Positions 1-32,000 are shown, numbered from the stretch's first letter. The stretch is DNA of 32,000 nt from Candidatus Saccharimonadota bacterium (GCF_002214165.1 NZ_CP019964.1:510001-542000), one strand, 5' to 3'. Numbers and translations are program-made. Notes: generated from the letters alone by a model not told the origin.

Positions 1-233
1 CAATTGCATAATTGTCGGCATCTTTATTTAATTCAATTAAATTAGGCATCATTTTTGGTCGGTGTTTCATCCATTCTATTATTTCTTCTTTACTTTTAAA
101 AAGTCATAAAATTTATTATATCTTTAAGATTATTGCTTGCATAAAGTTTGTTTAAATCTTCGTCATTCACATGTTATCAACTTAAATCAATTTTATCGAC
201 TTTTAAACTGATAGTAAATTATTTATAAATTAA

Positions 234-1259
234 CTAAACTGTTAGCCCTTCTCTTTCAACTAAGATTGCTTGAGCCTTTGACTTGCTTATCCTATTCAAT
301 ATAATCAGTATTATAAATAAATCTAGTTTACCGCAATAGATTAAATAGGGTATGGAGAAATTTTTAACATAATCCATTAGTTTGCTAATTTTTATATCTT
401 TTGAATTTAGAACTCTATAATCTAATTCATTTCTTATAGCACGTGAATACAAAGCTTTTAAAGCAATTTTTTGATTTGTTTTCAGTAAGAAATCCTTAAA
501 TAAAACATGATACATTTTATACTCTCTATCGTAATGCCCATTCCTTCCAAAAGGATTTGACCTTGAAGTATTATTTTTGTGTATCCTGTAATTTGTTAAT
601 TTTAAATTATCGCATAGAATTTTGCCTTTAATCGACATTGCGAGATATCCAAAAAAATCATCAGGATCAGTAATAATCTTTTTAATATAATCTATATTAT
701 TTATGGAAATTTGCCTTTTTATACTGACACAACTTAAATTGAAATAATATCCGAATAGAACAAACTTATAAATATACCTTTTACTTGAAGTAGGTATGAA
801 CCTCTTTATGTTTATATTGGGCATTTTAAGTGGTTTGTTATATTTATCTTCATAATTTACCTTAAAATCATTATGATAATATACTAAATCTTTATATTTT
901 GAAAACATTTCACTTACCACTTTAAGTTTTCTTCTTTCAAATGTATCGTCATCATCTAAGAAAGATATTATTTCTCCTTTTGAATGAATGATTCCCAATG
1001 CTAAAAATTGCCCTACAGAACCTTCTTTTTTATATATAATTTTAATTCCTTTGCTAATCCATTCTTTATCAAATTCTGTAATAAAATTCTTTACTATAAT
1101 TATCTCATAATTATGTTTTGGGAAATTTTGATTTAAAACAGATTGCACTGCATATTTAAGAAATTGCTTTCTATTATAAGCAGTTATAATTATTGATATG
1201 ATTGGATTATTCTTATTTTGCTCTTTTAATTTTATTATTGAATTAGGGGTTTTTTCCAT
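234..1259 (-). CDS. Glycosyltransferase family 2 (GT-A fold)
   Basis: The N-terminus reads ISIIITAYNRKQFLKYAVQSVLNQ, typical of the GT2 nucleotide-sugar binding region. A DDDD acidic (DxD-like) motif follows (FLDDDDTF). The ORF is 341 aa and intact. Confidence 0.8.
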   Translation of the reverse strand: MEKTPNSIIKLKEQNKNNPIISIIITAYNRKQFLKYAVQSVLNQNFPKHNYEIIIVKNFITEFDKEWISKGIKIIYKKEGSVGQFLALGIIHSKGEIISFLDDDDTFERRKLKVVSEMFSKYKDLVYYHNDFKVNYEDKYNKPLKMPNINIKRFIPTSSKRYIYKFVLFGYYFNLSCVSIKRQISINNIDYIKKIITDPDDFFGYLAMSIKGKILCDNLKLTNYRIHKNNTSRSNPFGRNGHYDREYKMYHVLFKDFLLKTNQKIALKALYSRAIRNELDYRVLNSKDIKISKLMDYVKNFSIPYLIYCGKLDLFIILIILNRISKSKAQAILVEREGLTV

Positions 1260-1290
1260 TTTTTAACACCTTTTTATAAATTCTAAATTT

Positions 1291-2439
1291 CTATTTTATA
1301 TTAGTCTTTTTATATTCCAAGTATTTATTTATTATTTTCAAATATTGTTTTTTGAAATTTTCATAGCTAAATCCTTGGCTATGCTTCCATGCATTGTAGC
1401 TTATCTGCTTATAATTTTTCTTTATTTTGTTTATTAACTCTGGAATCTCATTTATATCCTTAAACAAATATCCATTATATCCATCTTTTACTAATTCATC
1501 CATTGCAGTTCCTTTTCTTACTAAGACAGGGAGGCTGTGAGCTTCTGCCTCAATAAGGGGCATCCCAAAACCCTCATGATGGGAATTGCTTATGTATATA
1601 GTAGCTGGATTTAGCTCATTCTCAAAGTCATCAATTTTACTTGATAAGGTCGCATAATTATTTACGTTAAATCTAAGGGCTTCTCTATATTCGTCTTTGA
1701 ATTCTCTTGTTTGATAATTATCTCCAAATATTCTTATTGGGATTTTGTATTGGTTGCAAGCTCTCACCAACTCTGGGATCCCTTTGTTTAAAGCATACCT
1801 TCCCCAACTTATTAAATGGATCGGCTTTGTATACCTTTCTTGGTAAGGTAACTTATATTTATGGAATAATGGCAAAATATAGATATTATTTGACTTAAAG
1901 CCCAAATCAGCAATGCTCTGCTTTATAAACTGACTTTGTACTATAACAAAAGGATTCATATCTAATATAGATTGAAGCATTGTTTTGGAGTATATATTAA
2001 ATTCTGAATTATATCCTAAATATGGATAGGTTATACCATGATAAAATAGTATATCTCTTTCATGGAAATACCTAAATAATGTGTAAAAAGCGCCATAATG
2101 CCATATTCTTATATCTGCCTTTTCTATTAAATTTCTAGCTACGTTTGGCTTATATTCTTTTTTAGCGTTTAAGTATTCTTTTAACCACTTAGTTTTATTG
2201 TCTAATCGTATAAATCTACTGATAAGGTATGGTATTCCGGATATATAAGATGATTTATTATAATCTGCAGATGCCCAAACAGGGATCCCTTTATATTCAC
2301 TAAATAAATCTGCTATTAAGGAACTGCTCCAGTTGTTTTCTTTATTAATTTTATCTATTGCGAGCATTATATTACTTACCGCATCACCCTTAAATATTAC
2401 AGAGTGCAACTGTACAACATTTAGTTTTTTCTTATTCAT
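1291..2439 (-). CDS. Glycosyltransferase group 1 (GT4-like, GT-B fold)
   Basis: The C-terminal signature HHEGFGMPLIEAEAHSLPVLV...DGYNGYLF matches the EX7E retaining GT1/GT4 motif. The ORF is 382 aa. Confidence 0.8.
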   Translation of the reverse strand: MNKKKLNVVQLHSVIFKGDAVSNIMLAIDKINKENNWSSSLIADLFSEYKGIPVWASADYNKSSYISGIPYLISRFIRLDNKTKWLKEYLNAKKEYKPNVARNLIEKADIRIWHYGAFYTLFRYFHERDILFYHGITYPYLGYNSEFNIYSKTMLQSILDMNPFVIVQSQFIKQSIADLGFKSNNIYILPLFHKYKLPYQERYTKPIHLISWGRYALNKGIPELVRACNQYKIPIRIFGDNYQTREFKDEYREALRFNVNNYATLSSKIDDFENELNPATIYISNSHHEGFGMPLIEAEAHSLPVLVRKGTAMDELVKDGYNGYLFKDINEIPELINKIKKNYKQISYNAWKHSQGFSYENFKKQYLKIINKYLEYKKTNIK

Positions 2440-2550
2440 AAAAAATTTACCTTATTTTAAGATTATTCTATTAATCTTTTGATTATAATAATTATTTTTA
2501 GGTTTCCTATAATTTATTAATACTTGTAGGCAATAACTTTTAAATGGCTA

Positions 2551-4872
2551 GTGATTATTTTGAAGATTAATTCTGAATTTGATAATATAAAGCAGAAAAT
2601 ACCAATCTACTTAGTGGTAATAATACTTATCACACTGTCAATAGCTCAACCAATATTTGAATTTAAAAATAGTATATTTGTACATGAAGATACCCCATTT
2701 ATTGGCCTTACTTATTCATTTAATCAATATGTTAATAGTTTGTATAATAATTTTTTCATTTATAATAATTTGGATTATAGTGGGGTTATACAAAGAGGTA
2801 TGATAAGTCCCTTGAATTATCTATATAGTTTGTTGGTTTTGCCTTTAGCAATTACAAATGGTATACTAGCCAATATCTTAGAAAATATAGTCTTTTTATT
2901 AATAGGTAGCTTAGGTATGTTTATATTTCTTTATAAGTTATTTGAAAAAAGTGGTTATTATATCCGTATCACAAGCAGCCTTATAGGTACATTAATATTT
3001 TTTCCTTTTATTGGTGGAGAATCATCATTCTTGCCTTTTTGTTTCTTGTTTATTTTATTGATATTAAGAAATTTTAATAATAAAACATATAAATTAAAAA
3101 ATAATTCGCTTGTTCTGTTCGGATTAATTATTAGTGCCTCATTTTTATTTACGTTTGGAGGTTACAATTATTTAATTCCTGATTTTATATTATTTGTATT
3201 ACTAATAATAGTCATACCTATTTTTACACAAGATAAAAGATTAAACCTATTTTTTATATTACTTTTAGCTTTTGTAATTGCATTATTGATAAATTTAATC
3301 ATATTTTATGGGGCTTATTTACTATCGATAAGTAAATCAGCTAATATAAGTTATTATTCGTTCATGGGCTCGTTACCAGAACCATTTGCGACAAGTAATA
3401 TCCTTTATGCGTTGCAAATATTACCTTTTTCAAATAATCCTGTAATTTTTACTCTTAAATTACTTCTATTTGCACTTTCCGTATCTGGTGTATTAATATA
3501 CCTAAATAAAATAAAGCATAGTCCAAATTCTACTATAATAATCTCTTTATTGATAATCTTTATATTAATAACTTTCTTTTACAATACCATTTATAAGCCG
3601 TTTGGAGGTATCTTCAAATTTCTTATATTGAACTTTAAATCTTTATACGCAATAAGATCAGGAGATGGGTCATTTTCATATATAATGGGTTTCGTACTTA
3701 GTGTTTTCTCTTCGGCCACAATTATATTCTATAGAGACTATTTAAAAAATAGGGAATTAATTTTTACTTGGGGAATATTAATATTTATACTAATTAGTAT
3801 AGGTTTATTTTATTATAATGATATAACACCTTATACAAATATCAATTATTTTTATGTTAAAATACCTAACCATGTATATTTGGTTAGCAATTACATAAAT
3901 AATAAAAGCGGATATTTCAATGTAGGCATTTTACCTTCTGCTGCAGGATTTCAGTACTTAGATACTTGGTATACAGGTACCAATATATATTCTTACTTAA
4001 TAAACAAACCTGTTTATACTGGAGGTTATATAGCACAATCTGAGATATTTTATCCTGTAACTAAATATCTTTATGACGATGTATCATCAGAAATAGATAA
4101 TAATAAATTAAATGATAGTTATATATCACAGATTTTTGGAATCTTAGGGATAAAATATATTTTAGTCCAGGGCAATGCATTAGAAAGTAGCCCTTATGAC
4201 CAAAATTATTATGATCCCTTTAACCTAAATGAGGTATATATAAATTTAAACAATACTTACAATATAAAATTTGTTAAAAGATATTCAAATACATCCATAT
4301 ATGAAAATTTGGATTATGTCCCACTTATCTATACTACAAATATCTATAATATAGGCAATTCTTCTGATGGTGGATTAATTAAGTCAATAACAAATCAGTC
4401 ATTTGATATTAAAACTGATTCTGTATATATTACACATATTCCAGATTTTTACAATGACAGCGATACAATCAATGCAAGTAGTATACCTAATTTCAAAGAG
4501 CCAGAAATAAAGTTTAATTACAATAATCCGACTCAGATAACTGTCAAGGTAAGAAATGCAACCACGCCATTTTATCTTGTATTTAGGGAAACCTATGGAA
4601 GCCCCTGGCATGCGTATATCAATGGAAAACCTATCCCCTCAAAATACCATATTGCAGTCAATGGTTTTGCTAATGCCTGGTATATTAATAAAACAGGTAA
4701 CTACACGATTACTTTGTATTACACATTGCAGACGGATGCAGATGTTGCATGGATTGTAAGCTTCGCTGCACTTTTCGCAACAATTGGGATTGGGATTTAT
4801 GGCTGGAAAGAGAGTAAAAAGTCGAAGGCAAAAAGCAATAAGCGTATAATGGTAAAGGATTTAGGATTTTGA
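2551..4872 (+). CDS. Large polytopic membrane protein, possible GT-C-type glycosyltransferase (YfhO/DUF3367-like)
   Basis: This 773-aa ORF has a GTG start. About 450 aa of repeated hydrophobic helices are followed by an N/Y/T-rich soluble domain and a C-terminal TM anchor with a basic tail. The motif HIAVNGFANAWYINKTGNYTITLYY resembles C-termini of YfhO/arabinofuranosyltransferase-like proteins. No AglB WWDYG motif was seen. It sits among GT genes. Confidence 0.5.
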   Translation: MIILKINSEFDNIKQKIPIYLVVIILITLSIAQPIFEFKNSIFVHEDTPFIGLTYSFNQYVNSLYNNFFIYNNLDYSGVIQRGMISPLNYLYSLLVLPLAITNGILANILENIVFLLIGSLGMFIFLYKLFEKSGYYIRITSSLIGTLIFFPFIGGESSFLPFCFLFILLILRNFNNKTYKLKNNSLVLFGLIISASFLFTFGGYNYLIPDFILFVLLIIVIPIFTQDKRLNLFFILLLAFVIALLINLIIFYGAYLLSISKSANISYYSFMGSLPEPFATSNILYALQILPFSNNPVIFTLKLLLFALSVSGVLIYLNKIKHSPNSTIIISLLIIFILITFFYNTIYKPFGGIFKFLILNFKSLYAIRSGDGSFSYIMGFVLSVFSSATIIFYRDYLKNRELIFTWGILIFILISIGLFYYNDITPYTNINYFYVKIPNHVYLVSNYINNKSGYFNVGILPSAAGFQYLDTWYTGTNIYSYLINKPVYTGGYIAQSEIFYPVTKYLYDDVSSEIDNNKLNDSYISQIFGILGIKYILVQGNALESSPYDQNYYDPFNLNEVYINLNNTYNIKFVKRYSNTSIYENLDYVPLIYTTNIYNIGNSSDGGLIKSITNQSFDIKTDSVYITHIPDFYNDSDTINASSIPNFKEPEIKFNYNNPTQITVKVRNATTPFYLVFRETYGSPWHAYINGKPIPSKYHIAVNGFANAWYINKTGNYTITLYYTLQTDADVAWIVSFAALFATIGIGIYGWKESKKSKAKSNKRIMVKDLGF

Positions 4873-4916
4873 TGTTTTATTTTTTATTATTCATTTAAAA
4901 TCAATCAAGGTATTAA

Positions 4917-6026
4917 ATGACGAAAATAGCTTTTGTATCTGACGTTGCATATCCCTGGGTAAAGGGAGGCATGGAGTCGATACAATATTTAGAGATGAAA
5001 AATCTTTCCGAAAAGAATGATGTTTACTGCTTCTGCCTTCAGTTTGAAAAGATGAAAAAGGAATTTGATAAAGAAGGAATACATTATATTACTGTTGCAA
5101 AGGCCTCTGTAAAAGATCTTTATACTTCTAAGGGCAGCAGGTCCATAAAACTTGCAATGAAGTTCGCAAGGGCTTTGCCTAGAGCTATTAAAGATTACAA
5201 CTTTGACTTTATATATGCAAATACTTTTCCCTATCTGCATTTGAAATATGTAAAATCTTACTGCAGATCGCACAATTGCATACTTGCACTTGATGTTGCT
5301 GAGGTATGGGATTTAAAGCGCTGGAAGGGTTATCTTGGAACTTTAAAAGGCACTGCTGCATATCGCTATGCAAAAAATGCTATTCACGGTGCTGATTATT
5401 ATGTAGCAAATTCGTCTGTTACCGCAAGCCAGCTGAATTCTGTTGGGATAAAGCCTAATAAAATCAAAATACTTTCTCCGGTATTAGACCTAAAAATCCG
5501 TGTCAAGAAATCAAAAAGGGATACATCTGTGGTCTATTCAGGCAGGCTAATAAAGGAAAAGAGATTGGACCTGTGGATTGATGCTGTGGCCAAGGCACAT
5601 TCGCTAAATCCAAATATAAAGGGCATTATCATAGGCTCAGGTCCTGAAGAAACCCATATCCGCGATCTTGCATCTTCTTACGATTTCATAAAAATGAGAA
5701 AGCCTTATGCAACCAAATTATGGCTTTATAATGAACTTCGCAGGTCAATGTGCTTCCTGAATATGAGCGAGCGTGAGGGCTTAAGTATAACCACGATAGA
5801 AAGCGCATTCCTTGAAACTCCACCTTTGCTGCCTGATTATACCCCAATACCAGATGAGGTAAAAGAGATATCTATTGTTAAAAGTTTAAATTCTATTCCA
5901 GAAGCAATAGTAGATATAGCTTCTGGAAAAATCAATTATAAATTAGACAAAGATAAATTGAAAAAATTCGATATAACAACGATAAATCCTTTATTTGAAA
6001 GACTTATCCGTAAAAGAAAAGCTTAA
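4917..6026 (+). CDS. Glycosyltransferase group 1 (GT4-like)
   Basis: The segment FLNMSEREGLSITTIESAFLETPPL matches the EX7E-type GT1 C-terminal motif. A central GSGPEE segment is typical of the GT-B interdomain region. The ORF is 369 aa. Confidence 0.8.
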   Translation: MTKIAFVSDVAYPWVKGGMESIQYLEMKNLSEKNDVYCFCLQFEKMKKEFDKEGIHYITVAKASVKDLYTSKGSRSIKLAMKFARALPRAIKDYNFDFIYANTFPYLHLKYVKSYCRSHNCILALDVAEVWDLKRWKGYLGTLKGTAAYRYAKNAIHGADYYVANSSVTASQLNSVGIKPNKIKILSPVLDLKIRVKKSKRDTSVVYSGRLIKEKRLDLWIDAVAKAHSLNPNIKGIIIGSGPEETHIRDLASSYDFIKMRKPYATKLWLYNELRRSMCFLNMSEREGLSITTIESAFLETPPLLPDYTPIPDEVKEISIVKSLNSIPEAIVDIASGKINYKLDKDKLKKFDITTINPLFERLIRKRKA

Positions 6027-6172
6027 CAAAACTTCTAATTGCCCCAATAATCTATTTATTCTCTGATGATTTTATATTTCTTATTTATATTGTGTTTTCT
6101 AATGGACATATTTATTCCAAATATACGCTTCATGGCCTTGCTCGAAAGCTTTACCGGATCGAATACTATTAA

Positions 6173-6520
6173 TTAAGGCACTTTGCTTGCTATGCTGTAG
6201 GCTTTCGGATCTACTTTCCTGCCAGACTTAATGGGATTGGAGTCAATATAGTTATACAATGCAAATCCACGTTCCATCAATATCTTGAAAAAAGTCTCAA
6301 ATGTAACATGCCTTACTGGCATTAAAACCTTCCATGTCCTGTACCTTATATCTTCCTTGAAGTAGTCGCTAAATTTCCTGTAAAATTTAGGCTTTCCTTC
6401 AATAGGCTCAGATACATCTATAACAGGGTTTCCTTCAGATATGATTAAGTGACCCTTATCCTTTAAAACCCTATAAATTGAGTAACCAACTGATAAATAG
6501 TTATATTTGGTTACCTCCAA
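6173..6520 (-). CDS. Hypothetical protein, possibly the C-terminal remnant of a larger gene (methyltransferase-like tail)
   Basis: There is no ATG start; TTG is used at 6520. The frame stays open about 17 more codons upstream to a stop without any ATG. The segment LKDKGHLIISEGNP resembles the end of class I SAM-methyltransferase folds. The assignment is weak. Confidence 0.3.
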   Translation of the reverse strand: MEVTKYNYLSVGYSIYRVLKDKGHLIISEGNPVIDVSEPIEGKPKFYRKFSDYFKEDIRYRTWKVLMPVRHVTFETFFKILMERGFALYNYIDSNPIKSGRKVDPKAYSIASKVP

Positions 6521-6710
6521 CTTTGGACTTTTTCCTTTAATTGGCCAAAATAGCAGAATTTGAGAATCTTAAATATCATTTTAATTTGTAAATATCCCAT
6601 AATATAAGGTTTTATAAGCGTCCTATACCAAATAATTGTATATATTAATGATTCATGAATTACTGACAATTTAAATTTATCAAACCTTTAAAAATAATTT
6701 AAGGATATAT

Positions 6711-7487
6711 ATGAAAACATTATATGTATATGGAACAGTTTATAATAACAGAGATATAATAGAAAAAAGTATAAGTTCATTATATCCCCTTACTAAACAG
6801 TTTAAGCTTTATTTTTCTATAATTGACAATTTTTCATCGGATGGAACTTATCAATGGCTAATATCAAATTCCAATAAATACAAAAATATGACTTTTAATA
6901 TAAAGCAGGTCAAATGTAACAGAGGTAAGGGTAGATCATTGGCTTTAAATCAAATATTAAAAGTAGCTAATCCTAATTCTTTTACATTTTATATAGATTT
7001 CGATACAATATATTTGCCAAGATACCTTGATTACATAATTGATTTTGTTAGCCACAAGTACAGAAATAAAATAGGAATTGGCCATTTAAGCTTAGTAAAG
7101 TATAATTATAAGGTTGGATGGAAAAGCCTTAATTATGGTGAAGATGTCGAAAGGACAGCACATTTTAGATTAGATGGGTATAAAATAGATATGATACGGC
7201 ATGAGGATTATTCGTTTGCTATTAACCAAGATAGAGGTAATTCAGCCAAAGAAAGGGAAGCTCACTATGATAAAGGATTAAGGTATTATATTAGAATATT
7301 TTTTAATGCTGTTGATATGGAAAGAGGATGGGCATTTCCGAATTTTCATGAGTTTTATAATGTATCTAAAATTAAATCTAAATCTAGGTATATAATTTTC
7401 ATGCTTGCTTATTTGGTAGCCAATATTGAAGGAATTTATAGGTACTCAAAGAAAGAGAATAATTGGGATTTTTTTAGAAGACAATAA
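6711..7487 (+). CDS. Glycosyltransferase family 2-like protein
   Basis: IIDNFSSDGT matches the GT2 DNxSxDGT motif, RGKGRSLALNQ is GT2-like, and a DFD acidic motif is present. The ORF is 258 aa with an ATG start preceded by an A/T-rich region. Confidence 0.65.
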   Translation: MKTLYVYGTVYNNRDIIEKSISSLYPLTKQFKLYFSIIDNFSSDGTYQWLISNSNKYKNMTFNIKQVKCNRGKGRSLALNQILKVANPNSFTFYIDFDTIYLPRYLDYIIDFVSHKYRNKIGIGHLSLVKYNYKVGWKSLNYGEDVERTAHFRLDGYKIDMIRHEDYSFAINQDRGNSAKEREAHYDKGLRYYIRIFFNAVDMERGWAFPNFHEFYNVSKIKSKSRYIIFMLAYLVANIEGIYRYSKKENNWDFFRRQ

Positions 7488-7612
7488 TAAACAGTGTAAT
7501 ATATAAAAAGATAGGCAAGTCACGTGTACAAATTTACATAATATAATATTTTTTGTATACTTGAAAATAATAGAGGATAATATTTTCCAACTATAAATAT
7601 TTTATACAAATT

Positions 7613-8533
7613 CTATCTGTGAAGATCTTTGGACCTTTCCGCAATCTTTACAGCCCTTATATATGAAAGAAATCCGATTATTATTACTGCGAATATCACC
7701 AAGAAGAACCCTATCCCAAGATCATGAAGATTGTGTATCTTAAGCGGAGTCACAATATCGTAAGTCAAAAGCCAGGGAAATTCCAAGATCAAGGAACCCG
7801 ACACCATGAAAGCTAATCCCCCATAAAGGAGGACATCGGAGCTTATGGTCCTAGCGACAAAAGCTATCCCTTTTTGAGTAAGTTTCTTCGCACTTGTGAG
7901 CCATCTCCCGAATCCTGCCCCAAACAGTATCTGCATTATCATTGTGCCTATCCCGAACATGAATCCGGGGACCCACCCTACCCAAGGACTTGGCATCGCG
8001 GGCGAAAGGACTGTATATATTATCAGCGCAAATGCTCCAAATCCAAAACCTGCTATAAGGCCGTGAAGGAACGCCAATTTTGATGGGACTGCTTTCAATT
8101 GTGGTGATGAATCAGTTGTATTTAGAGGATTCAGAACATGCTCCTCTTCCAAAAGATGGGATTTGCTCCCTTTCTTATGTATGCCTACCATATAGCTAAG
8201 TTTCTCCTCTATCCAATGCCAATGGGGGTAAATCTTCTTATTCTTTATGTAAATCCCTGCCGCCAGCATAGCAAGACCGACAAATACATAGGTAATGCCA
8301 AATGCTGTAGCTGTCATGAATATTCCTGCCAGTGCGAAATAAGCGATTTCTGATAAAATTGACCTCTGAAGGGTAAACCCGCTTGAAAATATGAATCCTG
8401 CTTTCATTCCTCCTTTCGTGCTGTAGCTTCCTACAGCATAAGAGAAGGTTATCGGCCATGTGTGCTCATCGGGGGTTATCCCATGTACGAATCCTAAAAG
8501 CAGAGCGATTATTATTGCTGTGTAGAATCCCAC
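7613..8533 (-). CDS. Polytopic membrane protein, possible metal (Ni/Co-type) transporter
   Basis: This 306-aa ORF has about 7-8 hydrophobic segments. The N-terminal helix carries GFVHGITPDEH, reminiscent of His/Asp motifs in HupE/UreJ and NicO-type transporters. A His-rich loop (HWHW, HKKGSKSH) is also present. The functional call is tentative. Confidence 0.4.
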   Translation of the reverse strand: MGFYTAIIIALLLGFVHGITPDEHTWPITFSYAVGSYSTKGGMKAGFIFSSGFTLQRSILSEIAYFALAGIFMTATAFGITYVFVGLAMLAAGIYIKNKKIYPHWHWIEEKLSYMVGIHKKGSKSHLLEEEHVLNPLNTTDSSPQLKAVPSKLAFLHGLIAGFGFGAFALIIYTVLSPAMPSPWVGWVPGFMFGIGTMIMQILFGAGFGRWLTSAKKLTQKGIAFVARTISSDVLLYGGLAFMVSGSLILEFPWLLTYDIVTPLKIHNLHDLGIGFFLVIFAVIIIGFLSYIRAVKIAERSKDLHR

Positions 8534-9012
8534 ATCGGTTGGATTCCACAGGTTTATTGCTACTATTTTAGCACCTTGTATCGACCAATCTTTTAATCAA
8601 TATTTCAAATTTACCGGCAACCATCTGCAATCTTTAAGCAAGTGGATGGGAATTTCCGCTTCGCAAGATCGGATATGAAAACCGATAAACGTTTTACAAT
8701 TTACAAAATAAATATAGCTAGATAAATATAAAAAGGCGGTATTAATTTTGAATATGGATAAGAACAGCATACTAAAAGAGAAAGGAAAAGAAACGATGCT
8801 AAGAAAGAAGAGTTAAAAACAAAAGTTTATTGAATAAAGATTTATAGAGTTAAGGTTTCAAACAAGAAACGTTATAGTTTTGAGAGATTATTTCTTGAAG
8901 GAAAACCGTTCAAATCCGAGGCTTTCCCGCGGGATATATGGGGCTCAATCCGTAATGGTAAGTTAGTCTGCTTTAAACATTAATTTTAAATATAATTAAG
9001 TGCTAGAGGATA

Positions 9013-9756
9013 TTGTGGTGTGATTATTTGGTACAAAAAGAAAAACGGGTTTATTATGCATCATCGGTGGTTAAGGATCTTGATTCTGTAATGGATGATT
9101 TAAGGTACAATGTTTTTAGGAGCATATCTGCAGCAGAGGAAAAACTCGCTAAAAAGTACTCTCTTGAAATAGATGACTTCAAGGATGACGTACTGCACTT
9201 TCCTAATTCTGACATAAACAGGGACTTTTTCATAGAAGAAGACGAAACAGACGACAAAGAAGGAAATTTGGTTTGGCTGGAAAATATCAACAACTCTGTA
9301 AGTAGAGAAAAAAAGTATAGGTTTATACACGATGTGACCTTTAAATCTTTAATGGACTACAAAATAGAGCACTCCTATAATGTTACATCGACGGCCTTAA
9401 TCGACCTCGATTATTCCTTGGAGGACAAACTGAAGGATTTGGACGAGAGTGAACATGTCTATATAAACAACGACATTGAAAGGCTGCTTAATAAATTTAT
9501 TGGATTGCAGGAGTTGGAAGCCAATAACCTGAATGAGAAATTGAAATCGATTGACTTTGGCAATAATAGGGCGGAGGACGAGTTTCATTCGGCCTTTGAC
9601 CATTACTTATATAAAATTTCTAGGTATACTCATTGCTTAGACAGGGTTTCAAAAGCACTGGATGATCCGGATGCGGGTTTGCGCGAGATTCACAACAGTA
9701 TAGCAAGCGAGGTAACTTTTATGGAAAGCCTTATGAAGATCCGGTCAGACAATTAA
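9013..9756 (+). CDS. Hypothetical acidic, probably alpha-helical cytoplasmic protein
   Basis: This 247-aa ORF has a TTG start, and the first in-frame Met is about 27 codons in. It is rich in D/E and has no recognisable motif. The start position is uncertain. Confidence 0.45.
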   Translation: MWCDYLVQKEKRVYYASSVVKDLDSVMDDLRYNVFRSISAAEEKLAKKYSLEIDDFKDDVLHFPNSDINRDFFIEEDETDDKEGNLVWLENINNSVSREKKYRFIHDVTFKSLMDYKIEHSYNVTSTALIDLDYSLEDKLKDLDESEHVYINNDIERLLNKFIGLQELEANNLNEKLKSIDFGNNRAEDEFHSAFDHYLYKISRYTHCLDRVSKALDDPDAGLREIHNSIASEVTFMESLMKIRSDN

Positions 9757-9844
9757 TGATCAATAGCTGGTTGCAGACTGCATGCTTTGCCACGCGGCAA
9801 ATGGTTAAAGCAGACAAAAAAATAATAAAAATAAAATTTAAAGA

Positions 9845-11272
9845 TCACTGAAGATCGAATATCTTTCCAGGGTTAAGCATGCCCTTGGGATCGAATGCTT
9901 TCTTTATCCCTCTGAACAGGTCAAGGACTTCAAGGCTGTCCCTGTACTTGAGCTCATCCTTGAGATACTCCTTCTTCTCGTATCCTATTCCGTGCTCGGC
10001 CGACATGCTTCCTCCGTACTTTACCGCAATCATCGATATTTCTCTCTGCACGTCATCGGCTTTCTTTGCCTCCTCTGGGTTCTTCAGGTCCACTATTATG
10101 CTGTGGTGTATGTTGCCATCCCCGATGTGCCCGAATATCGTCATGTTCAGCTTGTACTTGTCTATAAGGGCGTTGATTTCCCTTATTGCATCTATCAGGT
10201 GTGTTGTTGGCATTGTCACATCCCCTGCTATCAATGACTGGTGCAGCTTTTGCGACTCGTCGTGCAGCACGTAATACATGTCCTGCCTTACCTTGAATAT
10301 CTGGCTGTCCGCCATCTTGGCTGGATCCGTTGTCACCTCCATGAATACGGGATTGGACTTTGACAGCACCTCCTTGGCCCTCTCTACCTCTGAATCCAAT
10401 GCAGCTTTCTGCGATGCTATATCAACCATAAGTACCGCGTTAGCCCCTTCTGGGAAAGGAATGTTTGCCCTGTTCCTCTTAATCGCTGCCATTGCTGATT
10501 CGCCTAGGAACTCCGCGCTTATCACTTGCAAGTTGGTCTTAAGTATGTTCTGCGTCGCCTCCCCATTCGATTCGTCAGTCTTGAAATAGCATCCAATCCT
10601 GAACGTTGCCTCTGGTATTGGAGTTATGTGCAATATCGCCTTTGTGATTATCGCAAGAGTGCCTTCGCTGCCAACAATGAGCTGCGTCAGGTTGTATCCG
10701 CTGTTGTCCTTTACTGTGCGCGATCCTAACTGCAACACCTTTCCGTTTGCGAGCACGACTTCAATCCCAAGCACCCAAGTCCTTGTGACACCCGTTGATA
10801 CTGCTCTCATTCCTCCCGCATTTGTTGAAAGCGACCCTCCCACGCTTGCAACCTTTGAGCTTGCAGGGTCTGGGGGGTAGAAGAATCCATCCTTTGCCAA
10901 TTGCGCATTCAGGTCATCCAAAACTACATACGGCTCTGTCACAACGTATCTGGCCGGCAGGTTGACTTCCAGCACCTTGTTCATCCTTGTTAAATCAAGG
11001 ACTATGCTGTCCTTGACAGGCACTGTGCATCCTGTCAATCCCGTCCCTGAATCCCTTGCAACCACTTTTATATCGTTATCATAGCATAGCTTCATTACCT
11101 TGGAAACATCATCCGTGCTTCCCGGCCTGCACACCGCTATCGGCATCTCTCCTACATAATCCGATGCATCGTGCCTGAAAGGCTCTTTCTTTGAATCGTC
11201 GAGCAAGACATTCTCGGCCCCTATGGCTCCCACCAAGCCTTTAGTAAAATTCGCATATTTTTCTTCCACCAT
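9845..11272 (-). CDS. FAD-linked oxidoreductase (GlcD / D-lactate dehydrogenase family)
   Basis: The 475-aa ORF has the FAD_binding_4-type N-terminal half (ARDSGTGLTGCTVP, GGSLSTNAGG). The C-terminal half (GHIGDGNIHH, SAEHGIGYEK, DPKGMLNPGK) is typical of GlcD/D-LDH. Confidence 0.85.
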   Translation of the reverse strand: MVEEKYANFTKGLVGAIGAENVLLDDSKKEPFRHDASDYVGEMPIAVCRPGSTDDVSKVMKLCYDNDIKVVARDSGTGLTGCTVPVKDSIVLDLTRMNKVLEVNLPARYVVTEPYVVLDDLNAQLAKDGFFYPPDPASSKVASVGGSLSTNAGGMRAVSTGVTRTWVLGIEVVLANGKVLQLGSRTVKDNSGYNLTQLIVGSEGTLAIITKAILHITPIPEATFRIGCYFKTDESNGEATQNILKTNLQVISAEFLGESAMAAIKRNRANIPFPEGANAVLMVDIASQKAALDSEVERAKEVLSKSNPVFMEVTTDPAKMADSQIFKVRQDMYYVLHDESQKLHQSLIAGDVTMPTTHLIDAIREINALIDKYKLNMTIFGHIGDGNIHHSIIVDLKNPEEAKKADDVQREISMIAVKYGGSMSAEHGIGYEKKEYLKDELKYRDSLEVLDLFRGIKKAFDPKGMLNPGKIFDLQ

Positions 11273-11360
11273 TTTATTACCGATTATTTATAGTTAAATA
11301 AATTTATAAATATTAATGAGATTGCCTTTATACATTAGGTCATGGATGCCTGCTTGAAAA

Positions 11361-12041
11361 TCAGATATGCTTCTTGAACTCCTCCATGCTTCTGAATATG
11401 TAGGTCGGATCGGATTCCTTAAGGTCCTCCTTCCTGTCAAGTCCATCTGCTATTGCACAGCTTGCGACTCCAGCCCTCTTCGCGGTTACTATGTCATCCA
11501 CCATGTCTCCTATGTAAAGGGTTCTTTTCTTGTCGGCACTTATACCTTTTATAAGGACCTCCAATCCAAGTGGGTTGGGCTTCAGCCTGTTGACCGACTG
11601 GGCGCTCAGCATTGCGGTGAAGTAATCGCCTATCTTAAGCATCTCCGCCTCCTTCATTATCCTATCCACATTCCCATTGGTGAACACTGCTACCGTTTTC
11701 CCTTTATCGTTCATCTCCTGCAGCATTTCCCTGACTCCGTTGTGCAGCCTTGGCCTTGTAAAAGAGAGTACAATGTTGATTGCAAGCGCATAGACCTTGT
11801 TCTTTATGTCCCTCTCAACTTTCCTCATTTTCCTTGAATCCCTGAAGTATATCTTGTAAAGCAGGCTTCCGGAGTTCTTTACCTCGTTCTTGACATTTCC
11901 CAGGTGCTTCATGCTCTCCCTGCGCTTGAACAGCAGCCTGAAATCCAGCTTTGAATCGAGCTTGCGCAGCTCTGTAGTTGTTATTATTGTCCCGTCCCAA
12001 TCAAATATGAATGTGTCATATTTTTCTGCAAGCCCTCTCAT
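11361..12041 (-). CDS. HAD-superfamily hydrolase (phosphoglycolate-phosphatase-like subfamily IA)
   Basis: HAD motif I is FIFDWDGTI, motif II is VFTNG, and motif III/IV is K...GDMVDDIVTAKRAG. The preferred ATG at 12041 overlaps the leuS TGA by 1 nt (cTGAtg). The ORF track starts at GTG 12050. Confidence 0.8.
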   Translation of the reverse strand: MRGLAEKYDTFIFDWDGTIITTTELRKLDSKLDFRLLFKRRESMKHLGNVKNEVKNSGSLLYKIYFRDSRKMRKVERDIKNKVYALAINIVLSFTRPRLHNGVREMLQEMNDKGKTVAVFTNGNVDRIMKEAEMLKIGDYFTAMLSAQSVNRLKPNPLGLEVLIKGISADKKRTLYIGDMVDDIVTAKRAGVASCAIADGLDRKEDLKESDPTYIFRSMEEFKKHI

Positions 12042-14878
12042 CAGCCCCACTCCAGGATTATGGCGGGGCTTGTTGGGGAAGCCCGGAATGCCCTGCCCGA
12101 ATCTGATTCCGCCTCTTTCTTTACCGATACCTCGAACATGTTATTTAGTTTGGATTTTATGTAGTCCTTCGATGAATTCAGCGTATTGTATTCGTCTTCA
12201 GATCCGTATTGCAAATCAGACAATGAATTTACGCTCTTGATCAATGATGACAGGTACTTTGAGAGGCTTTCCTTGCTTGTTGCTGAGAATTCCGGCAGGT
12301 TGATAACCTTTGACATGCTCTTGTACTCCTTCAGCTTGGCATATGCCTTGAACTTCCAATCGTCCGCAACTATTATTTCCGCTGACTTGACCGATTTGCC
12401 ATTGTTGGCATCCATCTTTGATGTCAATTTCATAGTATTTGCTATGTCTTCTATCGTGGAGTTCAGCAGGCCCTCAAGCTGCTCTACCGAATCGTCTATC
12501 AAGCTCGCTTCAGGCTCTGGCCACTGCTGCTTTGACACGAATGTGTCGTTGCCCATCAGATGCCACAGTTCTTCCGCATTGTAAGGCATCACAGGTGAAA
12601 GCATCAGTATTACCTTGCTTAAGAAGTCACTCACCACTATTGAATTGTCTCCTCCTCTTTCTAAGTAGTACCTCAGTTCATTGATGGACCCGTAGAATAT
12701 CGATATGTAGGCATCCCGTAGGTTGAACTTCTCGACCATTTCGGTTGCATCTCTTATCTTCCTGTTCAATTTCGAGTACAGCCAAAAGTCTATTGCCTTT
12801 AGTTCTCCTGAACCCATGCCTTTAAGCTTCTCCACTGCGGAATACAGGTAATCTATCTTCTGGTTTACGCTGTTTACGCTTTCGGTGTTAAACTCAGCTA
12901 CCTGGTCCAGGTCTGAATTCACTATCTCTATGAACCTCAGTGTATCCGCCCCGTAAAGCTCTATTCCTTTCATTATCGGTATAACATTGCCTAGGCTTTT
13001 GCTCATCTTTACCCCTTCGTAGTTGACCAACCCATTGACAACTATCTGCTTTGGCCAATACTCTTCTGGGAATACTGCAAGATGGTTATATATGTACATC
13101 GTCAGGTGGTTAAACACCAGGTCCGATGCTGAATGCCTTGAAGTGAACTTGTACCAGTATGAGAATGAGTCCCTGCACTTCTTTAATACCTCATAGTCTA
13201 TGCCTGTCGATTTTGACACCTCGTTGGCATCAAGCTTTCCGTAAACAACATAATCAAAGAAGTCTCCGTTAAGCTGTTCCGGCTTGGCCACACTTGACAG
13301 CACCGTATTTGATATTGTGTAGAACATTGGGTATATTGTGGAATCGGAGAGGGATTCTATTATGTGGCCATTGTCCAATGGGAACTTTGTGCCTAATCCC
13401 TGCGCCCTTTCCGCGGCCCTCAGGTCTATCCAGTCAACGGCAGCCATAAAGGCGTTTCTTGTCTTTTCAGGGTATATCAGCATCTCTGGTACATAGCTCT
13501 TTGTCTCCTCTTTCCAGCTTTTTTCTCCGTAATTTATGAACCATTGGTTCTTTACCGTGTGTACGACTACCCTTGCACCGCACCTGCAATACACAGGCTC
13601 CTCGTTTGATATTATGCTTACGTCAAATGCTTTGCCGCTTGAGGTTAGGTCCTTGCTTATTAATTCCCTCGCCTCATTTACTCCTTTGCCCTTGTAGTCG
13701 CCTATTAACATTGTGCCTTTGCGCAGCTCGTCCCTGTAGATATCCTTTGTTGCTGCATCAACATCATAGCTTCCATCCTCCTTTTTCTTGCCGTTTAGGT
13801 ACTGCAGCGCAGGTGTCTCCGATGACTTCGATTCGTCCGGAGTTTCAAGGCACCTTATGTAGTCTTCGTATTTTACCCCTGTATCATAATTTGAATCCTT
13901 CAGCTTTTCCAGCTCATTGTAATCAAAAGGCGCATGCGAAGGTACACTCATCACTACACCTGTTGCAAAATCCGGCTTCACAAAGGATCCCGGCAATACA
14001 GGCACCTCCTTGCCGTCCATTGGGTTTATCGCTTTCCTTGCCAAAAGTTCCTCCCCGCTTATCTCGGATACCGCATCCATGTCAAACTGGTACTTTAGGA
14101 TTCCGAAAGCTTCCTTGCTCATGTACACCTTTGTGCCCTTCATATCCGCTATGACATATTGCACCTTTGGGTTTACGAAAAGATTGGTGACTCCGTATAT
14201 TGTTTCGGGCCTGTATGTGGCGCATGCGAAATAAGCATCGGAACTTGAATCCTTGAACTTTATTGCGACCAGCTTTGATATTTCAGGCTGTACATCGCCC
14301 TTCGTATCGTGCTGCCCTACAGCATTGCCCTCATTAGGGCACCACCCTACTGGATGCTCCCCAGTAACCAAAAGCTTTTTCTCATTGAGCTTTGAGAACT
14401 GCCATTCAACCATCTTGCTGAAAAAAGGGTTTATGGAATCGAACTTTCTCCTCCAGTCTACGCTGAACCCAGCATGCCTCATCCCTTCTTCGGTTATCTT
14501 CTCAAAGTAATCTGCCAGGAAGTAAGGATCGGACATCTTCTTGATGACCTCGGCATCCTCCACCCCCAGCTTCTTTAGCACACCTATTATTTCGGGCTCG
14601 TTTGATGCAATCCTCTTTGATATTGCGAGTATTGGCGTTCCGGTTTTATGGAAAGCCATAGGGTAAAGGACATTGAATCCTCTCATCCTCTTGTATCTTG
14701 CGTAGAAGTCGGCTGTGCCATAAGTCCTAAGGTGGCCTATATGAAGAGGCATATCCACATATGGAAATGCTGCAGTTACCAAAATCCCTTCCTTGTCATT
14801 GACATCAGATTCGAATAATTTGGCTTTCTCCCACTCAGATAGCCACTTTGACTGTATGCTGTTATGATCAATCATCAA
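12041..14878 (-). CDS. leuS: Leucyl-tRNA synthetase, archaeal type
   Basis: The 945-aa ORF carries the HIGH motif (PLHIGHLRTY) and the KMSKS motif (VKMSKSLGN). It has a CP1 editing insertion and a long archaeal C-terminal extension. Confidence 0.97.
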   Translation of the reverse strand: MMIDHNSIQSKWLSEWEKAKLFESDVNDKEGILVTAAFPYVDMPLHIGHLRTYGTADFYARYKRMRGFNVLYPMAFHKTGTPILAISKRIASNEPEIIGVLKKLGVEDAEVIKKMSDPYFLADYFEKITEEGMRHAGFSVDWRRKFDSINPFFSKMVEWQFSKLNEKKLLVTGEHPVGWCPNEGNAVGQHDTKGDVQPEISKLVAIKFKDSSSDAYFACATYRPETIYGVTNLFVNPKVQYVIADMKGTKVYMSKEAFGILKYQFDMDAVSEISGEELLARKAINPMDGKEVPVLPGSFVKPDFATGVVMSVPSHAPFDYNELEKLKDSNYDTGVKYEDYIRCLETPDESKSSETPALQYLNGKKKEDGSYDVDAATKDIYRDELRKGTMLIGDYKGKGVNEARELISKDLTSSGKAFDVSIISNEEPVYCRCGARVVVHTVKNQWFINYGEKSWKEETKSYVPEMLIYPEKTRNAFMAAVDWIDLRAAERAQGLGTKFPLDNGHIIESLSDSTIYPMFYTISNTVLSSVAKPEQLNGDFFDYVVYGKLDANEVSKSTGIDYEVLKKCRDSFSYWYKFTSRHSASDLVFNHLTMYIYNHLAVFPEEYWPKQIVVNGLVNYEGVKMSKSLGNVIPIMKGIELYGADTLRFIEIVNSDLDQVAEFNTESVNSVNQKIDYLYSAVEKLKGMGSGELKAIDFWLYSKLNRKIRDATEMVEKFNLRDAYISIFYGSINELRYYLERGGDNSIVVSDFLSKVILMLSPVMPYNAEELWHLMGNDTFVSKQQWPEPEASLIDDSVEQLEGLLNSTIEDIANTMKLTSKMDANNGKSVKSAEIIVADDWKFKAYAKLKEYKSMSKVINLPEFSATSKESLSKYLSSLIKSVNSLSDLQYGSEDEYNTLNSSKDYIKSKLNNMFEVSVKKEAESDSGRAFRASPTSPAIILEWG

Positions 14879-15013
14879 GATGCACCCTTTAAATGTCCAA
14901 TTAGATTGATTGGTTATTATTTTTATTTATATTGTTTGTATTAATGCCTTTTGCATTTTAAATACTTGTCTTTAGACAGCAAATATCCGCTAATATTATG
15001 CTTGGCAAATTTG

Positions 15014-15245
15014 GTGACATCCTCCCACCTGTAAACAGTGTGGGCTTCCGGGGTGGTTATGATTTGTCATCATGATGCCACCCAGGTAGTTCCTGCTTCA
15101 TAGGCAACTGCCTCCCCTGCGGAAGGTCTTATGTCGTCTCTGCAAGCTTGACTTCCCGAATGCCCTTCGGTAGTTGGACTGATAGAGTCCAAAGCCCTTT
15201 TGAGTATATTCTGTGCCGCATTCACATCCCTGTCCATTGACATCC
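15014..15245 (-). mobile_element. IS200/IS605-family relic: tnpB 3' fragment plus right-end hairpin (omega-RNA-like module)
   Basis: The minus-strand frame 15243..15070 reads MSMDRDVNAAQNILKRALDSISPTTEGHSGSQACRDDIRPSAGEAVAYEAGTTWVAS*, a TnpB C-terminal DRDxNAAxNIL motif. It is followed by GAAGCCCACACTGTTTACAGGTGGGAGGATGTCAC, ending at 15014. The same terminal motif ends the element at 21135. Confidence 0.75.
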
Positions 15246-15476
15246 CGGATCCTCTAAATTAATTATAAGTGAGCTTCTTTTTAGACCAATCTCCTCTATT
15301 AGCTTTAAAATTATACTTGACTTGCCAGATCCCCTTATTCCTTTTACAACATTCACAGTAGGTACCTTGATGTTACTTTTAAGGGTAGCTATCGCATCTC
15401 TTTCATTTAGCTTGGTCTTAAAGTTGCCCCAATAATTGTAATCGTTCAGAATTTCAATAATCTTATCTGCATCCAT
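15222..15476 (-). pseudogene. Truncated AAA ATPase (AAA_14/DUF4143-type archaeal ATPase), N-terminal 84 codons only
   Basis: A Walker A-like GIRGSGKSS is followed by IINLEDP, the usual start of the rest of this roughly 400-aa family. The reading frame then runs into the tnpB relic and stops after 7 unrelated codons. Confidence 0.65.
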
Positions 15477-15514
15477 TATAATAAATTTATTTTATATAGG
15501 GGGATATTTAAATT

Positions 15515-15557
15515 TGACTCATGCATAAGTCATTTTATTATAAATATGACTCATGCA
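15515..15557. promoter_or_regulatory. Direct repeat of TGACTCATGCA, 32 bp apart (candidate operator)
   Basis: Exact 11-mers lie at 15515-15525 and 15547-15557. The second is embedded in the pseudo-palindrome ATGACTCAT. They lie 40-80 bp upstream of the minus-strand ATPase fragment start. Confidence 0.3.
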
Positions 15558-15763
15558 ATTATATATTTATGGTAAAATTTGCCATCTAAAGAAGTACAAA
15601 TACAAATCGACCACTTGTAAATATATACAACAATTTCATAAATTTATTCATCTTATCTTAATTTTATTATTATGATAACATCTGCACTTAGGCCAATTGA
15701 ATTGCAATAGGGAGGGATATCTTGCCATGACTGGGTATGGATTTCACAACTGAAAACTAGATA

Positions 15764-15930
15764 TTAACAAAGTGAGCGGGAAATCCCACACGCTTCAGCG
15801 GTGGGATATAAGCCACTGCATAAATAGAAAGCCCCTTTTCCATCGGGGCGTATTGGCATCTGTTGTGTTTCACTTTGACTTCCTAAGATTACTTGGGAAG
15901 CTCACAGCCTTTAGGTGTTGGGGATATCAC
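15764..15930 (+). mobile_element. Non-autonomous IS200/IS605-derived element (PATE/MITE-like), diverged copy
   Basis: The 5' terminus TTAACAAAGTGAG plus hairpin CCCACACGCTTCAGCGGTGGG is shared with 20848. The 3' terminus GAAGCTCACAGCCTTTAGGTGTTGGGGATATCAC is a degenerate version of the right-end motif at 21100-21135. It has no ORF. Confidence 0.6.
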
Positions 15931-16021
15931 AAGTGCCTAAGAATTCAACTTCTTAGCCTTTTGCATTTTGCAAATCAATAAATATATATTTTTAGCATCA
16001 CAATAGTACCTGTGCATTAAA

Positions 16022-16465
16022 ATGCCAAAGAGATACAATTTGACAAAATTTGACGTTCTTTCGAATGCAATACACAAGCTTTCAGTAAAAGATTCGAGCA
16101 TGGAATCAAAGAGGGATACGCGCAATGCAGACGCGTACAAATTTTCGGATGAGGATAATTTACTAAAGGCAGAAGCGATAATAATTGCTTCTTTTTCATC
16201 AGGGCACTCGTGGAAGACTTACAACGCCCTTACCAACAGGAGCATTGAGTTGAATTCCGACGAAGTGAAATCAGATTACAAAGAAGCGGAGAAAGAGAAG
16301 TGGAAGAGCATATCCGAATCTGACATAAAGGAGATACTGAACCTAAGGATATCTGATAACCTGTTCATGCAGTGGCTTTTCTTCAACGTGGACAAGGATG
16401 AACGTGAAATATACAAAAAGGCATGGGGCAAAATAAAGGAAGAGTTTGAGGAAATGTGCGATTAA
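16022..16465 (+). CDS. Hypothetical protein
   Basis: This 147-aa ATG-initiated ORF has no recognisable motif and is charged and helical-looking. It lies 91 bp downstream of the PATE-like element. Confidence 0.45.
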   Translation: MPKRYNLTKFDVLSNAIHKLSVKDSSMESKRDTRNADAYKFSDEDNLLKAEAIIIASFSSGHSWKTYNALTNRSIELNSDEVKSDYKEAEKEKWKSISESDIKEILNLRISDNLFMQWLFFNVDKDEREIYKKAWGKIKEEFEEMCD

Positions 16466-16575
16466 TCCTATCGTAAAACCTGGTGCTCCGAAACTTCCGC
16501 AAATCAAAAACCTGTCATAAAAACAGCATTTTCTAATGCATGGTTGTTATGGTTTTGTGACGTAAAACTTTAATA

Positions 16576-16594
16576 AAAAGGGTTACCCTTTTTT
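16576..16594 (+). terminator. Hairpin plus T-run (AAAAGGG-TTA-CCCTTTT TT), candidate terminator or leader element
   Basis: A perfect 7-bp stem with a 3-nt loop is followed by extra T residues. It lies between the 16022 ORF and nrdJ. A TTTTTATATC TATA-like box follows at about 16603-16612. Confidence 0.35.
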
Positions 16595-16632
16595 CAAATC
16601 GGTTTTTATATCTATTTTAAAAATTTTAGGAT

Positions 16633-18930
16633 GTGGGTGAAATGTCAGCAAATAAAATTAGCACAAAAGTGGTAAAAAGAAACGGAAATGTGGTTGAATT
16701 TGACGAGAATCACATATTCGATGCAATACTAAAGGCGTTCAAGAGCGTCTATCCTGACAAATCTGCATCTTACACCAAAGAGCATACAGAGGAAGTAACA
16801 AAATCTGTTGTAAATGCCATATCTGGAATGAAGAAGGCAAAGATAAAAGTGGAGGAGATACAGGATATCGTGGAGAGCAAGCTTATGGGAAGCGAGCCAA
16901 AGGTCGCAAAGGCCTACATATTATACAGGCACAAGCATGCACAGGTAAGGCTTTTCAAGTCATCGCTTGGAATAGAGGATGACGACCTTAAGATGCCGTT
17001 GAACTCGTTGATAGTCCTGGCGGCCAGGTACCTGCTCAAGAATGAGGACGGCTCTTTGAAGGAAACACCAAAGCAGCTGTTCACCAGAGTTGCAAAGGCA
17101 GTAGCTTCTGCTGAAAAGAATTATGGAAAATCGGATGAGGAAGTTGAAAAGATAGAGCGCGAGTTCTACGAGGATATGACGCATTTCAATTTCATGCCCA
17201 ACTCCCCAACCCTGTTCAATGCGGGAACGCCATTAGGGCAGCTCTCCGCTTGCTTCGTCCTTCCGATTGATGATTCGATGGGAGGCATATTTGATTCATT
17301 GAAGAACACCGCATTGATACACCAGTCTGGAGGCGGCACGGGCTTTTCATTCTCGAGGATAAGGCCCGAAAATGATTTCGTGAAAAGCACTGGCGGAGTA
17401 GCCTCAGGGCCGATATCTTTCATGAAGATATTCGATGCGGCAACGCAGGAAATAAAGCAGGGAGGCAAGAGAAGGGGGGCGAATATGGGAATATTGAGGA
17501 TCGACCACCCAGACATACTGAATTTCATAGTCGCAAAGGAGAACGAAGGAGTTCTCCGCAACTTTAACATATCCGTTGCTATAACAGACGATTTCATGAG
17601 AACACTGCAGTCTGGGTCCGATTACAACCTTATAAATCCGAGGACACAGAAGGTAATGGGAAAGCTTAACTCAAATGCTGTATGGAACCTTATAGTCACC
17701 ATGGCATGGAAAACAGGTGACCCCGGACTTGTGTTCATTGACAGGATGAACTCGACTTACTCGAACCCAGTTCCGAAGTACGGGCCTATAGAATCTACGA
17801 ATCCGTGTGGGGAGCAGCCATTGTACCCATATGATTCATGCAATCTTGGATCAATAAACCTTGCCAACATGGTCAGAAGGGAGGATGGAAAGAGGGAAAT
17901 CGATTGGTCAAAGCTGAAGCACACTATTCAATTGGGGACCAGGTTCCTGGACGATGTCATTGATGCCAACAAGTACCCAATACCCGAGATAGACAGGGTG
18001 AGCAGGGCAATAAGGAGGATAGGCCTAGGTGTCATGGGATGGGCTGACATGCTCATAGAATTAGGGATAAGGTATGACAGCAATGAGGCACTTATCCTTG
18101 CGGAGAACGTAATGGGGTTCATAACCGAAACGGCAAGGAAAGCAAGCGAGGACCTGGCGAAGGAGAAAGGAGAGTTTCCGGAATTCAAGAACAGCATCTG
18201 GTACAAGCTTGGCTACCCTCCATTGAGGAACTCCACTGTCACAACCATCGCCCCTACGGGAACGATAAGCATAATATCCGGAGGAGTGTCGCAGGGAATA
18301 GAGCCTATATTCTCCGTTGTGTACATGAGGAACGTCCATGAGAGCCTTGGATCTGACCTAATAGAAGTGAACAACGAGTTTGAGAATTATTCGATAGAAG
18401 AGGGATTCTATTCCGATGAGCTTATGAAGAAGATAGCCGGAAAGAACTCAATACAGGAGGTGGAAGAGATACCGGAAAGCATAAGGAAGATATTTGTTAC
18501 GGCGTATGATGTCCCTCCTGAATGGCACGTGAAGATGCAGGCGGCATTCCAAAAGCATACCGACAATGCAGTGTCAAAGACGATAAACTTCCCTTCCTAT
18601 GCAACACCCCAGGACATAGAGAAGGCTTACCTGCTTTCCTATAAGCTTGGATGCAAGGGAATCACCGTATACAGGGATAAGAGCAAGTCGGTGCAGGTCC
18701 TTGAGCTCGTCAACCAGCAGTCATCGAAGCAGTCGTCCCTTGCAGAGTCAAGGGCAAAGCACACCGCCGGAACGTCACACGAAGTTTCGCTGGACGAGGT
18801 AAAAAGGTCCGCTGTGAACTACCAGATCTCAGGCGACAAGGAGACATTGTGCCCTGAATGCGGGACTCCAATGATAGCGAGCGAAGGCTGCTACACCTGC
18901 CCTAACTGCGGCTACAGCAAATGCGAGTGA
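16633..18930 (+). CDS. nrdJ: Class II (adenosylcobalamin-dependent) ribonucleotide reductase with N-terminal ATP-cone and C-terminal zinc ribbon
   Basis: An ATP-cone (VVKRNGNVVEFDENHIFDAILKAF) opens the protein. The active-site segment is STNPCGEQPLYPYDSCNLGSINL. The C-terminus is CPECG...CYTCPNCGYSKCE. The start is GTG 16633 or ATG 16642. Confidence 0.92.
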   Translation: MGEMSANKISTKVVKRNGNVVEFDENHIFDAILKAFKSVYPDKSASYTKEHTEEVTKSVVNAISGMKKAKIKVEEIQDIVESKLMGSEPKVAKAYILYRHKHAQVRLFKSSLGIEDDDLKMPLNSLIVLAARYLLKNEDGSLKETPKQLFTRVAKAVASAEKNYGKSDEEVEKIEREFYEDMTHFNFMPNSPTLFNAGTPLGQLSACFVLPIDDSMGGIFDSLKNTALIHQSGGGTGFSFSRIRPENDFVKSTGGVASGPISFMKIFDAATQEIKQGGKRRGANMGILRIDHPDILNFIVAKENEGVLRNFNISVAITDDFMRTLQSGSDYNLINPRTQKVMGKLNSNAVWNLIVTMAWKTGDPGLVFIDRMNSTYSNPVPKYGPIESTNPCGEQPLYPYDSCNLGSINLANMVRREDGKREIDWSKLKHTIQLGTRFLDDVIDANKYPIPEIDRVSRAIRRIGLGVMGWADMLIELGIRYDSNEALILAENVMGFITETARKASEDLAKEKGEFPEFKNSIWYKLGYPPLRNSTVTTIAPTGTISIISGGVSQGIEPIFSVVYMRNVHESLGSDLIEVNNEFENYSIEEGFYSDELMKKIAGKNSIQEVEEIPESIRKIFVTAYDVPPEWHVKMQAAFQKHTDNAVSKTINFPSYATPQDIEKAYLLSYKLGCKGITVYRDKSKSVQVLELVNQQSSKQSSLAESRAKHTAGTSHEVSLDEVKRSAVNYQISGDKETLCPECGTPMIASEGCYTCPNCGYSKCE

Positions 18931-18936
18931 GAGGTT

Positions 18937-19764
18937 TTATCTTCTTTTATTTCTTTTATTTCTTCTCTTGCTTCTGCTTTTCATCGGTTTAACCTTCTCA
19001 ATGCGTTTTTCGTTTCTTAGGCTTCTTTGATTGATGGAAAGTTTTGTCTTCTTCTCTTGGGCAGATTCAAAATGCCTTATAATGATTTTCCTGGTCCTGC
19101 CTTTTATCCTGCCGAAAGAGTCAAAGAGCATCACGAATCCGACTATCCCACATATGACAATCAGCCCGAATATGCTTGAGGCGAACGCAAGCGATGGGAA
19201 TATTAGTGCTATATCGTAGTACTTGCCAAAGTTATAGACCACTTCAGTGTACCTTATCGAGATAACCAGTATCATGAAGATCGCTATGAATGCCATTGAC
19301 CCAAATGCGATCTCCGTGTACTTGTGGCCCATCACAATTGAGGATATCATGTATACTATCCAGAAAAGCTCACCGAAACCGAGGAGTATGAAGAGCGATT
19401 CGAGATAGGAGTTCAGCATAAGGACAGACGCTATCACTATTACAATGCCCATAAAGACGGCAAGGGACAGCATCTTTATCAAGGTGCTTCTCCTTATTGA
19501 GCCCTTTCCCACTGTTTTCTCCCATAAGCGTATCATCCTGTTTATCTTAAGGCTAACAAAACTCGCGATTGATATCACAATGGTAACTATTATTATTGAA
19601 AGCCACACCGCCGTCGCGGATGGCGTGTTGTAGTTTACGTAGCCTATCGCATACATAAGCAGTGATCCTGCAAGCAGTGACAGCGAAAAGACGACTAAGG
19701 ATATCCCTATCGCTCTTTTGTAAGAATATATCAGGTATTCGTGGAGCTCCTTTTCAAAATCCAT
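18937..19764 (-). CDS. Hypothetical integral membrane protein with highly basic C-terminal tail
   Basis: The 275-aa ORF has about 6 hydrophobic helices. Its tail is KVKPMKSRSKRRNKRNKRR. It is convergent with nrdJ with only a 6-bp gap. Confidence 0.6.
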   Translation of the reverse strand: MDFEKELHEYLIYSYKRAIGISLVVFSLSLLAGSLLMYAIGYVNYNTPSATAVWLSIIIVTIVISIASFVSLKINRMIRLWEKTVGKGSIRRSTLIKMLSLAVFMGIVIVIASVLMLNSYLESLFILLGFGELFWIVYMISSIVMGHKYTEIAFGSMAFIAIFMILVISIRYTEVVYNFGKYYDIALIFPSLAFASSIFGLIVICGIVGFVMLFDSFGRIKGRTRKIIIRHFESAQEKKTKLSINQRSLRNEKRIEKVKPMKSRSKRRNKRNKRR

Positions 19765-19844
19765 AATCGTAATATCTGCACAGAAATTTATATACCTTAT
19801 ACAATAAGGGGTATTTCACGTGAAGCTGCGGCAGCCGCCTTGTG

Positions 19845-20714
19845 TCATGCCAACAGGGCCAATATAAGGTTCCCTGCCAATAGCGCTATTGCCACCCCGA
19901 GGAATATAGGAAGCGCAAAAGGGAATGCATCCTTGTACACAGGGAGTTTCTCGTTGAACCCCGACTCTTTCAATTCACTGATTGATTTGCCTGTGACCAG
20001 CCTTCCGAATGATTTCAGCTTTGACAGCCTGTCTAGATCCTCGTCGGACATCAGGTTTGTTGCTATCATGTCGCCTTCCTCGAGATCCGATATGTTCACA
20101 TCCCTTATCATGGCCCTCATTATCTGCTTCTCGAACATCAGCAGAAGGAAGCTGAATACCGCCAGCACCAGTATTATGGCAAGAGTTATTATGTGGAATC
20201 CGAAATGGAGCACAAGGAATCCGTAGAACAGCACATAAACTATCAGGAACATCGAGGCCTTGAAGATATCCGATTTTGAGGTCTTCGCCTTTAATATGCT
20301 TCCGAACCTTGAGCTGTACTTTGGAAGGTAGTATATGGGCATTATCACTAGCGCCATTATGCCGGCGTTTATCAGTATTGAGAATATGAAAGGGAAATTG
20401 TACTGCGGGAAGTTCAATATCACTGATGGCTGGTATGGAAGCATCAACGAAATCGCGGCCAATTCGAATACGTCTGCGGCTCCAAGCTGGCCGTATTTGT
20501 AAAGCAGATAGCCTGCCCCGAATATAACCGCCGCTATAAGCAGGCTCACGGCTATTGTAGTGTAATTGAAGTAGATTATGGTGAGCGCAATCGCGTACGC
20601 GGTTGTCGCATAGACAAACAGGTCAGGGACATTCCTTTTGTTGAACAGGTCAAACAGCATATATGCGAAGGATATCACTAAGATGCTCGCTATCCTCAAA
20701 TCGTAAAGTATCAT
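19845..20714 (-). CDS. A24-family prepilin/preflagellin peptidase-like membrane protein
   Basis: This polytopic ORF has an early Asp (FDLFNKRNVPD) and a LGAADVFELAA motif resembling the GxGDxK second catalytic Asp. It ends with PFALPIFLG, typical of A24 peptidases. A soluble insert lies between the late helices. Confidence 0.55.
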   Translation of the reverse strand: MILYDLRIASILVISFAYMLFDLFNKRNVPDLFVYATTAYAIALTIIYFNYTTIAVSLLIAAVIFGAGYLLYKYGQLGAADVFELAAISLMLPYQPSVILNFPQYNFPFIFSILINAGIMALVIMPIYYLPKYSSRFGSILKAKTSKSDIFKASMFLIVYVLFYGFLVLHFGFHIITLAIILVLAVFSFLLLMFEKQIMRAMIRDVNISDLEEGDMIATNLMSDEDLDRLSKLKSFGRLVTGKSISELKESGFNEKLPVYKDAFPFALPIFLGVAIALLAGNLILALLA

Positions 20715-20847
20715 CTATATCCTCTTGGGCATGTAAAATTACGGGCGTTGTAATCCTTAAACAATGAAGCTGAATAAATTTATTCAAAAAAGTATATATA
20801 TGTTTACAAGCCCTCCTGCAACCGGTGGCTTTTGAATTTTTGTCTTT

Positions 20848-21135
20848 TTAACAAAGTGAGGGAAATCCCACACGCTTTAGCGGTAGGATGAAAGCGAACC
20901 GCTGTCTGGGTGTATGGTAAATCCAAGAGACATAAACGCGGCAATAAACATATTGCACGGGGCTACCCTTTGACAGAGGGGAAGTCACGCTCAGAGAGAT
21001 ATGACCTCTGCGGTTCAACAGGAACTGAAAAGTCGCATCGAGGAACAGGGAACCGATAAAACATGTCCTTTGCAGGATGTGGTGATTGCATGATGCAGAG
21101 GAAGCCCACACCACTTGCATGTGGGAGGATGTCAC
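20848..21135 (+). mobile_element. Non-autonomous IS200/IS605-derived element retaining left-end hairpin, tnpB tail and right-end omega-RNA-like module
   Basis: The 5' end is TTAACAAAGTGAGGGAAATCCCACACGCTTTAGCGGTAGG. The frame 20887-20973 reads DESEPLSGCMVNPRDINAAINILHGATL*, a TnpB C-terminal motif. The 3' end is GAAGCCCACACCACTTGCATGTGGGAGGATGTCAC. Internal similarity to the 15014-15245 relic is visible (GGGAAGTCA.GCT..AGAGA...GACCT..GC.GG). Confidence 0.75.
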
Positions 21136-21187
21136 AATCTCGAAATGATTAATAATATTTATATCCCATTGGTAATCAGGTGTCTGA

Positions 21188-21607
21188 ATGGCAATCTTAA
21201 GCATCTTTGGAAAGGAGGAAGATAAAGGCGATGAAAAACTCATAAACAGTGTACCATTTAAGCTGGTTACTGAATGGTTCCCCTACAAGCTTTATTCAAG
21301 CAGGAAAAGCTATGTAACATTGACTATGAAGATAAGCAACATCACGAAGGAGCCTCTGCTCACTTCTGTAACTCTGAGGCTCCCGAACCAGATAGCTTTT
21401 GACGAGACTGGTATATCCCATGAAAAGAGCTTCAGGCTAGGGTCATTGGAGCCGAATGAGGTAAAGGAACTACATGTGAACGTATACAACAACCTCAAGG
21501 CAGAAGCCGGGGATTACACAACTCTTGTAATAGCAACCGCCCATTACAAGGATTACGACCACGTGATAAATTCAATAAGGAAAAAAGAATTGATAAGCGT
21601 TGTATGA
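21188..21607 (+). CDS. Hypothetical protein (beta-rich, possibly Ig/CARDB-like fold)
   Basis: This 139-aa ATG-initiated ORF shows alternating beta-strand-like patterns (VTLTMKISNITKEPLLTSVTLRL, YTTLVIATAHY). It has no signal peptide or known motif. Confidence 0.5.
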   Translation: MAILSIFGKEEDKGDEKLINSVPFKLVTEWFPYKLYSSRKSYVTLTMKISNITKEPLLTSVTLRLPNQIAFDETGISHEKSFRLGSLEPNEVKELHVNVYNNLKAEAGDYTTLVIATAHYKDYDHVINSIRKKELISVV

Positions 21608-21611
21608 CTTT

Positions 21612-22748
21612 TCACGGAAGGAAGTTCCCTTTCTTTATCTTGTCGTTTATATATTCGTCGACAAAGGAAAGCTTTGGCCCTTCAAGCGAGTTCTGCTCGA
21701 GCTTCTTCTTCATCTTGAGGACCAGGTTCAGCTCGTTCACCCATTCTGGATACCTGCTGATCCAAGGATAGTTAAGCATCTCCTGCGCCTTCTTTATGTC
21801 CATATCGTTTGCCTTCATGGTCAGCCCTTTTAGGAATGGGTACGCCTCCAGATCCGACATGGTGACACCGATGAACTTGGCCTTTGGGGTTGCAAGGTCA
21901 TCGCTTATGTAAGCAAGGTTTATGCTGCCCGTCTTTATCGTCCAGTATATGTACCATCCCCATGCATCGCAGTCGTTGAAAACATAGATTGGCAAGCCTT
22001 TATCCGATAGCTTCCTTATAAGCCTCCTTGTCCCTCTAGCGGCCTGGCCCATGGGTGATATTATTATAGCGTTCTCCTTCTTCCAGAACTTGTCCTCGTT
22101 GAGCCTGTACCACAGCGCATCCTTCTCAACAACCAATACGTAGTCTGCATCTATGTCCACAAATTGTATATCGTTGTCCACATCGCTTGGTATGGCCCAT
22201 CCGCTCCTCCCTGTCTTAGCACCGTCTATCTCTACGGTTTCATCCCCAAACTTGTCTATTATGCGCATGTTTCCTACTAGCACTCCCTTCCTGTTCGCGT
22301 TGAGGTTCAGCTGCTCCCTCCTCAGATCAAGCGCTACCTCAAGGTCCTCTATCAGCGGGTTGGATTCGGACTGCTCGTTGAATATGTTCTCGTCCAGGTC
22401 ATCCCCAAGCGAATATTTCAGCTGGTAAAACAGGTCCCTTATTGTTGCATGCTGGTTCTGCTTTATGAAGCTGTAGCACTTCGCAGCTATCGCTATTGTC
22501 TGCATGAATCCTTTAGACTGAGAGACGTTGATGAAGCTGTGCTCCTCCTTGGAGTCGCCAAGAGTCAGGAATCCCTTGGACTTGTCGAAGACGACGTTTG
22601 TCCTGCTCCTTACAGAGGTCTGGAAGGAAGGGTTCTTGTCGGAAAATATATCCCTGATCAGCATATTCCCGAATTCCCTAAGCACGTCTTCGGTGATCCG
22701 GGTTTTCGGGCTTTCGTCAGGCATATTACTCTCTCTCGTATTTTTCAA
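21612..22748 (-). CDS. top6A: DNA topoisomerase VI subunit A (Spo11-like)
   Basis: The 378-aa ORF has a winged-helix/5Y-CAP region ([11 protein letters not shown]). The Toprim domain carries VVEKDALW and [11 protein letters not shown] acidic motifs. An alternative ATG at 22724 lies 1 nt after the lonB stop. Confidence 0.92.
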
Positions 22749-24663
22749 GCGACTTTACTATCTCGTCCCTCTTCTTGCTCGGCTTTATCGCATATTTTAT
22801 CACTTCCGCGAATGTCGATACAGGTATAAGCTTTATCAGCTTGGCTTTGTCCTTGTCCAGGTACACATCTTGCAGGTTGCTCTTCGGAAGTATGACCGCT
22901 TTCATATGCGACTGTATTGCTGCCTCGACTTTGCCGGTGACCCCTCCGACAGGAAGAACATTCCCTCTTACTGAGAGCGACCCTGTCATTGCAAATGACT
23001 GGTCTATTGGAAGATCTTCAAGAGCGGAGAGTATGCTCAGCGCGACCGAGACGCTGGCGCTGTCCCCTTCAATGCCTTCATAGGTCTGGAGGAACTGTAC
23101 GTGGACATCATACTTTGATATGTCGGCACCTATATGCTTCTTTATTATTGCGCTCACGTTCTTTACGGCCTCGCTGGCTATCTTACCAAGCTTTCCGGTA
23201 GGTATGAACTTGCCTTCAGCCTTTGAGCCCGCTGGGGTTACTTCTGATACTATCGGAACTATTATTCCCGCAGAAGTCGCAGTTGCACCAAGCACTGCCA
23301 ATCCGTTTACCCTTCCTATCTTGTATCCGGATGCCTCGAATACTTTGTACTCTTCCCTGTCCTTGAGCATCTGGTCTACCATCTGCGATTCCACGGGGCT
23401 TGCTAGTTTCCTTGCGTCAAGTACGTCTTTCTTTGTAACCAGCTTCTCTTTCCTTTCTATTGCAATATCCCCTGCTGCTCTTATCAATCCGCCAAGGTCT
23501 CTCAGTTCCAGAGTAAGGCTGTCCTTCTTACCTGCCCTCCTCTTGGCTTCCTCTATGGTCTGGTATACCGCATCCATTTCGAACGGCGGTATCTTTTTGT
23601 CCTTTTTGACCTCCTGCGCTATGAATTGTATAAGCTGGTTCCTGTTTTCAACTGTGTCTGGCATTGTCGTCTGCATGTAAACCTCGTAACCATAACCTCT
23701 TATCCTTGACCTAAGCGCGGGATGCATCCTCTTTATATCCTGCACATTCCCTGCGGCAACCAATATGAAGTCGCTTGGCACTGGCTCCGTCCTGACCAAT
23801 GCGCCTGAGCTAAGCTCGCTCTGGCCTGTAATGGGGTATTTCTTCTCCTGCATCGCGGTAAGGAGTTCTTCCTGCGAATGAAGATCCATGCTTGATATTT
23901 CATCTATGAAAAGCACGCCTTCGTTTGCCTTGTGTATTGCGCCGCTCTCCACCCTGAGATGTGCGGGCGTCCCCAAACCTCCAGTCTGTAATGGATCATG
24001 CTTCACATCACCGAACAATGCTCCAGCCCTTGAGCCTGTTGCATCTATGAATGGCGCTGTCTGCCTGCCCGTATTGTCAACGATCAACTTGGGCTCGCTG
24101 TTCTCTCCTAATGTCATTATTCCGGGGCGCTTTGTCAATCCTGCCGTGAACATGAACACTGCCCCGAATATCATGATTCCAAGTATAAGCGCTGATATAA
24201 CTATCAGGTCATATCCCTTGATGTATCCGCTGAATGACAATCCTACAAGTATAAGCACAAGCACGAACACTATCGTGGTTATTATGGATGATCCTCCCGA
24301 ATTCAGGTTTATCCTTGAATTCATCCTGCTCTTCATAACTATCTGCCTGCCCTGCCCGTCCAGCCCTTTCTTCATCGCTTCCGGATCAGGGTACGTCTTC
24401 ACCTCCTTTATAAGAGGCATATTTTCATCATTGGTATTCTTGTATACAAGGACATCCTCAAGATTGCTCACTGGGAGAAGCTCGGCCATAGCCTGCGCGA
24501 GCATGGTCTTTCCGGTGCCAGGCTCTCCAATCAGAAGCACATTCCTCCGCTGCTTCGCTGCTTTCTTGACTATCTCTATTGCGTTTTTCTGGCCTATTAC
24601 CTGGTCTATAAGCTTTTTAGGTATAGCAATATCGTCAGTGGTTTTAAACTTCAATTCTTTCAT
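22726..24663 (-). CDS. lonB: Archaeal membrane-bound Lon protease (LonB)
   Basis: Walker A is [15 protein letters not shown]. Two TM helices are inserted in the AAA+ module. The protease domain has the GDSASV Ser site and a downstream Lys. The preferred start is MKELKF at 24663, which has a GAGGAG sequence 7 nt upstream. The ORF track starts at 24708. Confidence 0.95.
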
Positions 24664-24943
24664 CGTTATCTCCTCGTACCGCCATAATATTATGGCAGTA
24701 TACAGCAATTCTATAAATAAACTTTGAACCTGTTATTGCTATTTTTAATCCCGCGATTTATTTGCTTTTTTAATGGAAGGGGTTTCCTTTTATACAATTT
24801 AACGGGTTCACCTTTATATATCTTTTAGTTTAGTTTTAATCGTAGATTACAATTATCTAATTGCTGTAAGGTATTTGACAGAAATGCAATACAAGCAAAA
24901 TACAGATTATGCAACTTTTGGCTTTTGGAATTAAGGCATAAAA

Positions 24944-26026
24944 CTAAAATTCTATAACGGATTTTAAGCCCTTCTGGTTTTTGACATCATCTTTTGTTAG
25001 ATCGCCTATCTTTATTCTTTTGGTTATAAAGAGCTTCAGAACGTCTCCGTAAGCGGATTTTATCCTTGCCATATCTGAAACCCCGTTTACGAAATAGGAT
25101 TTGTTGGCGTTTACAACCCCTACTATCACCCTGTTGTTTAGGACCATATTGTAATTTAATCTTGCCAGATCCATGTCGTTGATGAACTTTCCACCTGTTA
25201 CGCTCAAAAGCGCTATTACCGAGTTCACTCCGGCCAAATCAAAAACCTCCGGCAAAACCTCTGGGCTTCCTGTTGCCTCTACAACTATGTCTATCTGCTT
25301 GTCCTTCTCAATTATGCCCATCGGGCTTTCTTTCTTTGAATTTACATGGATTATCCCTACCTTGGATATTATTTGACCTTTAGCGTCATCCTCGTGGTCG
25401 GTTCTATCTATAGCGTATACTTTCATCCCTCTCAGCTTTAGCAATATCGCTGTCAGCAATCCTACGGGGCCCGTACCGAATACGACCGCAACTTTAGGCT
25501 CCCATAACATCCTTTCCTGTATCTTGAACACCTGCTTTACCGCTTTCTCCGCGATGGTCATCGGCTCTAGAAGAACAGCTTCTTCGCTTAACTCATCTGG
25601 GATTACGATCAGATTCTCTGGCTTTTCAGTGTAATACTCCGACATGTAGCCGTCCAATCCTTTTATACCTCTTTCCTTGTAATTTCCGGTAAGGCACATG
25701 TCCGATTCCCCTGCTAGGCAGTTGATGCAATTGTCGCCTCTCCTGACTGTTGCGACTACCTTGTCACCGACTTTTACCCCTTCTGCCTTATCCCCCAAAG
25801 CCACAACTACGCCAAATGATTCGTGCCCTATTACCAGCCTTTTCAGCCCCTCTGGAGGCTCGCCATACAATCCTTCATCAATCTCCTTATCGGTACCGCA
25901 TATGCCTACGCGGATCACTTTTATGAGCGCTTCGTCTTCCTTTGGTTTCGGCTCTGGTATGTCCTCAATATGCAAACTGTCTTTTTTTAATGGGAAAACA
26001 ACTACTGCTTTCATATCAATCATCAA
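24944..26026 (-). CDS. Zinc-dependent MDR dehydrogenase, glucose 1-dehydrogenase-like
   Basis: The catalytic zinc region is GICGTDKE...GHES. The structural-zinc lobe is VRRGDNCINCLAGESDMCL. The Rossmann motif is VVFGTGPVGLL. Overall it resembles archaeal glucose/aldose dehydrogenases. The start is possibly MKAVVV at 26014. Confidence 0.75.
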   Translation of the reverse strand: MMIDMKAVVVFPLKKDSLHIEDIPEPKPKEDEALIKVIRVGICGTDKEIDEGLYGEPPEGLKRLVIGHESFGVVVALGDKAEGVKVGDKVVATVRRGDNCINCLAGESDMCLTGNYKERGIKGLDGYMSEYYTEKPENLIVIPDELSEEAVLLEPMTIAEKAVKQVFKIQERMLWEPKVAVVFGTGPVGLLTAILLKLRGMKVYAIDRTDHEDDAKGQIISKVGIIHVNSKKESPMGIIEKDKQIDIVVEATGSPEVLPEVFDLAGVNSVIALLSVTGGKFINDMDLARLNYNMVLNNRVIVGVVNANKSYFVNGVSDMARIKSAYGDVLKLFITKRIKIGDLTKDDVKNQKGLKSVIEF

Positions 26027-26130
26027 TTACTAAGAACAGAAGAAATATCTTAACCCTATTTGCCAAAAACTTTTATTTTATAGCGCAAACGGCAAAATTA
26101 GATTGAATTTGTTTATCTGCTTTTCTAAAA

Positions 26131-26222
26131 TGGGCCCGCGGAGATTTGAACTCCGGACCTCTCGATTTCAAAATTTAATTTTTTATCAGTCGAGCGCTCC
26201 AACCAAGCTAAGCTACGAGCCC
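26131..26222 (-). tRNA. tRNA-Ile (anticodon GAU) with a 17-nt intron at position 37/38
   Basis: The hand-folded minus-strand sequence is GGGCTCG-TA-GCTT-AGCTTGGTTG-GAGC-G-CTCGA-CTGATA[AAAAATTAAATTTTGAA]A-TCGAG-AGGTC-CGGAG-TTCAAAT-CTCCG-CGGGCCC-A. All four stems pair, with one G-U in the acceptor stem. The anticodon is at 26185-26187 and the intron at about 26167-26183. No CCA is encoded. TTTT follows immediately 3' of the gene. Confidence 0.9.
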
Positions 26223-26237
26223 ATAAGTACTGCAAAG

Positions 26238-26250
26238 AGATTTAAAAAGC
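26238..26250 (-). promoter_or_regulatory. TATA-like box upstream of tRNA-Ile
   Basis: The minus strand reads CTTTTTAAATC, centred about 25 nt upstream of tRNA position 1. This fits archaeal TATA spacing. Confidence 0.4.
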
Positions 26251-26417
26251 AAAATATTAAATATTTGCTAATTTTTCCTGTTAAAATAGGATTTGGCATT
26301 TTGCATGCTTTAGTGTATTACATTTATGAATTTACCGGCAACATGCCACATAATAAAAACATAAAACATTAGGATATTTTAACATTCTAATTTGGTACAC
26401 AGATTAATTATTTTGAT

Positions 26418-26600
26418 TTATCCGTTTATTTGTATTCGATTCTTAGTACTCTCTAATTTTTTCTTTCCGCTTTTATTTAATTTCCTACTGGCTTCAAAAA
26501 TTAGAAATTTTCTATCTAGAAATTTAAGTTCCAGTCTCTGTCCATATGTACTTTTTAGTCCATTGAATGCTTCTTGGACTTTTTCTGGAACTTCCACCAT
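26418..26600 (-). pseudogene. Orphan N-terminal cassette (60 codons) of the tandem Lrp-like paralogue family, with intact upstream region
   Basis: The translation MVEVPEKVQEAFNGLKSTYGQRLELKFLDRKF... matches the first 13 aa of the 28460-29806 protein exactly. It then resembles the 26813-28186 protein (ELKFLNGKFRIFE). DNA at 26524-26648 aligns with 29730-29854, including a 58-bp perfect core. No HTH modules follow. Confidence 0.6.
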
Positions 26601-26812
26601 TTAGAGGCCTTAGTGCAATACAACACATTAAAATTATTTATTGGTTGCTTGCATCAATTGATTAAGTATTTTTGGAACTGTTTTTACTAAATTATACTTA
26701 AAAGGTCTAGAGATCTCTTTAAATTAGTTCCTCTAATTTTAGAATCGGGTAAGGGTATAAAAATGGTTGGTGGGTATTAGATAATATAAATTTTTATAAC
26801 CTGGTTTATTGT

Positions 26813-28186
26813 TCAAACACCATATGAGACTCTTTTCTTTGGCGATATGGATTTCCTTTTTACAAGATTTATATACTGCATGCTGTAAAGATTGTCAAAC
26901 TTTCTGTAATCAATATCCCCAACTATTGCTTTCTCAACGATTAATGAATCGAATTTTACTCCTTTTATTATCTCTGAAAGCTCACTTTTGATTTTACCTA
27001 TGTCTTTTTCATTAAGAATGGGGAAAAGATACAATATGGCATTAGGAATTTCCATATCACAGATGTAAGAGAACCTATTAATCAGGTACTCTGGTTCATC
27101 TATTATATATTTACGGTGGTTATCCCTAAACCTCATAAACTCTGTATAATTGATCAAAACTGCAATTAATGCCATATCATATTTCTTGTTGATATTCTTT
27201 ACCATTAAAGTTGGTCTTGATATTACGTTCTTCCCTTCTTCGTTTTTAAGATCATTATATGCTTTCTTTGCACTGCCTGCGGGAAGATTGTACTTTTTGT
27301 CTATAGATGATAAACTCTTTCTACTATTCTCGTTAAGTTCACGAAGAAGTGCGTACTCTCTATAGGTTAAACTTGACAGATTATGTTTCTCGCCCTTCTT
27401 TTTCCTTTGCCAGACCTTTTCTTTAAGTGCATCAAAGAACTCCTGCCTTAATGGTATAAAACCGTAACTACCGGCTATGGGAGTTATGTACCATTCTGCT
27501 TCTATATCATTTAAGGCTTCAGAAGTCCTTATGTTATCAAGGACTTCTGCAACGACATTGTTGTTTTCTGCAACACAGAAAATTACCAGATCATAGATTC
27601 CCTTGGTTGCAAGTGCAAGCTGGACCATCGGATTTTTACTTATTCCCTCTTTTATCTTTTCAAAGTTAAGCTTATCCCTTGTGAATTTTGCAAGAATCAT
27701 ATATTCGGAGAATCCAAGATTGTTCATGTTTAATTCAAGCGTATACTTTATCCCAAGCAGTCTTTCAAGCCTCTCTATCCGGTATTCGAGTGCATGGATT
27801 GATATTCCGGTTATTTCAGATAGTCCTTTAAGGGAAAGCCTTGAATTCATGCTCAAGGCCTTAAGCAATTTTATATCGTTATTCTTTAAAGTAAGTTTTT
27901 TGTTTGGAGATTTATTTTCTTCAACATTATTGTTAATCTTGAGTTTCTCACCATTTCCAAATTTTAAATTCTTACGCTTAGGCCTTGCAGGAACTATAAA
28001 TCCGTCCTTTGTTATATATCCTATATAATTGGTTACTCTTATTGGCTCGTTGCTTTGACTATCCTCCTTATAAGTTACTTCAAAAATACGAAATTTGCCA
28101 TTTAAGAACTTCAATTCTGCATCGCGCCCATATGCATCCTTTAGCTCTTGAAACGCTTTTAAGACTTTTTTCGGAAATTTTACCAT
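26813..28186 (-). CDS. Tandem double Lrp/AsnC-module (2 x wHTH + RAM-like) protein with unassigned N-terminal domain, paralogue B
   Basis: In this 457-aa ORF, module 1 is DIKLLKALSMNSRLSLKGLSEITGISIHALEYRIERLERLLGIKYTLELNMNNLGF plus NPMVQLALATKGIYDLVIFCVAENN, an Lrp/AsnC HTH with a RAM-like pattern. Module 2 is YREYALLRELNENSRKSLSSIDKKYNLPAGSAKKAYNDLKNE... plus a second RAM-like half. The first about 95 aa match nothing I recognise. Confidence 0.7.
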   Translation of the reverse strand: MVKFPKKVLKAFQELKDAYGRDAELKFLNGKFRIFEVTYKEDSQSNEPIRVTNYIGYITKDGFIVPARPKRKNLKFGNGEKLKINNNVEENKSPNKKLTLKNNDIKLLKALSMNSRLSLKGLSEITGISIHALEYRIERLERLLGIKYTLELNMNNLGFSEYMILAKFTRDKLNFEKIKEGISKNPMVQLALATKGIYDLVIFCVAENNNVVAEVLDNIRTSEALNDIEAEWYITPIAGSYGFIPLRQEFFDALKEKVWQRKKKGEKHNLSSLTYREYALLRELNENSRKSLSSIDKKYNLPAGSAKKAYNDLKNEEGKNVISRPTLMVKNINKKYDMALIAVLINYTEFMRFRDNHRKYIIDEPEYLINRFSYICDMEIPNAILYLFPILNEKDIGKIKSELSEIIKGVKFDSLIVEKAIVGDIDYRKFDNLYSMQYINLVKRKSISPKKRVSYGV

Positions 28187-28459
28187 TCAGATGCCTTAAA
28201 TTAATATAACATATTGGTTATTTATTAATTGCCAATAGGTAACTAAAAAATTTGAAGATAAAAGTTTTTACTAAATTATACTTTAAAAGGCAGAAACTTA
28301 TTTAAATTAATCTGCTCCATTTTCCTTTGTAATGTTTAAAAAGGGTGAGAATATGGAAAAAGGACCAGCAGGTGGAGGATAAATAGTATTAATTTAAGTA
28401 GTATTTTTTAATATTAGTAAGGTTTTCTGGTTTAAATTCTATGTTAATCTAATTTTATA

Positions 28460-29806
28460 TCAATTAAATTGTATCCTTTGTTGTGGCCGAATCGATTTCC
28501 TTTTTACAAGATTTATATACTGCATGCTGTAAAGATTGTCAAACTTTCTGTAATCAATATCCCCAACTATTGCTTTCTCAACGATTAATGAATCGAATTT
28601 TACTCCTTTTATTATCTCTGAAAGCTCGTTCTCGGTTTTCTCAATGTCTCCCTCTTTAAGTGCAGGGAAAAGGTAGAATATGCCATTAGGGGTCTCCATA
28701 TCACAGATGTAAGAGAACCTATTAATAAACCGATTAGGCTCATTTATTATATATTTATGGTGGTTATCCCTAAACTTCATAAACTCGGTATAATTGATCA
28801 AAACTGCAATTAATGCTATATCATATTTCTTGTTAATCTTCTTTACCCTTAAAGTTGGCCTTGATATAACATTCTTTCCTTCTTCATTTTTAAGATCCTT
28901 ATATGCTTTCTTGGCACTGCCTGCGGGAAGATTGTACTTTTTATCTATGGCTGATAAACTCTTTTTACTATTCTCGTTAAGTTCATGAAGAAGTGCGTAC
29001 TCCCTGTACATTAAACTTGATAGACTTGGGCGTTCTCCCTTCTTTTTCCTTTGCCAGACCTTTTCTTTAAGTGCATCAAAGAACTCCTGCCTTAATGGTA
29101 TAAAACCATAGTCACCAGAAATAGGAGTTATGTACCATTCTGCTTCTATATCATTTAAGGCTTCAGAAGTCCTTATGTTATCAAGGACTTCTGCAACGAC
29201 ATTGTTGTTTTCTGCAACACAGAAAATTACCAGATCATAGATTCCCTTGGTTGCAAGTGCAAGCTGGACCCTCGGATTCTTTTCCAAGAAATCTCCTATT
29301 TTCTCAAAGTTGGGTTTACTCCTTGTGAATTTTGCAAGAATCATATATTCGGAAAATCCAAGATTGTTCATGTTTAATTCAAGCGTATACTTTATCCCAA
29401 GTAGTCTTTCAAGCCTTTCGATGCGGTATTCGAGTGCATGGATCGATATCCCTGTTATCTCTGATAATCTTTTAAGAGAAAGCCTTGAGTTCATGCTCAA
29501 GGCCTTAAGCAATTTTATATCTTCATCGCTTATATTGTTCCCTGTTATATTTTTGCTCTTCCGCTCTTTTTTCTCCTTATTGCTTATCTTTTTATAAACA
29601 AGGGATGCCTGCTTTGAATCTGCAAGTATAACTATCCCGTTTGAGGTTATTCGGCCAATATAGCTATCGGATTCACTAGACTCTTCATTGCTATTAGTAA
29701 GAAAGACGTAGAACTCGTTGTCTATTATCTTAAGTTCCAAGCTCTGCCCATATATGCCTTTTAACTCGTTGAATGCTTCTTGGACTTTTTCTGGAACTTC
29801 CACCAT
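28460..29806 (-). CDS. Tandem double Lrp/AsnC-module protein with unassigned N-terminal domain, paralogue C
   Basis: This 448-aa ORF has the same architecture as 26813-28186. The core is roughly 85-90% identical in protein sequence by eye. The N-terminal about 100 aa are much more diverged, although the motif xVxxPxKVxxAFxELKxxYGxxxELK is retained. Confidence 0.7.
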   Translation of the reverse strand: MVEVPEKVQEAFNELKGIYGQSLELKIIDNEFYVFLTNSNEESSESDSYIGRITSNGIVILADSKQASLVYKKISNKEKKERKSKNITGNNISDEDIKLLKALSMNSRLSLKRLSEITGISIHALEYRIERLERLLGIKYTLELNMNNLGFSEYMILAKFTRSKPNFEKIGDFLEKNPRVQLALATKGIYDLVIFCVAENNNVVAEVLDNIRTSEALNDIEAEWYITPISGDYGFIPLRQEFFDALKEKVWQRKKKGERPSLSSLMYREYALLHELNENSKKSLSAIDKKYNLPAGSAKKAYKDLKNEEGKNVISRPTLRVKKINKKYDIALIAVLINYTEFMKFRDNHHKYIINEPNRFINRFSYICDMETPNGIFYLFPALKEGDIEKTENELSEIIKGVKFDSLIVEKAIVGDIDYRKFDNLYSMQYINLVKRKSIRPQQRIQFN

Positions 29807-29970
29807 TTAGAGGCCTTAGTGCAATATAACGCATTAAAATTATTTATTGGTTGCTATAGGCAGCAGTTTGAAGATTTTGGTATTGTACCTTTATGAATAT
29901 TGAAACGCTTCTTGTTTACGATCTTGAAATTGCAATACATAAAGAGCGAAAAAAAGTATTAAATTGATAG

Positions 29971-30564
29971 TCAAAAATGTATTATTCGTGTTGGCTTTAC
30001 ATAACAGTTCCTGCATCTTGGCTCGTACAATCCCTTTCCGCCTATTTTTATTATAGCTCCAAAATATGGCTTTCCATCATTTATCCTTTGTGTAAATGTG
30101 GCATCCTCTCCGCATTTCGAGCAAACGGCAGTAAGCGAATATATTTCATCTGAAATGCCCAAAATCTTTTTCGTAATTGCAAAGGGTTTCCCAAAATGGT
30201 CCCTGTTCAACGCAGAGCAGTAGATAGTTTTTCCAGAAAATGCGAGGTCTTCTATGAAATCGTCAATATGCGAGGATTCCTTCCAGAATTGAACTTCGTC
30301 AAACCCGATTATATTTATGCCTTTTATTTTACCCTTGATCGAATCCCTAGAGTCCAATCCAATTGGGGATCTTATTGCATTCATCTTTATTCCGTTGTGG
30401 CTTGTAACCTCGTTTTCAGAATACCTGAAATCTATATTTGGCTTAAATAATGCAACCTTTCTTCCAGCTCTCATATGCCTTTCAAGGAGCTCTATCAGCC
30501 TGGAGGTTTTTCCGGAGAACATAGGGCCTGTTATAGTTATTACTTTACCAATCTTATTACCCAA
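29971..30564 (-). CDS. tdk: Thymidine kinase
   Basis: The P-loop is GPMFSGKTS. DEVQFW is present. The C-terminal zinc motif is CSKCG...CRNCY. At 197 aa it fits type II TK. Confidence 0.93.
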   Translation of the reverse strand: MGNKIGKVITITGPMFSGKTSRLIELLERHMRAGRKVALFKPNIDFRYSENEVTSHNGIKMNAIRSPIGLDSRDSIKGKIKGINIIGFDEVQFWKESSHIDDFIEDLAFSGKTIYCSALNRDHFGKPFAITKKILGISDEIYSLTAVCSKCGEDATFTQRINDGKPYFGAIIKIGGKGLYEPRCRNCYVKPTRIIHF

Positions 30565-30663
30565 TAAAGCACCACTTATTTATCCAAGTATTGATTAAAA
30601 TATTTTCTGTTAATTTTAGATAGTTTTAAAAGCAAATCATTCAAATTCATAAAGTGTGTATTT

Positions 30664-30996
30664 ATGGCTGACTTCAGCAATTTCTCAAACCTCGACATAA
30701 GAGTAGGAAAGATATTAGAAGCAAATGAATTCCCCGAGGCTAAAGTACCCTCTTATAAATTGAAAGTTGATTTTGGAAGCGGAATAGGGATTAAAAATTC
30801 CTCCGCGCACATAACAAACTATAATATAAAAGACCTCGAAGGCAAGAGGGTGATAGGCGTAGTTAACTTTCCCCCTAAGCAGGTAGGCCATTTCCTATCT
30901 GAAGTGCTTATATTGGGAGTGATGACGGATTCTGGAGTAAAGCTCTTGTCCGCAGATGATATAGACAATCTTGAGTTGGGTAGCAAGATAGGCTAA
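30664..30996 (+). CDS. tRNA-binding domain protein (CsaA/Trbp111-like OB fold)
   Basis: The sequence LDIRVGKILEANEFPEAKVPSYKLKVDFG...GKRVIGVVNFPPKQVGHFLSEVLILG is the characteristic CsaA/EMAP-type tRNA-binding domain pattern. The ORF is 110 aa. Confidence 0.85.
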   Translation: MADFSNFSNLDIRVGKILEANEFPEAKVPSYKLKVDFGSGIGIKNSSAHITNYNIKDLEGKRVIGVVNFPPKQVGHFLSEVLILGVMTDSGVKLLSADDIDNLELGSKIG

Positions 30997-31013
30997 GGCG
31001 AAGGTGCATATCC

Positions 31014-32000
31014 TTGGAATATACTTTGAACAAGGTCCTTGGGCTAAGGGACGCAGTAATAATCAACCTTGGCGCAATAATAGGCGCAGGCATATTCGTC
31101 ATAATAGGCTTGGCTATAGGAAGGTCGGGGCCTGCAATAATATTGTCAATACTCCTTTCGGCCTTCATAGCGATACTTACAGGATTGAGCTTCTCGGAGA
31201 TTGCAAGACATACTTCAAAAGAAGGGGGAGTGTATGAATATGGAAAAGAGGCATTCACCCCAGCCGCAGGATTTGTCGGAGGCTTGATGTGGACATTCAG
31301 CAACATGATAGCGATATCCGCGGTTGCATTGAGCTTGGGGCAGTATGTAGATTCATTCCTGAGCATAAAAACCCCTGCCATGTTTTTTGCAATACCTGCA
31401 ATAGTGATCTTTGCATTGCTGAACATATTTGGGATAAAGAATTCCGCGAAGACTCTCACAGCATTGGTTGCCCTGAACATAATCATACTTGTGCTTTTCA
31501 TAATGTTCGGGCTTACGCATTTTGCAATCTCCAATTTTACTAATTTCGCCCCAAATGGTTTCAATGGAATTCTTGCTGGATCTGCATTGATATTCTTTGC
31601 ATTTACCGGATTTTCAAGGGTCACGACAATTGGTGACGAGGTAAAGGATTCGGAGAAGACGATACCAAAGGCTATAGTGGCATCGATATTGATATCGGCC
31701 GTAATATACATTGCGATAGCCGTTGTCGCTGTTGGTTTGCTTCCCTACCAGGATATAGCTTCATCCGCTGCTCCTTTGTCTGCGGCAATAGCCGTATTGC
31801 ATAATCCCATAATTGATCTAATAATTGCATTTGGAGGTATTACCGCAACGGCTGGCGTTGTTCTTACTGGGATATTAGGGACAAGCAGGGTGTTATTCGC
31901 AATGGGCAGGGACAACGAGCTTCCCGGCCAGATTGCAAAGATAGACCGGTATTCAACGCCTCAAGTAGCAATAGTGCTTTCCGCCATAATAGCAATAGTA
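31014..32000 (+). CDS. APC-superfamily amino acid permease (partial; runs off the window)
   Basis: This ORF is absent from the supplied ORF track because no stop occurs in the window. My own translation in this frame is open to 32000. It reads LEYTLNKVLGLRDAVIINLGAIIGAGIFVIIGLAIGRSGPAIILS...FAFTGFSRVTTIGDEVKDSEKTIPKAI...TSRVLFAMGRDNELP, which are typical APC motifs. The probable start is TTG at 31014 or 31026. Confidence 0.85.
   Translation, partial: MEYTLNKVLGLRDAVIINLGAIIGAGIFVIIGLAIGRSGPAIILSILLSAFIAILTGLSFSEIARHTSKEGGVYEYGKEAFTPAAGFVGGLMWTFSNMIAISAVALSLGQYVDSFLSIKTPAMFFAIPAIVIFALLNIFGIKNSAKTLTALVALNIIILVLFIMFGLTHFAISNFTNFAPNGFNGILAGSALIFFAFTGFSRVTTIGDEVKDSEKTIPKAIVASILISAVIYIAIAVVAVGLLPYQDIASSAAPLSAAIAVLHNPIIDLIIAFGGITATAGVVLTGILGTSRVLFAMGRDNELPGQIAKIDRYSTPQVAIVLSAIIAIV

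Follow-up and report, generated by a model that had tools for sequence, protein, structure and literature searches.

The window, a 32,000-nt stretch of DNA (NZ_CP019964.1:510001-542000), contains a gene array on the minus strand whose order in Ca. Mancarchaeum acidiphilum is tdk, g2, g1, a truncated unit, and tRNA-Ile. The two adjacent genes of about 450 aa proposed in the initial annotation correspond to ORFs of 457 (g1) and 448 aa (g2). Their products share 75% identity with each other and are identical to ASI13884.1 (g1) and ASI13885.1 (g2) of Ca. Mancarchaeum acidiphilum Mia14. Together with a 60-aa ORF in the truncated unit, they exactly match consecutive proteins of the closed Mia14 genome, which holds four full-length paralogues of the g1/g2 family and one remnant. 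The neighborhood comprises tdk, tRNA-Ile, alcohol dehydrogenase (ADH), Lon, TopoVI, a tRNA-binding protein, and permeases. The tdk gene is syntenic in all related loci, and PF00265 (TK) is found in four of them (L002, L003, L007, and L045). The tRNA-Ile is recovered by ARAGORN with the intron option only, as the default run makes no call. The array and its boundaries are as follows:

26130-26223 (complement), minus strand: tRNA-Ile(GAU) with a 17-nt intron, which bounds the array downstream (Rfam tRNA, 54.4 bits; ARAGORN with the intron option)
26418-26649, minus strand: truncated third unit, with a promoter/leader copy and the 60-aa ORF at 26418-26600 (ORF call; repeat families D3, D6, and D8)
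26813-28186, minus strand: g1 (gene 1), 457 aa, the tRNA-proximal copy, with a basic, family-typical N-domain, a linker, and two Lrp/AsnC units (ORF, Pfam)
27974-28186, minus strand: coding region of the g1 N-domain (residues 1-71; net charge +6), whose hairpin is of full length, like that of the family consensus (alignments)
28187-28290, minus strand: g1 putative promoter/leader and inter-unit spacer, with the same core as g2 (repeat family D8)
28460-29806, minus strand: g2 (gene 2), 448 aa, the tdk-proximal copy, with an acidic N-domain, a linker, and two Lrp/AsnC units (ORF, Pfam, AF2, Foldseek)
29609-29806, minus strand: coding region of the g2 N-domain (residues 1-66; net charge -7), whose acidic hairpin loop is shortened (AF2 models)
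29807-29860, minus strand: g2 putative promoter/leader, conserved over ~50 nt (alignment of five units)
29971-30564, minus strand: tdk (thymidine kinase; ORF), upstream boundary of the array

The units have in common a core of ~50 nt upstream of each ATG (...CAAYYAATAAATAA..AATRYGTTRTATT....TAAGGC.TCT.AATG), which aligns in five units from three genomes and is a putative promoter. In g2, this leader is A/T-rich and TATA-like from about -41 to -27 and reads AAGGC from -11 to -7. The proposed duplication of the promoter/leader with each unit holds for the ~50-nt core. Farther than ~60 nt upstream, the g2 region next to tdk is unlike those of g1 and the truncated unit, where an upstream element recurs with 96% identity (28264-28287 in g1 and 26680-26703 in the fragment).

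Mosaic identity and concerted evolution of g1 and g2

The g1 and g2 bodies pair gap-free over 1062 nt with 121 differences (88.6% identity), in agreement with the fixed 1644-bp offset reported initially. The perfect tracts of 134, 147, and about 71 bp among clustered substitutions are likewise present, at 134, 147, and 71 nt, and smaller perfect runs measure 47, 33, 32, and 32 nt. The paired segments are:

26832-27893, minus strand: homogenised g1 body, covering both Lrp units and the C-terminal tail (alignment, quartet sites, dS)
28476-29537, minus strand: homogenised g2 body, partner of the g1 body at offset +1644 (alignment, quartet sites, dS)
27480-27626 = 29124-29270, minus strand: longest perfect tract, 147 nt, inside the RAM domain of Lrp unit 1
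26850-26983 = 28494-28627, minus strand: perfect tract of 134 nt, 3' end of unit 2
27393-27463 = 29037-29107, minus strand: perfect tract of 71 nt (g1/g2 alignment)

The differences are not uniformly distributed, silent sites included. When they are shuffled, the longest run has a mean of 44 nt and 147 nt is reached in 0 of 20,000 shuffles (P<5e-5), and a shuffle that preserves codon position has the same outcome. Third codon positions, considered alone, differ at 20% overall, yet runs of 51, 44, and 23 codons occur without any third-position change (P=3e-4 for the longest). The first ~300 nt of the two genes, described initially as strongly diverged and variable in length, are unequal in length and only ~50% identical.

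A syntenic tandem pair is also found in the sister genome GCA_021798935.1 (proteins P0002 and P0005). This tandem is pieced together from two contig ends rather than read from one contig: tdk-P0002 ends one contig, P0005-tRNA-Lon starts the other, and the final 60 nt of L002 overlap the other contig end with a single mismatch. The g2 N-domain is orthologous to that of P0002, and the g1 N-domain to that of P0005. Among quartet sites of g1, g2, and the sister pair, 26 in the first 300 nt group the orthologues vs. 7 and 5 for the alternatives, while 152 in the body group both copies of each genome vs. 8 and 6. Body dS is 0.34 for g1-g2 and 0.22 for P0002-P0005 compared with 1.4-1.7 between genomes (4-7 times lower within genomes than between), and in the N-domain the g1-g2 comparison has reached dS saturation. 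For dN/dS, the body gives 0.1-0.25 and the N-domain orthologue pairs give 0.11-0.47. The sister pair has perfect tracts of its own, of 184 and 110 nt, at positions that differ from those in g1/g2, and the longest common runs between orthologues of the two genomes do not exceed 31 nt. Paralogues therefore cluster in the body, the N-terminal region keeps the older orthology, and the tracts are patchy at silent sites, as expected for concerted evolution. The quartet sites and dS contrasts bear out the earlier proposal of recurrent gene conversion between the paralogues, and the quartet sites and saturated N-domain dS support its extension that conversion stops before the N-terminal module. As read from these sequence comparisons, the g1/g2 pattern is concerted evolution by gene conversion, ending at the N-domain/linker boundary.

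The best explanation of the whole, which we consider likely, combines an old tandem duplication, domain-bounded conversion, and a putative Lrp-type pseudo-dimer regulator. The duplication is older than the split from the sister species, because each N-domain has a positional orthologue there. Between the first HTH and a point close to the stop codon, short-tract conversion has homogenised the copies repeatedly, independently in both lineages, so that perfect tracts now alternate with older patches. Conversion, or the survival of converted alleles, halts at the length-variable linker, so that the N-domains diverged to synonymous saturation while still under purifying selection. From the two lineages sampled, conversion events can be neither counted nor oriented.

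The chief competing scenario involves a recent whole-gene duplication in each lineage, after which the 5' module was exchanged once for that of another paralogue, with no recurrent conversion of the body. Possible donors exist among the dispersed paralogues, as Mia14 has P0004 and P0023 and the sister genome has P0008, and some segments are common across loci, including a 61-nt perfect run in g1 and P0004 and the 'LINYTEFMKFRD' variant in g1, g2, and P0008. However, this scenario is quite improbable, as it requires the same N-domain order (acidic by tdk, basic by tRNA-Ile) to be set independently in two lineages. Moreover, the strong heterogeneity of synonymous divergence along the body points to several events that differ in age.

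Concerted evolution by gene conversion is known for tufA/tufB in Salmonella and for rRNA operons. There, too, paralogues within a genome are closer than orthologues, tracts are mosaic, and unequal crossovers drive copy-number change. Unlike in those systems, homogenisation of g1/g2 is bounded by a domain border inside the gene, and a single module has drifted apart as far as a reversal of charge. Moreover, g1 and g2 belong to a DPANN archaeon with a reduced genome, unlike tufA/tufB.

Protein architecture and family distribution

In the AlphaFold (AF2) model of g2 (pLDDT 86), an alpha+beta N-domain of ~62 aa is joined by a basic, disordered linker to two Lrp/AsnC units, each with a winged HTH (wHTH) and a RAM domain according to the model and Foldseek. 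Of the architecture proposed initially, the two wHTH+RAM units stand, whereas the N-terminal domain of about 95 aa resolves into the ~62-aa fold and ~30 aa of disordered, K/E-rich linker. The first HTH, at residues ~94-136 of the model, is of the canonical AsnC type (PF13404, 31.0 bits in g1 and 32.6 in g2 vs. a cut-off of 27; PF13412, 27.8 and 25.6 bits vs. 21.9). The second HTH aligns in register with the first and may be unable to bind DNA because its sequence is degenerate, with only HTH_27 (E=0.14) returned by Pfam. By sequence, the RAM domains score below the Pfam cut-off (PF01037, 18.3 and 20.5 bits vs. 25); by structure, the modelled beta-alpha-beta-beta-alpha-beta order fits a RAM domain in both units. 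Foldseek aligns the g2 model to full-length Lrp proteins over 135-151 columns (E 1e-6 to 1e-4), with E about 1e-6 and target TM 0.7-0.79 for Lrp/FFRP regulators. The best NCBIfam matches are LysM (E=2e-12), AsnC, and Lrp regulators, and no NCBIfam equivalog reaches its cut-off for g1 or g2 (47 bits vs. 180).

The same wHTH and RAM halves are found in Lrp/AsnC (FFRP) regulators such as Pyrococcus FL11/PH1519 (2cyy, 2e1c), E. coli Lrp and AsnC (2gqq, 2cg4), and Sulfolobus LysM. Unlike these canonical proteins, which are single ~150-aa units that pair via RAM, g1 and g2 fuse two units in one ~450-aa chain, have a strongly diverged second HTH, and add the N-domain and disordered linker. The two fused units and sub-cut-off equivalog scores thus define a member of the Lrp/AsnC superfamily with a non-canonical architecture. 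The fused two-unit body and an LGIKYTLEL motif also occur in ~350-aa double-HTH_AsnC proteins of other Micrarchaeota (P0029-P0032; 28-33% identity over about half of the query). These equally uncharacterised proteins lack the N-domain and linker, and both of their HTHs are canonical AsnC-type.

The best structural matches to the whole double-unit body are NirDL 4ch7 and 4czc (E 1.9e-11 and about 4e-11, 364-366 columns), and AhbA/B 4czd is among the Foldseek matches too. NirDL is an enzyme that acts in the synthesis of haem and d1-haem and lacks the N-domain and linker of g1/g2. Nevertheless, it is highly improbable that g1 and g2 are enzymes or tetrapyrrole binders of the NirDL/AhbAB sirohaem-decarboxylase type instead of regulators. 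The two-Lrp-unit likeness (target TM 0.65 for 4ch7) is one of shared topology, and identity to NirDL is 13-14%. Because NirDL is the only fused double-Lrp chain among the PDB matches listed, the whole-chain match mainly reflects topology. Furthermore, no AhbA/AhbB NCBIfam model matches g1 or g2 at E<=0.1, while LysM, AsnC, and Lrp models do, and the first HTH is canonical. No haem or d1 genes lie beside the array (tdk, tRNA-Ile, alcohol dehydrogenase, Lon), and haem/d1-haem biosynthesis genes were not found at the dispersed paralogue loci either.

The N-domain, modelled in g2 as a helix (residues 6-19) and four strands, is covered by no Pfam, NCBIfam, PDB, BFVD, PHROG, or PADLOC model. Profile and structure searches thus agree with the initial view that neither this domain nor the full architecture belongs to a described family. 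The domain is found at the N-terminus of at least 366 protein clusters (50% identity). Most retrieved matches (130 of 188) are at least 400 aa long, and HTH_AsnC follows the linker in 8 of 10 distant clusters tested. All named members are Micrarchaeota, and all 31 genome loci are from Micrarchaeota or co-binned MAGs. The search of related archaea recommended earlier therefore reveals a sizeable Micrarchaeota-specific family, and the family-wide N-terminal position of the domain indicates that the architecture is not peculiar to the tdk/tRNA-Ile locus. Databases label the family generically as 'Lrp/AsnC family transcriptional regulator' or 'hypothetical'. The g1/g2 pair is genuine, and its architecture is an undescribed variant within the known Lrp/AsnC family.

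Across the family, the N-domain is usually basic (median charge +8), and those of g1 and g2 differ in charge and hairpin length. The proposed exchangeability of a specificity or partner domain is not upheld, as the g1 and g2 N-termini are diverged forms of one homologous domain. No swap of the N-domain for another domain is seen among the family members examined.

Copy number and the truncated unit

The number of units between tdk and tRNA-Ile differs among related assemblies, as anticipated when a check of this interval was first suggested. Single chimeric genes are found at L003 (P0003) and L045 (P0204), with junctions within the longest perfect tracts; at L045, the junction is in the 134-nt tract at 26850-26983. 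Homologous recombination inside identical tracts would also alter copy number and give rise to single chimeric genes and truncated units. However, the single-copy chimeras could be assembly collapses and not real deletions.

The third, truncated unit is absent from the initial annotation. Its region 26515-26649 is homologous to 29721-29855 (88%), near-identical to g2 from -50 to +38 (2 mismatches) and more g1-like beyond. The 60-aa ORF, annotated as hypothetical protein WP_088820159.1, spans only the first half of the N-domain and lacks the invariant Y..G..G motif. The unit, which was not found at sister loci L003 and L006, is probably a pseudogene remnant. Because it matches g2 over the promoter and first 38 nt, the 5' end is not absolutely closed to exchange.

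It is scarcely credible that the perfect tracts are artefacts of purifying selection on the protein or of short-read merging of two near-identical repeats: although the window DNA is from a metagenome-assembled contig, the tracts encode highly conserved protein segments, and collapsed single-copy forms are present in other assemblies, the tracts are visible at third codon positions alone, so protein-level selection is not their cause, body dS contrasts within and between genomes, the closed Mia14 genome and an independent MAG encode identical g1, g2, and fragment proteins, g2 DNA is 99.8% identical in a third metagenome, and the sister species repeats the pattern at other tract positions.

Possible function and implications

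Each protein may act as a pseudo-dimer in which a single chain supplies both halves of an Lrp/AsnC regulator. Its two non-equivalent HTHs would recognise an asymmetric DNA site, and an effector would bind where the two RAM domains meet within the chain. The N-domain, in most cases very basic, could add a role in nucleic-acid contact or oligomerisation. The DNA-reading heads of g1 and g2 are almost alike, and the differences lie in N-domain charge (+6 and -7) and a few RAM patches. The two proteins probably target the same sites but differ in output or in partners.

A rather unlikely elaboration is that g1 and g2 form a built-in antagonist pair, in which the acidic g2 N-domain masks or neutralises the basic one as a DNA mimic or anti-activator, intra- or intermolecularly. 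The basic g1 N-domain would then be a nucleic-acid-contact or self-association module, and conversion would keep the DNA-reading and RAM interfaces identical, leading to site competition or mixed oligomers. Purifying selection has maintained the charge-reversed N-domain in two or more species and also in P0004, a dispersed paralogue. If such a pair exists, domain-bounded concerted evolution would keep a regulator and its modulator matched in an organism with very few transcription factors, and the N-domain would represent a Micrarchaeota-specific module that is new at the level of its fold.

Mancarchaeum and similar DPANN archaea are host-dependent, with genomes of ~1 Mb. To our knowledge, their few regulators are essentially unstudied. 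The findings overturn no established idea, as concerted evolution and the Lrp/AsnC superfamily are both already known. They assign hundreds of sequence clusters across Micrarchaeota to an unstudied regulator family with an N-domain absent from Pfam, PDB, and BFVD, and the N-domain and conserved ~50-nt leader are defined targets for structural and DNA-binding work. The array is also a clean natural example of domain-bordered gene conversion, in which a diverging module is set against a matched body, replicated independently in a sister species, and its pattern suggests how paralogous regulators stay matched.

The tandem locus and its surroundings

Two double-Lrp/AsnC genes, g1 (tRNA-proximal) and g2 (tdk-proximal), stand in tandem on the minus strand, where the gene order is tdk, g2, g1, a 60-aa remnant, tRNA-Ile(GAU), an alcohol dehydrogenase (ADH) gene, and Lon. 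The proteins of g1, g2, and the 60-aa ORF are consecutive entries in Mia14, the closed 952,257-bp genome of Candidatus Mancarchaeum acidiphilum. The window itself derives from this species (Micrarchaeota, DPANN), on contig DAHXOH010000006.1 of MAG GCA_027364975.1.

Features of the array and its flanks (window coordinates)
24944-26026, minus strand: zinc alcohol/glucose dehydrogenase-like gene, between tRNA-Ile and Lon
26130-26223, minus strand: tRNA-Ile(GAU), its anticodon loop interrupted by a 17-nt intron
26418-26649 (limit also put at 26703), minus strand: truncated third unit, a leader copy plus the 60-aa ORF, half an N-domain
26418-26600, minus strand: 60-aa ORF, exact match to WP_088820159.1 (Mia14)
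26813-28186, minus strand: g1, 457 aa, exact match to ASI13884.1 (Mia14)
28460-29806, minus strand: g2, 448 aa, exact match to ASI13885.1 (Mia14)
29971-30564, minus strand: tdk

With default settings, ARAGORN reported zero tRNAs across the window; the intron-bearing tRNA-Ile was recovered by Rfam and by the ARAGORN intron option. The dehydrogenase-like gene is a lineage-specific insertion beside the tRNA gene; it is missing from the sister genomes at loci L003 and L006, in which Lon directly follows tRNA-Ile. The array region (26000-30000) has a G+C content of 0.30-0.36, compared with 0.44-0.49 for the flanking Lon, ADH, RNR, and LeuRS genes. An integrated mobile element or defence island at the tRNA gene is ruled out, as a search around the array turned up neither an integrase nor any PADLOC or PHROG match. 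The mobile-element reading is also contradicted by the tdk-X-tRNA-Ile-Lon synteny, which is kept in sister genomes. Elsewhere in the window, positions 1-8500 hold a glycosyltransferase cluster (GT2 and GT1/GT4 families) of very low G+C (0.25-0.31), including a 773-aa ORF (2551-4872) and two more ORFs with no Pfam match. This cluster looks like a variable surface-glycan island.

A double-Lrp architecture

From a 25-sequence family alignment, AlphaFold2 gave a model of g2 with a mean pLDDT of 86 and a pTM of 0.75.

Predicted domains of g2 (AlphaFold2)
Residues 1-62: N-domain, a helix plus four strands, pLDDT about 75-80
Residues 65-90: K/E-rich linker, disordered
Residues 94-234: three-helix HTH, then a beta-alpha-beta-beta-alpha-beta RAM domain
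Residues 267-414: second HTH and RAM in the same arrangement
C-terminus: short helix

The top Foldseek match in the PDB is the fused double-Lrp enzyme NirDL (4ch7; E=1.9e-11, 364 columns, 14% identity), followed by dozens of Lrp/AsnC/FFRP regulators that each cover one unit (E from 1e-6 to 1e-4, target TM 0.7-0.79). In Pfam searches of g1 and g2, only the first HTH clears the cut-offs (PF13404, PF13412); scores for the first RAM domain stay below threshold, and the second unit goes undetected. The second unit is a true, diverged Lrp unit: the profiles of the two HTHs align in register (E=0.008), and distant relatives of ~350 aa, which have no N-domain, each contain two canonical HTH_AsnC domains. 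The two wHTH-RAM units proposed in the initial annotation are thus present, while its ~95-aa N-terminal domain is really a ~62-aa fold followed by a disordered linker.

Because they possess the HTH and RAM features, g1 and g2 belong to the Lrp/AsnC superfamily. They depart from canonical members in having two fused units and an additional domain, and their best NCBIfam matches (LysM, AsnC, Lrp, and ChrS regulators) all fall far under the equivalog cut-offs. They share their topology with NirDL/AhbAB but fall outside that family by sequence and genomic context, and the AhbA/B models in NCBIfam gave zero matches to either protein. The architecture is judged new among Lrp/AsnC proteins, a superfamily that is itself known. 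In the Mia14 genome paper (PMC5498576), the sole Lrp/AsnC gene mentioned is a different one, located in a copper island, and a literature search found no paper on the g1/g2 family or on locus tag Micr_00798. The representatives of the 90%-identity protein cluster of g2 (P0198-P0203) are unrelated 44-55-aa JGI "hypothetical proteins", which is a database clustering artefact; as a result, g2 is missing from its own search matches.

Concerted evolution of the tandem pair

Positions 26832-27893 and 28476-29537 align without gaps when shifted by a constant 1644 nt, the offset given in the initial annotation, with 121 differences in 1062 nt. The perfect runs measure 147, 134, 71, 47, 33, 32, and 32 nt, and the three longest are those that the initial annotation had listed. 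When the differences were shuffled (n=20,000), the longest run averaged 44 nt and none reached 147 nt; a codon-position-preserving shuffle gave the same outcome. At third codon positions, 70 of 354 sites differ, yet identical runs of 51, 44, and 23 codons persist (longest run, P=3e-4; top-three sum matched in 0 of 5,000 shuffles). Protein-level selection therefore cannot account for the tracts. Over their first ~300 nt the two genes are about 50% identical and unequal in length, in agreement with the diverged, length-variable 5' region of the initial annotation.

The sister genome GCA_021798935.1 provides positional orthologues of g1 (P0005) and g2 (P0002). One of its contigs closes with tdk-P0002, and another starts with the final codons of a member of the family, then a spacer, P0005, tRNA-Ile, and Lon. 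The contig ends overlap across the last 60 nt of L002, with 1 mismatch, which indicates that the sister species also has a tandem pair. The four genes were codon-aligned, and the sites supporting each grouping were counted.

Sites supporting each grouping in the quartet g1, g2, P0002, P0005
First 300 nt: orthologues (g1+P0005 / g2+P0002), 26; within genome (g1+g2 / P0002+P0005), 7; third (g1+P0002 / g2+P0005), 5
Remaining ~1100 nt: orthologues, 8; within genome, 152; third, 6

Synonymous divergence (Nei-Gojobori) follows the same division. In the body, comprising both Lrp units and the C-terminal tail, dS is 0.34 (g1-g2) and 0.22 (P0002-P0005) within genomes and 1.4-1.7 between them. In the N-domain, the g1-g2 comparison is saturated, and dS between genomes is 0.8 (g1-P0005) and 1.9 (g2-P0002). 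The dN/dS ratios (0.1-0.25 in the body, 0.11-0.47 for N-domain orthologue pairs) reveal purifying selection on both modules of both copies. P0002 and P0005 have their own set of perfect tracts (184 and 110 nt), while the longest run common to orthologues is 31 nt.

The quartet and dS patterns are the classical signature of concerted evolution. The tandem duplication predates speciation, and the body has been homogenised separately in each of the two lineages. Since silent-site divergence is uneven, several conversion events of unequal age are indicated. Towards the 5' end, homogenisation reaches the start of the first HTH in both lineages, directly after the length-variable linker. The regional contrast (152 versus 26 sites), the dS values, and the replicate in the sister species together uphold the initial proposal of recurrent conversion between paralogues that spares the N-terminal module. 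Conversion may halt at the linker if this length-variable, low-complexity segment blocks heteroduplex extension; alternatively, selection could remove converted N-domains. Concerted evolution by gene conversion is an already known process, of which g1 and g2 are a well-documented, domain-bounded case.

In two related assemblies, one chimeric gene replaces the pair between tdk and tRNA-Ile.

Single chimeric genes
P0003 (L003 8001-9338, MAG GCA_027357825.1): P0002-like to about nt 1080, then P0005-like
P0204 (L045 5001-6350, JGI metagenome contig): g2 until the 134-nt tract, then the g1 3' end

Both junctions fall within the longest identical tracts. Unequal-crossover deletion and assembly collapse are the two candidate origins of these genes, which are not accepted as proof of deletion because assembler repeat collapse is expected at exactly those tracts.

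The truncated third unit differs from g2 by 2 mismatches from -50 to +38 (the leader and first 38 coding nt). Beyond +38, it is more g1-like and family-consensus-like ("FLIFEASRK"), and it stops ahead of the invariant Y..G..G motif. Mia14 lists its ORF as a hypothetical protein, and a search of the sister loci for the unit found it missing. At another locus, the sister genome carries a frameshifted paralogue, P0008 (379 aa + 79 aa; L016 4001-5495, GCA_021798935.1; same gene in L004 and L005), with a further, duplicated 3' fragment (50-aa ORF) after it. P0008 shares the "LINYTEFMKFRD" segment with g1 and g2, and it bears the "LINYTRFMKFRD" segment variant elsewhere seen in g1 and g2; this shared variant hints at inter-locus exchange. 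The tandem genes also share near-identical short stretches with the dispersed Mia14 paralogue P0004, including 61 nt without a mismatch in the HTH region. Judging from these sequences, exchange probably extends past the tandem pair.

The N-terminal domain and proposed function

The initial annotation did not recognise the N-domain, and database searches agree. Pfam gave nothing significant against 19 and then 39 diverse N-domains, as did PHROGs and PADLOC; profiles against PDB sequences gave inconsistent matches (best E=0.14-0.9). Foldseek with the N-domain model reached E=1.0 in the PDB and E=0.019 in BFVD, the latter to an uncharacterised phage protein. A likeness of the "YYVYR..WD..KK....YLGxI" hairpin to the N-termini of some transposases or integrases was dropped, having zero tool support.

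Word-indexed profile searches returned few short fragments from tiny contigs, and the size of the family emerged only from an exhaustive HMMER search, in which 366 cluster representatives (50% identity) passed E<=1e-3, 121 of them E<=1e-10; the best 150 of the 366 were inspected, and weaker matches may include other architectures. Among 188 retrieved sequences, 130 are at least 400 aa long with the N-domain at residues ~1-70, and the short ones come mostly from sub-kilobase contigs. HTH_AsnC follows the linker in 8 of 10 distant members tested. Among the members inspected, the N-domain is a regular component of this large family rather than the "exchangeable" module first suggested. Family-wide invariants include P5, Y49, G51, and G57 (g2 numbering). 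All named members and all 31 loci in GTDB species genomes belong to Micrarchaeota or co-binned MAGs.

Across 125 full-length members, the N-domain has a median net charge of +8 (range +3 to +14) and typically a K/R-rich hairpin loop. The six exceptions are g2, the chimera P0204, and P0004 (-7 each), P0002 and P0003 (-4 each), and the unrelated member P0077 (-5); the charge-reversed set was P0002, P0003, P0004, P0077, P0197, and P0204 versus 119 others. Members of the g2 clade (net -4 to -7) also have a basic hairpin loop that is about 5 residues shorter. As the g1 N-domain has a charge of +6, the tandem pair joins a canonical basic N-domain with a charge-reversed, short-loop one, and this combination is kept in the sister species.

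Lrp/AsnC proteins form RAM-mediated dimers, bind effectors at RAM interfaces, and are frequently autoregulatory. By analogy, each chain would be a single-chain pseudo-dimer with two non-equivalent HTHs and would probably respond to a small-molecule effector. Since g1 and g2 hardly differ in their recognition regions, both should read the same DNA, and they probably bind their own conserved ~50-nt leader (CAAYYAATAAATAA..AATRYGTTRTATT....TAAGGC.TCT.AATG). Copies of this leader lie at 29807-29860 (g2), 28187-28240 (g1), and 26601-26650 (truncated unit). Differences between the two proteins fall in the N-domain, the linker, the C-terminal tail, and a few RAM patches (residues ~174-190 and ~366-404 of g1). 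Speculatively, the N-domain might serve in nucleic-acid contact, oligomerisation, or, in its acidic form, modulation.
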